Sequence record: MF327007
Origin: Shigella phage Sf21
Direction: 5' to 3' (one strand)
DNA length: 64,000 nucleotides
The notes beneath the pieces are model-generated. The model did no database searches. It had not been told where the DNA came from and saw only the letters and a list, made by a program, of their open reading frames with translations. Of this stretch, positions 1 through 64,000 are shown in pieces (the first letter of the stretch is position 1; each line of letters begins with the position of its first letter). Made by a program: the position numbers and the translations under genes.

Positions 1-818
1 TCAATTTTTGATTTAATTAAAACTGCTTCTTGACCGATTTTATTAAATGCATCAGTCGGGTCTTCGTCTAAAACAATATTAACTAATCTTTCATTAGCTT
101 CTTCTATTTCCGATTTTAGCGTTCTAGCTTCTTTTGCCAAATCATCATACATATTTTGAAGACGTGTAAGATTGTCACCTGTTAATTTTTTCTGGCGTTC
201 AACGTTATCATTATATATTTTAATTTGTTGGATAATACTATCTTTTTTAACGTCAAGCACTTGGTTTTGTGAATTTAATTCACGTATTAGTGCTTTATTA
301 AGCTTATCCATTTCAGCTAATGTTCCTACCTCAAGCAGGTCTTCCACAAGCTTTCTTCGCGCAGGGGTCGACAAACCCATGAAAGGGGTATACCCTGCTG
401 TACCAAGGACAACAATCTGCTTGAAACTGGCATATGACATTCCGATAAGCTGTTCAAATTCTGCTTGGAAATCTTTACTGCTGGCAGATTCATTAAGACG
501 TGTACCGTTAACGGTAATTTCGAAAACGTTTGGTTTTTGTCCTCTTTTGATATAGTACTTTTTCTCATCATATTCCATCCACAGTTCAACTAAAAGTTCT
601 TTCTTATTTGTGCTGTTTATTAATTGACCTTTCTTTACATCACGAAATGGCTTGCCAAAAAGCCCAAATGTGATGGCTTCTAGCATAGTAGACTTACCAC
701 CGCCATTTCGTCCAGTAATAAGAGTTTTTTGAACCTTATCTAATTGAATGTCAATAGGATTTCCACCTACTGACATTATATTTTGATACCTAACTCGGTT
801 TAGTTTAAAATTCTTCAC
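1..818 (-). CDS. 46: Recombination endonuclease subunit gp46 (Rad50-like ATPase), N-terminal part; gene continues beyond window start
   Basis: Minus-strand translation from 818: (V)KNFKLNRVRYQNIMSVGGNPIDIQLDKVQKTLITGRNGGGKSTMLEAITFGLFGKP with Walker A; AAGGA Shine-Dalgarno 7 nt upstream of GTG 818-816; no stop before position 1; lies downstream of 47 as in T4. Confidence 0.85.
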   Translation of the reverse strand, partial: MKNFKLNRVRYQNIMSVGGNPIDIQLDKVQKTLITGRNGGGKSTMLEAITFGLFGKPFRDVKKGQLINSTNKKELLVELWMEYDEKKYYIKRGQKPNVFEITVNGTRLNESASSKDFQAEFEQLIGMSYASFKQIVVLGTAGYTPFMGLSTPARRKLVEDLLEVGTLAEMDKLNKALIRELNSQNQVLDVKKDSIIQQIKIYNDNVERQKKLTGDNLTRLQNMYDDLAKEARTLKSEIEEANERLVNIVLDEDPTDAFNKIGQEAVLIKSKI

Positions 819-1078
819 AAAAGATTCCTTTTAATGTATCTTTTAGACCATTCTATCATATCATCATAATCTAAAAAGTATTCATCAAATTCAGCCATGC
901 AAACAACACCTTGTGCTGCTTTTGATGTGATATAAATTATTCCAACATATCTAGAATCTTCTTCGGTATAATCAATATTTGCTATGAATTCATCATTAAT
1001 GTCAAATGTCGAAAACTTCACAGTATGCATCCTTAATACAAGATACAGCCATATCTCGTAATGATTTAGGTGTGTCAT
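815..1078 (-). CDS. Hypothetical small protein (87 aa), 46.1-like position
   Basis: ORF on the gene strand; its TGA stop overlaps the GTG start of gene 46 (GTGA). Confidence 0.5.
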   Translation of the reverse strand: MTHLNHYEIWLYLVLRMHTVKFSTFDINDEFIANIDYTEEDSRYVGIIYITSKAAQGVVCMAEFDEYFLDYDDMIEWSKRYIKRNLL

Positions 1079-1265
1079 TATCTAAAATGTTGAAGTTAAA
1101 AGATACAGCCCAGTCAGTGCAGACTGTAACCTTTTTAATACAATTATCTTCAACCTCTAACGGTTCAAACCAATATTCAATAATTTCTTTATGCCCAATA
1201 TCATCTTTTACTTCACATTCAAAATGCTGACTCATCATAACATTTTTAAATTCATCAAAAGTCAT
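1002..1265 (-). CDS. Hypothetical small protein (87 aa), 46.2-like position
   Basis: ORF between 47 and 46 on the gene strand; start abuts the stop of 47. Confidence 0.5.
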   Translation of the reverse strand: MTFDEFKNVMMSQHFECEVKDDIGHKEIIEYWFEPLEVEDNCIKKVTVCTDWAVSFNFNILDNDTPKSLRDMAVSCIKDAYCEVFDI

Positions 1266-2281
1266 TGTGTTGCCTCTACATATAGCTGATTTGCATATTG
1301 AATAAGTGCTTCGCGATCAGAATCAGTGATGTCTGGAATTGCATTAATGTATTCTTCCATCAACGTCTGAAGAGATTGAACTTCAACTTCTTCACTGTCA
1401 TCTGACTCGACAGAGTTATCAATCTTTGACACAACTCGTAATGAATGCACAACTTTCTCTAGTTCAGATTCGAACTTCGTCAGATTTTTGTCTACTTCAG
1501 TTACTATAACACGTACTGATAGATTTGTAAAATCTTTATAGTCAATTTTTCCTTTAAATGGATAATGAATTCTACGATGCCAGGTAGTGTTGTTTGGAAT
1601 AAATTCCATTCGTTCTGTTTCTGTATCAAACATCCAGAACCCACGAGGGTCATTCTCGTCACCGGCAGTTAGTGTCCATGGTGTCCCAATATATCTGACG
1701 TTAGCAGCCTCAGAGATAGTATGGAAGTGACCAGACCACACCTCTTTATAAGTCTTAAGGAAATCAGGTTCAAGACCGTGAGATTTCATTCCTTTATAAA
1801 AATAAAATCCATTCAGTTCCCAGTGACCAACACAAAAAGAAGCAGATGAAGTTTTGATGTGCTCAAGAATTTCACCAGTATTTTCTTCACACATCCAAGG
1901 AATTAAATCAATTAAACATCCGTCAAAATCTACTGTAGTAGGCTTATCATATACTTTAACATTAGGATATTTAGCCAAAAGCTCAGTAGAGGCATTTGGA
2001 GTTAAAGTATTTTTAAAGTGCATATCATGGTTTCCTACAACAGTATGTAGGGTAATACCAGCATCATCAAGCATTTGAACTATTTCACGAGCGAACTCCA
2101 TAGTTTTATGCGTGATTGCTTTTCGCACATCAAAAATATCGCCGTATTGAATCCATGTAGTAATTCCATTTTTCTTAGAATATTCTATTGCTTGTTTAAT
2201 TCCATCCAACTGAATGGATTGAACCCACTCATCATCGGCTTTAACGCCTAAATGCCAATCACCTAAATTTAAAATTTTCAT
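1262..2281 (-). CDS. 47: Recombination endonuclease subunit gp47 (Mre11-like phosphoesterase)
   Basis: 339 aa; calcineurin-like phosphoesterase motifs GDWHLG, GDIFD, GNHD, GHFH. Confidence 0.93.
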   Translation of the reverse strand: MKILNLGDWHLGVKADDEWVQSIQLDGIKQAIEYSKKNGITTWIQYGDIFDVRKAITHKTMEFAREIVQMLDDAGITLHTVVGNHDMHFKNTLTPNASTELLAKYPNVKVYDKPTTVDFDGCLIDLIPWMCEENTGEILEHIKTSSASFCVGHWELNGFYFYKGMKSHGLEPDFLKTYKEVWSGHFHTISEAANVRYIGTPWTLTAGDENDPRGFWMFDTETERMEFIPNNTTWHRRIHYPFKGKIDYKDFTNLSVRVIVTEVDKNLTKFESELEKVVHSLRVVSKIDNSVESDDSEEVEVQSLQTLMEEYINAIPDITDSDREALIQYANQLYVEATQ

Positions 2282-2441
2282 ATATCAAGAACCGTCATTG
2301 AAATGCAAAATAAAATTATTGAAATAAACCCATCTGGCATGCTAAAGAACCCAATCCAACATGCTCTAGTGAATAGATAAAATGCAAGAAAAAGTATCAC
2401 ATATCCAAGAAATATCATTATATCAAACTCCGTATAAAGCT

Positions 2442-2459
2442 AAAGGGCCGAAGCCCTTT
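2442..2459 (-). terminator. UUCG-tetraloop hairpin at the 3' end of a-gt (minus strand)
   Basis: Minus strand AAAGGGC-UUCG-GCCCUUU overlapping the a-gt stop codon. Confidence 0.45.
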
Positions 2460-3660
2460 ATTTTGTAATAATGTCAAACTGTTCTTTAAAGCAGAAGCTT
2501 GAATCTTGATGCTGATACAAAAATTCATAAGCTTTTTCGCGTTCGCGGTCATAAAGAGTTCGATCAGATGACAGTTCTTTAATACGTTCAAATGTTGATT
2601 CCATGTCATTTTCATCAAACCAAATGATACCGCTATCATGCGAGGTCAAAGGAGTATTATCAACACGGAATTTTAAATTTTCGCCAGTAGATTTCCAAAA
2701 TACCGGAATTGTTCCACATGCACCAAGCTCGAGATGAGTATATTCTAAAGAACGTTGTAGATATTTTTTATCCAACTTACTCAACTGATAACCAAAACCG
2801 GATTTACTCATACGTTCAAGCATTTCGCTATTTACATAACGGTCAAGAATTTGCGTTGGCAAATTAGGAGCAATTTTAATTTGGTCTACTTGATGAAGAC
2901 GATAATACTCGTATGGAATTCCTTTTTCTTTAATAGGAATGAACGCTGGAGAACGTTCCAGACCTTCCATAATAGTACTTAGTCCTGCAGGTTTAAGATG
3001 TTTTTCATGAAAATCAAACATCTGATAAAAACCTTTCCATGTGGTCGTACGACCAATCCAACGGTTGATATTCATGTTAATTTCAGAAACATCTTTCCAG
3101 TAGGTTGACCGAACCTTCGCAATATCCATAGGAGGCTGAAAGTTATATACTGTCGGTGCTTCTTCAATATCATCAAACAGAGAAACTGTTTCAGGATACC
3201 ATTCTTTCATCAGAACTTTATTAAAATCACCATTATCAGAATGGCTAAAAATAACATCAGCTCGACGAACAGTTTCTTCTAATCCCAAATTTCGGCGCAA
3301 AGAAAGAGAAGAATGGTCATGTTGATAAACTACAACACGAACAGAAGGTTTAATGTTATCAATAATTTTTTTATAGTTATTAATAGTGTCTTCTTCAACC
3401 GAAGTAGCAGGAACTGAATTGATAATTAGAATATCACAATCATTTACCAGCTTAAGTGTTTTATCATATTCTTTTGCCAATAAAACCGGAATTGAAAATG
3501 ATTTATAATAATGCGCGCAATTACGAGTAAATGATTTATCTTTAGCATAAACCAAAGTTACTTCATGACCATTCTTAATAAACCAATCACGTTGCTCAAG
3601 AGAAAATTTAGTTACACCACAACCTTCAAGACCTCGAGCCATAAAAATACATACTTTCAT
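2458..3660 (-). CDS. a-gt: DNA alpha-glucosyltransferase
   Basis: 400 aa ORF at the T4 a-gt position between 47 and 55; glycosyltransferase-like N-terminus MKVCIFMARGLEGCGVTKF. Confidence 0.8.
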   Translation of the reverse strand: MKVCIFMARGLEGCGVTKFSLEQRDWFIKNGHEVTLVYAKDKSFTRNCAHYYKSFSIPVLLAKEYDKTLKLVNDCDILIINSVPATSVEEDTINNYKKIIDNIKPSVRVVVYQHDHSSLSLRRNLGLEETVRRADVIFSHSDNGDFNKVLMKEWYPETVSLFDDIEEAPTVYNFQPPMDIAKVRSTYWKDVSEINMNINRWIGRTTTWKGFYQMFDFHEKHLKPAGLSTIMEGLERSPAFIPIKEKGIPYEYYRLHQVDQIKIAPNLPTQILDRYVNSEMLERMSKSGFGYQLSKLDKKYLQRSLEYTHLELGACGTIPVFWKSTGENLKFRVDNTPLTSHDSGIIWFDENDMESTFERIKELSSDRTLYDREREKAYEFLYQHQDSSFCFKEQFDIITK

Positions 3661-3726
3661 TTAATATCCTCTTTGTTTTGGTTTATTTTACCAAAAATTT
3701 ATAAAGCAATATAGGAGCCGAAGCTC

Positions 3727-3900
3727 CTATCCACATAATACGCCATACAGAGGCTCGTTAGAACTTTTAAATTTTATGCGCTTATATTTTATAGTTCCTT
3801 CTGCTTTAGCTTTATCATGAGACTCTTTAAAGCGTCTCATCATTTCCTCTTTAGAGGAACGAATTTTATTATAATCTATTTCAGAAGTCTGGGTGTTCAT
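3727..3900 (-). CDS. Small hypothetical protein (57 aa)
   Basis: ORF found by manual translation (below the 60-aa track cutoff); tightly packed between the 3904-4110 ORF and a UUCG hairpin. Confidence 0.35.
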   Translation of the reverse strand: MNTQTSEIDYNKIRSSKEEMMRRFKESHDKAKAEGTIKYKRIKFKSSNEPLYGVLCG

Positions 3901-3903
3901 CTT

Positions 3904-4110
3904 TCACAGTTGCCACCATTTTTTGACTTGATAGGAATCAACCCACACTTTCATATTAGGGTCTGCTCTTACAATAGGAGGATTAACTTCTTTAATTGAA
4001 CTATCATGGTATTCTTTTTCAGAAATTTTCACGCAAAGATGACCATTCAAAGATTCAGTAAATCCTGCATTAATTTTAAGACGCTTGAATTTTACGTGTG
4101 TAAGCATCAA
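3904..4110 (-). CDS. Hypothetical protein (68 aa)
   Basis: ORF on gene strand. Confidence 0.45.
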   Translation of the reverse strand: MMLTHVKFKRLKINAGFTESLNGHLCVKISEKEYHDSSIKEVNPPIVRADPNMKVWVDSYQVKKWWQL

Positions 4111-4393
4111 TCATATCCTCAATCTGCGATCTAGTAGTCTTCCAAAGAATACTAATGAGTTCATCGTTATATGGCTGTTTTAGAATATCCCGACTTTTCT
4201 TGATAGCATATTCGTATTGAGCGAAATTATTGTTTTCAGCTGCAATCTGAGCGTGCTTATAAAGACGGTTCAGTTCGCGTTTGTTTTTAGACAATAACTT
4301 ATTTGCTTTTCTTTCTGCTTCAAGACGGTTCTTTTCTTCAATAGAAGAAATAAGCTTTTCCACTTCATCATTAATTTCGGGTTTATCAGTCAT
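4076..4393 (-). CDS. Hypothetical protein (105 aa), charged/coiled-coil
   Basis: ORF on gene strand. Confidence 0.5.
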   Translation of the reverse strand: MTDKPEINDEVEKLISSIEEKNRLEAERKANKLLSKNKRELNRLYKHAQIAAENNNFAQYEYAIKKSRDILKQPYNDELISILWKTTRSQIEDMIDAYTRKIQAS

Positions 4394-4394
4394 A

Positions 4395-4613
4395 TTATTT
4401 CTCTAATATAAAATAAAAATCATCATCTGTTAAATGATACCGATAGTTTAATTCTACACCATTAGATTTAAAAGCGGTATCATACGGATTTTCTGGATCA
4501 ATATCAATGTCAAGAGCTAAAACTTCCCTGAGATACATTTTAAGTAAATAGGGAATAGCTTCAACTTCAGGTATTTCTTCCAAGAATCCGGAGAGGTTAA
4601 TCGTTAGCCTCAT
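4395..4613 (-). CDS. Hypothetical protein (72 aa)
   Basis: ORF on gene strand, 1-nt gap to the upstream ORF. Confidence 0.5.
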
Positions 4614-5154
4614 ATAAAAAATCCAAACTAGGAGAATCGTCTACAACACTTTTCTTTTCAGCCCCCGGTGTTCTATAGGTTGATTCTTCGTAATGCGTCA
4701 TTTTATCGTAGATGTCTTGAATAAAAGTTTCATCTACTAACGCAACCATATCGTCGTCACGACTGTCATAGACATTGTGAACGAAGTAACTGTATTTCTT
4801 TGCAACTTCCTTACGTTCTTTTTTAATACGTTGGACGAATGCATTAAAACAAGCTTGAGTTATATATGCATGCGGGTTTTTATATTTCGTTTCATCAAAA
4901 TTGTGAAGCCCCTTAATAGAAGCTTCTATACCATCTGCAATCATTTCTTGTTTCCAAGACTGGGTGTATCCTGAAAAGTTGAAACGCTTAGATAAGCCTT
5001 CTGCAATAAGCATAATGGCTAATCCGATAGTATCATTCTGACGAACTACTTTATTTGGGTCTTTATTATTTGCTAATTCTGTTTTCCAATCAATAATAGC
5101 TTGTAAAAGCTCTTTATTGTTTACGTAATTATATTTAGGCTTAGTTTCTGACAT
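4597..5154 (-). CDS. 55: Late-transcription sigma factor gp55
   Basis: 185 aa from [24 protein letters not shown]...; start taken at the third Met of the 187-aa ORF. Confidence 0.9.
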
Positions 5155-5232
5155 TTTCACCTCTTAGCTCAATTCATAGATCTATTATATCATAATATTT
5201 GAAGATCTATCTTAAAGCATAGAGGATATCAG

Positions 5233-5502
5233 TTATCTAAGTAAACAGTATGCTTGGAATACTTTCTCCATCATCTTTTTAAATTCATGAATATCTATAT
5301 AATGACTAGTTAGATCAGCATGATATAAAAAGTCTAAAAACTTTTCATGTGTACTAACATATTCACTTTCATTTAATTCAGAAACATGGCTTTCCCAATA
5401 TCCAACACCAGTCTTATTTGGGAAAAATGAAATTTTCATGTATTGGTCAACATAGAAAATGCCATAATTTTCAATAGTAATAGAAATATTAATAAATTTC
5501 AT
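5233..5502 (-). CDS. Hypothetical protein (89 aa)
   Basis: ORF on gene strand. Confidence 0.5.
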   Translation of the reverse strand: MKFINISITIENYGIFYVDQYMKISFFPNKTGVGYWESHVSELNESEYVSTHEKFLDFLYHADLTSHYIDIHEFKKMMEKVFQAYCLLR

Positions 5503-5714
5503 ACATTCATCAACTTAGCCGCTCCAAGAGCTGCATCTAGTGAATCAAATTGGTCAACATATTCAATCAATTCGCCGTAATTGGCATATAACCACCATTG
5601 GCTAAATTCATACTCAAGGATGAATCCATTTCCTTCAATTTGAGTTAAACCATTGCCGTTTGTATTTACTTCATATCCGGCAAGACGCAAATCGTTAATA
5701 AGAGCTTCGTTCAT
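5499..5714 (-). CDS. Hypothetical protein (71 aa)
   Basis: ORF on gene strand with overlapping stop/start. Confidence 0.5.
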   Translation of the reverse strand: MNEALINDLRLAGYEVNTNGNGLTQIEGNGFILEYEFSQWWLYANYGELIEYVDQFDSLDAALGAAKLMNV

Positions 5715-5716
5715 AA

Positions 5717-6043
5717 TTATACCTTAGTAATTTTCAGGTCTGCAAATTTTTTCTTGCGTTGATTTTTCATGCGACGAATAGTTTTATCGGAAATTTCATG
5801 CTTTTGATAAGCTTTAGATTCTACACCAAAAGCTTTAACATCAAATTCTGACAAGATATATTGAACCAACAATTCACGGACAGTATTGCGTCCAATCTTC
5901 TGATCATTCTGTTTCATCATTTGATGAAGCTCTTTTTCCCATTTATCCAAAATTTGAGGAGTTACAATATCGCCTTTTTCTAGCAAAGAAACTACTTTAT
6001 CATATGCGTAAGAATTGATGGCGTTTTTAATTTGAATAGTCAT
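5717..6043 (-). CDS. Hypothetical protein (108 aa)
   Basis: ORF on gene strand. Confidence 0.55.
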   Translation of the reverse strand: MTIQIKNAINSYAYDKVVSLLEKGDIVTPQILDKWEKELHQMMKQNDQKIGRNTVRELLVQYILSEFDVKAFGVESKAYQKHEISDKTIRRMKNQRKKKFADLKITKV

Positions 6044-6077
6044 ACATTATCCTCAATTGCGTTAAAATTTTATTATC

Positions 6078-6097
6078 CAAAAAGGGCCGAAGCCCTT
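6078..6097 (-). terminator. UUCG-tetraloop terminator (minus strand)
   Basis: Minus strand AAGGGC-UUCG-GCCCUU followed by U-run. Confidence 0.6.
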
Positions 6098-6296
6098 AGC
6101 TAAACTTTTTGGCACCCTTCCAGCCTTCGTACATCATTGCGACTGACAATGACAAAGCTCCTTCGCATGCTGTGTACTTATTATTCCAGAACCAATTTAG
6201 AAAAACTTCGTCCTCAATACCATTGTGTTTCATGTTCTGGAAAAATTTGGCGCGTTCTTCACGAAGCTTTTGCGATAACATAGATTCAGGATTCAT
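6096..6296 (-). CDS. Hypothetical protein (66 aa)
   Basis: ORF followed by a UUCG hairpin terminator. Confidence 0.5.
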   Translation of the reverse strand: MNPESMLSQKLREERAKFFQNMKHNGIEDEVFLNWFWNNKYTACEGALSLSVAMMYEGWKGAKKFS

Positions 6297-6512
6297 TTAA
6301 ATTTTCCAATTACCGTTTTCATCAATGAATTTAATCCAGTCATTTACTGACCACTTAGTTGTATCACCTTTTGGAGTAACATTTAAAGTGTATAGCCCTT
6401 GCTTAAAAAGCATTCGTTTGATATTCATAATTTCCTCAGCTATAACGATAACACTCGTTTGATTTACGTTTAGCAACTCGTTGAGAAGTATTATAATCAA
6501 AATCATTGTCAA
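6297..6512 (-). CDS. Hypothetical protein (71 aa)
   Basis: ORF on gene strand. Confidence 0.45.
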   Translation of the reverse strand: MTMILIIILLNELLNVNQTSVIVIAEEIMNIKRMLFKQGLYTLNVTPKGDTTKWSVNDWIKFIDENGNWKI

Positions 6513-6768
6513 TGTAAACTGATTTTTTCAACTTTCTTACTTCACCACGTAATTGGCGATTTAGCTCATCTTTAACTTCTGAATCAATACCTTTCATTCT
6601 ACGCCATTTATCTGAGCGAAAAATGTTTTCAACCATATCTTTATGACTTACACCGTCTGGAGCTTTACGCTTTCCAAAATAGTCATAATCACGCACTTTT
6701 AAGTCTTTACGACGATACGTTTTACCCATGGAGTTTAATTTCCTTCGCAACTGAACTAAATACAGCAC
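6436..6768 (-). CDS. Hypothetical basic protein (110 aa); start uncertain
   Basis: ORF on gene strand; overlaps neighbours, true start may be the internal Met at 6729. Confidence 0.4.
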   Translation of the reverse strand: MLYLVQLRRKLNSMGKTYRRKDLKVRDYDYFGKRKAPDGVSHKDMVENIFRSDKWRRMKGIDSEVKDELNRQLRGEVRKLKKSVYIDNDFDYNTSQRVAKRKSNECYRYS

Positions 6769-6904
6769 GATCGCAAATCATGCGTTTATGTAACTTGAGT
6801 ATAATATAGCAAACTTCAAAACTATTTACATGAGTAACACGAACAGCATTACCATTAATGAGATAATACTGTCCCTTTTTAATTTCTTTATCAACCATAA
6901 CCAT
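6722..6904 (-). CDS. Hypothetical protein (60 aa)
   Basis: ORF on gene strand. Confidence 0.4.
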   Translation of the reverse strand: MVMVDKEIKKGQYYLINGNAVRVTHVNSFEVCYIILKLHKRMICDRAVFSSVAKEIKLHG

Positions 6905-7040
6905 ATCAATTCCTCAAAGGTAATTCATATGTTAATAATACCACGGTTTGAACTTGTTGTAAACAACTTTGTGAAAATTATTTTAGGGAATGATAAGAAG
7001 GGAACGATAGCTTAGAATGGTAAATATACAGAATGTAAGA

Positions 7041-7059
7041 AAGAAAGGCCCAGAGGGCC
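7041..7059 (-). terminator. Hairpin terminator after the nrdH-like gene (minus strand)
   Basis: GGCCC-AGA-GGGCC hairpin with flanking U-rich tract on the minus strand. Confidence 0.5.
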
Positions 7060-7063
7060 CGCC

Positions 7064-7435
7064 TTAGTCTTCTATGATATCTCTATCATATCCAAGTGAA
7101 ATGAGAGTTTCTTTGAAGTGTTTAATGTTCTTTTGTCTAGAATCATTGATGAAAATGACTGGATAACGAATGTTAAGAGATGTGAATCCAGCGCGTTTAG
7201 CAAGAGATACAATCAGTGGACGATCATACTCAATCTTACCATTATTTGTAAGAACTTTATAGAAAGTAAAAGGAGCATTAAGCTCCTTTAGAAGTTTTGT
7301 AACTGATTGACATCCAGGACAACGACCTACTTCATCTGGAATTCCATAGACTTCAATCTTATTCTTTAAGTTCGAGTTTTGTTCCACGAGAAATAATTCC
7401 TTGATAAGCCCAGTATGGCGGGTTAACAGAATCAT
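7064..7435 (-). CDS. nrdH: Glutaredoxin-like protein (NrdH-type redoxin), start uncertain
   Basis: CPGC redox motif in KIEVYGIPDEVGRCPGCQSV; adjacent to nrdG/nrdD; no ATG directly before the conserved KIEVYG block. Confidence 0.6.
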   Translation of the reverse strand: MILLTRHTGLIKELFLVEQNSNLKNKIEVYGIPDEVGRCPGCQSVTKLLKELNAPFTFYKVLTNNGKIEYDRPLIVSLAKRAGFTSLNIRYPVIFINDSRQKNIKHFKETLISLGYDRDIIED

Positions 7436-7670
7436 CGCCAGAATTTTCTTCAGGAAAATAAACCTGGATAACAAATCCAGATGCATCAAAGGTAAAATAA
7501 ACCGTAGGTAATTCACCTAACAATTCAGCGCGGTTATTAATTTCTTCAAGTTCTCGTTCTCGTCCAGCCCAAAAACTAGGATTTAGACTACATTCATAGA
7601 AATAATAGTCATTACCGAACATATCAAAACCCTTCCAACTCTCTACCACATATCGCTCAAAACTAATCAT
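7359..7670 (-). CDS. Hypothetical protein (103 aa)
   Basis: ORF on gene strand. Confidence 0.5.
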   Translation of the reverse strand: MISFERYVVESWKGFDMFGNDYYFYECSLNPSFWAGRERELEEINNRAELLGELPTVYFTFDASGFVIQVYFPEENSGDDSVNPPYWAYQGIISRGTKLELKE

Positions 7671-7672
7671 AA

Positions 7673-7888
7673 TTAGGCCTTTTTATCAAGAACAGCATTC
7701 AGTTTGTTAGTAATTTTATCCAGACGCTCATTGAACTCGCTAGAAGATAAGCCTTTTTCTGGAGAAATTAAGCTAATCACGAAAAATATAGCAATAAAAG
7801 GAATAAGAAAAATAGCACCAACTGCCATAAACAAAAAGAACGTTACAGTTGTAAGAAAATCAGCTAAACCTTTACGAAATTTATACAT
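7673..7888 (-). CDS. Small membrane protein (71 aa)
   Basis: One hydrophobic helix FLTTVTFFLFMAVGAIFLIPFIAIFFVISLI. Confidence 0.5.
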   Translation of the reverse strand: MYKFRKGLADFLTTVTFFLFMAVGAIFLIPFIAIFFVISLISPEKGLSSSEFNERLDKITNKLNAVLDKKA

Positions 7889-8003
7889 ATTTTACCCTTA
7901 ATTGATTAACCAAGCATTGATAAGCACTAAACTATATTGCGAATAAAATTCTGGACCAAAATGAAAAATCATATCATTTATAGTATCCATAATGTAATTC
8001 AAT

Positions 8004-8474
8004 TTAATCATGTGTCCACACCCCATCGGTATTTGACCAAAGTCGCTGATTATCTGATCCTCGCCACAGCTTTTTGGTCGGAAGATTTTTCTCATACTTC
8101 CCATCAATAATAACATCAACATATTTAAGCATTTCTAGTTGTTTAATATCTTCAAACTTATATCCTGTCCACAACCAAATGCTTTTATTGGGATAAAGAT
8201 TTTTAATAGTTTGAACCACAGAGTGAATCACGTCTCTGTTATCAGGATAGAGAGGGTCACCTCCGGTTATAGTCAATCCTTCTATATAATCATTATTCAA
8301 ACATTCAATTAATTGTTCTAGTGTTTCACCAGTGAATGGAACACCATTTCTAGCATTCCATGTTGATTTATTATAACACCCTTCACATTTATGCAAACAA
8401 CCTGTAACGAAAAGAACGGTCCTGCAGCCAGGACCATTAACAAAATCGCAAGGATAAAATCTATCATAATTCAT
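8004..8474 (-). CDS. nrdG: Anaerobic ribonucleotide reductase activating enzyme
   Basis: 156 aa; radical-SAM cysteine cluster CLHKCEGC; stop overlaps nrdD. Confidence 0.9.
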   Translation of the reverse strand: MNYDRFYPCDFVNGPGCRTVLFVTGCLHKCEGCYNKSTWNARNGVPFTGETLEQLIECLNNDYIEGLTITGGDPLYPDNRDVIHSVVQTIKNLYPNKSIWLWTGYKFEDIKQLEMLKYVDVIIDGKYEKNLPTKKLWRGSDNQRLWSNTDGVWTHD

Positions 8475-10288
8475 TGGTGCTTAACCCTATGCATGATTTC
8501 TTTATTTTTGCCGAGATTAAATCCGCGTTCGTTCGGATTTCCCAAATAACCACATGTTCTTCTTATTGTGTTCATCTTTTTAGGATCAGTTTCTCCACAA
8601 ATAGAACAAACAAATCCGTTTTCAGTAGGAGTCATTTCATGGGTACTTCCACATGTAAAACATTTATCTACTGGCATATTAACACCAAAATAATCTAAAT
8701 GTTGTGCAGCATAATCCCAGACAGCCTCAAGACCTTTTAGGTTATTTTTCATATCAGGAAGTTCAACATAAGAAATGTGACCACCTGTCGCAATGAAATG
8801 ATATGGGGCTTCGCGAGAAATCTTTTCAAACGGAGTAATATTTTCTTCTACTGAAACATGGAAACTGTTAGTGTACCATCCTTTATCGGTAACATCTTTT
8901 ACACTTCCATATTTTTCTGTATCAAGTTTACAGAAGCGATAACAAAGGTTTTCAGCAGGAGTCGAATACAAACTAAAAGCAAACCCAGTTCTTTCAGCCC
9001 ACTGTTTAAGACGAGCATTCATTTTAGTTAAAATTTCTTGTCCAATATCACGACCGACAAGAATATTCAATTCATGAATACCAATGTATCCTAAAGACAC
9101 TGAACTTCTACCGTTTTTAAATAACTCAATTATGTCGTCATCAGGTTTAAGACGAACCCCGAATGCACCTTCTTGATAAAGAATAGGAGCAACAGTAGCT
9201 TTAACTCCTTTTAAGGAACTAATTCTACACATCAAAGCTTCAAAACATAAATCCATTCGCTCATTGAACAATTCGATAAATTTCTGTTCATTGAACTGTG
9301 TTCCAATATAAGAATCCAACGCAATACGAGGAAGATTCAGTGTTACAACACCAAGATTATTACGTCCATCAAGAATTTCATTACCGGTTGAATCTTTCCA
9401 CGCACTCAAGAAACTGCGGCAACCCATTGGAGAAACAGGAATAGATGAGCCGGTGATAGCTTTATTGTTCTTAGCTGAAATAATATCAGGATACATCCTT
9501 TTGCTTGCACACTCTAGAGCAAGCTGCTTAATATCATAGTTCGGATCGTCTTTATAAAGATTAACACCTTCTTCAACGAACATAACAAGCTTAGGGAAAA
9601 TAGGAGTTATCCCATCACGACCGAGGCCTTTAATACGATTTTTCAGAATTGCTTTCTGAATCATTCGTTCAGTCCAGTCAGTTCCCGTACCAAATGTAAT
9701 TGTTACAAAAGGAGTCTGTCCGTTTGAACTAAAGAGAGTATTTACTTCATATTCATAAGCTTGGAATGCATCGTATACATCTTTTTCTGTTTTAGATTGA
9801 GCATAATTTAACGCATCAGCGATTTGCCATTTTTCTGCATCCTCAATATGTTTTGCATAGGTGCGTTTAACATAAGGAGAAAGTACTTTATCTACATTAG
9901 CAAAAGTCGTTCCGCCATATTGGTGAGAAGCAACTTGCGCAGTAATTTGTGCCATAATTGCAGTAGCAACTCCAATTGATTTAGGAGTTTCAATCTGTGC
10001 ATTACCTAGCTTAAATCCGTTTTCAAGCATTCCTTTTAAATCTACTAAACAACAATTAGTAAATGGAAGAGCAGGGGAATAATCAATATCATGGAAATGA
10101 ATAATTCCGCTTTCATGCGCTTTCATAATAAAAGACGGGACCATATTTTTGGCAATGTGTTTAGACACAATACCAGCCATAAGGTCCCGTTGAGTTGGAA
10201 AAACACGAGAATCTTTATTAGCATTCTCGTTTAAAAGGTCTTTATTAGTTTTATGAATCAATCCTTCAATTTCTTTTTCAATTGTCAT
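8471..10288 (-). CDS. nrdD: Anaerobic ribonucleoside-triphosphate reductase (class III), uninterrupted
   Basis: 605 aa; C-terminal glycyl-radical motif RTCGYLG and Zn-ribbon CFTCGSTHEM...CSICG; single continuous ORF. Confidence 0.95.
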   Translation of the reverse strand: MTIEKEIEGLIHKTNKDLLNENANKDSRVFPTQRDLMAGIVSKHIAKNMVPSFIMKAHESGIIHFHDIDYSPALPFTNCCLVDLKGMLENGFKLGNAQIETPKSIGVATAIMAQITAQVASHQYGGTTFANVDKVLSPYVKRTYAKHIEDAEKWQIADALNYAQSKTEKDVYDAFQAYEYEVNTLFSSNGQTPFVTITFGTGTDWTERMIQKAILKNRIKGLGRDGITPIFPKLVMFVEEGVNLYKDDPNYDIKQLALECASKRMYPDIISAKNNKAITGSSIPVSPMGCRSFLSAWKDSTGNEILDGRNNLGVVTLNLPRIALDSYIGTQFNEQKFIELFNERMDLCFEALMCRISSLKGVKATVAPILYQEGAFGVRLKPDDDIIELFKNGRSSVSLGYIGIHELNILVGRDIGQEILTKMNARLKQWAERTGFAFSLYSTPAENLCYRFCKLDTEKYGSVKDVTDKGWYTNSFHVSVEENITPFEKISREAPYHFIATGGHISYVELPDMKNNLKGLEAVWDYAAQHLDYFGVNMPVDKCFTCGSTHEMTPTENGFVCSICGETDPKKMNTIRRTCGYLGNPNERGFNLGKNKEIMHRVKHQ

Positions 10289-10758
10289 TTTAAACTCTTT
10301 CTAAGCTGCTTCTTAAATGAAGCTATTAATTGTGTTTTAGTGTCAGATTCATTATATTCAAATCCTCTTTGAAGCATCTCAGCCATCATTTCCTCTTTTC
10401 CTAAACGAGAAAATTCCTTTGATTTATCTCCAACAAAGTTAGGGTGAATATTATTTTGGGTGTAATCGGATTTTAAATAAGTAAGTAAATTTTCTAACCA
10501 TTCAAGATAATCAACACCTTGCCCCTTTAAGCCAGAACGATTAAATTTATGTTTCATTTGACCTTCTGCGGCATTGCAGAGATTACAAAGCAATCCACGT
10601 ACCTTTCCTGCTTTTGGTCCATTTAATTCATGGTCATGATCAAGATGATTAGCTTGAACATCAGGATTTAGTTCTCGTTGGCAAATTAAGCATTTACCGT
10701 TTTGTGCATCATAAAATTTCTGTTTTTCTTCTTTGTATAATTTGCCAGTCAATAACAT
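10285..10758 (-). CDS. 49: Endonuclease VII (Holliday junction resolvase)
   Basis: 157 aa; Zn-binding cysteines CLICQ...CNLCN, HNH-like core; position after nrdD. Confidence 0.9.
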   Translation of the reverse strand: MLLTGKLYKEEKQKFYDAQNGKCLICQRELNPDVQANHLDHDHELNGPKAGKVRGLLCNLCNAAEGQMKHKFNRSGLKGQGVDYLEWLENLLTYLKSDYTQNNIHPNFVGDKSKEFSRLGKEEMMAEMLQRGFEYNESDTKTQLIASFKKQLRKSLK

Positions 10759-10799
10759 AATAAACCCTTACCTTAAATAGATAAGGGTATTTATTATTT

Positions 10800-11303
10800 T
10801 CAAGTATTGTAAAACATTTGATGCAATCGCTTATATTGCCGAATCTTTTGGTCAGAAAAAGAAATTTGAGTTTCAAGCCATTCAATGTACTCTGTGGCAG
10901 CTTGCATCAGGTTACCTTCATAGCCATCGTTATTTTCTTGTGCAGCTAATTTAGCTAATGCATATGAAATACGTTCACCTTGAAAATCGGCTTTAGGCTT
11001 CTGAACAACTTGATTAGTTCGCTCTACAACTTCTTCAATTTCGCCATTTTCAACGGATTCAGTATTCCACAAACACCAGTATGTAATTGGCTTATCATAG
11101 ATGTTAATAATCTTTCCGTCGGAAAGTTCAATTTCAATAATTCCAGTATCAGGCTCTATATCATCTTCACATTCTTTTGCAAGTTCACGAACTTTAAAGA
11201 CAGTACCTGCACTAAGTTCCGGCCAGTAATTACACAGCCCTGTATCAGCACGATTAATTCTAAACCACTTATCTACTGTAATCATGTCCCATCTCCATAT
11301 CAA
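10800..11303 (-). CDS. Hypothetical protein (167 aa); occupies the T4 pin (protease inhibitor) position
   Basis: ORF between 49 and nrdC; assignment by synteny only. Confidence 0.5.
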   Translation of the reverse strand: MIWRWDMITVDKWFRINRADTGLCNYWPELSAGTVFKVRELAKECEDDIEPDTGIIEIELSDGKIINIYDKPITYWCLWNTESVENGEIEEVVERTNQVVQKPKADFQGERISYALAKLAAQENNDGYEGNLMQAATEYIEWLETQISFSDQKIRQYKRLHQMFYNT

Positions 11304-11408
11304 TTAAGTCATTTATCGTTGGTTCATTATATATTGTTTCTTCATCAGTGTAAACCGGTTCTTCCGGCTCTGGCTCTACAGTTTCCCATCTAGCCGCCCA
11401 CCAAGGTT

Positions 11409-11729
11409 TTATAGCGTAATCCATTCTCGTACTGTCTGAGTTACTACACGTTCATGGGGCTCGACTAGTTCAACAGTCGGAACTGCATAATACCAGTCAG
11501 AATGATAAGAACCTGACCGAGATTCATTTACAGCCACATGTACATTATGTTTTGGACTAAAGTAAACACACTGACGATATTGACATTTACCATCTTGCAC
11601 CCAGTCTTCTATTTCGACAGGTTTAAGATAATCGGAAAAATCGAAATCATAGTTTTCCGAAAATGCATCATGGTCTTCAATGATTTCGCTCAGAACTGCA
11701 TCAACATCTAATTTATTTTCAATAGTCAT
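11409..11729 (-). CDS. Hypothetical acidic protein (106 aa)
   Basis: ORF on gene strand. Confidence 0.5.
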   Translation of the reverse strand: MTIENKLDVDAVLSEIIEDHDAFSENYDFDFSDYLKPVEIEDWVQDGKCQYRQCVYFSPKHNVHVAVNESRSGSYHSDWYYAVPTVELVEPHERVVTQTVREWITL

Positions 11730-11739
11730 TTTTCACCAA

Positions 11740-11949
11740 TTAATTTCGCAATTTATTAAGTTCTTCATCATCAATCCAGGATTCTAGTCCTGATGGCAGG
11801 TCACATTCAATTTCCCAAAGAAGTTCTTCAATTTTCTGAAGACGATCTAGTTCTTCGGCTGGAATAGTAACCATTGACGGAGCTCGTGATACATTAATAT
11901 CGTAAATCATATTTACCCCAGTTTGACCATGCAATCGCCGTATTTCCAC
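11740..11949 (-). CDS. Hypothetical protein (69 aa)
   Basis: ORF on gene strand. Confidence 0.5.
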   Translation of the reverse strand: MEIRRLHGQTGVNMIYDINVSRAPSMVTIPAEELDRLQKIEELLWEIECDLPSGLESWIDDEELNKLRN

Positions 11950-12128
11950 TTAGAAATAGACTTTTCGCCATTAGAATAATAAACTTCGAGTTTAGCACGA
12001 TTATTTTTAATTTGAATAACCTTGGCTGTCATCAAAGTTCCATACCCATAATAAACTGCAACTTCATCACCTACATATACCGCGCTTCCGCGGTAATCAT
12101 GAATATAGTCAGTTCCTTCGAGCATCAT
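11913..12128 (-). CDS. Hypothetical protein (71 aa)
   Basis: ORF on gene strand. Confidence 0.5.
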   Translation of the reverse strand: MMLEGTDYIHDYRGSAVYVGDEVAVYYGYGTLMTAKVIQIKNNRAKLEVYYSNGEKSISKWKYGDCMVKLG

Positions 12129-12388
12129 TTAAAATATTCTCGCAGTTGGTCAAATCCACCAATATGACTTCCATCAGGAGCAAATACCTGAGGCATTGTC
12201 AAGCCGATTTGAGTATCACGACCTAGTTTAGTCAGAAGCTCAGCGATTTTCTCATCATCAAAAACACCTTTTTCCGGCATAATGTTGATAAATTCAAACG
12301 GCTGTTTCTTCACAGTCAAAAGACGTTTTGCATTATCGCAATACACGCATTTATGAATGTTGCTATCATAACCATATACTTTAAACAT
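12125..12388 (-). CDS. nrdC: Glutaredoxin/thioredoxin
   Basis: 87 aa; MFKVYGYDSNIHKCVYCDNAKRLL with CVYC active site. Confidence 0.9.
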   Translation of the reverse strand: MFKVYGYDSNIHKCVYCDNAKRLLTVKKQPFEFINIMPEKGVFDDEKIAELLTKLGRDTQIGLTMPQVFAPDGSHIGGFDQLREYFK

Positions 12389-12389
12389 A

Positions 12390-12632
12390 TTATTCCTTAA
12401 TTCCTAGTACTTGTTTAAAAGTCTCGTCGTAATCAAGACTTTGGCCCGTTTGTTCTTTATGTTTGTATATAATATCACTTACTTCTGATAGCATATTTTT
12501 ATATGAACGAGTTAAAGCAGATTTAAGCACGCTGTATCTATCAGGAAATTTACCATGTTCATTATAATAAGCTATTGCTAATTCACGGACTGCCTTTTCA
12601 GCAGCCTCCATATATTCTTTACGCTTGGTCAT
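12390..12632 (-). CDS. Hypothetical protein (80 aa)
   Basis: ORF on gene strand. Confidence 0.5.
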
Positions 12633-12634
12633 TT

Positions 12635-13024
12635 TTAATCCAAAATATTATTAGGCATTGGTTGAACACTCACAAGTTCTTTAAAGAACTCAGTAGAGTC
12701 AGGCAATTTAACCATTTCCGGAGCATGCTTACTGAATTTATGTTTACATTGACGGCATTTATATTCAAGCTCTGGTTTACGCCAGTTAATCAACTGAACT
12801 TGTTCAGTACCGCATTCAGGGCAATTAGGAACGTTTTTAGAAGCTCTTTCACGTCGTTCAACCATAGCCATAATAGCATCCCATGCTGGAGGTTTAAAAT
12901 CTAAATCGTCGCAGCCGTGAATCTTTCCACGCATTTCCATATCATCTTCCTCACCAGCCATAATAATTTTAATTAAACTGGAATTACTTGAAGCTGCAAT
13001 GTCTTCTAATAAACGCTTTTTCAT
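12635..13024 (-). CDS. Hypothetical Zn-ribbon protein (129 aa)
   Basis: CPECGT...CRQCKHKF cysteine pairs. Confidence 0.55.
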
Positions 13025-13950
13025 TTCAATACCTCAATAGCATTACGTAAACCATTTGCTTTTGCATTAAGAGCTTTTAACAATTTGGTGTGTTCTGCAA
13101 TTTGGGCTTCAACTTCAATCAAACGGGCATTGAGATATTCACGTTCTTCACTCAGATTATCAACCTTTTCTACTTTAGGCTCTTTTACAACTGTCTTATA
13201 TGTATTAGGGTTCTTCAGTTTAATTAGAATGCGTGAACTGTATAACATTGAACCATTATCTTCGGTTTCGTCATACATTTCCACTACGTCCATAATTTTT
13301 AACATCATGCGGAGTTTATAAGACAACGAACGAATAGTTTTGTTGTGCTTATTAATTTCTTTAGCTGTCATGGTGCCAAGATTACGTGAGTAATAATAAG
13401 GAACCTGGATATTAATTAATACTGATGAACCACCTGGCTTGTGTGCTACTTCATCAGCAATAACCCAGTCCTTAACATGAACTGTATTTGTACGGTCATC
13501 GCCCGCGGTAAATAGTTTGCGAGCATGCTTAAAAAGCATATTCACTTGGTCATTGAATTGACAAGCAAATTTATCAGCAAATTTAGTTTCAGGAATGGTA
13601 GAAAACCAATCAGCCAAATGAGTCTTTTTAACATCATTAACAATAGTAAATTCAACCAAATCGGTTATAGATGTCTCAGATTTAATGAAGCTCGGCTTCA
13701 TAAAGTTTTTAATGTTCTCATGAGCTACAGTAGAAGATAACATACGAGAACGTTTAAACCATTCAAGCAAATTGCCTAACGAATGAGAATAAGCGTTTTG
13801 AGTATCTTTACAGATATGATTTTCCTGACCAACATATTGAAGGAAATCACGAAGAATATTATTGATTACTGCTCTGTGCCCGATCTGATAATTACGGTGT
13901 TTAGTAATAAGACTGTCAAAATAATCAATATAATGTTTACGAGTTTTCAT
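13021..13950 (-). CDS. Hypothetical protein (309 aa) with C-terminal coiled coil
   Basis: Long ORF; heptad-like C-terminus EEREYLNARLIEVEAQIAEHTKLLKALNAKANGL. Confidence 0.6.
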   Translation of the reverse strand: MKTRKHYIDYFDSLITKHRNYQIGHRAVINNILRDFLQYVGQENHICKDTQNAYSHSLGNLLEWFKRSRMLSSTVAHENIKNFMKPSFIKSETSITDLVEFTIVNDVKKTHLADWFSTIPETKFADKFACQFNDQVNMLFKHARKLFTAGDDRTNTVHVKDWVIADEVAHKPGGSSVLINIQVPYYYSRNLGTMTAKEINKHNKTIRSLSYKLRMMLKIMDVVEMYDETEDNGSMLYSSRILIKLKNPNTYKTVVKEPKVEKVDNLSEEREYLNARLIEVEAQIAEHTKLLKALNAKANGLRNAIEVLK

Positions 13951-14002
13951 ATTCTTCTCACTTGGTTAATGGTTTATACTCCGAGCCATCCTTGGCTTTA
14001 AA

Positions 14003-15004
14003 TTACTTAATTAACTGTAAAGCTTGTTCAAGACGATCAAGACGATTAACGGATTCTTCCCAAATCTTTTTAGCCTGCTCATATTCTTTCTGCGCTTTAT
14101 TAGAAATTTCTAGAACTTCTTTATAAGCTTTTTCTAGTGCAATAACTTCTGGACGAATTTCTACTGGTTCAGGCGAATCGTCAAGACATTCCATTAGTTC
14201 CTCAAGGGTAGTTTCTTCTTTAGGAGTATTCACAATTTCATCACATTTTTGTTGGTAAATTTCTTTATCAGTCGGTGAGTACGCACACTTTACTTCACGG
14301 AGACTAACTACAATTTTATATCCTTCCCAACCGCATATATTCTTAAAAGGATAAGTATGAATATTTTCTACTGTTTCCATACAAAGTAATGCGGTCTCTA
14401 ACTGACGAGTTATATCGCTAGCAATTGAGAAAAATTTATTAATGTTCTTTTGATTAGCTTCTGGTGTAAAAAATTCATAATTCACAAAAATAGCTGCTTT
14501 ATTTTTATCAAGCTCATATTCTTTTATGATAATCATATCAGAAGCCCAAGGATGGATTTGACGATAATCACCATAGCATAATTTAGAAGCTGATTTTAGA
14601 ATTTGCTTCTTGAAAAGTCTAAAATTACTAATCCAACGACGAGTAAAAATATTCTCAGGGTCTTCTTTATTATTAAGATGATAAGAATTAACATCACCGA
14701 ACCAACTGTATCCTACTACATCTTTAGTTCGTTTAATTTCTTTCCCAAATTTACCAAGAATATCTTGATTAACTAAATATGAAAGAAGACGAGAACCTTT
14801 AAAAGTTTCCTTAATATCATCTTTATATTCGCGACTAGAAATTTTATGAACTTCATGAATAAATTTGCTTGAAGAAACAATACTTGCATCAATATTATTG
14901 AGCCATTGATTGATAATGGAAATAACACTATTCTGACTAAACACAGGTTTAACTTTATCATCAATAACGCTATTGAATGATTTGATATATTCGTTACGAG
15001 TCAT
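14003..15004 (-). CDS. Hypothetical protein (333 aa) with C-terminal coiled coil
   Basis: Start set at the Met preceded by a GAGGAG Shine-Dalgarno (ORF track extends to 15055); coiled-coil C-terminus. Confidence 0.6.
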   Translation of the reverse strand: MTRNEYIKSFNSVIDDKVKPVFSQNSVISIINQWLNNIDASIVSSSKFIHEVHKISSREYKDDIKETFKGSRLLSYLVNQDILGKFGKEIKRTKDVVGYSWFGDVNSYHLNNKEDPENIFTRRWISNFRLFKKQILKSASKLCYGDYRQIHPWASDMIIIKEYELDKNKAAIFVNYEFFTPEANQKNINKFFSIASDITRQLETALLCMETVENIHTYPFKNICGWEGYKIVVSLREVKCAYSPTDKEIYQQKCDEIVNTPKEETTLEELMECLDDSPEPVEIRPEVIALEKAYKEVLEISNKAQKEYEQAKKIWEESVNRLDRLEQALQLIK

Positions 15005-15061
15005 ATTAATCTCCTCAGTAGAAAGTAAGAACATTATACCACATCCTTGTGGCAAAGTAAA

Positions 15062-16075
15062 CTAGTTTAGTGCATTGTTCAGTTTAGAACGTTGCTTCGT
15101 AAGATTTTTGACTTTTTCTTGAGCTTTTTCTAGCATCTTTTCAGCTTCTAACACTTCATTAGTTGCTTTAACGAGTTCATCATCTACTGCCTTGATAGAC
15201 TTCTCAATCGCATCCGCGTGCCATTTTTCAACAGGTTTAAAACTCGGATTTTCAACAGGAAGAAAATTCACTTTATTGAATTTCCATGTATCTTTATTAC
15301 CTGAACTATACATCCAAAATTTAGGATCGTTTGATGAGTAATTGGATAAATTTAAGATATCTTGCACTTCCTGCTTTTTCTCTTGCGGGACTTCGTCCTT
15401 TCTCAAAAAATCGTATTTAAATGAAACGATCATATCAAGTTCATACGTTGTTGTATGTTCCCAATTTCGCTCAAAATGAGGTAAAATCTTAGACTGAACC
15501 GCGGCAACTACATCCATATACTTAAATGCTTCTGTCAACTGTGATTTAAGGCATTCACAAATTGAAAGAGAATTTTTTGTATTAGGTTTAAAGCTAATTC
15601 GTGCAGTTCTGTTATTTTCTTTTAATGGTCTTACTTCCATCTGAAGAGTATAACCATCAAATTTCAGATTCTTTAAGTTAATATCAGAACCTTTTAATCG
15701 ACTAGCCGTCGACAAAATTTGCTTTAATTGTTTACGGAATAGAGCAATAAATCTCCACTCAATACGATAATGATTTGGATTAAAAAATCCAGATGATAAA
15801 TCAACCTTACTCTGACCAACGCCTTGAACAAATAGAGGATTTTTATAATCAATAGTTTTACAGAAATCGGTGAGCTGTTCACGAGCAGTCATTTGAGTAA
15901 TATACCCAGCTTCATTAAAATTACGCACCCATTCACTGCTGTTCAAATGTTTAAAGGCATGAATTGAACAATTAACTTTACCAAGGTCTAAATTATTTTC
16001 ACACAAAAATGTCATAGCATCACGAGTATAGCTGGCATTACGAACCATATCTTCAATTTGAGAACGAGTTTTCAT
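15062..16075 (-). CDS. Hypothetical protein (337 aa) with C-terminal coiled coil
   Basis: Long ORF; coiled-coil C-terminus. Confidence 0.6.
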   Translation of the reverse strand: MKTRSQIEDMVRNASYTRDAMTFLCENNLDLGKVNCSIHAFKHLNSSEWVRNFNEAGYITQMTAREQLTDFCKTIDYKNPLFVQGVGQSKVDLSSGFFNPNHYRIEWRFIALFRKQLKQILSTASRLKGSDINLKNLKFDGYTLQMEVRPLKENNRTARISFKPNTKNSLSICECLKSQLTEAFKYMDVVAAVQSKILPHFERNWEHTTTYELDMIVSFKYDFLRKDEVPQEKKQEVQDILNLSNYSSNDPKFWMYSSGNKDTWKFNKVNFLPVENPSFKPVEKWHADAIEKSIKAVDDELVKATNEVLEAEKMLEKAQEKVKNLTKQRSKLNNALN

Positions 16076-16083
16076 AGTGTTCC

Positions 16084-16986
16084 TTAAGATTTAAGTAAAT
16101 CAACAATTTTAATTAATTTTTCACGCTCAGATTTAGCTTTACTACTCAATCCAGATAGTCTGAAAATTTCATCGTCATATTGTTGAATAGAAATATTCAG
16201 CTCTTCAATTTGCTTATTAAAATAATCAATTTGTTCAGAATGTTTTTCGTTACTACGAACTGGTACAGGTTTTGTAGGCAATTTAGTTGAACTGGATTCA
16301 TCCGGGCGATAAATTAAAATACAACTTGAACCAATCGGACATTTAGCACCAGATGAATATTCTAATGTTCCGGCTTCTTTTAAAACTTCAAAAGCTAAAC
16401 AGAGATGATGCCCCATATTAACATAATCTGTAGAGTGAGCTCTGATATAATAATCATCGCCACGAATACTAAATTTAAAGCATTTAAGGTCTTCTGTATT
16501 ATTAGTTTTAAAAATCATCTGTTTATCTAAACCTTTAGCTAATCGAGCGCCTAATGCTAATAATCGTCGTTGATTTTCCCACAAATCTGCGATCATTTGG
16601 TCAAATGATAATTTCGGCATTAGTCGACCATAAAGGTCATATCCTTTATTATAATTGCGAAGGATTTCACTCGCATTAATACGAGACAACGCTCCAATTT
16701 TATTAAGGGCTTTCATGATGCGATTAGATAAACCCATTCCAGACCCATTTGTTCGTTGTAAATGTTTTTCTAATCCAAATCCAATATCAACTTTAAATTT
16801 ATCTAAAATTTCAGCATGAACATCTCTGTTAATAACATTCAAATCCAAAGTTGGGTTAAATCTATGAAAAAATTTATCTGGCTCTCCACGACGAAGTACA
16901 GTCCATTCATTTAATTTTTTATTAACTAAAGATTTAATTACTGCATTGACATTATTAATTACTACTGACATATTTTTCTCACTCAA
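16084..16986 (-). CDS. Hypothetical protein (300 aa) with C-terminal coiled coil
   Basis: Long ORF; coiled-coil C-terminus. Confidence 0.6.
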   Translation of the reverse strand: MSEKNMSVVINNVNAVIKSLVNKKLNEWTVLRRGEPDKFFHRFNPTLDLNVINRDVHAEILDKFKVDIGFGLEKHLQRTNGSGMGLSNRIMKALNKIGALSRINASEILRNYNKGYDLYGRLMPKLSFDQMIADLWENQRRLLALGARLAKGLDKQMIFKTNNTEDLKCFKFSIRGDDYYIRAHSTDYVNMGHHLCLAFEVLKEAGTLEYSSGAKCPIGSSCILIYRPDESSSTKLPTKPVPVRSNEKHSEQIDYFNKQIEELNISIQQYDDEIFRLSGLSSKAKSEREKLIKIVDLLKS

Positions 16987-17387
16987 TTTTCAATTTTACT
17001 AAATACACAGAATATGATGGAAAAGACTATATAAGCACCGCATACAGATTGAACTAATACCATTCCAAAGAACCAAACAATATTATCAAACAATGTCTGT
17101 TTTACGTCGAAAGGACGTAAACTTACAGTAATATTATCGCCTTTTTCTATTGATGAATACATCTCTGGTGAAATATATTCACTAAATCTATAACCGTCTT
17201 TGAGTTCATATACGGCAATAAACGATAAACTAGACCCCTTTCCTTGAGTTCCTGTAAGGGTATTAACTACAGTAACATCATAATCTTTATAATGCATATA
17301 ATCATTAATTGCATAATAACCATATGCAACTACTACACATAAACAACATATCAATAAATTCAATCTTTTAATTATCAACTGTTTCAT
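16983..17387 (-). CDS. Membrane protein (134 aa)
   Basis: N- and C-terminal hydrophobic helices. Confidence 0.55.
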   Translation of the reverse strand: MKQLIIKRLNLLICCLCVVVAYGYYAINDYMHYKDYDVTVVNTLTGTQGKGSSLSFIAVYELKDGYRFSEYISPEMYSSIEKGDNITVSLRPFDVKQTLFDNIVWFFGMVLVQSVCGAYIVFSIIFCVFSKIEN

Positions 17388-17442
17388 AATAATCTCAATT
17401 AAAAGGGCTTAGAACCATTATACCATCCTTGGTATAAAGCGG

Positions 17443-17970
17443 TTATGCGAGTACCGTCTTTAACCGTTCTTCAAATTTCCGAAGAGTGTTCTGGCGTTCA
17501 GCTCTTTGCTTTTTATAAGTTTCAATACGCTCTGAAATGAGAGTGTATCGTTCATTTACTGATTCTTTCATAAAATCAGGAATTTCACGAGAAGCTTTAA
17601 TCTCGTCAAATTTATCAATAACTGCTTGCTCTTCAGCAATTAAGTTATCATACATCAAAATATCTTTCTTGATGAACTCAATATCTTCTTGAGTTACACG
17701 AGATAATTTAGATGCTTTATCCTTTTTGTACTGTTCGTTAGTATCACGAGACCAGTGTAATGTACGATTTTTATTCGTATTCTTGTAAATTTCTACAATA
17801 CCAATCTCATCGATAATAACGATCCAATTCCAACGAGATTTGTAAATTTGTCCTCCGTCAACCGTGATTTCACCTCCGATTGAGATGTCATTAAAGAACT
17901 TGCTTTGTGCTTCAGATTTAAATTTACCATCGTTGTAATTTACCAGGTTGAAAATATCTTTAGCGTTCAT
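17443..17970 (-). CDS. Hypothetical protein (175 aa)
   Basis: ORF 29 nt downstream of an early-type promoter. Confidence 0.6.
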   Translation of the reverse strand: MNAKDIFNLVNYNDGKFKSEAQSKFFNDISIGGEITVDGGQIYKSRWNWIVIIDEIGIVEIYKNTNKNRTLHWSRDTNEQYKKDKASKLSRVTQEDIEFIKKDILMYDNLIAEEQAVIDKFDEIKASREIPDFMKESVNERYTLISERIETYKKQRAERQNTLRKFEERLKTVLA

Positions 17971-17998
17971 TTTGTGTTCCTCCGTAGTTGATAGTTGT

Positions 17999-18028
17999 AT
18001 AGTACCACAGAGGAACAGTCTTGTAAAC
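17999..18028 (-). promoter_or_regulatory. Early promoter (GTTTAC -35, 18-bp spacer, TACTAT -10)
   Basis: Minus-strand GTTTAC and TACTAT with A-rich upstream element; drives 17443-17970. Confidence 0.65.
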
Positions 18029-18030
18029 CA

Positions 18031-18345
18031 CTAAAAGAAACTTCTTTCACAATTTTTTCCACTGAACCACGCGCTCACTGCTTTCTTAGTCTCAGGAGCA
18101 GTGTTATCCATAAACCATTCAAAGGCAGCCTTTTTATGATTCTGGAGGGCTTCTCGGGCTTTAATCTGCTCACGGTCTATTAACACTAACATATGAGCCT
18201 TTCTTGTCACCATGGGCTTCTTATGATTTTTTGAATATTCCCAATCATTTGTCCATCGCATCGTTGTTGCGAATTGAAGTACAGCTTCTTTAATTTTAGT
18301 TTCGTAAATTTCACGAGCCTTTGAGTATAACATCATTACCTCCAT
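18031..18345 (-). CDS. Hypothetical protein (104 aa)
   Basis: ORF on gene strand. Confidence 0.5.
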   Translation of the reverse strand: MEVMMLYSKAREIYETKIKEAVLQFATTMRWTNDWEYSKNHKKPMVTRKAHMLVLIDREQIKAREALQNHKKAAFEWFMDNTAPETKKAVSAWFSGKNCERSFF

Positions 18346-18434
18346 TTACCAGTTTAATTCTAGTCATCTTTTTGATGGCAGTCCATATAATCTATTTCTG
18401 AACTGCCTTTTTGTCATAGAAGTCCTCTTATGAA

Positions 18435-19403
18435 TTATTTCAGAAGAGTAACCTCAGCGATTTCTTCCCAACCGTTTTTGTCGGTCATAATAAAGTCAGC
18501 AAGATAAAGAGCAGTACGCAGTGAAACATTGCGTAAACGATTAACATTGACTTTCATCCATGATAATGCTTTATAAGTTTCTTCATCAGAAAGACCGCGT
18601 TTTTGCATCATGTCAGTTGAAAGAATAACATCTTCAACCCTGACCATAATTTCTTCATTAGTGTGAACACCCAAATCTAAATAAACTGAGCGGGACACTA
18701 ATGCTTGTAAATGTGGAGCAAGTTTAGTACCACGGTCTAATTCGCGGTCAATATCAACGTTTGTGATAAAAACAATCGTTCCTTTAAATTCAAACTCACG
18801 CTCAATGCCTTTTTCTTCTAAGTAAGAAGATGCGGTGCTCCAGCAGACTTTACGGGTCTCTCCAGTGTCCAGAGCAGCTTTCAGAAGATTAAGAATGTCC
18901 ATATCAGAGAAAACATCCACATCATCAATCAAAAGGACAGAATTCTCTTCACGATTATTCCAAAGCTGTTCATAAAGACCGATACCAGAGATTTTACCAT
19001 TAATGCTTTTATACTCAATGTATCCAATGTCATTTGCTTTATTTAAAGCTTTATCTAAAGAATACGTTTTACCAATACCCGCCGCACCAGAGATAATTAA
19101 TGAACGAATGTTTCCGTTAATAATACCATTCGTCATCATTCCCATAACATTAAATCTTTTATTAATGCGGGTTTTCATATCTTCATATGATTCTTTAACT
19201 TCTTCAACTTTTACACCATCATATGAAATGTCTGATTTGTAAACCCAAACACCGCGACGCTTACCGTCAATTTCAACAAAAACTTTACCATCTCCTTGTG
19301 CATCTACCGGAGCATTATCTGGGAACCATTCACCTAAGAGCTCAAAAGTTCCAGAGATTTCTTTACCGAAGTAGATACCCTTATTGATAGTTACAGTTTT
19401 CAT
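18435..19403 (-). CDS. P-loop NTPase (AAA-like ATPase), unknown function
   Basis: Walker A GAAGIGKTYS and Walker B VLLIDDVD; start set at MKTVTINKG, preceded by SD and an early promoter. Confidence 0.7.
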   Translation of the reverse strand: MKTVTINKGIYFGKEISGTFELLGEWFPDNAPVDAQGDGKVFVEIDGKRRGVWVYKSDISYDGVKVEEVKESYEDMKTRINKRFNVMGMMTNGIINGNIRSLIISGAAGIGKTYSLDKALNKANDIGYIEYKSINGKISGIGLYEQLWNNREENSVLLIDDVDVFSDMDILNLLKAALDTGETRKVCWSTASSYLEEKGIEREFEFKGTIVFITNVDIDRELDRGTKLAPHLQALVSRSVYLDLGVHTNEEIMVRVEDVILSTDMMQKRGLSDEETYKALSWMKVNVNRLRNVSLRTALYLADFIMTDKNGWEEIAEVTLLK

Positions 19404-19438
19404 TTTATTCTCCAAATCCGTATCAGTTGATAGTTGTA

Positions 19439-19468
19439 TAGTACCATAAAGCTTTATGCTTGTAAACC
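19439..19468 (-). promoter_or_regulatory. Early promoter (GTTTAC -35, 18-bp spacer, TACTAT -10)
   Basis: Same architecture; drives the ATPase gene 18435-19403. Confidence 0.65.
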
Positions 19469-19491
19469 GTTTTGTGAAAAAATTTTGAAAT

Positions 19492-19517
19492 AAAAAAAGG
19501 GAGCCCGAAGGCTCCCT
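19492..19517 (-). terminator. UUCG-tetraloop terminator (minus strand)
   Basis: Minus strand GGGAGCC-UUCG-GGCUCCC followed by seven U. Confidence 0.75.
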
Positions 19518-19518
19518 A

Positions 19519-20532
19519 TCATTTATAATAACTTCGGTGGTTTTCAAGATAAACCCTCTCAAGGAAGTCATCCCAGAAACCCATGTCTACTTTTTGCTGC
19601 ATACCGTTCTTAGAAGCTTCAATGGATGCTGCTTCTACTTGATCGACCACATCTTCCAAAAACTCTTGAACCGTTTTAAATGGATGTTTACCCAACTTCA
19701 CGTCGAGAATAAATGGAGCGTCTTGAAGTGGATAGACTAAGTCACCAGTTTTGTAAATTTCCAATAGTTGGAGTCCACCACGACAAGCATGACTCAGAGC
19801 TTTCCAGTCAATGCCTTCATTGGCTTCAGCCTTACGAGCGCGTTCACCATATTCAGCATCTAATTTGTTCAGTGACTGCTTAAGCTCAATAAGAGAAAGA
19901 GTTGTCTGATATTTACGACCCAACACAGTGTAGAACGTTTGTGGGCCTGTTTTCTCATGATTATGGAACACCCATTCACAGAATTCGTTTTCTGGAAGAC
20001 GATGCTTAATATCTTCAACTTTAGTACGACGCTGCTTAATGGAACCGTCTTCTTGGTAATCAACCCATTGCTCAGGGATTTGATTAACTACTTTCAATAC
20101 ATCACGTAATGCAGCCAAACGAGAACCCTTGACGCCGTATTTAGAAGCTTGCTTGCGGACATATCCTAAATATGATTTCATGTTAGTCGTATAAAAACGA
20201 GAACGGTTGTCTTGAATAAACTTCCACACATCAGGCAAATCAGATTTAACCACTAGTTCAGGTGGAGTGTGAAGCATATCTAATGCTACAGTTTCACCAT
20301 CTGCTGCTAATTTAAAGAAATATTTAAGACTGTATAGTTCATGGTCAATATCATCTTTAGTGTTTTTAGATGATGTGTTGTTAGTGTTTTTACTCATGTG
20401 CTCTTTAACATTTCCAATAAGAATATCACGAGCAGGAGGAACAAAGATTTCTTTAAAATCTACATCAGATTCTGGGGTAGAAGTTCCATAAAGATGACTA
20501 CCAAAATAGCTTTTCATTACTGTTTTCATCAT
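19519..20532 (-). CDS. Predicted nucleotidyltransferase-fold protein (337 aa)
   Basis: GS-x9-SDVD motif (GSHLYGTSTPESDVDF) typical of Pol-beta superfamily nucleotidyltransferases; followed by a UUCG hairpin with U-run. Confidence 0.6.
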   Translation of the reverse strand: MMKTVMKSYFGSHLYGTSTPESDVDFKEIFVPPARDILIGNVKEHMSKNTNNTSSKNTKDDIDHELYSLKYFFKLAADGETVALDMLHTPPELVVKSDLPDVWKFIQDNRSRFYTTNMKSYLGYVRKQASKYGVKGSRLAALRDVLKVVNQIPEQWVDYQEDGSIKQRRTKVEDIKHRLPENEFCEWVFHNHEKTGPQTFYTVLGRKYQTTLSLIELKQSLNKLDAEYGERARKAEANEGIDWKALSHACRGGLQLLEIYKTGDLVYPLQDAPFILDVKLGKHPFKTVQEFLEDVVDQVEAASIEASKNGMQQKVDMGFWDDFLERVYLENHRSYYK

Positions 20533-20990
20533 TCAGCCTTATATTCAATAACAGGACATACTTTAGCTTTACGCGCTTTTAAAAATTCGACGATAATAGA
20601 TTTCTTGGGTTGAATAGGAGGTAAACCTTTATACGCCCTATCAATATTTTCTACATGTAAAGCATAATCCTTTTTCCATTTATAATCTTTATATTTTTCA
20701 TGCAGTTGTGCAGGAATAACAAATGAACCAATAATAAGTAAAATAAGCAAAATGGCAAGTATAAATGCTGATGGAATAAGAGTCCATAAACTACCAAAAA
20801 TAAACCATTTCTGTATGATTTCTGCACAGATAATAGTTAGACCTGCGAGTATAGTACATCCGAAAAAAGAAACGAAAAATGTAGGGATAACAATAGACCA
20901 AAAGTATGCACACAGTGTCTTAGGTCGTTTCCATTCGTCGTTAAACAGTTTGAATAATTTATAGTGCCAAGAGTTTTCATTAATAATCAT
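20529..20990 (-). CDS. Membrane protein (153 aa)
   Basis: Three predicted transmembrane helices. Confidence 0.6.
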   Translation of the reverse strand: MIINENSWHYKLFKLFNDEWKRPKTLCAYFWSIVIPTFFVSFFGCTILAGLTIICAEIIQKWFIFGSLWTLIPSAFILAILLILLIIGSFVIPAQLHEKYKDYKWKKDYALHVENIDRAYKGLPPIQPKKSIIVEFLKARKAKVCPVIEYKAE

Positions 20991-20992
20991 AA

Positions 20993-21514
20993 TTATCCTT
21001 TCATTGAAGGTGTAACAGTTGTTAAATACTTAATCATAGCTTCAGCTTCTGATTTTGATAATGAAATTTCTTCATTGTTTTGACGAATAGAAATAAAATC
21101 CGGATGACGGTCACCACCAGCTTTTAAAACACACATATAAGTATCAGTTTCATCTTCAATATCTGAAATGATTGAAGCAGTTCCACATGAATGTGGTTTT
21201 TGATAAATCAATACAGCTTTTCTTCCACCGTTTGACTGTTCATAAACTTTTAACACATCAAACAAATCGCTTCTTTTATCAATAGCTAAGATGTTGTTTT
21301 CATCTTCAATATTAAATCCTTCGGATACTTCATAAAGTGTCACCCATAAATCACCAATATCAATAACAGCGTTCACTTTTCCATGACTTTCAAGAGCATT
21401 ACAAATTTTCTTAATTTCATCATAACTCATTTTAATAATATCATCTCCTTGAATAAGGAAGATGTCATTTTTAAATTCAACACGAATTAAACCACTTCCA
21501 CTTGAAATAAACAT
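20993..21514 (-). CDS. Hypothetical protein (173 aa), paralog of the adjacent ORF
   Basis: Shares C-terminal block (AEAMIKYLTTVTPSM vs AIALKTYLDSVIPTM) with 21521-22078. Confidence 0.6.
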   Translation of the reverse strand: MFISSGSGLIRVEFKNDIFLIQGDDIIKMSYDEIKKICNALESHGKVNAVIDIGDLWVTLYEVSEGFNIEDENNILAIDKRSDLFDVLKVYEQSNGGRKAVLIYQKPHSCGTASIISDIEDETDTYMCVLKAGGDRHPDFISIRQNNEEISLSKSEAEAMIKYLTTVTPSMKG

Positions 21515-21520
21515 ATTTCC

Positions 21521-22078
21521 TCACTTTGAAATCATAGTTGGAATGACAGAATCGAGATAAGTCTTTAGCGCAATAGCTTCGTCTTTGGTAAATGTGACAA
21601 TATACGATCGAAAATCATCAATTTGACGAATAGTTAAGACATCACCATCTTCATAGCATTTTGATACGTTTAAAACAGTTTCATCATTCTGATTGCAAGC
21701 GTTAGTAATAATAGCATTGCAATTTTTGAGCCATTTTAAACTATGTTTTCTTTCATTAGAATAATAAAAATATTTAATCTTATCTATAAAACTATCCCAA
21801 TGGATAACTGATAAACACATTGACTCACTTTTAATATTAAATCCTGGGCATGAAGAATAAAAATGAATTTTGTGCTCATCATTGATGCTTACTATTTTAT
21901 CAGTATAAGGATATTCAATTTGGGTTAAATGAATGATTTCACTAGGCGTAAAATATAGCATATCGTCTTCTTGTGTCAAACGATACATATTATTTACTTT
22001 TTCTATAGCTAATTCACCAAAAAGCGGACTAACTTCTAATACTAATCGTTTCATATTGATTCTCTTCGACTCACCCAC
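21521..22078 (-). CDS. Hypothetical protein (185 aa), paralog of the adjacent ORF
   Basis: Shares C-terminal block with 20993-21514; upstream early promoter overlapped by a palindrome. Confidence 0.6.
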   Translation of the reverse strand: MGESKRINMKRLVLEVSPLFGELAIEKVNNMYRLTQEDDMLYFTPSEIIHLTQIEYPYTDKIVSINDEHKIHFYSSCPGFNIKSESMCLSVIHWDSFIDKIKYFYYSNERKHSLKWLKNCNAIITNACNQNDETVLNVSKCYEDGDVLTIRQIDDFRSYIVTFTKDEAIALKTYLDSVIPTMISK

Positions 22079-22200
22079 AATTACATACTCCTTTGAATAA
22101 TATCAATAATGTTGTTCACCAGATTATAAGTAAACATTGGATAATTATATTGAATCATCACATACACAACAAACAAAACTTTCATTCTCTTCTCCTTGGC

Positions 22201-22245
22201 AGTTGACAAGATTACTATATCATAATCTTGTCAACTTGTAAACCA
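22201..22245 (-). promoter_or_regulatory. Early-type promoter overlapped by a 13-bp perfect inverted repeat
   Basis: Minus strand GTTTAC, 18 nt, TATAGT; AGTTGACAAGATT-N10-AATCTTGTCAACT (22201-22236) covers spacer and -10. Confidence 0.55.
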
Positions 22246-22419
22246 TTAAATGACGTTTTCAATAAAATTCTGAAGCTTTGTGTGAGCATCAACCATGATT
22301 TTCATTTCTTCCTTTGCGAAAGCTGTACCTCTTTCTCGAGCAGAATACTCATAGTCAGAAACTGCATTAGCATATTCTTCAATTAGCTTCATTAAAAACA
22401 TCTGCTTTTCAGTTTTCAT
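22246..22419 (-). CDS. Small hypothetical protein (57 aa)
   Basis: ORF found by manual translation (MKTEKQMFLMKLIEEYANAVSDYEYSARERG...). Confidence 0.3.
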   Translation of the reverse strand: MKTEKQMFLMKLIEEYANAVSDYEYSARERGTAFAKEEMKIMVDAHTKLQNFIENVI

Positions 22420-22603
22420 TATTCCACCTAATCATTTCAAGATATTGAACTAACTTAGTTTTGGATTTATCCAAATCCTTTTTAGCTGCTTCTATACCAT
22501 CGTATGAGTATCCTTCACAATGCTCAACTGCTAATTGGTATGAATCTATTTCAATATCACGTGCTAATTTAATGATTTTTTCAAACTGTTCACTTGTCAG
22601 CAT
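22409..22603 (-). CDS. Hypothetical protein (64 aa)
   Basis: ORF on gene strand. Confidence 0.5.
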   Translation of the reverse strand: MLTSEQFEKIIKLARDIEIDSYQLAVEHCEGYSYDGIEAAKKDLDKSKTKLVQYLEMIRWNNEN

Positions 22604-22605
22604 AC

Positions 22606-22845
22606 TTAAACTCTCGTATTATGATCGATAATTTCATCAAGAAACATATCTAAAGCTTCTAAAGCATTATCAACTTTAGCTTCAAGTTCTTCAGCGCCTT
22701 TATTTGCAATGCCTGCCGAAAACCAAGCAAAGTCACTAAGTTCCTCATCTGCTTTACGAATTAAAGCTACCAATTCCTTAATTTTATCAGCTTGTTCGAT
22801 ACTAATCATTATTCCACCACATATGAAAGAGAGAATATTGCACAC
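22606..22845 (-). CDS. Hypothetical protein (79 aa)
   Basis: ORF on gene strand. Confidence 0.5.
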
Positions 22846-22997
22846 GCCATGTGAGTTGCAACTTCATCACACATATTATAACGTTTCTTAAGAAGTTCTA
22901 CAAGTTCTTCACTAGTAACTTCATCCATGTCGACGAAAAAATCACCATTAATGATGACGTAGATATTTCCTTCTTGATTGAGTGCTTCAATTTTCAT
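22809..22997 (-). CDS. Hypothetical protein (62 aa)
   Basis: Start set at MKIEALNQ, preceded by SD and an early promoter (ORF track extends to 23144). Confidence 0.5.
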
Positions 22998-23025
22998 GAT
23001 GTTCTCCTCTTTATCCGATAGTTGT

Positions 23026-23055
23026 ATAGTATCACAGCTCAAACGGAAAGTAAAC
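23026..23055 (-). promoter_or_regulatory. Early promoter (GTTTAC -35, 18-bp spacer, TACTAT -10)
   Basis: Same architecture; drives 22809-22997. Confidence 0.6.
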
Positions 23056-23064
23056 CGGTAAAAT

Positions 23065-23087
23065 GAAAAAGTCTCCCGAAGGAGACT
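23065..23087 (-). terminator. UUCG-tetraloop terminator (minus strand)
   Basis: Minus strand AGUCUCC-UUCG-GGAGACU followed by UUUUU. Confidence 0.65.
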
Positions 23088-23091
23088 AATG

Positions 23092-23478
23092 TTATTCGAG
23101 GGAAAGAAGATATTTACTCTGGTAAAACATCCCAGTAATATCATCTATCGTGCTTTGAATGGCTGGAGGCATTTCTTTATAAATGCTGTTAGATTGGTCT
23201 AGTATGCGATCAATCATTTTAATTGTGTCGGTAGGAAGTTTACTGGCATCTGGAATAGAAGGCGTGTATTTTCTACCAGAATACCCCAAATATTGCTCAC
23301 CAAATTTATCAATCAAATCTGGCAACTCAGAGAAAATAAAATCGTATGCTTTGTGTCTAGCATAACTTTTAGTTTCAAAATGCGCAGAATGAAAATAAGC
23401 TTGTGCAGCCATTAATAAACCTAAGTATTCATCTGCCTTTGAAGGTTTTCCACTTTGTGAAAAGTCGCTGAATTTCAT
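23092..23478 (-). CDS. Hypothetical protein (128 aa)
   Basis: ORF followed by a UUCG hairpin terminator. Confidence 0.55.
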
Positions 23479-23768
23479 TCAGTCTCCAATTTAATGTTCA
23501 TAATTCTAGCGTATGATTGCGCCATCTCCGCGCCTCGCTCTATACATTCAAAATCGGAAGAGCACGGGTCATTTTTATAAGTCGTTCGCATAAAACTATA
23601 GAACTGTTCAGATGATTCTACGCTTTTATTTTCAAAAAGCATATAAACGTGTCTAATACCAGATTCCATAAATTTATCAAAATGAGGATCGACATTCGCT
23701 TCAATTGGTGGAGATAAAGCAAACGCTAATCCTAGCATGGCAAATAGTGCCGTTGCTTTTAAGGCCAT
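23475..23768 (-). CDS. rI: Lysis inhibition regulator RI (secreted antiholin)
   Basis: 97 aa; signal peptide MALKATALFAMLGLAFALSPPIEA; recognised as T4 RI; upstream of tk. Confidence 0.88.
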   Translation of the reverse strand: MALKATALFAMLGLAFALSPPIEANVDPHFDKFMESGIRHVYMLFENKSVESSEQFYSFMRTTYKNDPCSSDFECIERGAEMAQSYARIMNIKLETE

Positions 23769-23780
23769 AAAGGCCTCCTA

Positions 23781-23993
23781 TCATTTTTGTCCTGTATTTA
23801 CTTTATGCCGATGCACGGCCTTAACTTTATCAAGGTATTTTTCAAAATTTCGCAATCTAGTATAGTCTGCCGGAGATTGGTTGAGTGATACTTCTCGACG
23901 CAAAGCTGAAATGATATTTCCAACTTCCCTACGAATTTCATCTAATTGAAGAACAGTAAGATTGCGAAGTTGCTTTTCAGTTAATTGTAGCAT
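23781..23993 (-). CDS. Hypothetical protein (70 aa)
   Basis: ORF on gene strand. Confidence 0.5.
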
Positions 23994-24035
23994 ATATACC
24001 CCTTTAGTTAGATAAACCTATTTATAACTTTTGCA

Positions 24036-24617
24036 CTAACCGAGCTTTTTAGTTAATTCATTCCAATGTTTTCTACACAAAGAAACATAAATTTCATCAC
24101 CAATACAGATTTGATTACCTTCTTTAACTGGTGTTCCATCTTCCATTAATCGAGCTGTCATAATAGCTTTTTTACCACAATGACAAACTGCCTTTAGTTC
24201 AATAAGTTTATCTGCAATCGCCAAAAGTTCTTTAGAACCTTCAAATAATTTTCCAGCGAAATCAGTCCTTAGCCCATAAGCCATAACAGGAACATTATAT
24301 GTATCAACAATTCGACTTAATTGATGCACCTGTTCAGTTTTTAAAAACTGAGCTTCATCTACAAATACACAATGAATATCTTTTTGTGCTTCAGCCCATT
24401 TATAGAACTCAAAAATATCCATATCATCCGTAATAATATTCGCTTCCTGCTTAATTCCAATGCGAGAAACGACTTCACAGACAGAATCGCGAGTATCAAT
24501 AGCAGGCTTAAGAACTAATACACCCATTCCGCGTTCTTTATAATTATGTGCAGCAGTCAAAAGAGAAGCAGATTTTCCAGCATTCATTGCTGCGTAAGTA
24601 AAAATTAAACTCGCCAT
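24036..24617 (-). CDS. tk: Thymidine kinase
   Basis: 193 aa; P-loop AAMNAGKS and C-terminal zinc cysteines CHCGKKA...CRKHW. Confidence 0.93.
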   Translation of the reverse strand: MASLIFTYAAMNAGKSASLLTAAHNYKERGMGVLVLKPAIDTRDSVCEVVSRIGIKQEANIITDDMDIFEFYKWAEAQKDIHCVFVDEAQFLKTEQVHQLSRIVDTYNVPVMAYGLRTDFAGKLFEGSKELLAIADKLIELKAVCHCGKKAIMTARLMEDGTPVKEGNQICIGDEIYVSLCRKHWNELTKKLG

Positions 24618-24626
24618 ATCACCTTC

Positions 24627-24812
24627 TTAAAGCATATTCACATAAGCTATTAATTCGTTTTCTTTCTTATCAAACCGATCAGCAAATTCTTCTTGCTGAT
24701 CGGGAGATAGCGGGCCGTATTCATCATAAAAGGTGTTTGCTTCTGTATGCTCATCTAGAAGTTCATGGATAAGCTCAAACAATTTATCTTTTTGTTCTTT
24801 ACTCAGACTCAT
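24627..24812 (-). CDS. Hypothetical acidic protein (61 aa)
   Basis: ORF on gene strand. Confidence 0.5.
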   Translation of the reverse strand: MSLSKEQKDKLFELIHELLDEHTEANTFYDEYGPLSPDQQEEFADRFDKKENELIAYVNML

Positions 24813-24978
24813 ATATTAATTTCCAGGAGTTTTAAAATAATTCGCTTTTGCTTAAATATTTCCATAGTTAAATGACCAGTATCTTTTTGACCGATTCCAA
24901 TGGCAAAACCTTTATTGACAGCGAGTTCAATTAAATTATCAAGCTCACGTAACACTTCATATTGTAACTCAAAACTAT

Positions 24979-25206
24979 TCATTTCGGTTTACCTTCTTTA
25001 ACGAAATCAGGATAAGGATAAAATCCTGAATAAAATCCTTCACCTTTATGATTGATGCATCCTTTATTAGAACAATAGCACCAATAATCGAAATCACAAG
25101 CCATTTCATCATTACATAAAGCAAAAACAACTGGCCATTCACACTTTTCGCAGTGGGCATTTTTAAGAATACTAGTTTGGCTCATAACCATGTAACCTTT
25201 AAACAA
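24979..25206 (-). CDS. Cysteine-rich small protein (75 aa), possible zinc binding
   Basis: CEKCEW...CNDEMACDFDYWCYCSNKGC. Confidence 0.5.
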   Translation of the reverse strand: MFKGYMVMSQTSILKNAHCEKCEWPVVFALCNDEMACDFDYWCYCSNKGCINHKGEGFYSGFYPYPDFVKEGKPK

Positions 25207-25394
25207 TATTCTTCTACATGTTGTTTACGACCTTTCCTATCAATAAAGGTATATTCAACGAATGTTCCAATATAGTCTTTATCTACATCATGTGGACTAT
25301 TAATTGGGCATTTAGTACGGCAAATGCGTTCCCATTGACGAATAATTTCCACTTTGTTTTTAGGATCAAACGGATGCGGGTAATGTACTTTCAT
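25182..25394 (-). CDS. Hypothetical protein (70 aa)
   Basis: ORF on gene strand. Confidence 0.5.
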   Translation of the reverse strand: MKVHYPHPFDPKNKVEIIRQWERICRTKCPINSPHDVDKDYIGTFVEYTFIDRKGRKQHVEEYCLKVTWL

Positions 25395-25845
25395 AATCCA
25401 CCACTATTAAATCAATATCAGGAGTAAACATGTCGATTAATTTAGAAACCTTATCCCAATCGCCGCCAGCAATACCGCAACCTATGCGTGGAATGTAAAT
25501 TACTGGTTTAAACAAAAGGGTTTCTGCCTGTAGATTTAATTCTATCATGCAGTTTACTAAAGCACCATAATCAAGATTAGGACCCGGTTCGTATTGTGTA
25601 TACAGGTTATAGCATATACCAAATCCCGTAGGACTATGTTTAAAAACAATAGACATATCGCCTAATTTATCACGAGAACCGTACTCGGTAGTGGTTTTAT
25701 CTATTTCTAAAATTTTGGGATAGGCTCTTGCTAATTGACCCGCTACGCCAGAGCCCATTGTGTGGAAGCAATTGCACCCGTGCGCAATAATATTACCTTG
25801 AAGAAATAGGGCGACAATATCGCCCTTGATATATTTTACAATCAT
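25366..25845 (-). CDS. Macro-domain-like protein (possible ADP-ribose binding/processing)
   Basis: Gly-rich blocks QGNIIAHGCNC, MGSGVAGQLARAYP, IPRIGCGIAGGDW resemble macro-domain motifs. Confidence 0.55.
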   Translation of the reverse strand: MIVKYIKGDIVALFLQGNIIAHGCNCFHTMGSGVAGQLARAYPKILEIDKTTTEYGSRDKLGDMSIVFKHSPTGFGICYNLYTQYEPGPNLDYGALVNCMIELNLQAETLLFKPVIYIPRIGCGIAGGDWDKVSKLIDMFTPDIDLIVVDYESTLPASV

Positions 25846-26183
25846 CTAGTACTCAATCCTCGATTATAAGAATCTACTAAACGGTCAACCATTGAATGAC
25901 AAGCGGCTTTATCTTTCTCCTCCGCAACTGAACATTCTAAAGTATTCCACTTTTTAGCATATCGTTTTAACAATGTATCATTTTTATATCTGCTTGATTT
26001 ATCTCTTTCTCCGTCTTTATATGCATATATTAATTTCTGCGCAAATTCAGCTTGGCATGCTTTATTTTTCCCACAATAATCCGCGGCAGTACGGTTTACA
26101 TACTCTCTAATTTCAGTATATGATGTATCTGCTAACACAGAAAATGAAATTAATCCTATACATAAAACCAAAATTTTAGTCAT
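25842..26183 (-). CDS. Secreted small protein (113 aa)
   Basis: N-terminal signal peptide MTKILVLCIGLISFSVLA. Confidence 0.55.
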   Translation of the reverse strand: MTKILVLCIGLISFSVLADTSYTEIREYVNRTAADYCGKNKACQAEFAQKLIYAYKDGERDKSSRYKNDTLLKRYAKKWNTLECSVAEEKDKAACHSMVDRLVDSYNRGLSTR

Positions 26184-26721
26184 TTACTATTTCCAAAAGT
26201 TTATTATTTTTAAGGTAATTAGCCTTTTCTAGGACTTCAGAAGCATATTTAGAACCTGCTTTAACATTCCATCCCGAATTATAAGAGGATATCGCCTTTC
26301 TTATATCGCCCTTATGTATATTTAACCAATAAGAAAGTTCAATGTACGCCCAGGAAGCTGAATTGGACCGTTTATTCAACATTCTTTTTATTTCAGCATC
26401 GGTCATATTATAACCAAGTTCCTTAACTCTTGCTCGCATAGTAGGCAAATAATTTTGGAACATTCCATAGGCATGATGCTTTGGTTTAGATTTTAAATTA
26501 ACTCCGGCAGAGCTTTCTTGCCATAAAATAGCAGCCATTATATGACCTAATCCGCTCTTGTGGATATTTTTGTGTGTTTTATATTTTCCATCCTTAGAAA
26601 ATTGTTCCCCGAATTGATACGCGTAACGCATGTTATCGAGTTGGACATTACTGAAAGTATGCTCGGAGCTATGTGCCATCATTGAAATGGCCAATAGACC
26701 AGCGAGTAGTGCTTTTCTCAT
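26176..26721 (-). CDS. Secreted protein, possibly lytic-transglycosylase-like (181 aa)
   Basis: Signal peptide MRKALLAGLLAISMMAHS; ILWQESSAG block resembles a transglycosylase catalytic-Glu motif. Confidence 0.5.
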   Translation of the reverse strand: MRKALLAGLLAISMMAHSSEHTFSNVQLDNMRYAYQFGEQFSKDGKYKTHKNIHKSGLGHIMAAILWQESSAGVNLKSKPKHHAYGMFQNYLPTMRARVKELGYNMTDAEIKRMLNKRSNSASWAYIELSYWLNIHKGDIRKAISSYNSGWNVKAGSKYASEVLEKANYLKNNKLLEIVND

Positions 26722-26728
26722 GCTTACC

Positions 26729-27190
26729 TCATTGAGTTTTAATTACTGCTTTAGAAGCCTTTCCTGGTAAACGACGACTATTGATAATTGCCATCCTGCA
26801 CTGAAGCGACGGGTCTTTGAACTTCGCATTAGGTTTACAAACTGTAAATCCAAGCCAAAGATTTCCATCTGTGATTTCTAAACGTCCAGGACGGTATTCA
26901 ACCCCATCAATAAAATCCTCATCAATGTCAGGACGCGGAGGCATACTCAGGAATTCATTAACTTCTAAAACATGGTCTTTTATTTTGTGGAATAATTCAA
27001 AAACATATGTCTCATCAATCTCCCGTTGAATTGCACGATCAAGAAGATGCTGAGAATATTTTAGATGAAACGATGAGACCCCTGCTGCTTTTGATGCCTC
27101 ACGAATCTCATTGTTAATTTGACGAAACTCCGACTCAAAGTGACGACGAAGCTTATTTCGACGGATAAAAACTTCTGTGTTGATAGTCAT
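26729..27190 (-). CDS. regB: Site-specific endoribonuclease RegB
   Basis: 153 aa, MTINTEVFIRRNKLRRHFESEFRQ...; recognised as T4 RegB. Confidence 0.8.
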   Translation of the reverse strand: MTINTEVFIRRNKLRRHFESEFRQINNEIREASKAAGVSSFHLKYSQHLLDRAIQREIDETYVFELFHKIKDHVLEVNEFLSMPPRPDIDEDFIDGVEYRPGRLEITDGNLWLGFTVCKPNAKFKDPSLQCRMAIINSRRLPGKASKAVIKTQ

Positions 27191-27249
27191 GTTATTCTCC
27201 TCTTAACTGATAGAAAAATTATACCACAGTCAAGAGGAAAAGTAAACAG

Positions 27250-27570
27250 TTATTCTTTAAATCTAATCAATTTATTCATAGACTTTGAAACTTCTGCACG
27301 AACCTCGTGCAGATTTTTAAGCTGTTCAAGACGTTGCTCATAGTAAGCAATTTCATCTTCTTCGAGGCAGTCATGTGAATCTTCTTTAAGATAACGTGCA
27401 TAGTCCTGGAAAGCTTTACGGACTACTTCCTGGAAATCATCAAGACTTTGAATTTTCTTAGAAGCAATAGATACACGACGAGGGGCAGTATAATACTCAT
27501 AACCAAACCCTGCGCTTAATTGAGCCATTAATATTTTTCCTCTGGTTGGAACACAGCACGACAAGCCCAC
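27250..27570 (-). CDS. Hypothetical protein (106 aa)
   Basis: ORF preceded by an early-type promoter. Confidence 0.5.
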
Positions 27571-27794
27571 ATACTAGCTTCTTTGAGTTTCGTTTTAGCA
27601 ATAGTTAACTGATCTAGGCTTTCAGCATAATTCTTTGCGAATTCGTAGTCTTCACAATTATCAAATGCTTCCCAGAATTCATCATATAAAGCGTCAAAGA
27701 TAAGTCCTAAACGAACTTCAGCATCTTTGATAGCATTCACTTTACTGATTTTATCGTCAGTATGTGGTTTATAACCTTTAATGTCTTCAATCAT
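27528..27794 (-). CDS. Hypothetical protein (88 aa)
   Basis: ORF on gene strand. Confidence 0.5.
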
Positions 27795-28008
27795 ATTTTA
27801 CTTCCTCACCTGTTCCCAAATCATATTCAACTAAACGAATAGGTTCATGAATGCCATATCCTTGAACAGAAATTTCTGTCGTAGGATAAATTCCATTAAT
27901 ATCACCCATGTTCCATGCTTCGTTAAATTGCTGTTCGCCTGAATTACTAAACCACTCGGCGAAAGCATTTAGCACATCTTCAGAACCTTCAATAATTATC
28001 TTTGCCAT
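27787..28008 (-). CDS. Hypothetical protein (73 aa)
   Basis: ORF on gene strand. Confidence 0.5.
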   Translation of the reverse strand: MAKIIIEGSEDVLNAFAEWFSNSGEQQFNEAWNMGDINGIYPTTEISVQGYGIHEPIRLVEYDLGTGEEVKYD

Positions 28009-28370
28009 TACAAACTCTCGGTGAAGGTACGAGCGATAACGTCGCGCTGCTGTTCCGGAGTCAGAGAGTTAAAGCGAACTGCATAACCGGATACACGGAT
28101 GGTCAGCTGCGGATATTTTTCCGGATGCTTAACTGCATCTTCCAGAGTTTCACGACGCAGAACGTTAACGTTCAGGTGTTGACCACCTTCAATTTTAACT
28201 GTAGGCTGTTGCTCAATTTCAATTTCACGGGCATGCAAACCATAGAAAATTTCTGGGTCTACAAAAGAGTCCTCTTTAAAGGTTTTAGAGACAATAATTC
28301 GTGCTTGAATACCATCTTCAAAATAAATAGTACCTTTATGTGTGCCTTCAAGAATTTGATATGCTTTCAT
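28008..28370 (-). CDS. Autonomous glycyl-radical cofactor (GrcA/YfiD-like)
   Basis: C-terminus ...[60 protein letters not shown] is a glycyl-radical domain (RVSGY); 3' half of the gene is GC-rich relative to the phage. Confidence 0.85.
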
Positions 28371-28376
28371 ATAACC

Positions 28377-28757
28377 TCAATTAGAAAATAAATTTATCCA
28401 AGATTGTTCTTTAATTAAAAATGGCTCAGAATCATATGCCATTAAACTCTGTGTGATTAGTCCTTTAAAAGGCCCATCAATAAATTCCATGGTAAAATAT
28501 GGAATTTTATTCATTAGCCGTGCATTAGGAGCCGTGCACAAAGCTCTGCATCCTTTGAATACGCCTTTTTGTAATTTGTATTGCTTGGGATAAAATTCGC
28601 TCAAAATGTTATTTTTTGCCAAAATTTCAAAATGATTCACCAATTTATTTTTAATAGTTTTTGGCGAAAAATAAAGATATTCGAAAAGCTGAGTGTCTGT
28701 CATCATTGCATTCCGATTACGAAAAACTGTGGACGAGTAATACCACCAATGCAACAT
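28377..28757 (-). CDS. Hypothetical protein (126 aa)
   Basis: ORF on gene strand. Confidence 0.5.
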   Translation of the reverse strand: MLHWWYYSSTVFRNRNAMMTDTQLFEYLYFSPKTIKNKLVNHFEILAKNNILSEFYPKQYKLQKGVFKGCRALCTAPNARLMNKIPYFTMEFIDGPFKGLITQSLMAYDSEPFLIKEQSWINLFSN

Positions 28758-29290
28758 TTACTATTACAGCAGTGTTGCACAGTTTCAATATGAATATCGT
28801 AAATTTTATCCATATCAGGAGATTTAACAGGCTCATCGATTATATACAAAATTCGCGAAAGAGATAAACCTCTGAACTTGCTTCCTTTATTACCGATAAA
28901 ACTACGGACAGAATCAGTAAATAAGCGGAATCGAATATCATCACTAGAATAACGAGAAAATTCTTTTTTAATGTGGCCTGCAGAAATTTTAGCGTAAGCT
29001 GAAGTATTAGAAAGAACAATAACTGTTCCACCGTCATACAGCCAATTAGCAGCAAAGTTAGTCACAGCAGTTGATTTACCAGATTGGCGTCCACCATCTA
29101 GTCGAAGTGTACAATATTGTTTAAGCAAGTCTTCAAATGGTGGGATATAATCGTTTTTACAAATTTCTTCTACTCTAGCATCAGAATGGTGTGTAAAAGC
29201 ATTCATCAGGGATAGATAAGGACCAGTTAAAAATGTTCTCATTTTATTCTCTCTAAATTTGGGCCATTCCATGGCGCATGAATTGTCCAT
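28703..29290 (-). CDS. Hypothetical P-loop protein (195 aa)
   Basis: GGRQSGKST Walker-A-like motif. Confidence 0.5.
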   Translation of the reverse strand: MDNSCAMEWPKFRENKMRTFLTGPYLSLMNAFTHHSDARVEEICKNDYIPPFEDLLKQYCTLRLDGGRQSGKSTAVTNFAANWLYDGGTVIVLSNTSAYAKISAGHIKKEFSRYSSDDIRFRLFTDSVRSFIGNKGSKFRGLSLSRILYIIDEPVKSPDMDKIYDIHIETVQHCCNSKCCIGGITRPQFFVIGMQ

Positions 29291-29395
29291 TTCTGTATTT
29301 ACCCATTACCGCACTTGGGCTCGACCTTATTACAGGTTGGCGGGAATCCCTCATAGAATCATGAGGTCCAGCTTGTTCCCATATTTCTTATTTGC

Positions 29396-29869
29396 TTATT
29401 TGAATGATTTGACGTACTGAATAGAGCCTTTGCTATTCACGAAAGCGATTTTACCATTTTTATTATACATGGTAGCAGTACGCTGATAACCATAAGTTTG
29501 TTTACCAGATTGATAACCAACTAATGCAAAATTATCTTCGCCCATTTTATTCTGTTTGGCGCGGATACGTTCATGACCGTGTGCCATAAGAACCTTAGCG
29601 TCGCCAGTTGCAATGGATCTACGAGTTTTTTCATCTTCAACTGTATTAACAAAATCGTCAAATGAATCAAATTTAGCATGAGATTTATTATACAGTTTTC
29701 CATCTACTGCATAATTATATCCCTGTACATCCATCTCAACTTCTGTACCATCATCTAATACAGCAGTGATTTTTTGACCTTTTTTAAATTTCAAAAGATC
29801 AGTAAAAGATTCAGCAATAATTTGAGAATTAATAGCTGCTTCAGTGATAAATTCTTGATATGTTTTCAT
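29396..29869 (-). CDS. Internal protein (capsid-targeted, injected)
   Basis: N-terminal capsid-targeting sequence MKTYQEFITE; basic 157-aa body; adjacent to denV. Confidence 0.7.
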   Translation of the reverse strand: MKTYQEFITEAAINSQIIAESFTDLLKFKKGQKITAVLDDGTEVEMDVQGYNYAVDGKLYNKSHAKFDSFDDFVNTVEDEKTRRSIATGDAKVLMAHGHERIRAKQNKMGEDNFALVGYQSGKQTYGYQRTATMYNKNGKIAFVNSKGSIQYVKSFK

Positions 29870-29878
29870 GTGTTTCCT

Positions 29879-30295
29879 TTAAATGTAAATATTTTTGCCG
29901 TAGTATTTATACCAGTGTGGCTTCATTAAAATTTTTTCATCGAGTCGTTGTTGACTCAATTTAATAGCCGATTTGCATGGGTTATAATCATTTTTCCATT
30001 CTGCTGGAATATCGCTGATGTCAGGAACTTCAGTATCTTTTATACTAAACCCACGTTTTAAGCATTCCGTTATAATGTCTGATTGACGCTTTCGCAAAAA
30101 TTCTAACTTATCGTAAAAGAAAGTAACATGACCAGAACCTAAAATAAACTCGGAAGATATTTTAAAATCTTTAACCCGCTTACCATTTGCAACATGTTTA
30201 CGAACTATACCAAAAACACGCGGCAATTCACGGTATTCTGCGATTAAATGTTGATCAGCAAGTTCAGATACTAAAGTCAAATTAATACGAGTCAT
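29879..30295 (-). CDS. denV: Endonuclease V (pyrimidine dimer DNA glycosylase)
   Basis: 138 aa, [29 protein letters not shown]... Confidence 0.93.
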
Positions 30296-30354
30296 TTTAT
30301 CCCTCCAAGTAACTGTGAATATACTATCACAATTCTAGGAGAAAGTAAACAACT

Positions 30355-30885
<531 letters not shown>

Positions 30886-31341
30886 TTAAAAGAGGTTGTT
30901 CATTATTCGGTAAAGTGAAGGACCCATCACATATTGCCACTGAGTACGAGGAATAAGAGCAAAAGCATCCATCTCTGGAATCATAACGCCATCTTTATTT
31001 TCAAAATAAGACTCGCAGCGGCAATTTCTAAACATCTCATGCTCTACTGGAATCGTATAATAAAATAATTGTAGGTCTTTATTACTAGAATATTTAAATA
31101 CACCTAGGTCTTCTAAAAGGTCTGGATTATAATTGCTAAAACCGGTCTCTTCTAAGCATTCTCTTTTTGCAGCTTCCAGTGCATTCAAATCAGAATTTTC
31201 TACGCGGCCCTTTGGAATATCCCAACGATGTGCCATCATTCCAGGCTTACGAGAACCAGTAACCCGACCCATAAATAAATCTTTATCTTCTGCCATAAAG
31301 ATAATACCAGCTGATAATGTTTTCATTTTAATTTCCTGCAT
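30886..31341 (-). CDS. nudE: Nudix hydrolase
   Basis: Nudix box GRVENSDLNALEAAKRECLEETG; 151 aa directly downstream of e. Confidence 0.85.
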   Translation of the reverse strand: MQEIKMKTLSAGIIFMAEDKDLFMGRVTGSRKPGMMAHRWDIPKGRVENSDLNALEAAKRECLEETGFSNYNPDLLEDLGVFKYSSNKDLQLFYYTIPVEHEMFRNCRCESYFENKDGVMIPEMDAFALIPRTQWQYVMGPSLYRIMNNLF

Positions 31342-31826
31342 TCAGTGATAAAGTTATTTAAATTTTGAGCATATTTCTTTTCATCAAAAATCTTTTGTTG
31401 TCTGCGTAACCGCCATGGCATTTCAATGAACACACACCATATTCCGGATAATATTGCTGCAGTAAAAATATTAACAAATATAGTACAAAGAGCCCAATCT
31501 CCTATTCTGTCCATTGGATTTTTTCCAAAGAAGTAAAATACGAATGATGACGCAGGAAGACTAATGATATACCACAGAAGCATATTCTTATCCGTAAACC
31601 ATTCAGCGTTCGTTAACTTAGCACGACCGTTTTGAATACAAACGAATTTATCGTCTGTTACAGTAGATGGCTTAACTGCTTGATATCCCATTCTAAACTC
31701 CCTAATCAACAAATTTTTCATATCTTCGGAACAGCCATTCCAATCAACTCTATCAACTGGAATGCCATCATCCCCATCATCTAAATCATACCAGCGAGTT
31801 TTTAAAATCATCTGATTTTCCTGCAA
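31323..31826 (-). CDS. Membrane protein (167 aa)
   Basis: Two or more hydrophobic helices. Confidence 0.55.
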   Translation of the reverse strand: MQENQMILKTRWYDLDDGDDGIPVDRVDWNGCSEDMKNLLIREFRMGYQAVKPSTVTDDKFVCIQNGRAKLTNAEWFTDKNMLLWYIISLPASSFVFYFFGKNPMDRIGDWALCTIFVNIFTAAILSGIWCVFIEMPWRLRRQQKIFDEKKYAQNLNNFITECRKLK

Positions 31827-32170
31827 TCACTCACAAACTCTTTCATTGCTTCATTTTCAATATAAGAAATGTAGCTATTATATTCCTTTAATTGTATTTT
31901 GTAATCCTTTTTTCTTTGCCAATTTATTTTAAAATTATCATAATGAAAATATAAAATGATACCAAAGAATGAAAACAATGAAATAATTTTAGTATAACAA
32001 AGCTCACTCCAAACTTCTGTTATATTTACTGTGCCGTCGATGTTTAAAATAAAACAGTCAATCATTAATCCAATAAGACTACCTGTAAGAGCTGCAAATG
32101 CTGATATGGCAAGAATTAATAGTGCCTCTGGAAACGAATATTTGACTTTATTTAGTTTTGGCTTTTGCAT
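31808..32170 (-). CDS. Membrane protein (120 aa)
   Basis: Hydrophobic helices. Confidence 0.5.
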   Translation of the reverse strand: MQKPKLNKVKYSFPEALLILAISAFAALTGSLIGLMIDCFILNIDGTVNITEVWSELCYTKIISLFSFFGIILYFHYDNFKINWQRKKDYKIQLKEYNSYISYIENEAMKEFVSDCRKIR

Positions 32171-32565
32171 CGTGATTCCTTAACAAATTTCATAATTTCA
32201 TTAAATTCATACGCAGCAAGTTTAAGCTGATGTTCCTTTTTAATCTTTTTACACTGAGCTTTCCATTCGCGTACGCGTTTACGATAGTGTCTTCCTTGAT
32301 ACCAGTATCCTACCCAATTTACAGGTACTAATAAAAATGGAACTACTAATGGAAGAATTAATACTAACAGAAATACTGTGTCTGATTCAATATCAGTAGT
32401 AACATCTATAACTATTCCAATAATCATTAGGATTATAAATGATACAGCTGTCACAGGACCTACTAATACATCAGTAGGAATTAGCTGGCGCTTTAATTCA
32501 TACTTCAACGGTTTACTTGGAAGGTATAGTGATGGTTTTGACATATTCTCTACATTCCTTAACAA
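32152..32565 (-). CDS. Membrane protein (137 aa)
   Basis: Hydrophobic helices. Confidence 0.5.
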   Translation of the reverse strand: MLRNVENMSKPSLYLPSKPLKYELKRQLIPTDVLVGPVTAVSFIILMIIGIVIDVTTDIESDTVFLLVLILPLVVPFLLVPVNWVGYWYQGRHYRKRVREWKAQCKKIKKEHQLKLAAYEFNEIMKFVKESRCKSQN

Positions 32566-33127
32566 ATTTTTCTAGTAATAAATCGCTTTCAAAATTGGGA
32601 TTTTCTACGAATTTATCAAAAAGATCATCAACAATAGTTAAGATATTCTTTTTACTAAGAATACGTTTATTTTCATGCTTCGTTTCAGAATCAACTATAA
32701 GAGTAAAGAAATATTTCTTGCCCTGAAATTTTACCGTAGTATCAATATAGAATAAATTTGACTTTTGTAAATTACGTTTAAACCATGCATCACTTAAACT
32801 ATAAACGCCAAGATAATCATAATCGTCGTTTAAATAACAAACCGTCCATTCAGGAGAAATGAAATCAGTAAATTCAACATCAAAATCACACGTCAATGAA
32901 TGAATTGATTCAATACTGTTAATGAGTATTCCAGGACGTATTAAAGACTTTTTACCTTTAGAAAATCTTCCGGAAAGGCTTTCATCAGTTTCATATGAAG
33001 ACCCCCAATAGTAATTACGTCCTTCTGCCATGCGTTTAAGAGCATTTAGTAATTGGTCTGGAACATCAACCTGTCTTTGGAACTCTTCAAACATTGAATT
33101 GAAATCACTTTGCATTTTCATTTTCAT
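32513..33127 (-). CDS. Hypothetical protein (204 aa)
   Basis: ORF on gene strand. Confidence 0.55.
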   Translation of the reverse strand: MKMKMQSDFNSMFEEFQRQVDVPDQLLNALKRMAEGRNYYWGSSYETDESLSGRFSKGKKSLIRPGILINSIESIHSLTCDFDVEFTDFISPEWTVCYLNDDYDYLGVYSLSDAWFKRNLQKSNLFYIDTTVKFQGKKYFFTLIVDSETKHENKRILSKKNILTIVDDLFDKFVENPNFESDLLLEKFVKECREYVKTITIPSK

Positions 33128-33144
33128 TCCTATTTACTCCAAGT

Positions 33145-33166
33145 ATAAGGGGCCGAAGCCCCTTAT
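33145..33166 (-). terminator. UUCG-tetraloop hairpin (minus strand), stabiliser or terminator
   Basis: Minus strand AUAAGGGGC-UUCG-GCCCCUUAU; no clear U-run. Confidence 0.45.
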
Positions 33167-33168
33167 CA

Positions 33169-33762
33169 TTATTTCAGAGAATTAATGTATTCCTGAACAT
33201 CGGCAGAGGTAGTTTCAACCCCAGAAATATTACCGTTAAAGGTTTCAACTCGAGCAAGGGTATCTTCAATATCAACCTTAGTCAGTGCTGCAATTTCAAC
33301 TACATCATCAGCAGTACTAATTCCAAGGGCATTCGCAGCACGAGTTTCACGGATATATTCCAATTTAACTGCAAGTTCTTGGCGAGCATCATCTAACTCA
33401 ACTACTTTCTTGGCGATTTCAATTCGCATTTCAGCATAACCATCAGCTTTAGTAGTCAACTGCTCAGCTGTTCGACGATATAGTAAACCAAGTTTAGCAT
33501 GCATTGTTACATCTTGACCTTCCGAAAGAAGCTTGCGAATTTCACGCTCTTTTGATTCGGCCTGCTTATTCTTTTCGACAATAAGTTCACGAATACGCTT
33601 TTCTTCATTAATAGATTTAACAGAAGCAGTTTTTAGATCTTTAATCTTATCAAGTAGTTTTGCTGCTGCAGCAGTATACTGTTCTTCAACAGATAGATTT
33701 TTAGCCATAGCAGAACCAAGTTTAGTGCGAATAAACTCAACAATTTTCTTCAGTGTGTTCAT
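33169..33762 (-). CDS. Coiled-coil protein (197 aa), possibly PspA/IM30-like
   Basis: Extended coiled-coil sequence; followed by UUCG hairpin; family assignment tentative. Confidence 0.55.
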
Positions 33763-33805
33763 AGTATTTCCTTAGGTTAATTAAGATTTAAAATCCATGA
33801 GAGTA

Positions 33806-33982
33806 TTATACTCCGGATAGTTTGTAAACTATTTCAACATCGCCTTTTGCTGCTTTATAACCTTCAGCCCAAGATACAACCGAGTTTTTATCTGAAGATT
33901 CAAATTCTGGCATTGGGCTTTCGCCAATGTTCACGCAGTATGTTTCTTCATTTTCGTCGAACCAAATAATTAAAGTAGTCAT
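33806..33982 (-). CDS. Small hypothetical protein (58 aa)
   Basis: ORF found by manual translation (MTTLIIWFDENEETYCVNIGESPMPEF...). Confidence 0.3.
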   Translation of the reverse strand: MTTLIIWFDENEETYCVNIGESPMPEFESSDKNSVVSWAEGYKAAKGDVEIVYKLSGV

Positions 33983-34051
33983 TTATTTCTCCGTTTCTGT
34001 ATTTGTTTTTGATAAGTCTATAATAACACCGTCCTTGGTGTTTGTACACAA

Positions 34052-34327
34052 TTATTTCATATTATTGAAATATTCTTCTGCGATTTCGTCGTTATCATGG
34101 TAAACTTTAGAAGACAGTTTAACATAACCTTCTGCCGTGAACATGTTAATCACAACCTTTACAGTATACCACTGACCGTCTTCATTACCCATTACTGCGT
34201 AAGTTTCAAACATCGGATGATCAGGACCGATAACTTTAATATCATTCACTGTACGACCGAAATCTTCTGAAACACATTTCATAAAGAAGTTGAACAGTTC
34301 GCCGTAATTATCCATTTCATTCTCCAA
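34052..34327 (-). CDS. Hypothetical protein (91 aa)
   Basis: ORF about 30 nt downstream of an early promoter. Confidence 0.55.
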   Translation of the reverse strand: MENEMDNYGELFNFFMKCVSEDFGRTVNDIKVIGPDHPMFETYAVMGNEDGQWYTVKVVINMFTAEGYVKLSSKVYHDNDEIAEEYFNNMK

Positions 34328-34358
34328 ATTGTTTTCTGTATCAGTAGTTGATAGTTGT

Positions 34359-34388
34359 ATAGTACCATGGAAGAACAGGGATGTAAAC
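34359..34388 (-). promoter_or_regulatory. Early promoter (GTTTAC -35, 18-bp spacer, TACTAT -10)
   Basis: Same architecture with A/T-rich UP element; drives 34052-34327. Confidence 0.65.
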
Positions 34389-34521
34389 AGTTTTGTGAAA
34401 AAATTTTTTAAAAAGTTTTAGGGAATTCTAGGGTCAGGAGGGACAATTAAAAGGTAGGATAATATATTATAAAGGGTATAAACTAAATGATGCCCAGAGA
34501 GGCCCGGAAAGGCCTAGATAC

Positions 34522-34549
34522 CAAAAAGCCCCAACCTTTCGGCTGGGGC
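34522..34549 (-). terminator. Rho-independent terminator (minus strand) after the internal-protein-like gene
   Basis: Minus strand GCCCCAGCC-GAAA-GGTTGGGGC followed by UUUUU; near-identical to the hairpin at 35077-35104. Confidence 0.7.
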
Positions 34550-34557
34550 TAAGAATG

Positions 34558-35031
34558 TTATTTGATTTGTTTAGCAGACCAAATGCGGTCTTTAATAATT
34601 TTTTGGATGTCTTCAACATATTCAAGAGAGTGAACATGTGGGTTATCTTTGAAACTATAAGCACGAGCTAGCTTTTGGCCTTCAGTTTTGATTATCAAAA
34701 GTTCTTTAAGAATTGCTTCATACCTAGAGATAATTCCTTTAGCAATATTTTTTTCTTGTGCTGCTTTAGGATCAGCCTTAGGAGCAGGTTTACCTGAAGC
34801 CTTTGCAAAAGCAGCTCCAGTAGCAACTAAACTTTTCCAAGCCATACTAACTGCATTCCCTGTAAATCCTTCGGCTTTCATATCACGAGCAAATTGGAAT
34901 CGTGATTCATCGGAAGCATCTTTATAGGAATATTTACCCGCGGCAATGGCAGCTTTTGCAACAGCTTGAATTTCAGTGCTAGATGCTTCATTTAACACCG
35001 CTTCATTTAAAAATTGAGCATATGATTTCAT
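34558..35031 (-). CDS. Internal-protein-like protein (capsid-targeted)
   Basis: N-terminus MKSYAQFLNE resembles the IP capsid-targeting sequence; TATAAATA late promoter upstream; terminator hairpins on both sides. Confidence 0.6.
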   Translation of the reverse strand: MKSYAQFLNEAVLNEASSTEIQAVAKAAIAAGKYSYKDASDESRFQFARDMKAEGFTGNAVSMAWKSLVATGAAFAKASGKPAPKADPKAAQEKNIAKGIISRYEAILKELLIIKTEGQKLARAYSFKDNPHVHSLEYVEDIQKIIKDRIWSAKQIK

Positions 35032-35067
35032 CTTATTTCCTGTTTTAATTCGTGGTTTTAATATACT

Positions 35068-35075
35068 TATTTATA
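35068..35075 (-). promoter_or_regulatory. Late promoter (TATAAATA) for the internal-protein-like gene 34558-35031
   Basis: Exact TATAAATA on the minus strand about 37 nt upstream of the ATG. Confidence 0.55.
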
Positions 35076-35076
35076 C

Positions 35077-35104
35077 TAAAAAGCCCCAACCTTTCGGTCG
35101 GGGC
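35077..35104 (-). terminator. Rho-independent terminator (minus strand) upstream of the internal-protein-like gene
   Basis: Minus strand GCCCCGACC-GAAA-GGTTGGGGC followed by UUUUU. Confidence 0.7.
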
Positions 35105-35105
35105 T

Positions 35106-35414
35106 AAGCCTTGCGGCAACCTTGTCGGGGTTCCACCTGCTAAGGCAAGTGTTTGTACGAAACGCCGGGATTCGAACCCGGTTATTAAGCAGTTGACGCT
35201 ACTCAATATTTTTAAAAGGCCATATCTCGACCATATCCGAACGTTCCGTCAAAAACGCTACTCGGCTTACGGCAAAGATATTTCCTCGAATCGATAATTC
35301 GGTGCGCCGTTTCTGCTGTGATGTAAGAGGGCATCAATAAACGCAAAGATTATTAACGCAATTCCTTACTCAGGGAACATCAGTCCGACGACTTACCGGT
35401 AGCGACCCGGTTTC
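35106..35414 (-). ncRNA. Candidate small stable RNA region with tRNA-like T-arm
   Basis: About 300 nt without a credible ORF; minus strand CCGGG-TTCGAAT-CCCGG T-arm-like element with acceptor-like pairing (CGGAACG/CGTTTCG) but no CCA; bounded by a terminator at 35077-35104. Confidence 0.3.
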
Positions 35415-35765
35415 TTAATATTCTTTTAAAGCATCAATATGTTCACGGCGTTTACGCCATAAATCAATTGCTTCATACGCGGATTCAGCATTTCGAATTG
35501 GACGGCATTTATATAAAGATTTGTGATTTTGATATTGCGTAGATAACGGAATTTTATCTAAAAGGTCTTTACGTTCAAAGTATTCGTAACCATCTAAGCC
35601 AAATGAACGATTTTTGAGAAATTGCCAATGACCAAATTCGTTTTGAATATAAATATAATCCGCGTGTTGATAAAGTAAATTAATTTCACGAAATGAGATA
35701 TGTTTTTCATATTCATTGAAGTAAAATGTTAAATCATGAACTACTAAATAAACATTACTTTTCAT
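35415..35765 (-). CDS. Hypothetical protein (116 aa)
   Basis: ORF immediately downstream of the tRNA array. Confidence 0.55.
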   Translation of the reverse strand: MKSNVYLVVHDLTFYFNEYEKHISFREINLLYQHADYIYIQNEFGHWQFLKNRSFGLDGYEYFERKDLLDKIPLSTQYQNHKSLYKCRPIRNAESAYEAIDLWRKRREHIDALKEY

Positions 35766-35783
35766 ATTTTCCTCACTTATAAT

Positions 35784-35859
35784 TGGTCGAGGCAGTAGGG
35801 ATCGAACCTACGACCCAGGACTTAGAAGGTCCTTGCTCTTCCTTCTGAGCTATGCCCCG
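35784..35859 (-). tRNA. tRNA-Arg (anticodon UCU)
   Basis: Cloverleaf folded by hand from the reverse complement: acceptor CGGGGCA/TGCCTCG, anticodon loop CTTCTAA, T-arm GTAGG-TTCGATC-CCTAC, encoded CCA. Confidence 0.85.
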
Positions 35860-35863
35860 TAAT

Positions 35864-35939
35864 TGGGGTGACCGATGGGAGTCGAACCCATGACTACGAG
35901 AATCACAATCTCGAGTTCTACCAACTGAACTACGGCCAC
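35864..35939 (-). tRNA. tRNA-His (anticodon GUG)
   Basis: Acceptor GTGGCCG/CGGTCAC, anticodon loop TTGTGAT, T-arm ATGGG-TTCGACT-CCCAT, encoded CCA. Confidence 0.75.
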
Positions 35940-36033
35940 ATTAATACCTACTCCAACAATCAAGATGTCTTCACACGAAATTAAGAGAAGAGTGATCAGT
36001 TCAACCCCTATAATCGCGTCAAGTAGATATTAA

Positions 36034-36049
36034 TGTGACAGTTGTCACA
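36034..36049. promoter_or_regulatory. CRP-site-like palindrome TGTGA-N6-TCACA inside the tRNA array
   Basis: TGTGACAGTTGTCACA read directly; perfect half-sites with 6-bp spacer in the 114-nt gap between tRNA-Asn and tRNA-His. Confidence 0.3.
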
Positions 36050-36053
36050 AATT

Positions 36054-36129
36054 TGGCGGACGTGATAGGATTCGAACCTATAACCAATCGCTTAACAGGC
36101 GATCGCTCTGCCATTGAGCTACACATCCA
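36054..36129 (-). tRNA. tRNA-Asn (anticodon GUU)
   Basis: Acceptor GGATGTG/CACGTCC, anticodon loop CTGTTAA, T-arm ATAGG-TTCGAAT-CCTAT, encoded CCA. Confidence 0.75.
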
Positions 36130-36132
36130 AAT

Positions 36133-36219
36133 TGGTGGGGAGTGGTGGAGTCGAACCACCCGAGTCGCAATGACAATGAATTTACAGTCCACACCGCTAC
36201 CTCTACGGGATAACTCCCC
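36133..36219 (-). tRNA. tRNA-Tyr (anticodon GUA), long variable arm
   Basis: Acceptor GGGGAGT/ACTCCCC, anticodon loop CTGTAAA, T-arm GGTGG-TTCGACT-CCACC, 87 nt, encoded CCA. Confidence 0.7.
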
Positions 36220-36232
36220 CTAATTCTTAATT

Positions 36233-36307
36233 TGGTGGCCCTGGGTGGAATTGAACCACCATCTGGCGATTATGAGTCGCTTGCTTGAACCTTCCAGCTA
36301 CAGGGCC
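36233..36307 (-). tRNA. tRNA-Ile/Met type (anticodon CAU)
   Basis: Acceptor GGCCCTG/CAGGGCC, anticodon loop CTCATAA, T-arm GGTGG-TTCAATT-CCACC, encoded CCA. Confidence 0.75.
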
Positions 36308-36308
36308 T

Positions 36309-36384
36309 TGGTGCTGATTGACGGAATCGAACCGCCGACCTTCTCATTACAAGTGAGTTGCTCTACCTACTGAGCTAAATCAGC
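36309..36384 (-). tRNA. tRNA-Thr (anticodon UGU)
   Basis: GCTGATTTAGCTCAGTAGG...CTTGTAA...GGTTCGATTCC...AATCAGCACCA. Confidence 0.88.
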
Positions 36385-36389
36385 AAAAC

Positions 36390-36479
36390 TGGCGGAGGCG
36401 ATAGGATTTGAACCTATGAGTCGCCGGAGCGACTGCCGGTTTTCAAGACCGGTGCATTAAACCACTCTGCCACGCCTCC
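36390..36479 (-). tRNA. tRNA-Ser (anticodon UGA), long variable arm
   Basis: Acceptor GGAGGCG/CGCCTCC, anticodon loop CTTGAAA, 90 nt. Confidence 0.85.
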
Positions 36480-36481
36480 AG

Positions 36482-36555
36482 TCTCCGCGGCAGGATTTGA
36501 ACCTACGACATTCTGCTCCCAAAGCAGACGCTCTACCAAACTGAGCTACACGGAG
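36482..36555 (-). tRNA. tRNA-Pro (anticodon UGG), CCA not encoded
   Basis: Acceptor CTCCGTG/CGCGGAG, anticodon loop TTTGGGA, T-arm GTAGG-TTCAAAT-CCTGC; 3' end followed by CT not CCA. Confidence 0.85.
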
Positions 36556-36565
36556 TAAATTAAAT

Positions 36566-36639
<74 letters not shown>

Positions 36640-36644
36640 AAATT

Positions 36645-36731
36645 TGGTGCGAGAAGTGGGACTCGAACCCACAAGGAAATCATTCCGCAGCATTTTAAGT
36701 GCTGTGCCTTTACCAATTTGACCATTCTCGC
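36645..36731 (-). tRNA. tRNA-Leu (anticodon UAA), long variable arm
   Basis: Acceptor GCGAGAA/TTCTCGC, anticodon loop CTTAAAA, 87 nt, encoded CCA. Confidence 0.88.
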
Positions 36732-36732
36732 G

Positions 36733-36805
36733 CTGGGAATAAAGGACTCGAACCTTTGCATCTAGCAGTCAAAGTGCTATGCCTTACCAACTTGGCTAAT
36801 TCCCA
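36733..36805 (-). tRNA. tRNA-Gln (anticodon UUG), CCA not encoded
   Basis: TGGGAATTAGCCAAGTTGGTAAGGC...CTTTGAC...AAAGGTTCGAGTCCTTTATTCCCAG. Confidence 0.85.
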
Positions 36806-36854
36806 ATTATTAACAAAGGCTCTCAAACAAGAACCCTTGATGATAGAGGGTATT

Positions 36855-36891
36855 AATCAGTGCGGTATGAGTTAATAATAACAAATAATTC
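36855..36891 (-). promoter_or_regulatory. Candidate middle/early promoter for the tRNA array
   Basis: Minus strand TTTGCTTTAA (MotA-box-like), 12 nt, TATTAT, upstream of tRNA-Gln. Confidence 0.4.
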
Positions 36892-37407
36892 TTAAAGCAA
36901 ATTAAACATTTTAACGGTCGGCAAAACAATTTCTTCTTCTATATAAGAGTATTTAACACTCTCAACTACACGCAAAAAATCATAATCATAATACTCAGAA
37001 GCATTACCTAAAATATTAATAAGTCCTTCAAGCACTTTATTACCATTCACAAAGAATAAGTCAAATACGCGTTCTTCGTCTTCTTCGGATTTATTACCAA
37101 GGTCAACTTCTATATCAAAGACCTTTTTAATGAATTCTGGATAAAGTTGTTCTGAGAACAGTCCTTCAACCAAGTATTCATAAATAAAAAGCGATTGCTC
37201 GCTGAACAAGCCATTACCACAATAACGTTCAGCTTTAGTACTAGAATGTCTACTTTTAAACTTCTTTAAAAGATATTGAAATTGTAAGATTTCATGCTCT
37301 TCTACGCCAAACAGTGTTTTAGTTTTATAGTTGTCACCATCATTTTCCCAGGTAGTGACATCAATTACGTAACCCTGTGGAATTGTAGTACCTAAACAAA
37401 TATTCAT
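36892..37407 (-). CDS. Hypothetical protein (171 aa)
   Basis: ORF on gene strand upstream of the tRNA array. Confidence 0.55.
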   Translation of the reverse strand: MNICLGTTIPQGYVIDVTTWENDGDNYKTKTLFGVEEHEILQFQYLLKKFKSRHSSTKAERYCGNGLFSEQSLFIYEYLVEGLFSEQLYPEFIKKVFDIEVDLGNKSEEDEERVFDLFFVNGNKVLEGLINILGNASEYYDYDFLRVVESVKYSYIEEEIVLPTVKMFNLL

Positions 37408-37703
37408 TTGCTCACCATATTAATGTAAGTATATTCAATACATTCAAGACCCAAAGGATTCTTGAAAATATCATATTCAAGAGGACCTTTTTCCGTTTCA
37501 ATAAAGAAATCAAAATTTACTGTATTAAATTTACGGTCTTCCTTCACTAATTTAACTTGTGAAGATGAACGGTCAATGTAAACCTTTTCAACTTCAAAAC
37601 ATGTTAAAATGCCATAATCATCAATCAAGGCTTTAGCTGCTTCTTGATCATATTTATATCCATTTTCAATGGATGATACTTTAGCATAAAGAATCATTAT
37701 CAA
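37404..37703 (-). CDS. Hypothetical protein (99 aa)
   Basis: ORF with overlapping stop/start. Confidence 0.5.
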   Translation of the reverse strand: MIMILYAKVSSIENGYKYDQEAAKALIDDYGILTCFEVEKVYIDRSSSQVKLVKEDRKFNTVNFDFFIETEKGPLEYDIFKNPLGLECIEYTYINMVSK

Positions 37704-38098
37704 CCTTCATCAACAACAGTATGCGTATTGGCATTTACGATTTGCCACCAATCAAAGCGATTAGAATCCATCGGTTTGTTTTCATTTTCTTTGATAATGT
37801 CACGGAGTTCATCTTCAGAGAATGCTTTAGCAATTAAATCGGTATACCCACCACGGGGATAATAATTATCACCTGCAAACAAAAGGAAATTTACCTTCCC
37901 GGAAGGAACATACGCTTCCTTAGGATACTTGTTTCCTGCGTGGTCAACCACTTCAATATAACGGTAAGGAATATCGGTTCTTTCAACCCATTGCCATGCC
38001 GCTGCAGGGGAATCGAAAGCATCTACACCTAAACGATTATCTTCATCTTTAGACGGATTATTTTCGTAATCCGCATATACATAATATTCAACGTTCAT
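37700..38098 (-). CDS. Hypothetical protein (132 aa)
   Basis: ORF with overlapping stop/start. Confidence 0.55.
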   Translation of the reverse strand: MNVEYYVYADYENNPSKDEDNRLGVDAFDSPAAAWQWVERTDIPYRYIEVVDHAGNKYPKEAYVPSGKVNFLLFAGDNYYPRGGYTDLIAKAFSEDELRDIIKENENKPMDSNRFDWWQIVNANTHTVVDEG

Positions 38099-38283
38099 TA
38101 TTCACCTTTAGAAATTTTATCCATAACAATAGCAATTAAACCAATTAAAAATGCTACTACAAGTGAAAAAACATTTTCTGCCGTAGTCAATAATCCGCAT
38201 ATAAATCCAACAAACATTGAAAAACTGAAAGCGGAAGCAGAAATTGCAATAGCAACATTTCGAATTAATTCACAACGTTTCAT
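38098..38283 (-). CDS. Small membrane protein (61 aa)
   Basis: Start set at MKRCELIRNVAI, preceded by SD and an early promoter; hydrophobic core. Confidence 0.45.
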   Translation of the reverse strand: MKRCELIRNVAIAISASAFSFSMFVGFICGLLTTAENVFSLVVAFLIGLIAIVMDKISKGE

Positions 38284-38311
38284 TTTATTCTCCTCAGTAG
38301 TTGATAGGGTA

Positions 38312-38341
38312 ATAGTATCACTACCCCATCTAAAAGTAAAC
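38312..38341 (-). promoter_or_regulatory. Early promoter (GTTTAC -35, 18-bp spacer, TACTAT -10)
   Basis: Same architecture; drives 38098-38283. Confidence 0.6.
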
Positions 38342-38575
38342 TTATTTTTTACGAAAAATTGATTTATTTTCTGCTGCCCATTTTTCAATAACTGCAGCAG
38401 GACCAGTAACAACAATTTTATCACCGTAATCTTCTGCGGCGAGTTGACCGAAATTATCTAATGCATCACGAAGAACTCCATGAGGCATTTCACCCATTTT
38501 ATCTTTCTTGCCAGTGTAAATAAACTCAACTTTTACATCAGCAGTTTCAGCAATAAATTCTTGGTAAGTTTTCAT
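38342..38575 (-). CDS. Internal protein (capsid-targeted)
   Basis: MKTYQEFIAE capsid-targeting N-terminus; own early promoter with 18-bp spacer; position just upstream of 57B as for T4 ipI. Confidence 0.65.
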   Translation of the reverse strand: MKTYQEFIAETADVKVEFIYTGKKDKMGEMPHGVLRDALDNFGQLAAEDYGDKIVVTGPAAVIEKWAAENKSIFRKK

Positions 38576-38609
38576 TTTGATTTCCATTTGGTTTTGTTTT
38601 GATAGGGTA

Positions 38610-38639
38610 ATAGTATCACAACTAAAACCCTATGTAAAC
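38610..38639 (-). promoter_or_regulatory. Early promoter (GTTTAC -35, 18-bp spacer, TACTAT -10)
   Basis: Same architecture; drives internal protein gene 38342-38575. Confidence 0.65.
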
Positions 38640-38651
38640 AACTTTGTGAAA

Positions 38652-38909
38652 TTATTTTAAATCTTCTAATCGTTTTTTCATCTTAGAACCATTTTTAGCA
38701 ATTTCTCCTGCATCGGAGCATAATGCTAAAAGTGCTTTAACTTTCGTTTGGTCTCCTTTAAAAGATGAAGGATCTACTGCAGCAGCAAGTTCTTTAATAC
38801 GAGAGAAAAGACGCTCAGCTTCAGCTAAAGCCATTCCAAGCTTTACTTCCATACCGTGGGAAGATTCAGTGATAGTAGTTTTTGTAGTAAACTCTTTGAA
38901 AGTTTTCAT
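38652..38909 (-). CDS. Internal-protein-like protein (capsid-targeted)
   Basis: MKTFKEFTTK N-terminus resembling the capsid-targeting sequence; own early promoter. Confidence 0.6.
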   Translation of the reverse strand: MKTFKEFTTKTTITESSHGMEVKLGMALAEAERLFSRIKELAAAVDPSSFKGDQTKVKALLALCSDAGEIAKNGSKMKKRLEDLK

Positions 38910-38938
38910 TTTATTTTCCTAATTAATTTTGATGAGAT

Positions 38939-38968
38939 AATAGTATCACTACCTCATCAGCATGTAAA
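38939..38968 (-). promoter_or_regulatory. Early promoter (GTTTAC -35, 18-bp spacer, TACTAT -10)
   Basis: Same architecture; drives internal-protein-like gene 38652-38909. Confidence 0.65.
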
Positions 38969-38981
38969 CAACTTTGTGAAA

Positions 38982-39666
<685 letters not shown>

Positions 39667-39667
<1 letters not shown>

Positions 39668-40392
39668 TATAGTACCTTTAGTGTATTTTTAATTTTAGAA
39701 AAAAGTTCTTCAAGAGAACCATCGTTTGTAATTACTAAATCGCCATCACGAATTGGCAATCCAGCTTCTGTAATATGTGTATCATTGGATTTTTGACCAG
39801 GACGAACTACATGAATTACTGTAGCACCCATCGCCCTAGCCGCATCCATTTCATGATCTTGACGGGTATCAGGAACGATATAATAATCATAACCTGAGTT
39901 AAATTTATCAAGATAATCTAAAGCAAATAATTTTACCCAGTACATGCGGTCGAAGTTATTAACAATCAAATCCGTACCTAGGGCTTGCATCAGACGACGG
40001 ACTGACCATTGATCTTCAATATTATTTATAACGTCAGTAATTTTGTTAAATGCTACGAAATTAACTGATTCTTTTCCTTCGTCATCAAAAACAAACACAC
40101 CCTTAATTGGGCTTTTACCATTAAGATAGCAAAATGCTTGTTCCATAATCGTGATTACTTCTAATTTAGTCAGATTTAAATTAGTCTCACGATCATAGTC
40201 AATTCCTTCAAACTCTTTACGAGTTAAGCAAGGATAGTCGGTGTTTGCTGCAAATACTCCCCATGCATAAGCCAATGCATCCTTAATAGGACCAGCAAGT
40301 TGGTATTTAACTGCAGAATAATTGCTCATGATAAAATCAGCAGTAGTATCTTTTCCACTACGCTTTACACCGCTTAAAAAGATTAGTTTCAT
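39667..40392 (-). CDS. 1: Deoxynucleoside monophosphate kinase gp1
   Basis: 241 aa from MKLIFLSGVKRSGKDTTADF (P-loop); GAGGAG SD; MotA-box middle promoter upstream. Confidence 0.93.
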
Positions 40393-40417
40393 GTGTTTCT
40401 CCTCAAATTTAATTAAG

Positions 40418-40442
40418 ATTATAACACACAAAACTGAAGCAT
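40418..40442 (-). promoter_or_regulatory. Middle (MotA-dependent) promoter for gene 1
   Basis: Minus strand ATGCTTCA MotA-box-like element, 11-nt spacer, extended -10 TGTTATAAT, then GAGGAG SD and ATG. Confidence 0.6.
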
Positions 40443-40972
40443 TAAACTTCTGCTATAATTTTACCATCTTTTTCTACTTGAAAATAGGTGTAAGGAATCG
40501 TTGCTGTACATACTAAAGCCGGGTCTGAATCTTCCGTGTAGCTAAATTCTACTTCAGATAGGTCAGAAACCCAAGGCTTATAAAAATTTATTGACATCAC
40601 GATTTCAGTTTTACTATTATCTAAAATGTAAAGCGTAATGTATTCAGGACCTGTTTTTTGGGCAGTATTTTCGCCTGTAAGATAGTTACTAGTTCCTAGC
40701 ATCCATTCATACATTCCTATCCACGACTTAAGCTCTTCGTCAACTATAAATCTCACGATGAGTGGATCGTACTCAAATGTAACACCTGGACGTTGTGCTC
40801 GACCAAGTCCAAACGGCCCAGTCACGGTATCAGTAACAGGTATTCTAATTCCTGGAATAGGAACTGACTGAGCATTTAAAGTAAAAGCAGATGTAGTATT
40901 ACTATGTGGTATTGATACTACAAAGTTAGTTGTATTTGCTTGGTTAAAAATTTGTTGCAGAGCTTGCGACAT
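40442..40972 (-). CDS. 3: Tail completion / sheath stabiliser gp3
   Basis: 176 aa from MSQALQQIFNQ; position between 1 and 2. Confidence 0.82.
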   Translation of the reverse strand: MSQALQQIFNQANTTNFVVSIPHSNTTSAFTLNAQSVPIPGIRIPVTDTVTGPFGLGRAQRPGVTFEYDPLIVRFIVDEELKSWIGMYEWMLGTSNYLTGENTAQKTGPEYITLYILDNSKTEIVMSINFYKPWVSDLSEVEFSYTEDSDPALVCTATIPYTYFQVEKDGKIIAEV

Positions 40973-41078
40973 ATATTCCTCATAATGCTTTATAACTGTT
41001 GGTGGTATAATGGGTCTAAGTCCCTTCCATTCAATTCCATTTAGAACAAACAACAGAAAAGAATGGAAGATAATAGAA

Positions 41079-41903
41079 TTAAATATTTGACCAGACTTTG
41101 TTTGCAGAGAAACGTTTTCCTTTTGAAACGAACTGCTGAAGTGGCATCAATACAACGTTCGCCCAGTCTTTCGGGGCGATTTCAACAAGGCTACCCATAA
41201 TATTACCAGGTATATATGCCTTAATCATTTGGTCTGCACCCCTAAATCCTTTCACTTGACTCCAATCAATTTTTAATTTCGTTTTATTAGTAATAGTAGG
41301 TGTATTTGAATATTGCTTTAAAAGCTCTTCTAGGAATTGCTGGCGAGCTTTAGGTGGAATATAGTGCAAGTTCAATCCGTACATTAAATTATGCTTACCT
41401 AAACCAAGGTAAATTATCAAAGGAAATTTATCCCAGTAAGGAAGAGTTTCCTTGTGTTTAGCATCATAAGCAAAAGCATATATTCGTCCCGGCTGCGGGC
41501 GAACAACTTTATGTCCTTTTACTTGCTTAATAGTTTCAGCAAACCACTTTCTGGTTTTATTATTAATTGCTGCGCCTTCATTACGAATTTTATCGCGCAA
41601 TGTTTGTCTGAATGAATTTATCATAAGCAGTTGTCTTTCTTGCTTATTGAGTTTATTCATTGGTTTTGATTCAAGCTTTTGAATCTTTTCAGCTGTTTTA
41701 ATTCCTGAAGCATATTTTGACATTGCCGAAGTAAACGTAGAGTATTTGATTCCTCTTTCTTCAGCAAATTGCTTTCCTGTCATTCCTTTTGCTTTGGCCT
41801 TTCTGTATTCAAGACCTATCTGAATCCATTTCTTTTCGTTTAATGATTGCTTAACCTTTGGAACTTGGGGAGTGCTTTCATTAATTATTTGAAAAATAGC
41901 CAT
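41079..41903 (-). CDS. 2: DNA end protector gp2
   Basis: 274 aa; basic N-terminus; stop overlaps gene 4 stop/start. Confidence 0.85.
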
Positions 41904-42355
41904 TATGCCCCCTTAAAGCCAAGAGCTCGTAATCCATCTTCTGTTAGAATTCTAAATTTTATTCCACGCTTTTCAGCTAAAGATTGTGCTGCTTTCCATT
42001 TGTCGGTATTAACAGAATATGTATAAATTTCATTCATAAATCTTTTCTTCGCTGCGGTTGTTAGATGTGCTGGTTTAACTGGTGGTTGTGTTTCTTTTTT
42101 AGGTTTTATTTCAATAAAAAATTCTTGTCCAGAAGAATCTTTCATCCAAATATCCATGAAGTATCTACGTTTTTTCCCTTCTGCATTACAAAAATAAGGA
42201 ATTACTGCTGTTTCACTACCCCATGCAATAATTTCTGGATTTTTATCTAACCATTCAAAAAAGAATTTTTCCCAATTTGATCTATACGTAATTTTTTTAG
42301 GGTCACCTCTATACTTTGATATATTTTTAGGAACCCATTTTCCAGAATATGCCAT
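41903..42355 (-). CDS. 4: Head completion protein gp4
   Basis: 150 aa; TATAAATA late promoter on the minus strand upstream. Confidence 0.85.
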
Positions 42356-42366
42356 TGGATTCTCCT

Positions 42367-42374
42367 TATAAATA
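42367..42374 (+). promoter_or_regulatory. Late promoter (TATAAATA) for gene 53
   Basis: Exact TATAAATA about 29 nt upstream of the gene 53 ATG. Confidence 0.7.
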
Positions 42375-42382
42375 GATAATAT

Positions 42383-42390
42383 ATTTATAA
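42383..42390 (-). promoter_or_regulatory. Late promoter (TATAAATA) for gene 4, divergent from the gene 53 promoter
   Basis: Exact TATAAATA on the minus strand about 28 nt upstream of the gene 4 start. Confidence 0.7.
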
Positions 42391-42402
42391 ACAGGAGGGC
42401 CC

Positions 42403-43279
42403 ATGCTCTTTACATTTTTTGATCCGATTGAATATGCGGCCAAAACGGTGAATAAAAACGCGCCGACTATTCCTATGACAGATATTTTTAGAAACTATAA
42501 AGACTATTTTAAACGCGCTCTTGCGGGATACCGCTTACGTACTTATTATATCAAAGGTTCACCACGCCCGGAAGAATTAGCAAATACTATATATGGAAAT
42601 CCGCAGTTGTATTGGGTTTTATTGATGTGTAATGATAATTATGATCCGTATTATGGATGGATTACTTCGCAAGAAGCTGCTTATCAAGCATCTATACAAA
42701 AATACAAAAACGTAGGTGGAGACCAAATAGTATATCATGTGAATGAGAACGGTGAAAAATTTTATAATTTAATATCATACGATGATAATCCATATGTTTG
42801 GTATGACAAAGGCGATAAAGCTAGAAAATATCTATATCAAAGGTTCACCACGCCCGGAAGAATTAGCAAATACTATATATGGAAATCCGCAGTTGTATTG
42901 GGTTTTATTGATGTGTAATGATAATTATGATCCGTATTATGGATGGATTACTTCGCAAGAAGCTGCTTATCAAGCATCTATACAAAAATACAAAAACGTA
43001 GGTGGAGACCAAATAGTATATCATGTGAATGAGAACGGTGAAAAATTTTATAATTTAATATCATACGATGATAATCCATATGTTTGGTATGACAAAGGCG
43101 ATAAAGCTAGAAAATATCCTCAATATGAAGGAGCACTTGCTGCGGTCGATACGTATGAAGCTGCTGTTCTTGAAAATGAAAAACTTCGTCAAATAAAAAT
43201 AATAGCAAAATCAGACATCAATTCATTTATGAACGACCTTATACGTATAATGGAGAAATCTTATGGAAATGATAAGTAA
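42403..43279 (+). pseudogene. 53: Baseplate wedge gene 53 disrupted by a 286-bp internal tandem duplication (frameshift)
   Basis: ATG at 42403 with AGGAGGG SD and TATAAATA late promoter; frame stops at 42918 inside the second repeat copy; 42782-43279 ORF carries the same peptide block and the C-terminus overlapping gene 5; removing one copy gives a 196-aa ORF. Confidence 0.85.
42547..43118. repeat. Perfect tandem duplication, 2 x 286 bp (42547-42832 and 42833-43118)
   Basis: Base-for-base identity by direct comparison; period 286 is not a multiple of 3. Confidence 0.95.
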
Positions 43280-44990
43280 TAACCTTAATTGGTTTGTTGG
43301 TGTTGTTGAAGATAGAATGGACCCATTAAAATTAGGTCGTGTTCGTGTTCGTGTAGTTGGTCTGCATCCACCTCAAAGAGCACAAGGCGATGTAATGGGT
43401 ATTCCAACTGAAAAATTACCATGGATGTCAGTTATTCAACCTATAACTTCTGCAGCAATGTCTGGAATTGGAGGTTCTGTTACTGGACCGGTAGAAGGAA
43501 CTAGAGTTTATGGTCATTTTTTAGACAAATGGAAAACTAATGGAATTGTCCTTGGCACGTATGGTGGAATAGTTCGCGAAAAACCGAATAGACTTGAAGG
43601 ATTTTCTGACCCAACTGGGCAATATCCTAGACGTTTAGGAAATGATACTAATGTATTAAACCAAGGCGGAGAAGTAGGATATGATTCGTCTTCTAACATT
43701 ATCCAAGATAGTAACTTAGACACTGCAATAAATCCCGATGATAGACCACTATCAGAGATTCCAACCGATGATAATCCAAATATGTCAATGGCTGACATGC
43801 TTCGCCGTGATGAAGGATTAAGACTAAAAGTTTATTGGGATACTGAAGGATATCCGACAATTGGTATTGGTCATCTTATCATGAAGCAGCCAGTTCGTGA
43901 TATGGCTCAAATTAATAAAGTTTTATCAAAACAAGTTGGTCGTGAAATTACTGGAAACCCAGGTTCTATTACGATGGAAGAGGCGACGACTTTATTTGAA
44001 CGTGATTTGGCTGATATGCAACGGGACATTAAATCACATTCTAAAGTAGGACCAGTCTGGCAAGCTGTCAACCGTTCTCGTCAAATGGCGTTAGAAAATA
44101 TGGCATTTCAAATGGGTGTTGGCGGTGTAGCTAAATTTAACACAATGTTAACTGCTATGTTAGCCGGAGATTGGGAAAAAGCATATAAAGCCGGTCGTGA
44201 TTCATTGTGGTATCAACAAACAAAAGGCCGTGCATCCCGTGTTACCATGATTATTCTTACGGGGAATTTGGAATCATATGGTGTTGAAGTGAAAACCCCA
44301 GCTAGGTCTCTATCAGCAATGGCTGCTACTGTAGCTAAATCTTCTGACCCGGCTGACCCTCCTATTCCAAATGACTCGAGAATTTTATTCAAAGAACCAG
44401 TTTCTTCATATAAAGGTGAATATCCTTATGTGCATACAATGGAAACTGAAAGCGGACATATTCAGGAATTTGATGATACTCCTGGGCAAGAACGATACAG
44501 ATTAGTTCATCCGACTGGAACTTATGAAGAAGTATCACCGTCAGGAAGAAGAACAAGAAAAACTGTCGATAATTTGTATGATATAACCAACGCTGATGGT
44601 AATTTTTTGGTAGCCGGTGATAAAAAGACTAACGTCGGTGGATCAGAAATTTATTACAACATGGATAATCGTCTTCACCAAATAGATGGAAGCAATACAA
44701 TATTTGTACGTGGCGATGAAACTAAGACAGTTGAAGGCAATGGAACTATCCTAGTTAAAGGTAATGTTACTATTGTAGTTGAAGGTAATGCTGACATTAC
44801 AGTTAAAGGAGATGCTACCACTTTAGTTGAAGGAAATCAAACTAACACAGTAAATGGAAATCTTTCTTGGAAAGTTGCTGGGACAGTTGATTGGGACGTT
44901 GGTGGTGATTGGACAGAAAAAATGGCATCTATGAGTTCTATTTCATCTGGTCAATACACAATTGATGGATCGAGGATTGACATTGGCTAA
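43263..44990 (+). CDS. 5: Baseplate hub / tail lysozyme gp5 (cell-puncturing device)
   Basis: 575 aa; internal lysozyme domain DMLRRDEGLRLKVYWDTEGYPTIGIGHLI; C-terminal VxGxxxxx beta-helix repeats. Confidence 0.95.
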   Translation: MEMISNNLNWFVGVVEDRMDPLKLGRVRVRVVGLHPPQRAQGDVMGIPTEKLPWMSVIQPITSAAMSGIGGSVTGPVEGTRVYGHFLDKWKTNGIVLGTYGGIVREKPNRLEGFSDPTGQYPRRLGNDTNVLNQGGEVGYDSSSNIIQDSNLDTAINPDDRPLSEIPTDDNPNMSMADMLRRDEGLRLKVYWDTEGYPTIGIGHLIMKQPVRDMAQINKVLSKQVGREITGNPGSITMEEATTLFERDLADMQRDIKSHSKVGPVWQAVNRSRQMALENMAFQMGVGGVAKFNTMLTAMLAGDWEKAYKAGRDSLWYQQTKGRASRVTMIILTGNLESYGVEVKTPARSLSAMAATVAKSSDPADPPIPNDSRILFKEPVSSYKGEYPYVHTMETESGHIQEFDDTPGQERYRLVHPTGTYEEVSPSGRRTRKTVDNLYDITNADGNFLVAGDKKTNVGGSEIYYNMDNRLHQIDGSNTIFVRGDETKTVEGNGTILVKGNVTIVVEGNADITVKGDATTLVEGNQTNTVNGNLSWKVAGTVDWDVGGDWTEKMASMSSISSGQYTIDGSRIDIG

Positions 44991-45000
44991 TATACTTCCA

Positions 45001-45519
45001 ATGAGCGCTGATTTAGGAGAATCCATGGAAGGTTCTTCTATCGACGTCACCTTTACCGCTCAATTAGAAACAGGTGAAACGTTAGTATCTATAAATATAA
45101 CTAGTTACGAAGAAACTCCTGGGGTTTTAGTAGAAGAAAATCGCTTATATGGAACATATGAATCTGTGTTTGGATTTGGAAATGACGCGTTGAAATATCG
45201 TTTAGGCGATGAATTTAAAACTGCTGCTTCATGGGAAGAACTTCCTACTGATTCTGATACTCAGTTGTATTTGTGGAAAGCTCCTCAAAATCTCCAGAAG
45301 ACATTCACTTACGAAGTAACATTAATATATGACTACCAAGAACAAAGTGAATCTGGAGGTTCTGGCAGTAATTCTAGGTCATCTTCTGATACTACTGAAC
45401 CGACTGATCCTCCTGCTCCAGTAAGAAAAACTCTCGTTAAAAATTATACTAAAACTATAGTTGGAAATTGGAGTCGTTGGGCTAATAAATTGAGAAGCTA
45501 TGTGTATGAGAGGTCATAG
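45001..45519 (+). CDS. Hypothetical protein (172 aa), 5.1-like position
   Basis: Start taken at the first ATG after the gene 5 stop. Confidence 0.55.
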
Positions 45520-45813
45520 ATGTCAGGATTAAGTTATGATAAATGTGTTACTGCTGGTCATGAAGCGTGGCCTCCAACAGTTGTGAATGCTACACAAAGT
45601 AAAGTATTCACTGGAGGAATTGCTGTTCTCGTAGCAGGCGATCCAATTACAGAACATACAGAAATTAAAAAGCCATATGAAACACATGGCGGAGTGACAC
45701 AACCTAGAACTTCTAAGGTATATGTCACTGGAAAGAAAGCTGTTCAAATGGCTGATCCAATATCATGCGGTGATACTGTGGCTCAGGCATCATCTAAAGT
45801 ATTCATTAAATAG
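45520..45813 (+). CDS. 5.4: Spike-tip (PAAR-like) protein gp5.4
   Basis: 97 aa between 5 and 6. Confidence 0.8.
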
Positions 45814-45821
45814 GATTTAAA

Positions 45822-47804
45822 ATGGCAAATACCCCTGTAAATTATCAATTAACAAGAACAGCAAATGCTATTCCCGAGATATTCGTCGGGGGTACATTTG
45901 CTGAAATAAAACAAAACCTCATTGAATGGCTTAATGGCCAAAATGAATTTTTGGATTATGATTTTGAAGGCTCAAGATTAAACGTTCTGTGCGACCTTTT
46001 GGCTTATAATACGCTGTACATTCAACAGTTTGGTAATGCTGCTGTGTATGAAAGCTTTATGCGTACTGCTAACTTACGAAGTTCAGTTGTTCAAGCTGCA
46101 CAAGATAACGGATATTTACCTACTTCAAAATCCGCTGCGCAGACCGAAATTATGTTAACATGCACCGACGCATTGAATAGGAATTACATTACTATTCCTC
46201 GCGGAACTCGCTTTTTAGCATATGCAAAAGATACTTCTGTTAATCCATATAACTTCGTTTCTACCGAAGACGTTATTGCTATTCGTGATAAAAATAACCA
46301 ATATTTTCCGCGTTTAAAATTGGCCCAGGGACGTATAGTAAGAACTGAAATCATTTATGATAAATTAACACCTATTATCATTTATGATAAAAATATTGAT
46401 AGAAACCAGGTTAAATTATACGTTGATGGAGCAGAATGGATTAACTGGACAAGAAAGTCAATGGTTCATGCTGGTTCTACATCGACAATTTACTACATGC
46501 GTGAAACTATTGATGGAAATACTGAATTCTATTTTGGTGAAGGTGAAATTTCTGTTAATGCTTCTGAAGGAGCTTTGACCGCTAATTATATCGGAGGTCT
46601 TAAACCTACTCAGAACTCTACGATTGTTATTGAGTACATCAGTACTAATGGTGCTGACGCGAACGGAGCAGTCGGATTTTCATACGCAGATACATTAACA
46701 AATATAACTGTCATCAATATTAATGAAAATCCAAACGATGACCCAGATTTTGTTGGGGCAGATGGCGGCGGTGATCCAGAAGATATTGAGCGTATCCGCG
46801 AATTGGGTACTATTAAACGCGAAACCCAGCAACGCTGCGTAACTGCGACTGACTATGATACATTCGTTTCAGAGAGATTTGGTTCTATTATTCAAGCAGT
46901 TCAGACTTTCACTGATTCTACTAAACCTGGTTATGCATTTATTGCTGCTAAACCTAAATCAGGTCTGTATTTAACTACTGTACAGCGTGAAGATATTAAA
47001 AATTATCTCAAAGACTATAATTTAGCTCCTATTACGCCATCAATTATTTCTCCTAATTATCTTTTTATTAAGACTAATTTAAAAGTCACATATGCTTTAA
47101 ATAAGCTGCAAGAATCCGAACAGTGGCTCGAAGGTCAAATAATTGATAAAATTGATCGTTATTATACCGAAGACGTAGAAATTTTTAATTCATCTTTCGC
47201 TAAATCTAAGATGTTGACATATGTAGATGATGCAGATCATTCTATCATTGGCTCATCAGCGACAATTCAAATTGTTCGTGAAGTACAAAACTTCTATAAA
47301 ACGCCTGAAGCAGGTATTAAATACAATAATCAAATAAAAGATCGTTCTATGGAATCTAATACGTTTTCATTTAATTCTGGACGAAAGGTTGTAAATCCTG
47401 ATACTGGTTTAGAAGAAGATGTATTATATGACGTTCGCATAGTATCAACAGACCGAGATTCTAAAGGAATTGGTAAAGTTATTATTGGTCCATTTGCTTC
47501 TGGCGATGTTACAGAAAATGAAAACATTCAGCCATATACAGGCAACGATTTTAACAAATTAGCAAATTCTGATGGACGCGACAAATACTATGTTATCGGT
47601 GAAATAAATTATCCAGCTGATGTGATTTATTGGAATATCGCTAAAATTAATTTAACATCTGAAAAATTTGAAGTTCAGACCATCGAATTATATTCTGACC
47701 CAACCGATGATGTTATCTTTACTCGCGACGGTTCACTGATTGTATTTGAAAATGACTTACGTCCACAATACTTAACTATCGATTTGGAGCCTATATCACA
47801 ATGA
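45822..47804 (+). CDS. 6: Baseplate wedge protein gp6
   Basis: 660 aa; synteny 5-6-7-8. Confidence 0.9.
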   Translation: MANTPVNYQLTRTANAIPEIFVGGTFAEIKQNLIEWLNGQNEFLDYDFEGSRLNVLCDLLAYNTLYIQQFGNAAVYESFMRTANLRSSVVQAAQDNGYLPTSKSAAQTEIMLTCTDALNRNYITIPRGTRFLAYAKDTSVNPYNFVSTEDVIAIRDKNNQYFPRLKLAQGRIVRTEIIYDKLTPIIIYDKNIDRNQVKLYVDGAEWINWTRKSMVHAGSTSTIYYMRETIDGNTEFYFGEGEISVNASEGALTANYIGGLKPTQNSTIVIEYISTNGADANGAVGFSYADTLTNITVININENPNDDPDFVGADGGGDPEDIERIRELGTIKRETQQRCVTATDYDTFVSERFGSIIQAVQTFTDSTKPGYAFIAAKPKSGLYLTTVQREDIKNYLKDYNLAPITPSIISPNYLFIKTNLKVTYALNKLQESEQWLEGQIIDKIDRYYTEDVEIFNSSFAKSKMLTYVDDADHSIIGSSATIQIVREVQNFYKTPEAGIKYNNQIKDRSMESNTFSFNSGRKVVNPDTGLEEDVLYDVRIVSTDRDSKGIGKVIIGPFASGDVTENENIQPYTGNDFNKLANSDGRDKYYVIGEINYPADVIYWNIAKINLTSEKFEVQTIELYSDPTDDVIFTRDGSLIVFENDLRPQYLTIDLEPISQ

Positions 47805-50800
47805 CAGTAAAAGCACCTTCAGTCACTAGTCTCAGAATTTCCAAGTTATCCGCAAATCAGGTGCAAGTACGCTGGGATGACGTTGGTGCTAATTTCTACT
47901 ATTTTGTAGAAATCGCTGAGACAAAGACAGACTCGGGGGAAAATCTCCCGAGTAATCAATATAGATGGATTAACTTAGGATATACTGCAAATAACAGCTT
48001 CTTTTTTGACGATGCTGACCCATTGACATCATACATTATTAGAGTAGCTACAGCTGCACAAGATTTTGAGCAGTCTGATTGGATTTATACCGAAGAGTTT
48101 GAAACTTTTGCTACAAATGCTTATACATTTCAAAACATGATTGAAATGCAATTAGCCAATAAATTCATTCAGGAAAAATTTACTCTTAATAATTCTGATT
48201 ATGTTAATTTTAACAATGACACTATAATGGCTGCATTGATGAATGAATCATTTCAATTCAGCCCATCGTATGTTGATGTTTCATCAATAAGTAATTTTAT
48301 TATTGGTGAAAATGAGTATCATGAAATACAAGGTTCTATTCAGCAAGTATGTAAGGATATTAACCGAGTTTATTTGATGGAATCAGAAGGAATTCTATAT
48401 CTTTTTGAGCGCTATCAACCTGTAGTTAAAGTATCCAATGATAAAGGACAAACCTGGAAAGCCGTAAAGCTCTTCAATGACCGTGTAGGATATCCTTTAT
48501 CTAAGACAGTATATTACCAATCTGCGAACACAACATACGTTCTAGGATACGACAAGATTTTCTATGGCCGTAAATCGACTGACGTTAGATGGTCAGCAGA
48601 TGATGTCAGATTCAGTTCGCAGGATATAACATTTGCTAAACTTGGCGACCAGTTACATTTAGGATTTGATGTAGAAATCTTTGGTACTTATGCGACTTTA
48701 CCAGCGAATGTATATCGTATAGCTGAAGCCATTACTTGTACGGATGATTATATCTATGTTGTTGCCAGAGATAAAGTTAGATATATAAAAACGAGCAATG
48801 CACCTATAGATTCTGATCCATTATCTCCAACATATTCGGAAAGGCTATTTGAACCTGATACAATGACTATAACTGGAAATCCTAAAGCAGTATGCTATAA
48901 AATGGATTCTATTGGTGATAAAGTTTTTGCTCTTATTATCGGTGAAGTTGAAACATTAAATGCTAATCCTAGAACGTCAAAAATAATTGATTCTACTGAT
49001 AAAGGAATATATGTTTTAAATCATGACACAAAAACGTGGAAAAGAGTTTTTGGCAACACTGAAGAAGAAAGAAGACGTATTCAACCTGGGTATGCGAATA
49101 TGTCAACTGATGGTAAATTAGTTTCTCTATCTTCGAGTAATTTTAAATTTTTAAATGATAACGTTGTTAATGACCCTGAAACTGTAGCAAAATATCAGTT
49201 AATCGGTGCCGTTAAATATGAATTTCCTCGTGAATGGTTAGCTGATAAGCATTATCATATGATGGCATTTATAGCAGATGAAAAGTCTGATTGGGAAACT
49301 TTTACGCCTCAGCCAATGAAATACTATGCAGAACCATTCTTTAACTGGTCTAAAAAGTCTAATACACGGTGCTGGATAAACAACTCTAATAGAGCTGTAG
49401 TAGTTTATGCTGATTTAAAATACACTAAAGTTATAGAAAATATTCCGGAAACATCACCAGATAGATTAGTTCATGAATACTGGGATGATGGTGATTGTAC
49501 GATAGTAATGCCAAATGTTAAATTCACGGGATTTAAAAAATATGCGTCTGGGATGCTTTTTTATAAATCTTCTGGTGAAATAATTTCTTATTATGATTTT
49601 AACTATCGTGTGAGAGATACAGTAGAAATTATTTGGAAGCCGACTGGAGTATTTTTAAAAGCATTTTTACAAAACCAAGAGCATGAGACTCCTTGGTCAC
49701 CAGAAGAAGAGCATGGATTAGCTGACCCTGATTTAAGACCATTAATTGGCACAATGATGCCTGATTCTTATTTGTTGCAGGATTCGAATTTTGAGGCATT
49801 TTGCGAAGCATATATTCAGTATCTTTCTGATGGATATGGAACTCAGTATAACAATTTACGAAATTTAATTCGTAATCAGTATCCACGAGAAGAGCATGCA
49901 TGGGAATATTTGTGGTCAGAGATATATAAAAGAAACATTTATTTGAACGCGGATAAGCGAGATGCTGTTGCAAGATTTTTTGAATCACGTAGCTATGATT
50001 TTTATTCTACTAAAGGAATTGAAGCATCATACAAGTTTCTTTTTAAAGTTCTTTATAATGAAGAAGTTGAAATTGAAATTGAATCTGGGGCTGGTACTGA
50101 ATATGACATAATCGTTCAATCTGATTCTTTGACTGAAGATTTAGTAGGACAAACGATTTATACAGCCACAGGAAGATGTAATGTTACTTATATAGAAAGA
50201 AGTTATTCTAATGGTAAATTGCAATGGACCGTAACTATTCATAATCTTTTGGGAAGATTAATTGCTGGTCAAGAAGTTAAAGCAGAAAGACTCCCTAGTT
50301 TTGAAGGCGAAATTATTCGTGGAGTTAAAGGAAAGGATTTGCTTCAAAACAATATAGACTATATTAATAGAAGTAGATCATACTATGTAATGAAAATTAA
50401 ATCCAATTTACCTTCTTCCCGCTGGAAATCTGACGTTATTCGTTTTGTTCATCCAGTAGGATTTGGATTTATAGCAATTACCCTTTTAACGATGTTTATT
50501 AATGTTGGTTTAACTCTTAAACATACAGAGACTATAATTAATAAATACAAAAACTATAAATGGGATTCTGGATTGCCTACTGAATATGCTGATAGAGTAG
50601 CTAAATTAACTCCAACTGGTGAAATTGAACATGATTCAGTAACAGGAGAAGCAATTTATGAACCTGGCCCAATGGCTGGTGTAAAATATCCTCTTCCTAA
50701 TGACTATAATGCTGAAAATAATAATTCAATATTTCAAGGTCAATTGCCTTCTGAACGACGCAAGTTAATGAGTCCCCTATTTGATGCTTCTGGAACAACA

Positions 50801-50899
50801 TTTGCGCAATTTAGGGATTTAGTTAATAAACGTCTAAAAGATAATATAGGAAATCCAAGAGACCCTGAAAATCCAACACAGGTTAAAATAGATGAATGA
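47801..50899 (+). CDS. 7: Baseplate wedge protein gp7
   Basis: 1032 aa; start overlaps gene 6 stop. Confidence 0.9.
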   Translation: MTVKAPSVTSLRISKLSANQVQVRWDDVGANFYYFVEIAETKTDSGENLPSNQYRWINLGYTANNSFFFDDADPLTSYIIRVATAAQDFEQSDWIYTEEFETFATNAYTFQNMIEMQLANKFIQEKFTLNNSDYVNFNNDTIMAALMNESFQFSPSYVDVSSISNFIIGENEYHEIQGSIQQVCKDINRVYLMESEGILYLFERYQPVVKVSNDKGQTWKAVKLFNDRVGYPLSKTVYYQSANTTYVLGYDKIFYGRKSTDVRWSADDVRFSSQDITFAKLGDQLHLGFDVEIFGTYATLPANVYRIAEAITCTDDYIYVVARDKVRYIKTSNAPIDSDPLSPTYSERLFEPDTMTITGNPKAVCYKMDSIGDKVFALIIGEVETLNANPRTSKIIDSTDKGIYVLNHDTKTWKRVFGNTEEERRRIQPGYANMSTDGKLVSLSSSNFKFLNDNVVNDPETVAKYQLIGAVKYEFPREWLADKHYHMMAFIADEKSDWETFTPQPMKYYAEPFFNWSKKSNTRCWINNSNRAVVVYADLKYTKVIENIPETSPDRLVHEYWDDGDCTIVMPNVKFTGFKKYASGMLFYKSSGEIISYYDFNYRVRDTVEIIWKPTGVFLKAFLQNQEHETPWSPEEEHGLADPDLRPLIGTMMPDSYLLQDSNFEAFCEAYIQYLSDGYGTQYNNLRNLIRNQYPREEHAWEYLWSEIYKRNIYLNADKRDAVARFFESRSYDFYSTKGIEASYKFLFKVLYNEEVEIEIESGAGTEYDIIVQSDSLTEDLVGQTIYTATGRCNVTYIERSYSNGKLQWTVTIHNLLGRLIAGQEVKAERLPSFEGEIIRGVKGKDLLQNNIDYINRSRSYYVMKIKSNLPSSRWKSDVIRFVHPVGFGFIAITLLTMFINVGLTLKHTETIINKYKNYKWDSGLPTEYADRVAKLTPTGEIEHDSVTGEAIYEPGPMAGVKYPLPNDYNAENNNSIFQGQLPSERRKLMSPLFDASGTTFAQFRDLVNKRLKDNIGNPRDPENPTQVKIDE

Positions 50900-51896
50900 T
50901 TCAAGTGTTATCTATCGTGCGATAGTTACTTCAAAATTTAGAACAGAAAAAATGTTGAATTTTTATAATTCAATTGGAAGTGGTCCGGATAAAAACACTA
51001 TCTTTATCACATTTGGAAGATCAGAACCGTGGTCATCAAATGAAAATGAGGTGGGCTTTGCCCCACCTTATCCAACCGATTCTGTATTAGGCGTAACTGA
51101 CATGTGGACGCATATGATGGGAACAGTAAAGGTTCTTCCATCAATGCTTGATGCGGTTATTCCTCGTAGAGATTGGGGAGATACTAGATATCCGGATCCA
51201 TACACATTTAGAATTAACGATATTGTAGTATGTAACTCAGCTCCTTACAATGCTACTGAATCAGGCGCAGGATGGCTAGTATATCGTTGTTTAGATGTTC
51301 CTGATACTGGAATGTGTTCAATCGCATCTTTAACTGATAAGGATGAATGCCTTAAATTAGGTGGAAAATGGACACCTTCTGTTAGGTCAATGACTCCTCC
51401 TGAAGGTCGAGGAGACGCGGAAGGAACAATCGAACCTGGAGACGGATATGTTTGGGAATATCTTTTTGAGATTCCGCCTGATGTATCTATAAATAGATGC
51501 ACAAATGAATATATCGTAGTTCCTTGGCCTGAGGAATTAAAAGAAGACCCAACTAGATGGGGGTATGAAGATAATCTCACTTGGCAACAAGATGATTTTG
51601 GATTAATTTATCGCGTTAAGGCAAACACTATACGTTTTAAAGCATATTTAGATTCAGTTTACTTTCCTGATGCTGCATTACCGGGAAATAAAGGATTTAG
51701 ACAAATATCAATAATCACCAATCCTCTTGAAGCTAAAGTTCATCCAAATGACCCAAACGTTAAAGCTGAAAAGGATTATTATGATCCGGAAGATTTAATG
51801 AGGCATTCGGGCGAAATGATTTATATGGAAAATAGGCCACCTATTATCATGGCAATGGATCAGACAGAAGAAATCAATATTCTGTTTACATTTTAA
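50892..51896 (+). CDS. 8: Baseplate wedge protein gp8
   Basis: 334 aa; followed by a perfect palindromic terminator. Confidence 0.9.
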   Translation: MNDSSVIYRAIVTSKFRTEKMLNFYNSIGSGPDKNTIFITFGRSEPWSSNENEVGFAPPYPTDSVLGVTDMWTHMMGTVKVLPSMLDAVIPRRDWGDTRYPDPYTFRINDIVVCNSAPYNATESGAGWLVYRCLDVPDTGMCSIASLTDKDECLKLGGKWTPSVRSMTPPEGRGDAEGTIEPGDGYVWEYLFEIPPDVSINRCTNEYIVVPWPEELKEDPTRWGYEDNLTWQQDDFGLIYRVKANTIRFKAYLDSVYFPDAALPGNKGFRQISIITNPLEAKVHPNDPNVKAEKDYYDPEDLMRHSGEMIYMENRPPIIMAMDQTEEINILFTF

Positions 51897-51900
51897 ATTA

Positions 51901-51926
51901 AGGGAGCCCATGGGCTCCCTTTTTCT
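51901..51926 (+). terminator. Rho-independent terminator after gene 8
   Basis: Perfect palindrome GGGAGCCCATGGGCTCCC followed by TTTTTC. Confidence 0.75.
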
Positions 51927-51927
51927 T

Positions 51928-51935
51928 TATAAATA
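51928..51935 (+). promoter_or_regulatory. Late promoter (TATAAATA) for gene 9
   Basis: Exact TATAAATA 25 nt upstream of ATG 51960, directly after the gene 8 terminator. Confidence 0.7.
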
Positions 51936-51959
51936 CTATAAACTCATAAGGAAACCGCT

Positions 51960-52826
51960 ATGTTCATTCAAGAACCAAAGAAATTGATTGATACCGGCGA
52001 AATTGGTAACGCTTCTACTGGTGATATCTTATTCGACGGTGGTAATAAAATTAATAGTGATTTTAACGCAATTTATAATGCGTTTGGCGATCAGCGTAAA
52101 ATGGCAGTAGCAAATGGCACTGGAGCAGATGGTCAAATTATCCATGCTACTGGATATTATCAAAAGCACTCTATCGCGGAGTACGCAACTCCAGTGAAAG
52201 TTGGCACTAGACATGATATTGATACCTCTACTGTAGGTGTTAAAGTTATTATTGAAAGAGGAGAACTTGGCGATTGTGTTGAATTCATTAACTCTAATGG
52301 ATCAATATCAGTTACTAATCCTTTAACGATTCAGGCTATTGATTCAATTAAAGGTGTTTCGGGTAATTTGGTAGTAACTAGCCCATATAGTAAAGTTACT
52401 TTACGTTGTATTTCATCTGATAATTCTACGTCAGTTTGGAATTATTCTATTGAAAGTATGTTTGGCCAAAAGGAATCACCGGCCGAAGGTACATGGAATA
52501 TTTCTACATCTGGGTCAGTTGACATTCCATTGTTTCATCGTACTGAATATAACATGGCTAAATTGTTAGTTACATGCCAATCAGTAGATGGAAGAAAAAT
52601 TAAAACGGCAGAAATAAATATTCTTGTAGATACTGTTAATTCAGCGGTCATTTCTTCTGAATATGCTGTCATGCGAGTTGGGAATGAAACTGAAGAAGAC
52701 GAAATCGCTAATATTGCATTTAGTATTAAAACAAATTATGTAACAGCGACTATAAGTTCTTCAACTGTCGGTATGAGAGCAGCAGTTAAAGTTATCGCTA
52801 CGCAGAAAATCGGGGTGGCTCAATAA
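51960..52826 (+). CDS. 9: Baseplate protein gp9 (long tail fibre socket)
   Basis: 288 aa; TATAAATA late promoter upstream. Confidence 0.9.
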   Translation: MFIQEPKKLIDTGEIGNASTGDILFDGGNKINSDFNAIYNAFGDQRKMAVANGTGADGQIIHATGYYQKHSIAEYATPVKVGTRHDIDTSTVGVKVIIERGELGDCVEFINSNGSISVTNPLTIQAIDSIKGVSGNLVVTSPYSKVTLRCISSDNSTSVWNYSIESMFGQKESPAEGTWNISTSGSVDIPLFHRTEYNMAKLLVTCQSVDGRKIKTAEINILVDTVNSAVISSEYAVMRVGNETEEDEIANIAFSIKTNYVTATISSSTVGMRAAVKVIATQKIGVAQ

Positions 52827-54631
52827 TGAAACAAAATATTAATATCGGTAATGTTGTTGATGATGGTACCGGTGACTACCTGCGTAAAGGTGGTATAAAA
52901 ATAAATGAAAACTTTGATGAACTTTATTATGAACTTGGCGATGGAGATGTTCCATATTCAGCCGGTGCCTGGAAAACTTATAATGCTTCATCCGGTCAAA
53001 CATTAAAAGCTAAGTGGGGAAAATCATACGCTATTAATACCTCTTCTGGAAGAGTAACTTTACAACTTCCTAAAGGAACTGTTAATGATTATAATAAAGT
53101 AATTAGAGCTAGGGATGTATTTGCAACATGGAACATTAATCCAGTTACTTTAGTAGCTGCTTCTGGGGATACAATTAAAGGGTCGTCATCGTCAGTTGAA
53201 ATTAATATTCAATTTAGTGATTTAGAGCTCGTTTATTGCGCTCCAGGACGTTGGGAGTATGTCAAAAACAAACAAATTGATAAAATTATTAGTTCAGATA
53301 TTAGTAATGTAGCTCGCAAAGAATTTTTAGTAGAAGTTCAAGGACAAACTGACTTTTTAGATGTTTTCCATGGAACTAGTTATAATGTCAATAACATCAG
53401 AGTAAAACACCGCGGTAACGAATTATATTACGGCGATGTATTTAGTGAAAACAGTGACTTTGGCTCTCCTGGGGAAAATGAAGGAGAATTAATTCCTCTT
53501 GATGGATTTAATATTAGGTTAAGACAGCCTTGTAATATTGGCGACACTGTTCAAATTGAAACGTTTATGGATGGTGTATCACAATGGAGAAGTTCATATA
53601 CAAGACGCCAAATAAAAGTGCTAGATTCAAAACTAACATCAAAGACTTCTTTAGAAGGAAGCATTTATGTTACTGATTTATCGGCGATGAAATCAATTCC
53701 ATTTTCAGCTTTTGGATTAATTCCTGGCGAACCCATTAATCCTAATTCTCTTGAGGTTCGTTTTAATGGAATTTTACAGCAACAGGCTGGAACAGCTGGG
53801 TATCCTCTGTTTTTGTGCGAAGGCGCTAATTCAGATACGCAAGAAGGATGTATATCTCTTGGTGGCGAATGGAAAGAATCAAACACAGATTATTCTATAG
53901 AATATGAAGATGGAAAACCTACCAGTCTTTTATTTGATAGAAAATTTGAATCAGGCGATATAATCGTTATAACGTGGTTCAATAATGATTTAGGAACTCT
54001 TTTAGAAAAAGATGACATCATTGAATTGACTGATGACCGTTATGTTAGCAAAGGATCGTCTACCGAAGTTACTGGCGATGTAGCCTTAACAGATTTTGAT
54101 AAAATTGGCTGGCCAAATGTTGAAAAAGTTGATTCTTATACTAGAACGTATAATTCAATATCATCTATTTTCGATAGCATTTATCCTGTAGGTTCAATTT
54201 ATGAAAATGCTATAAACCCAAATAATCCGGTGACTTATATGGGGTTTGGTTCGTGGAAATTATTTGGTAAAGGACAAGTTTTAGTAGGATGGAATGATGA
54301 TGTTACAGATCCAAACTTTGCATTAAACAATAATGATTTAGATTCTAGCGGAAATCCTTCACACACTGCCGGTGGAACAGTTGGAACAACGTCAGTAACG
54401 CTTGAAAATGCAAATCTTCCTGCGACTAAAACTGACGAAAGAGTTTTAATTGAAGATGAAAATGGATCAGTTATTATTGGAGGTTGTCAATATGACCCAG
54501 ATGAAACTGGTCCTATATATACAAAATATCGTGAAGACTATGCAACAACAAACTCTTCACATACTCCTCCTACTAATATTAGTAATATTCAACCGTCTAT
54601 TACTGTATACCGTTGGATAAGGATTGCATAA
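52826..54631 (+). CDS. 10: Baseplate protein gp10
   Basis: 601 aa; TAATG overlap with gene 11. Confidence 0.9.
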
Positions 54632-55290
54632 TGAGTTTACTTAATAATAAAGCGGGAGTTATTTCCCGCTTAGCGGATTTTCTTGGTTTTAGAACTAAGA
54701 AAAATGATATTTCGATTATGAATAATCAGCCAGTAGGCGCTGTAACAATTTCACAAATATCAAAAGGTTTTTATGATTCAAATGTAGAATCTGCTATCAA
54801 TGACGTTAGAAATATGGCAGAGCAACCGGTTGGAGCTGTATTAGTTAATATAAGCGGCGTATCTCCTACTGGCGTGCAACAAACCGACTATTGGTCATTT
54901 GAAGGAACTGTTACTGATACTTCAGTCAAATCAGGTGACCCAGTTATTGTTAACATGTTTGGTATTCCAGTTAAAGCTACTAATGGAATGACTTCAATTG
55001 AATTTACTAGTGCCGTTAGAATAGCTCTACAGGAAATGGTTGTAAAATTTATTGCAATTGATTCATTTGAAGACCATCCTACCATAGGAAATAAAATACA
55101 AGTTAAGTATTTAGATAACCAAGAACATATCTTAGAACAATACTCTGATAAAGGAATTACTTTCAAACAGGAAATAATTTCTCCTTCTAAACCTGGGTAT
55201 GGAACTTGGCAATTATTAGGTGCGCAAACTGTTACGCTAGATAGTCACACACAACCTACAGTATTTTATTATTTTGAGAGAGTAGCATGA
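54631..55290 (+). CDS. 11: Baseplate protein gp11 (short tail fibre attachment)
   Basis: 219 aa from [20 protein letters not shown]; start set at the ATG overlapping the gene 10 stop. Confidence 0.9.
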
Positions 55291-56837
55291 GTAACAATAC
55301 ATATCAGCACGTATCAAATGAATCAAAATATGTTAAATTCGATCCTACTGGATCGAATTTTCCTGGCACTGTTACGACAGTACAGTCTGCATTATCAAAA
55401 ATAAGTAATATCGGCGTAAATGGTATTCCTGATGCAACTATGGAAGTTAAAGGAATAGCAATGATTGCGTCAGAACAAGAGGTTTTAGATGGAACTAATA
55501 ACTCTAAAATCGTTACACCAGCTACATTAGCAACAAGATTATTGTATCCAAATGCTACTGAAACTAAATATGGTTTAACGCGTTATTCAACAAATGAAGA
55601 AACATTAAAAGGCTCAGATAATAATTCATCAATAACACCACAAAAACTGAAATACCACACTGACGATGTGTTCAAAAATAGATATTCGTCTGAGTCATCA
55701 AACGGGGTTATTAAAATATCATCTACACCTGCAGCTTTGGCTGGAGTTGATGATACTACTGCGATGACTCCGCTAAAAACCCAAAAACTTGCAATAAAAT
55801 TAATTTCGCAAATAGCTCCTTCAGAAGACACTGCAACAGAATCGGTGAGAGGAGTAGTTCAATTATCTACTGTTGCACAAATTCGTCAAGGAACTCTCCG
55901 CGAAGGATATGCAATTTCCCCGTATACCTTTATGAATTCTGTTGCAACACATGAATATAAGGGTGTTATACGCCTAGGAACGCAGACTGAAATTAATAAT
56001 AATTTGGGTGGTGTTGCAGTAACAGGTGAAACACTAAATGGTCGAGGAGCTACCGGTTCTATGCGTGGAGTAGTTAAATTAACGACGCAAGCCGGTATTG
56101 CCCCTGAAGGTGATAGCTCTGGAGCATTAGCATGGAACGCAGATGTAATTAATACTCGTGGTGGACAAACTATTAATGGTTCTTTAAATTTAGACCATCT
56201 TACAGCAAATGGAATTTGGTCACGCGGTGGAATGTGGAAAAATGGCGATCAACCTGTTGCCACTGAAAGATATGCGTCCGAACGAGTTCCGGTTGGAACT
56301 ATTATGATGTTTGCGGGTGATTCAGCACCTCCAGGTTGGATTATGTGTCATGGTGGAACCGTGTCAGGTGACCAATTTCCTGATTATAGAAACGTAGTTG
56401 GAACAAGATTTGGTGGCGATTGGAATAATCCTGGCGTTCCTGATATGCGGGGTCTTTTCGTCAGAGGAGCCGGCACAGGCGGTCATATTTTAAATCAACG
56501 TGGACAAGATGGCTATGGAAAGGATAGACTGGGCGTAGGATGTGACGGAATGCATGTTGGTGGTGTTCAGGCACAACAAATGTCATACCATAAACATGCT
56601 GGTGGTTGGGGTGAATATAACAGAAGTGAAGGCCCATTTGGCGCGTCAGTTTATCAAGGATATCTTGGAACTAGAAAATATTCCGACTGGGATAATGCTT
56701 CATACTTCACTAATGATGGATTTGAATTAGGTGGACCGAGAGATGCTCATGGTACACTTAATCGTGAAGGATTAATTGGTTATGAAACTAGACCATGGAA
56801 TATATCATTAAACTATATTATTAAAGTTCATTACTAA
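55287..56837 (+). CDS. 12: Short tail fibre gp12
   Basis: 516 aa; synteny 11-12-wac. Confidence 0.9.
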
Positions 56838-56846
56838 GGATTACAA

Positions 56847-58304
56847 ATGATTGAATTAAAAGAGTTACCTTTTGTTGATAGCGTTCCTGACGAAGGTCAG
56901 GAACGTATTTCATGGATTAAAAATGGTGAAGAAATATTAGGAGCTAGTACTAAGTATGGAAATGATGGATCAATGAATAGACCAATTGTTTCCGTGTTTA
57001 AAAACGTCGAAGTTCTTGATGAAAATGTGGGAATTCTTAAAACTGCCATTGAAACATCACAGAAAGATATTAAAACAATTCAAGGAGTTTTAGATGTATC
57101 AGGAGATATAGAAGCACTATCGCAGATCAGTGTTAATAAAAATGACATATCGAATTTAAAGACACTTACCAGTGAACACACTGATATATTAACTGGAACC
57201 AATAATACAGTTGACAAAATTATTGCTGATATAGGTCCATTTAATGATGAAGAAAACTCTGTTTATAGAACAATTAGAAATGATTTATTGTGGATTAAAC
57301 AGGAATTAGGACAATATTCTGGCCAAGACATTAACGGTCTTCCTGTTGTTGGTAATGCTAGCACAGGAATGAAACACAGAATAATAACAAATAGTACATT
57401 ATTATCTTCACAGGGCATTCGTTTAAGCGAATTAGAAAATAAATTTACTGAATCTGACGTAGGATCATTAACTGTTGAAGTTGGTAAATTACGTGATGAA
57501 CTTGGTAATAAACCGGTAGATTTTGGACCAAATATTTATAATAGATTAAACACTATAGATGATAAACAAACTTTAATAAATTCTGATATAGCAGAAATTA
57601 AATCTTCTATTGGATACCCAGAAAATGTTTCTATAATAACAGAAATTAATAATAACAAAAGTAGCATTGAAGCTATTAATAATGAATTAAATCAGAGTGA
57701 AGGTGTTAAACAACGCTTAACGGCTATTGAAACTTCTATAGGTTCAGATGATATTCCTTCTAGCATTAAAGGAAAAATTAAAAATCACACAACTTCTATT
57801 GAGTCTTTAAACGGAATTGTTGGTGAAAACACTTCGTCTGGTTTAAGAGCGAATGTTTCGTGGTTAAATCAAATTGTTGGAACTGACTCCAGCGGAGGAC
57901 AACCGTCTCCTTCTGGATCTCTATTAAATAAAGTTTCAGTGCTTGAAGGAGAAGTTTCAGTTTTAAACAATAATGTTCAAAATATACAAGTTGAAATAGG
58001 AAATAATAGAACAGGAATTAAAGGTCAAGTTATTGAACTTACTTCACTTATAAATGGAAATAATCCTGACGGATCAACTGTTGAAGAACGAGGATTAACT
58101 AATTCTGTAAAAACGAATGAAACCAACATTGCGGCAGTCACACATGAAGTAAATACAGCTAAAGACAATATATCCTCTTTACAGAGCAGCGTTCAAGCTC
58201 TACAAGAAGCAGGTTATATTCCTGAAGCTCCAAAAGATGGCCAAGCTTACGTTCGTAAAGACGGCGAATGGGTACTACTTTCTACCTTTTTATCACCAGC
58301 ATAA
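56847..58304 (+). CDS. wac: Fibritin (whiskers, neck)
   Basis: 485 aa; coiled-coil repeats; C-terminal foldon-like [27 protein letters not shown]. Confidence 0.92.
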
Positions 58305-58308
58305 CATG

Positions 58309-58324
58309 GGGGCCGCAAGGCCCC
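58309..58324 (+). terminator. Stable GNRA-type hairpin after wac
   Basis: GGGGCC-GCAA-GGCCCC; no clear U-run, may be a stabiliser rather than a terminator. Confidence 0.45.
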
Positions 58325-58336
58325 AAAGGATTTTAA

Positions 58337-60038
<1,702 letters not shown>

Positions 60039-60079
60039 TAAATATTATAAACTAATTAAAGCCCAGATTAGGAGAAATC

Positions 60080-63220
<3,141 letters not shown>

Positions 63221-63248
63221 TATTAAAGCATATTAAAGAGGATTAAAA

Positions 63249-64000
63249 ATGACTTTATTATCTCCGGGCATTGAGCTCAAAGAAACTACGGTTCAAAGCA
63301 CCGTGGTTAATAACTCTACTGGTACAGCAGCTTTGGCCGGTAAATTCCAGTGGGGTCCTGCTTTTCAGATTAAACAGGTTACAAACGAAGTAGATTTAGT
63401 TAATACTTTTGGTCAACCTACAGCTGAAACTGCTGACTATTTTATGTCTGCAATGAATTTCTTACAATATGGAAATGATTTGCGAGTTGTGCGCGCTGTC
63501 GATAGAGATACCGCTAAAAACTCATCTCCGATTGCTGGTAATATTGAATACACAATTTCTACCCCAGGTAGTAACTACGCGGTTGGAGATAAAATCACGG
63601 TCAAATATGTTTCAGAAGATGTTGAAACAGAAGGTAAAATTACCGAAGTAGATGCTGATGGAAAAATTAAGAAAATTAATATTCCTACTGCAAAAATTAT
63701 TGCTAAAGCTAAAGAAGTTGGCGAATACCCAACATTAGGTTCTAACTGGACTGCAGAAATTTCTTCATCTTCTTCCGGTTTAGCTGCAGTAATAACTCTT
63801 GGAAAAATTATTACTGATTCCGGTATTTTATTAGCTGAAATCGAGAGCGCTGAAACTGCTATGACAGCAGTTGATTTTCAGGCAAATCTTGAAAAATATG
63901 GAATTCCAGGAGTAGTAGCTCTCTATCCAGGCGAATTAGGCGATAAAATTGAAATTGAAATCGTATCTAAAGCTGACTATGCGAAAGGCGCTTCTGCATT
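63249..64000 (+). CDS. 18: Tail sheath protein gp18, N-terminal part; continues beyond window end
   Basis: MTLLSPGIELKETTVQSTVVNNSTG...; TATAAATA late promoter at 63213-63220; no stop before window end. Confidence 0.9.
   Translation, partial: MTLLSPGIELKETTVQSTVVNNSTGTAALAGKFQWGPAFQIKQVTNEVDLVNTFGQPTAETADYFMSAMNFLQYGNDLRVVRAVDRDTAKNSSPIAGNIEYTISTPGSNYAVGDKITVKYVSEDVETEGKITEVDADGKIKKINIPTAKIIAKAKEVGEYPTLGSNWTAEISSSSSGLAAVITLGKIITDSGILLAEIESAETAMTAVDFQANLEKYGIPGVVALYPGELGDKIEIEIVSKADYAKGASA

What the first reader, a model, noticed from the sequence alone, without database searches (positions are those of the whole stretch)
34522..35104. Internal-protein-like gene bracketed by near-identical terminator repeats
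The hairpin terminators at 34528-34549 and 35083-35104 differ at only two positions over about 30 bp (AAAAAGCCCCAACCTTTCGG(C/T)(T/C)GGGGCTAAG) and flank the single ORF 34558-35031 with its TATAAATA late promoter. Direct repeats around one promoter-gene-terminator unit look like a swappable cassette, which could explain how internal-protein genes are exchanged between T-even phages.
Basis: seen in the sequence. Interest (0 to 1): 0.45.

Follow-up and report, generated by a model that had tools for sequence, protein, structure and literature searches.

The report
Repeat-bounded late-gene cassette in T4-like phage
A T4-like phage carries a small self-contained gene unit (late promoter, gene for a probable injected head protein, terminator) inserted just after the terminator of its tRNA/small-RNA operon and ending in a copy of that terminator; related phages have zero, one or two such units with junctions in the repeat, a known style of phage gene shuffling at a site not previously described.

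Summary
Two 36-nt direct repeats (33/36 identical; 34518-34553 and 35073-35108) lie 555 bp apart. They are the only copies in the window and in the closest complete genome, phage teqskov (165 kb). On the minus strand each is a 10-bp GAAA-tetraloop hairpin plus U5 (about -20 kcal/mol). The upstream copy terminates the tRNA-rnaD-rnaC unit. The downstream copy ends a unit made of TATAAATA (35075-35068) and a 157-aa ORF (35031-34558). The ORF's N-terminus (MKSYAQFLNE|A) matches the T4 capsid-targeting sequence.

Comparative data support the cassette reading. T4, T2 and PST have an empty site with one terminator and hybrid flanks. Other Tequatroviruses carry A, A+B or B alone, with junctions inside the repeat. 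Mosigviruses use a variant hairpin fused to TATAAATA, again repeated at cassette borders, with different and reordered cargo. Allele replacement is modular: identity is 98-100% through the terminator, 48-80% across A, then 95-100% again.

The closest known systems are the PeSL/PmSL promoter-stem-loop cassettes and the polymorphic T-even internal-protein loci. This one uses a late promoter, is confined to one locus, and lies outside the two recognised IP loci. Packaging of the protein, its function and repeat-driven recombination are inferred, not shown.

The parts
35073..35108 (-). Repeat copy 1. Intrinsic terminator of the tRNA-rnaD-rnaC transcription unit (hairpin 35105-35082, U-tract 35082-35078). 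Its last three bases (TAT) overlap the late promoter.
   Evidence: The same sequence follows rnaC in T4 and is annotated 'terminator' in Aplg8 and G50.
35068..35075 (-). TATAAATA, the T4 late-promoter consensus. It begins 3 nt after the U-tract of copy 1 and lies 37 nt upstream of the ATG.
   Evidence: Read from the sequence. Consensus as given in PMC1524935. Conserved in relatives.
34558..35031 (-). Cargo gene A. 157 aa, basic (pI 9.5). The N-terminus MKSYAQFLNE|AVLNE|A resembles the T4 capsid-targeting sequence with L-x-E protease-type sites. phrog_2280, no assigned function.
   Evidence: All-helical AF2 model with no fold match.
34518..34553 (-). Repeat copy 2. Intrinsic terminator of the cassette (hairpin 34550-34527, U-tract 34527-34523). 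It insulates the downstream e.8 early promoter.
35156..35419 (-). Small stable RNAs rnaC (about 35156-35294) and rnaD (about 35301-35419). This is the 3' end of the tRNA operon, whose terminator is copy 1.
   Evidence: Placed by homology to the T4 and Aplg8 annotations. Rfam has no matching family.
34052..34387 (-). Right-hand conserved flank: early-promoter-like site (34387-34359) and gene e.8 (34315-34052).
   Evidence: Conserved in all allelic states.

Best explanation
The window is a Tequatrovirus genome; the closest record is phage teqskov.

Anatomy. Transcription of the tRNA-rnaD-rnaC unit ends at a strong intrinsic terminator, repeat copy 1. Directly behind its U-tract sits a late promoter that drives a 157-aa gene. 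A second, near-identical copy of the same terminator ends that transcript before the e.8 early promoter. The 555-bp unit (late promoter, gene, terminator) is therefore an autonomous, insulated cassette bounded by 36-bp direct repeats.

Protein (inferred). The protein carries a capsid-targeting-type N-terminus. It is most likely packed into the prohead core, trimmed by the prohead protease after Glu10 (possibly Glu15), and injected with the DNA. By analogy with IPI, IPII and IPIII, it would counter a host defence.

Evolution. The rnaC-e.8 interval is a small hyperplastic array. Homologous recombination between the repeated terminator (or terminator plus late promoter plus leader plus CTS) modules deletes, adds or replaces whole cassettes. 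In Tequatrovirus this gives the observed alleles: empty, A, A+B and B. In Mosigvirus it gives reordered cargo.

Shown here: the anatomy, the uniqueness of the repeat, the allelic series, and breakpoints at the repeat. Inferred: terminator and promoter activity, packaging and function of the protein, and a causal role of the repeats, including any circular intermediate.
For: Repeat and hairpins.

Empty site in T4 with a single terminator and hybrid flanks. PST is also empty.

A+B arrays whose middle junction is the same terminator (G50, L005, L011, L007, SF2-1, ChristianSchoenbein).

B-only allele (P922) joined directly to the rnaC terminator.

A spread sample of 60 of 745 matching records gave 41 that cover both flanks: 17 A, 14 A+B, 8 empty, 2 B.

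The 36-mer occurs at 1 place (T4, T2) or 2 places per record in most listed Tequatrovirus rows, 3 in two of them.

Modular allele replacement: in G50 versus L007, identity is 98-100% up to and through terminator 1, 48-80% across promoter plus A, and 95-100% from the A 3' end and middle terminator through B and e.8.

Mosigvirus loci use GGCCCTTCCGAAAGGTTGGGCC plus TATAAATA. There are two copies per locus, only inside the rnaC-e.8 interval, bounding [184-aa DUF7338] or [A+184]. Cargo order differs between loci ([184][C] versus [A][184]). Gene A of L010 and gene C of L009 share an identical terminator-promoter-leader-CTS and then diverge.

The CTS-like motif is rare: 5 of 1562 candidate starts in the whole genome, 3 of them at the classical IP loci.

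Precedents: PeSL/PmSL cassettes and mini-circles (PMC2839356, PMC4122927). T4 forms deletions and amplifications between 6-10-bp microhomologies (PMC9391042). Ip1, Ip2 and Ip3 each inhibit a distinct GmrSD enzyme (PMC12373910).
Against: No experiment here shows termination, late transcription, packaging or recombination.

All alleles could descend from one ancestral A+B array by deletions, combined with ordinary homologous exchange in the conserved flanks. In that case the repeats would be deletion hot-spots or footprints rather than vehicles of gain.

The reciprocal product (tandem A-A) was not seen: 509 places in 509 records.

The B cassette ends in a different hairpin (CCCTATC...GATAGGG) that shares only GGGCTTTTTGGTATCTAGG with the repeat. 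A+B to A (or the reverse) therefore needs a shorter homology.

Gene A has no annotation as a virion protein. PHROGs, Pfam, NCBIfam and PDB give nothing. In two phages it is frameshifted in an A-run, so it is dispensable.
Confidence: 0.75

Rival explanations
1. Footprint only. The terminator was duplicated once, when a moron-like promoter-gene-terminator unit entered at the rnaC terminator. Today's polymorphism comes from occasional repeat-mediated deletion plus ordinary homologous recombination in the conserved flanks (rnaC, e.8) during co-infection. The repeats do not serve as exchange points for gaining or swapping cargo.
For: The flanks are 93-99% identical among Tequatroviruses, so whole alleles can move by flank recombination. 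No A-A duplication product was seen. The empty, A and B states are all reachable from A+B by deletion. T4 readily deletes between short repeats (PMC9391042).
Against: In G50 versus L007 the left boundary of the divergent A allele falls at the terminator itself, not in the flank, and the right boundary falls at the A 3' end and middle terminator. In Mosigviruses the same terminator-promoter-leader-CTS module precedes different genes, and the cargo order is permuted. Deletion alone cannot produce either pattern.
Confidence: 0.2
2. Functional convergence. The two hairpins are alike because this sequence is simply an optimal terminator for the phage. Each was selected independently, with no duplication or recombination history.
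For: GC-rich tetraloop hairpins followed by T-runs are common in the genome: 24 strong candidates were found.
Against: None of the other 22 strong hairpins shares the sequence. The genome has no third copy even at 7 mismatches in 30. The identity extends to non-structural bases (TTAG before the stem, the loop, GTAT after the U-tract). The empty-site genomes have exactly one copy with hybrid flanks.
Confidence: 0.02
3. The cargo is not an internal (packaged, injected) protein. The MK(S/T)Y..FL.E start is shared ancestry of a leader or translation-initiation module, and the protein acts inside the infected cell late in infection.
For: No source annotates it as a virion protein, and phrog_2280 is 'unknown function'. 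The leader-plus-start module recombines independently of the gene body. No proteomic evidence was found.
Against: The motif matches the T4 CTS in 6 of 10 positions, and the L/I-x-E cleavage context is kept in A, B and C. It is rare in the genome and otherwise found at the IP loci. The protein is basic like IPII and IPIII and has a late promoter, as prohead components do.
Confidence: 0.25

Closest known systems
PeSL / PmSL mobile regulatory cassettes of T4-type phages (Arbiol et al. 2010, PMC2839356; Comeau et al. 2014, PMC4122927)
   Same: A composite of a stem-loop terminator and a promoter sits in intergenic spaces of a hyperplastic region. Copies flank small non-essential ORFs. Related genomes differ by insertion, deletion or replacement with one element left at the empty site. 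The proposed mechanism is homologous recombination between neighbouring elements.
   Different: The promoter here is the late type (TATAAATA), not sigma-70-like early or MotA middle. In Tequatrovirus the repeated part is mainly the terminator; only 3 nt of the promoter lie within it. The element is not a dispersed genome-wide family: it has two copies confined to one locus. Mini-circles were not tested.
Polymorphic internal-protein loci of T-even phages (Repoila et al. 1994, as described in PMC2839356 and PMC12373910)
   Same: Variable sets of small genes share only the N-terminal capsid-targeting leader. They sit in short hypervariable segments and are bracketed by repeated regulatory elements.
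   Different: The literature describes two loci (57B-ipI-trna.4 and denV-ipII-ipIII-e) with early-promoter-based, AT-rich stem-loops, and states that IP genes are absent elsewhere. This locus lies between rnaC and e.8, uses a GC-rich terminator and a late promoter, and its proteins (phrog_2280) are annotated only as hypothetical. I could not read Repoila 1994 or Comeau 2007 directly.
Morons of lambdoid phages (promoter-ORF-terminator insertions; concept cited in PMC1524935)
   Same: A single ORF with its own promoter and its own terminator is inserted between two genes that are adjacent in relatives.
   Different: Morons are typically expressed from the repressed prophage and are not bounded by direct repeats of a resident terminator. 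This one sits in a virulent phage, is late-expressed and is repeat-bounded.
T4 internal proteins IPI, IPII, IPIII
   Same: N-terminal MKTYQEFIAE-type leader ending in L/I-x-E, small basic protein, dispensable, late promoter.
   Different: No sequence similarity beyond the leader. Packaging, injection and an anti-restriction role are untested.

Membership tests
Intrinsic (rho-independent) terminator | GC-rich hairpin immediately followed by a U-tract on the transcribed strand | tested here: met
   Both copies have a 10-bp stem (7 G-C pairs), a GAAA loop and then TTTTT. Free energy is -20.3 and -20.8 kcal/mol, z -3.6 and -3.9. They are oriented with the genes. There is no T-run on the other strand.
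Intrinsic (rho-independent) terminator | Transcripts actually end there | not testable with these tools
   Needs term-seq or Northern data. The T4 homolog lies at the end of the tRNA-rnaC unit.
PeSL-type regulatory cassette | Composite stem-loop terminator plus promoter in one intergenic element | tested here: met
   The hairpin and U-tract are followed after 2 nt by TATAAATA. In Mosigvirus loci the whole composite GGCCCTTCCGAAAGGTTGGGCC-T5-7-G-TATAAATA is repeated.
PeSL-type regulatory cassette | Promoter is an early, sigma-70-like one (TTGACA-N17-TATAAT or TTTACW-N17-TAYWAT) | tested here: not met
   There is no early-type promoter between copy 1 and the ATG; the only match is the late consensus. 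It therefore works like a PeSL but is not a PeSL sensu stricto.
PeSL-type regulatory cassette | Many dispersed copies across the hyperplastic regions of the genome | tested here: not met
   There are only two copies in 165 kb, even at 7 mismatches in 30. Most listed related records have 1-2 places, two have 3.
PeSL-type regulatory cassette | Association with indels or replacements between close relatives, with a single element at the empty site | tested here: met
   Empty, A, A+B and B alleles have junctions in the element. Modular identity profile.
PeSL-type regulatory cassette | Formation of cassette mini-circles by recombination between flanking elements | not testable with these tools
   Requires inverse PCR on infected cells or virions.
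T4-type internal (CTS-bearing) head protein | N-terminal capsid-targeting sequence of about 10 residues resembling MKTYQEFIAE | tested here: met
   MKSYAQFLNE is identical at 6 of 10 positions and conservative at others. The motif was found at only 5 of 1562 candidate starts genome-wide.
T4-type internal (CTS-bearing) head protein | Prohead-protease (gp21) cleavage context L/I-x-E at the end of the leader | tested here: met
   LNE at residues 8-10 and again at 13-15. Cleavage itself is untested.
T4-type internal (CTS-bearing) head protein | Present in the mature head and injected with the DNA | not testable with these tools
   No proteomic report was found in the searches run.
T4-type internal (CTS-bearing) head protein | Sequence homology to a named IP family | tested here: not met
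   There is no similarity to IPI, IPII or IPIII beyond the leader. It belongs to phrog_2280 'unknown function', whereas the window's other IP-like genes hit 'internal virion protein' PHROGs.
Moron | ORF with its own promoter and terminator, inserted between genes that are adjacent in relatives | tested here: met

The most novel reading that the evidence does not exclude
The rnaC-e.8 interval is a third, so far unrecognised internal-protein locus of T-even phages. On this reading it is organised as an integron-like array. Terminator plus late-promoter plus leader plus CTS modules ('late-promoter stem-loops') act as the recombination joints through which cassettes are captured, lost and reordered, possibly via circular intermediates. 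The phrog_2280 proteins (A, B, C) would then be a new diversifying family of injected anti-defence factors, for example inhibitors of further GmrSD-type restriction enzymes.
Probability: 0.2. Interest if true: 0.6.

Novelty: new variant of a known kind. Interest (0 to 1): 0.4.

Why it matters
Internal proteins are the only T-even accessory proteins delivered with the DNA. The three T4 ones were recently shown each to disarm a different GmrSD restriction enzyme (PMC12373910). A widespread, unannotated, CTS-bearing family would be an obvious set of candidates for further injected anti-defence factors. Its cassette A matched at 80% coverage or more in 466 phage records, and it sits in a small locus that varies between otherwise near-identical phages. 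Its presence or absence could contribute to host-range differences among therapeutic T4-like phages. Mechanistically, the locus offers a clean natural test of repeat-mediated cassette gain and loss: 36-bp repeats, a 555-bp unit, four natural alleles. It would extend the PeSL idea to late-transcribed genes. The general principle is already established, so this refines known biology rather than overturning it.

Tried and rejected
1. Cargo function. Pfam, NCBIfam and PDB sequence searches gave nothing. PHROGs gave only phrog_2280 'unknown'. The 5.8-billion-protein search returned 14 relatives, all hypothetical. An AF2 model (pLDDT 77, all-helical, two domains) had no significant Foldseek match in PDB, and in BFVD matched only close homologs of itself.

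2. Rfam. It recognised the tRNAs but has no family matching rnaC or rnaD, and nothing at the repeat.

3. Junction-specific BLAST counts of allele frequencies. The tool joins pieces up to about 558 bp apart, so the 'empty junction' count (356) is inflated by A-only loci. I used those numbers only as bounds and relied on the spread sample.

4. My first regex terminator finder returned nothing. I replaced it with the tool scan and an RNAfold-based scan.

6. Literature. Repoila 1994 is not held. The supplement of Comeau 2014 is not held. A search on Ip7-Ip10 names returned only irrelevant papers. The 'RB32ORF132c' search found nothing relevant.

7. Rejected ideas. Chance repeat: rejected. Bidirectional terminator: rejected, because there is no T-run on the plus strand. 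A dispersed repeat family: rejected.

Full report
**1. What is in the sequence**

The window is a Tequatrovirus genome segment. Over window 34052-35400 it is 99.8% identical to Escherichia phage teqskov, MN895437, and the cassette itself is 100% identical. All genes around the finding are on the minus strand.

In transcription order (high to low coordinates) the region contains:
- eleven tRNA genes, 36805-35784;
- a 116-aa ORF, 35765-35415 (phrog_3355);
- the small stable RNAs rnaD and rnaC, about 35419-35156, placed by homology to the T4 and Aplg8 annotations;
- repeat copy 1, 35108-35073;
- TATAAATA, 35075-35068;
- the 157-aa ORF, 35031-34558;
- repeat copy 2, 34553-34518;
- an early-promoter-like site, 34387-34359, and gene e.8, 34315-34052.

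**2. Checking the observation**

Nothing else matches at up to 3 mismatches, and no shuffle of 100 gave two matches. The full repeat is 36 nt, 33/36 identical, with a 555-bp period.

I fetched the remaining 101 kb of teqskov and scanned the whole genome. No third copy exists even at 7 substitutions in a 30-mer. None of the other 22 strong hairpin-plus-T5 sites shares the sequence.

On the transcribed strand both copies form a 10-bp stem with a GAAA tetraloop followed by U5. Free energies are -20.3 and -20.8 kcal/mol, with z about -3.6 and -3.9. The two internal differences (GA versus AG) exchange a G.U and an A-U pair against the invariant GGUUGGGG arm, so pairing is kept. The plus strand has no T-run after the hairpin, so the element is unidirectional.

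**3. What the two copies are**

In T4 the same sequence occurs once. It lies 48 nt after the annotated 3' end of rnaC and 207 nt before e.8. Copy 1 is therefore the resident terminator of the tRNA-rnaD-rnaC unit, and copy 2 belongs to the inserted unit.

The T4 site reads rnaC-trailer | TTAGCCCCGACCGAAAGGTTGGGGCTTTTTGGTAT | CTAAGCCTTTCC... This is the left flank of the window's copy 1 joined to the right flank of copy 2. It is exactly what one crossover between the repeats would leave, or equivalently the target before an insertion.

**4. Comparative survey**

The locus is polymorphic.

- *G50* has two units in tandem. A (157 aa) is followed by the same terminator, then B (187 aa, MKTYAEFLTEAAKLPSE...), which has an AATAAATA box and a different hairpin. 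After that hairpin the sequence rejoins the common e.8-side flank at GGGCTTTTTGGTATCTAGG.
- *P922* has B alone, joined directly to the rnaC terminator.
- *T4, T2, RB7 and PST* are empty.

A spread sample of 60 of 745 matching records contained 41 that cover both flanks: 17 A, 14 A+B, 8 empty, 2 B. Cassette A matched at 80% coverage or more in 466 records, always as a single copy. The 36-mer occurs at 1 place in T4 and T2 and 2 in most other listed Tequatrovirus records, 3 in two of them. Junction-specific queries gave 383 records with an intact rnaC|T|A-leader junction and 53 with rnaC|T|B-leader. The empty-junction count is unreliable because the tool joins pieces.

**5. Modularity**

Aligning the whole interval of G50 and L007 (both A+B) gives three zones:
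- 98-100% identity up to and through terminator 1;
- 48-80% across the A promoter, leader and most of the ORF;
- 95-100% from the last ~40 nt of A, through the middle terminator, B and e.8.

One cassette has therefore been replaced by a diverged allele while its neighbours stayed the same, and the left boundary is at the repeat.

L004 carries the two terminator variants in the opposite order from the window. In ES12 the inner part of the downstream hairpin is inverted. Both are signs of ongoing exchange or template switching within the palindrome.

**6. Mosigvirus-type loci**

These are L008-L013, L015, L020 and L023. They use a variant hairpin, GGCCCTTCCGAAAGGTTGGGCC, usually fused to TATAAATA. 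In every 8-kb locus it occurs only inside the rnaC-e.8 interval, twice in the five IMG/VR loci L008-L010, L012 and L013, and once in L015 and L020 (L023's hairpin is more diverged and L011 is a Tequatrovirus-type locus).

The two copies bound [184-aa DUF7338 membrane protein] in L009 and L013, and [A + 184-aa] in L010 and L012. The gene order is permuted: [184][C] versus [A][184].

Gene A of L010 and the 205-aa gene C of L009 share an identical terminator, promoter, leader and first 16 codons, and then diverge. Gene A of L012 and the 184-aa gene of L009 share the same leader. The exchangeable joint is therefore the composite of terminator, late promoter, leader and CTS.

L006, a Tequatrovirus, has a Mosigvirus-type leader and A N-terminus. 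ChristianSchoenbein, a Mosigvirus, has a B cassette and e.8 that are 93-95% identical to G50 but an A that is only 78% identical.

**7. The cargo**

Proteins A, B and C all fall in phrog_2280 (unknown function). A and C are 26% identical over their full length (E 5e-9). B and C are weaker (E 0.002).

They share no similarity with IPI, IPII or IPIII beyond the leader. Their starts (MKSYAQFLNE|A, MKTYAEFLTE|A, MKTYNEFLNE|S) follow the T4 capsid-targeting pattern MKTYQEFIAE|A, including the L/I-x-E context. They are basic, with pI 9.3-9.6.

A CTS-type regular expression hits 5 of 1562 candidate starts in the whole genome: the focal ORF, three ORFs at the classical IP loci, and one 54-aa ORF next to the primase gene.

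No domain, structure or fold match gives a function. In ECO07P3 and SF2-1, gene A is frameshifted in its A7 run, which shows it is dispensable.

**8. Mechanism proposed**

*Shown.* The unit is an autonomous promoter-gene-terminator module bounded by direct repeats of the resident terminator. The repeat is unique to this locus. Four alleles have junctions in the repeat. Allele replacement is modular. Mosigviruses show an equivalent architecture with different cargo.

*Inferred.* Copy 1 stops the tRNA operon. gp55-type late transcription starts after TATAAATA and stops at copy 2, which shields the e.8 early promoter. The protein enters the prohead through its CTS, is trimmed, and is injected as an anti-defence factor. 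Homologous recombination between the repeats (36 bp, against the 6-10 bp that suffice in T4; PMC9391042) deletes the cassette and, through circular or intermolecular intermediates, adds or swaps it.

*Main rival.* The repeats are only a footprint and a deletion hot-spot, and alleles move by recombination in the flanks. The breakpoint positions and the permuted Mosigvirus arrays argue against this as the whole story, but they do not exclude it.

**9. Relation to what is known**

Arbiol et al. 2010 and Comeau et al. 2014 described PeSLs (stem-loop plus early promoter) and PmSLs (middle promoter). These flank variable ORFs in T4-type phages, leave a single element at empty sites and form mini-circles. 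They also note that Repoila et al. [quoted passage not shown]

The present element works the same way but fails two defining PeSL features that I tested: it lacks the early promoter class, and it is not a dispersed multicopy family. It sits at a third site, between the two classical loci. The Krisch-lab annotation of PST names IPs only at the classical loci, and PST is empty at this site. The RB32/RB51 and all other annotations seen here call gene A hypothetical.

I could not read Repoila 1994 or Comeau 2007, so prior description of this locus cannot be fully excluded.

**10. Verdict**

The finding is a new variant of a known kind of phage modular-shuffling element and a probable third internal-protein locus. 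Interest is moderate: it offers testable candidates for injected anti-defence proteins and a clean system for repeat-mediated cassette turnover, but no new principle.

Noticed in passing
window 42547-43118: A perfect tandem duplication of 286 nt (2 x 286, 100% identical) lies inside baseplate gene 53. Because 286 is not a multiple of 3, it splits the gene into two overlapping ORFs (42403-42918 and 42782-43279). All eight listed best database relatives span 815 bp instead of 1101, so none of them carries the duplication. It is either an assembly artefact or a very recent segmental duplication in an essential gene.
   Followed up: partly
L019 (phage ES12) 4061-4082: The downstream terminator copy has its inner stem and loop inverted relative to the usual form (GCCCC-AACCTTTTGGTC-GGGGC versus GCCCC-GACCAAAAGGTT-GGGGC). 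This suggests template switching or inversion within the quasi-palindrome.
   Followed up: no
window 34748-34754; L021 and L022: Gene A contains an A7 run. In phages ECO07P3 and SF2-1 the run is one A longer and the ORF is truncated to 97 aa (...QEKKYC). This could be pseudogenisation, phase variation or homopolymer sequencing error.
   Followed up: no
window 29396-29869, 38342-38575, 38652-38909: Three further CTS-bearing ORFs lie at the classical IP loci. One is a 157-aa protein (phrog_3155, DUF7412) with a TATAAATA promoter near gene e. The others are a 77-aa IpVI-like and an 85-aa IpV-like protein between 57B and trna.4. The latter two are embedded in repeated early-promoter elements at 38299-38369, 38597-38667 and 38927-38997.
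   Followed up: partly
L016 (teqskov) 25-189: A 54-aa ORF next to the primase gene starts MKTFKEFIKED..., a CTS-like N-terminus outside any IP locus. The record annotates it oddly as 'major capsid domain-containing protein'.
   Followed up: no
window 35415-36805: The tRNA region differs from T4. It has 11 tRNAs (His, Asn, Tyr and Met are extra; Ile is absent) and no segB homing endonuclease. A 116-aa ORF (phrog_3355) lies between tRNA-Arg and rnaD, where T4 has none. L006 carries both segB and this ORF.
   Followed up: no
L004 561-590 and 1116-1145: This IMG/VR relative carries the two terminator variants in the opposite order from the window: CCAGCC upstream and CCGACC downstream. This is compatible with exchange or gene conversion between the copies.
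   Followed up: no
L008 3777-3920: A Mosigvirus-type locus in which the 184-aa DUF7338 gene is reduced to a 5-codon remnant (MKLLK*), while its flanking terminators remain. This is a decayed cassette.
   Followed up: no

Follow-up and report, generated by a model that had tools for sequence, protein, structure and literature searches.

The baseplate gene 53 in the 64-kb stretch of phage DNA analysed here (the window) is split by a perfect 286-bp tandem repeat, a feature that is most likely a leftover of assembly or finishing and not a biological one. We put at roughly three in four the probability that the second copy is an untrimmed overlap, left behind at a contig join or at genome closure. 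Both this origin and the step responsible for it, whether in software or manual, are what we infer from the sequence.

The window is a segment of a Tequatrovirus (T4-like) genome with the canonical gene order 47, a-gt, 55, tRNA cluster, 57, 1, 3, 2, 4, 53, 5 and 6 through 17, and it is collinear with T4, gene 47 lying at 1262 as against 35428 in T4 and gene 53 at 42403 as against 77385. Gene 53 is found in its expected place, between a divergent gene 4 and a gene 5 whose start overlaps it. The features of the locus, numbered along the window, are these.

41903-42355, minus strand: gene 4 (head completion/closure), intact, 150 aa, divergent from gene 53
42367-42374, plus strand: late-promoter core TATAAATA upstream of gene 53 (motif position)
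42382-42389, minus strand: late-promoter core TATAAATA for gene 4, divergent from and back-to-back with the gene 53 core
42403-42918, plus strand: first open reading frame (ORF1), 171 aa, gp53 residues 1-143, then a stop after 28 out-of-frame residues (LYQRFTTPGRISKYYIWKSAVVLGFIDV)
42547-42832, plus strand: repeat copy 1, 286 nt, from gene 53 codon 49 position 1 to codon 144 position 1
42782-43279, plus strand: second open reading frame (ORF2), 165 aa, 17 out-of-frame residues (MIIHMFGMTKAIKLENI) followed by gp53 residues 49-196
42813-42852, plus strand: region of the copy 1/copy 2 junction (42832/42833), ...GAAAATATC joined to TATATCAAAGG..., microhomology 0 bp
42833-43118, plus strand: repeat copy 2, 286 nt, 100% identical to copy 1
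42911-42918, plus strand: ATGTGTAA, where the ORF1 stop TAA (42916-42918) overlaps the ATG at 42911, which is Met75 in the native frame of copy 2
43263-44990, plus strand: gene 5 (baseplate hub and tail lysozyme), intact, 575 aa, its start overlapping the gene 53 stop
43285-43422, minus strand: repEB-like small ORF (oriE region), intact, 45 aa, outside the duplication, annotated in T2 and T4

The motif TATAAATA is the consensus core of T4 late promoters, and the two divergent cores together make up a 12-nt near-palindrome (42366-42390) between genes 4 and 53.

Positions 42547-42832 and 42833-43118 are the same base for base (Python string equality, True), and Tandem Repeats Finder returns a period of 286, 2.0 copies, 100% matches and a score of 1144. 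Identity extends beyond the two full units by 0 bases on the left and 0 on the right, giving a junction microhomology of 0 bp, and the period leaves a remainder of 1 on division by 3. The perfect duplication, a period that is not a multiple of 3 and the lack of microhomology had all been claimed in the preliminary description, and all three hold. A run of 286 identical bases cannot be due to chance. The unit is repeated head to tail, as in any tandem duplication, and there are exactly two adjacent, perfectly identical copies with breakpoints that ignore sequence and gene structure, in a repeat that is unique when set against close relatives, as in an overlap artefact. The 100% identity, the exactly two copies, the 0 bp of microhomology and the positions of the breakpoints show that the process behind them is blind to both sequence and reading frame. 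Slippage driven by secondary structure was considered and rejected, since no hairpin or palindrome brackets the breakpoints, and a link of the repeat to oriE/repEB was likewise dropped because repEB is intact and lies outside the repeat.

The 286-bp unit is the sole long perfect repeat within the window, and the remaining repeat families are short, diverged and promoter- or terminator-like. Dispersed plus-strand repeats of about 70 nt, with 62-88% identity and the common elements ...GATAGTTGTATAGTA...TGTAAAC..., lie at 6922-6992, 17966-18036, 19405-19493, 22993-23063, 34326-34414 and 38299-38997, and in reverse complement they resemble the early/middle promoter regions that T4 has at minus-strand genes. 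Two GC-rich, hairpin-containing, terminator-like repeats are found at 34518-34553 and 35073-35108. The 3' part of gene 5 has an imperfect 24/48-nt periodicity on the plus strand (44729-44861, 71-81% matches) that corresponds to the repeated octapeptide of the gp5 needle beta-helix, and the same pattern is seen in BYEP02, a deposited genome taken up below. The minus-strand tRNA cluster (35784-36805) holds 11 genes (Arg-UCU, His, Asn, Tyr, Met, Thr, Ser, Pro, Gly, Leu and Gln); T4 itself has 8, fewer than the window.

As written, gene 53 is distributed over two frames, and the repeat is the only cause of this arrangement. The frame opened by the ATG at 42403 (ORF1) runs out of frame into copy 2 and stops at 42918, 344 nt upstream of the gene 5 start; in the normal arrangement the end of gene 53 overlaps gene 5. 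The repeated block of gp53 is then read again in frame in ORF2, which supplies the C-terminus that overlaps gene 5. Removal of one copy yields a single 591-nt ORF of 196 aa, the same length as T4 gene 53 (77385-77975), and the restored protein is identical at 195 of 196 positions to gp53 as resolved in the T4 baseplate structures PDB 5hx2 (chain F) and 5iv5. The early stop, the second reading of the block and the return of a protein of T4 size on deletion of one copy had each been proposed beforehand, and each was borne out. Against the Pfam family PF11246 (score cutoff 21), ORF1 scores 276 bits over model positions 1-144 of 200 and ORF2 251.5 bits over positions 43-200, compared with 343.8 bits for the restored protein; no single ORF of about 180-206 aa spans the whole model in the sequence as written, and one does after a copy is removed.

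It is almost certain that gp53 cannot be made from the sequence as written, because ORF1 lacks residues 144-196 and ORF2 lacks a ribosome-binding site. The Shine-Dalgarno pairing of ORF1 (-10.8 kcal/mol) is the strongest among the late genes of the window, whose fifteen genuine starts range from -3.2 to -10.8 kcal/mol, while the three ATGs of ORF2 give anti-Shine-Dalgarno pairing of +1.8, +0.3 and +0.6 kcal/mol, which amounts to no ribosome-binding site. Residues 144-196 contain 7 of the 27 invariant alignment columns and, in an AlphaFold model of gp53 (37 homologues, mean pLDDT 85.3), are predicted to form two short strands, a helix, a further strand and a long C-terminal helix (174-194). In the same model the repeat breakpoints fall inside a beta-strand (45-49) and at the start of another (144-147), positions on which a tidy domain duplication was rejected. 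Nor is there a programmed frameshift with a conserved shift site shared by relatives, as the gp53 of the relatives is read in one uninterrupted frame.

Wedge assembly is strictly ordered, such that gp53, present in 6 copies per tail, binds only after gp6, and it is needed both for binding of gp25 and for association of the six wedges into the baseplate (PMC3004832). This role supports the earlier statement that gene 53 is essential. As for T4 gene 53 amber mutants, no full-length gp53 is predicted from the written sequence, and its loss would be expected to halt wedge assembly after gp6, with neither gp25 binding nor association of six wedges (PMC3004832). The amber mutants are conditional and are kept on suppressor hosts, but nothing suggests a complementing system here.

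Searches for the duplication elsewhere returned single-copy loci. A megablast search with 42300-43400 against 50,697 phage records matched 502 Tequatrovirus-type records, and all 40 among the matches listed align as two pieces spanning 815 nt, as against 1101 nt in the window, and thus carry one copy. A 40-nt query centred on the junction gave zero matches in the same 50,697 records, with 20 nt per side being shorter than the 28-nt megablast seed, so that only a contiguous junction could seed a match. Exact junction strings were absent from IMG/VR, from JGI metagenome contigs and from a set of one genome per GTDB species; 32-mers private to the window were absent from IMG/VR; and neither the complete E. 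coli genomes nor the PLSDB plasmids matched the gene 53 region. At the protein level, the exact products of ORF1 and ORF2 were not found among 153 billion gene positions. The 60 clusters of gp53 homologues drawn from 5.8 billion are 180-206 aa in length, with the exception of one fragment, and none has an out-of-frame tail or an in-frame internal duplication; a split, duplicated or ~290-aa homologue was not found in that search either.

Each of eleven related loci aligns to the window in two blocks that contain no gaps and overlap in the subject by exactly 286 nt, and other indels are almost absent from these alignments, which extend up to 23 kb. The duplication is the only structural difference of the window from its relatives. 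Many contigs with an identical gp5 are 1-6% divergent from the window, and in eight contigs with identical gp5 gene 53 is in every case intact and 196 aa long. Phage REP2 (OQ174501.1) is alone in encoding an identical gp7; it differs from the window by ~1%, carries the 286-bp unit once and has gene 53 intact at 196 aa.

The genome is a mosaic. The 1032-aa gp7 (47801-50899) is identical in that one public genome only, gp5 (43263-44990) is identical in 183 collection blocks, and for the window as a whole no searched record matches better than ~97% over 25 kb. Two partial records labelled 'ASingh' match both halves of the junction at 100%, but both are single-copy and only 94-97% identical overall. 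In one 180-aa variant of gp53 (P0002, from a 1679-bp ENA contig, with 9 member sequences), residues 136-151 (KGDKARKYPQYEGALA) are deleted in frame, across the site that corresponds to the right breakpoint of the window repeat; the protein is either a real variant or an assembly product.

An untrimmed overlap would account for these properties in the following manner. A T4-like genome is circularly permuted, and an assembler would break it at an arbitrary place, so that one stretch could be present twice, at the two ends of a single contig or on the ends of two different ones. Joining these without trimming of the overlap, for instance when the genome was closed and then re-opened at a conventional start, would produce a perfect two-copy, head-to-tail repeat whose position ignores gene structure. 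Here the join would have fallen inside gene 53 and, 286 not being a multiple of 3, would have split the gene on paper, whereas the true genome would have one copy and an ordinary 196-aa gp53. What favours an artefact is the absence of the junction from public data, the 0 bp of microhomology, the lack of a functional gp53 and the existence of this class of artefact in BYEP02. The period of 286 matches no common assembler k-mer (55/77/99/127/141), although a k-mer-sized period defines the de Bruijn sub-type only and not overlap-layout, long-read or manual joins; the simple k-mer version of the overlap therefore does not apply, and the explanation requires a join made by hand or by an overlap-layout or long-read assembler. 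The blunt junction would be about 50% likely even under a sequence-blind process, and it argues against microhomology-mediated recombination more than for an artefact, of which it is no proof. A generally low-quality, indel-rich assembly was rejected, as alignments to the relatives contain no gaps and no other late gene of the window is disrupted, and an engineered knock-out is implausible, as a designed disruption would not take the form of a blunt internal duplication with no marker.

The alternatives divide over whether the second copy was ever present in phage DNA. Unlikely, in our judgement, is a real 286-bp duplication in a defective sub-population, a minority structure that came to be written into the consensus. 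Illegitimate, homology-independent recombination or a replication error would have created it in some genomes of the lysate, the gene-53-null genomes would depend on co-infecting wild type for their packaging and propagation, and the assembler, on meeting junction reads, would have traversed the loop. T4 does readily form tandem duplications and amplifications, and headful packaging with a terminal redundancy of ~3.3 kb tolerates an extra 286 bp (PMC9391042). It can also be reasoned that a de Bruijn assembler needs junction k-mers in the reads in order to write a junction, and the rest of the window is clean, so that the assembly is not generally poor. The genotype, however, would be lethal on its own, the junction shows 0 bp of microhomology where documented T4 events show 2-10 bp, and it occurs in no other public assembly or record searched. 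Homologous recombination in T4 is very active, and direct repeats of 286 bp should collapse to one copy at an appreciable rate. As single-copy segregants alone would be viable, any stock would be overtaken by them, and duplicated genomes should stay rare.

A duplication that is the genotype of a viable phage, with gp53 function rescued, seems to us very improbable. Rescue might come from residues 1-143 of ORF1 acting with a peptide of residues 75-196 made by termination-reinitiation at ATGTGTAA (42911-42918), where the ORF1 stop overlaps the Met75 ATG, which is in frame in copy 2; no other site of this kind is conceivable, and use of this one is speculative, the anti-Shine-Dalgarno pairing upstream of the ATG at 42911 being weak (-3.1 kcal/mol) and the two fragments lacking 10 (residues 75-196) and 7 (ORF1) of the 27 invariant positions. 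Alternatively, a low-level +1 ribosomal frameshift within 42833-42915 (the 84-nt out-of-frame stretch) would give a gp53 of ~291 aa with residues 49-143 duplicated. That stretch does contain AGG and AGA codons, but the phage-encoded tRNA-Arg(UCU) removes the usual rare-codon trigger for a +1 shift, and the failure to find a split, duplicated or similarly long homologue in the 5.8 billion clusters counts against either route. In favour of rescue, gp53 is a low-copy protein, with only 6 needed per virion (PMC3004832); against it, the breakpoints lie in or at modelled beta-strands and not in a domain linker, recombination should make the repeat unstable, and the duplication brings no evident advantage for selection to act on. 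It is also improbable that the extra copy was present in neither the phage nor the assembler output and was introduced by later handling of the data, for example by concatenation of overlapping pieces, by a slip in editing the submission or as an intentional spike-in. Such handling fits the perfect identity of the copies, the blunt join, the arbitrary placement and the uniqueness of the repeat just as an overlap left by an assembler or in finishing does. It is indistinguishable from such an overlap, and is better regarded as a sub-case of a non-biological origin with no separate mechanism. The choice first set out in the preliminary description, between a real duplication that inactivates the gene and an assembly artefact, remains the right one, and the evidence favours the artefact.

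The main value of the observation is one of data hygiene, because in a public record of this sequence gene 53 would be annotated as a pair of spurious baseplate proteins or a pseudogene and, if the repeat is an artefact, the genome would be 286 bp too long. A real duplication would instead give a minor case, in a T4-like phage, of duplication independent of homology, and if the phage were also viable, it would point to an unexpected tolerance of the conserved gp6-gp53-gp25 baseplate core and to a naturally split or recoded core baseplate protein.

Genuine tandem repeats are well documented in T4. Experimental evolution has repeatedly produced tandem amplifications of dmd-tifA, with boundary microhomologies typically of 6-10 bp, one copy of which is kept between units, and earlier work on rII, on genes 16-18 and on CRISPR escape found microhomologies of 2-10 bp (PMC9391042 and work cited therein). 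These amplifications usually take in whole genes together with a promoter, higher dosage is what selection favours in them, and their copy number reaches about ten (PMC9391042). Like the gene 16-18 amplifications of Hp17, the rII duplications and dmd-tifA, the window repeat is a head-to-tail repeat in a Tequatrovirus genome, and its size is within the range that headful packaging tolerates. It differs in that its junction is blunt, that it lies within a single essential gene, which it destroys, and that it has exactly two copies: no microhomology of 2-10 bp is retained at the junction, and in place of one or more whole selectable genes in a viable phage the unit comprises codons 49-144 and breaks the frame.

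The other comparison is with assembly overlaps. With circular or permuted templates, a contig is broken at a random place and its two ends share sequence, the repeats in the CheckV survey having sizes of 55/77/99 (PMC8116208), and the Phage Annotation Guide names contigs longer than 100% of the genome and repeats in mid-sequence among the common problems of deposited records (PMC8785237). In the deposited Tequatrovirus BYEP02 (OR757454.1), 18 tandem repeats of exactly 77 nt occur within 8.4 kb (locus L014, record 81360-89722), two of them inside gene 53 (L014:3702-4363). Nearly every gene of that locus is fragmented, with gp2 in 2 pieces, gp5 in 5 and gp6 in 2, and a 120-aa 'gp53' (P0058) ends in an out-of-frame re-reading of upstream DNA, a pattern that fits concatenation of assembly-graph segments without trimming of their k=77 overlaps. 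Untrimmed overlaps thus do reach public Tequatrovirus records and create frameshifting tandem duplications there; through the BYEP02 record, spurious truncated proteins such as P0058 enter protein databases, and overlaps of this type in deposited genomes inflate the counts of 'novel' truncated proteins. The window differs from BYEP02 in its period (286 as against 77) and in density, with one repeat in 64 kb as against one every ~450 nt. As with assembly overlaps in general, however, its repeat is perfect, two-copy, head-to-tail, arbitrarily placed and absent from relatives, and BYEP02 carries repeats of the overlap type inside the very same gene.
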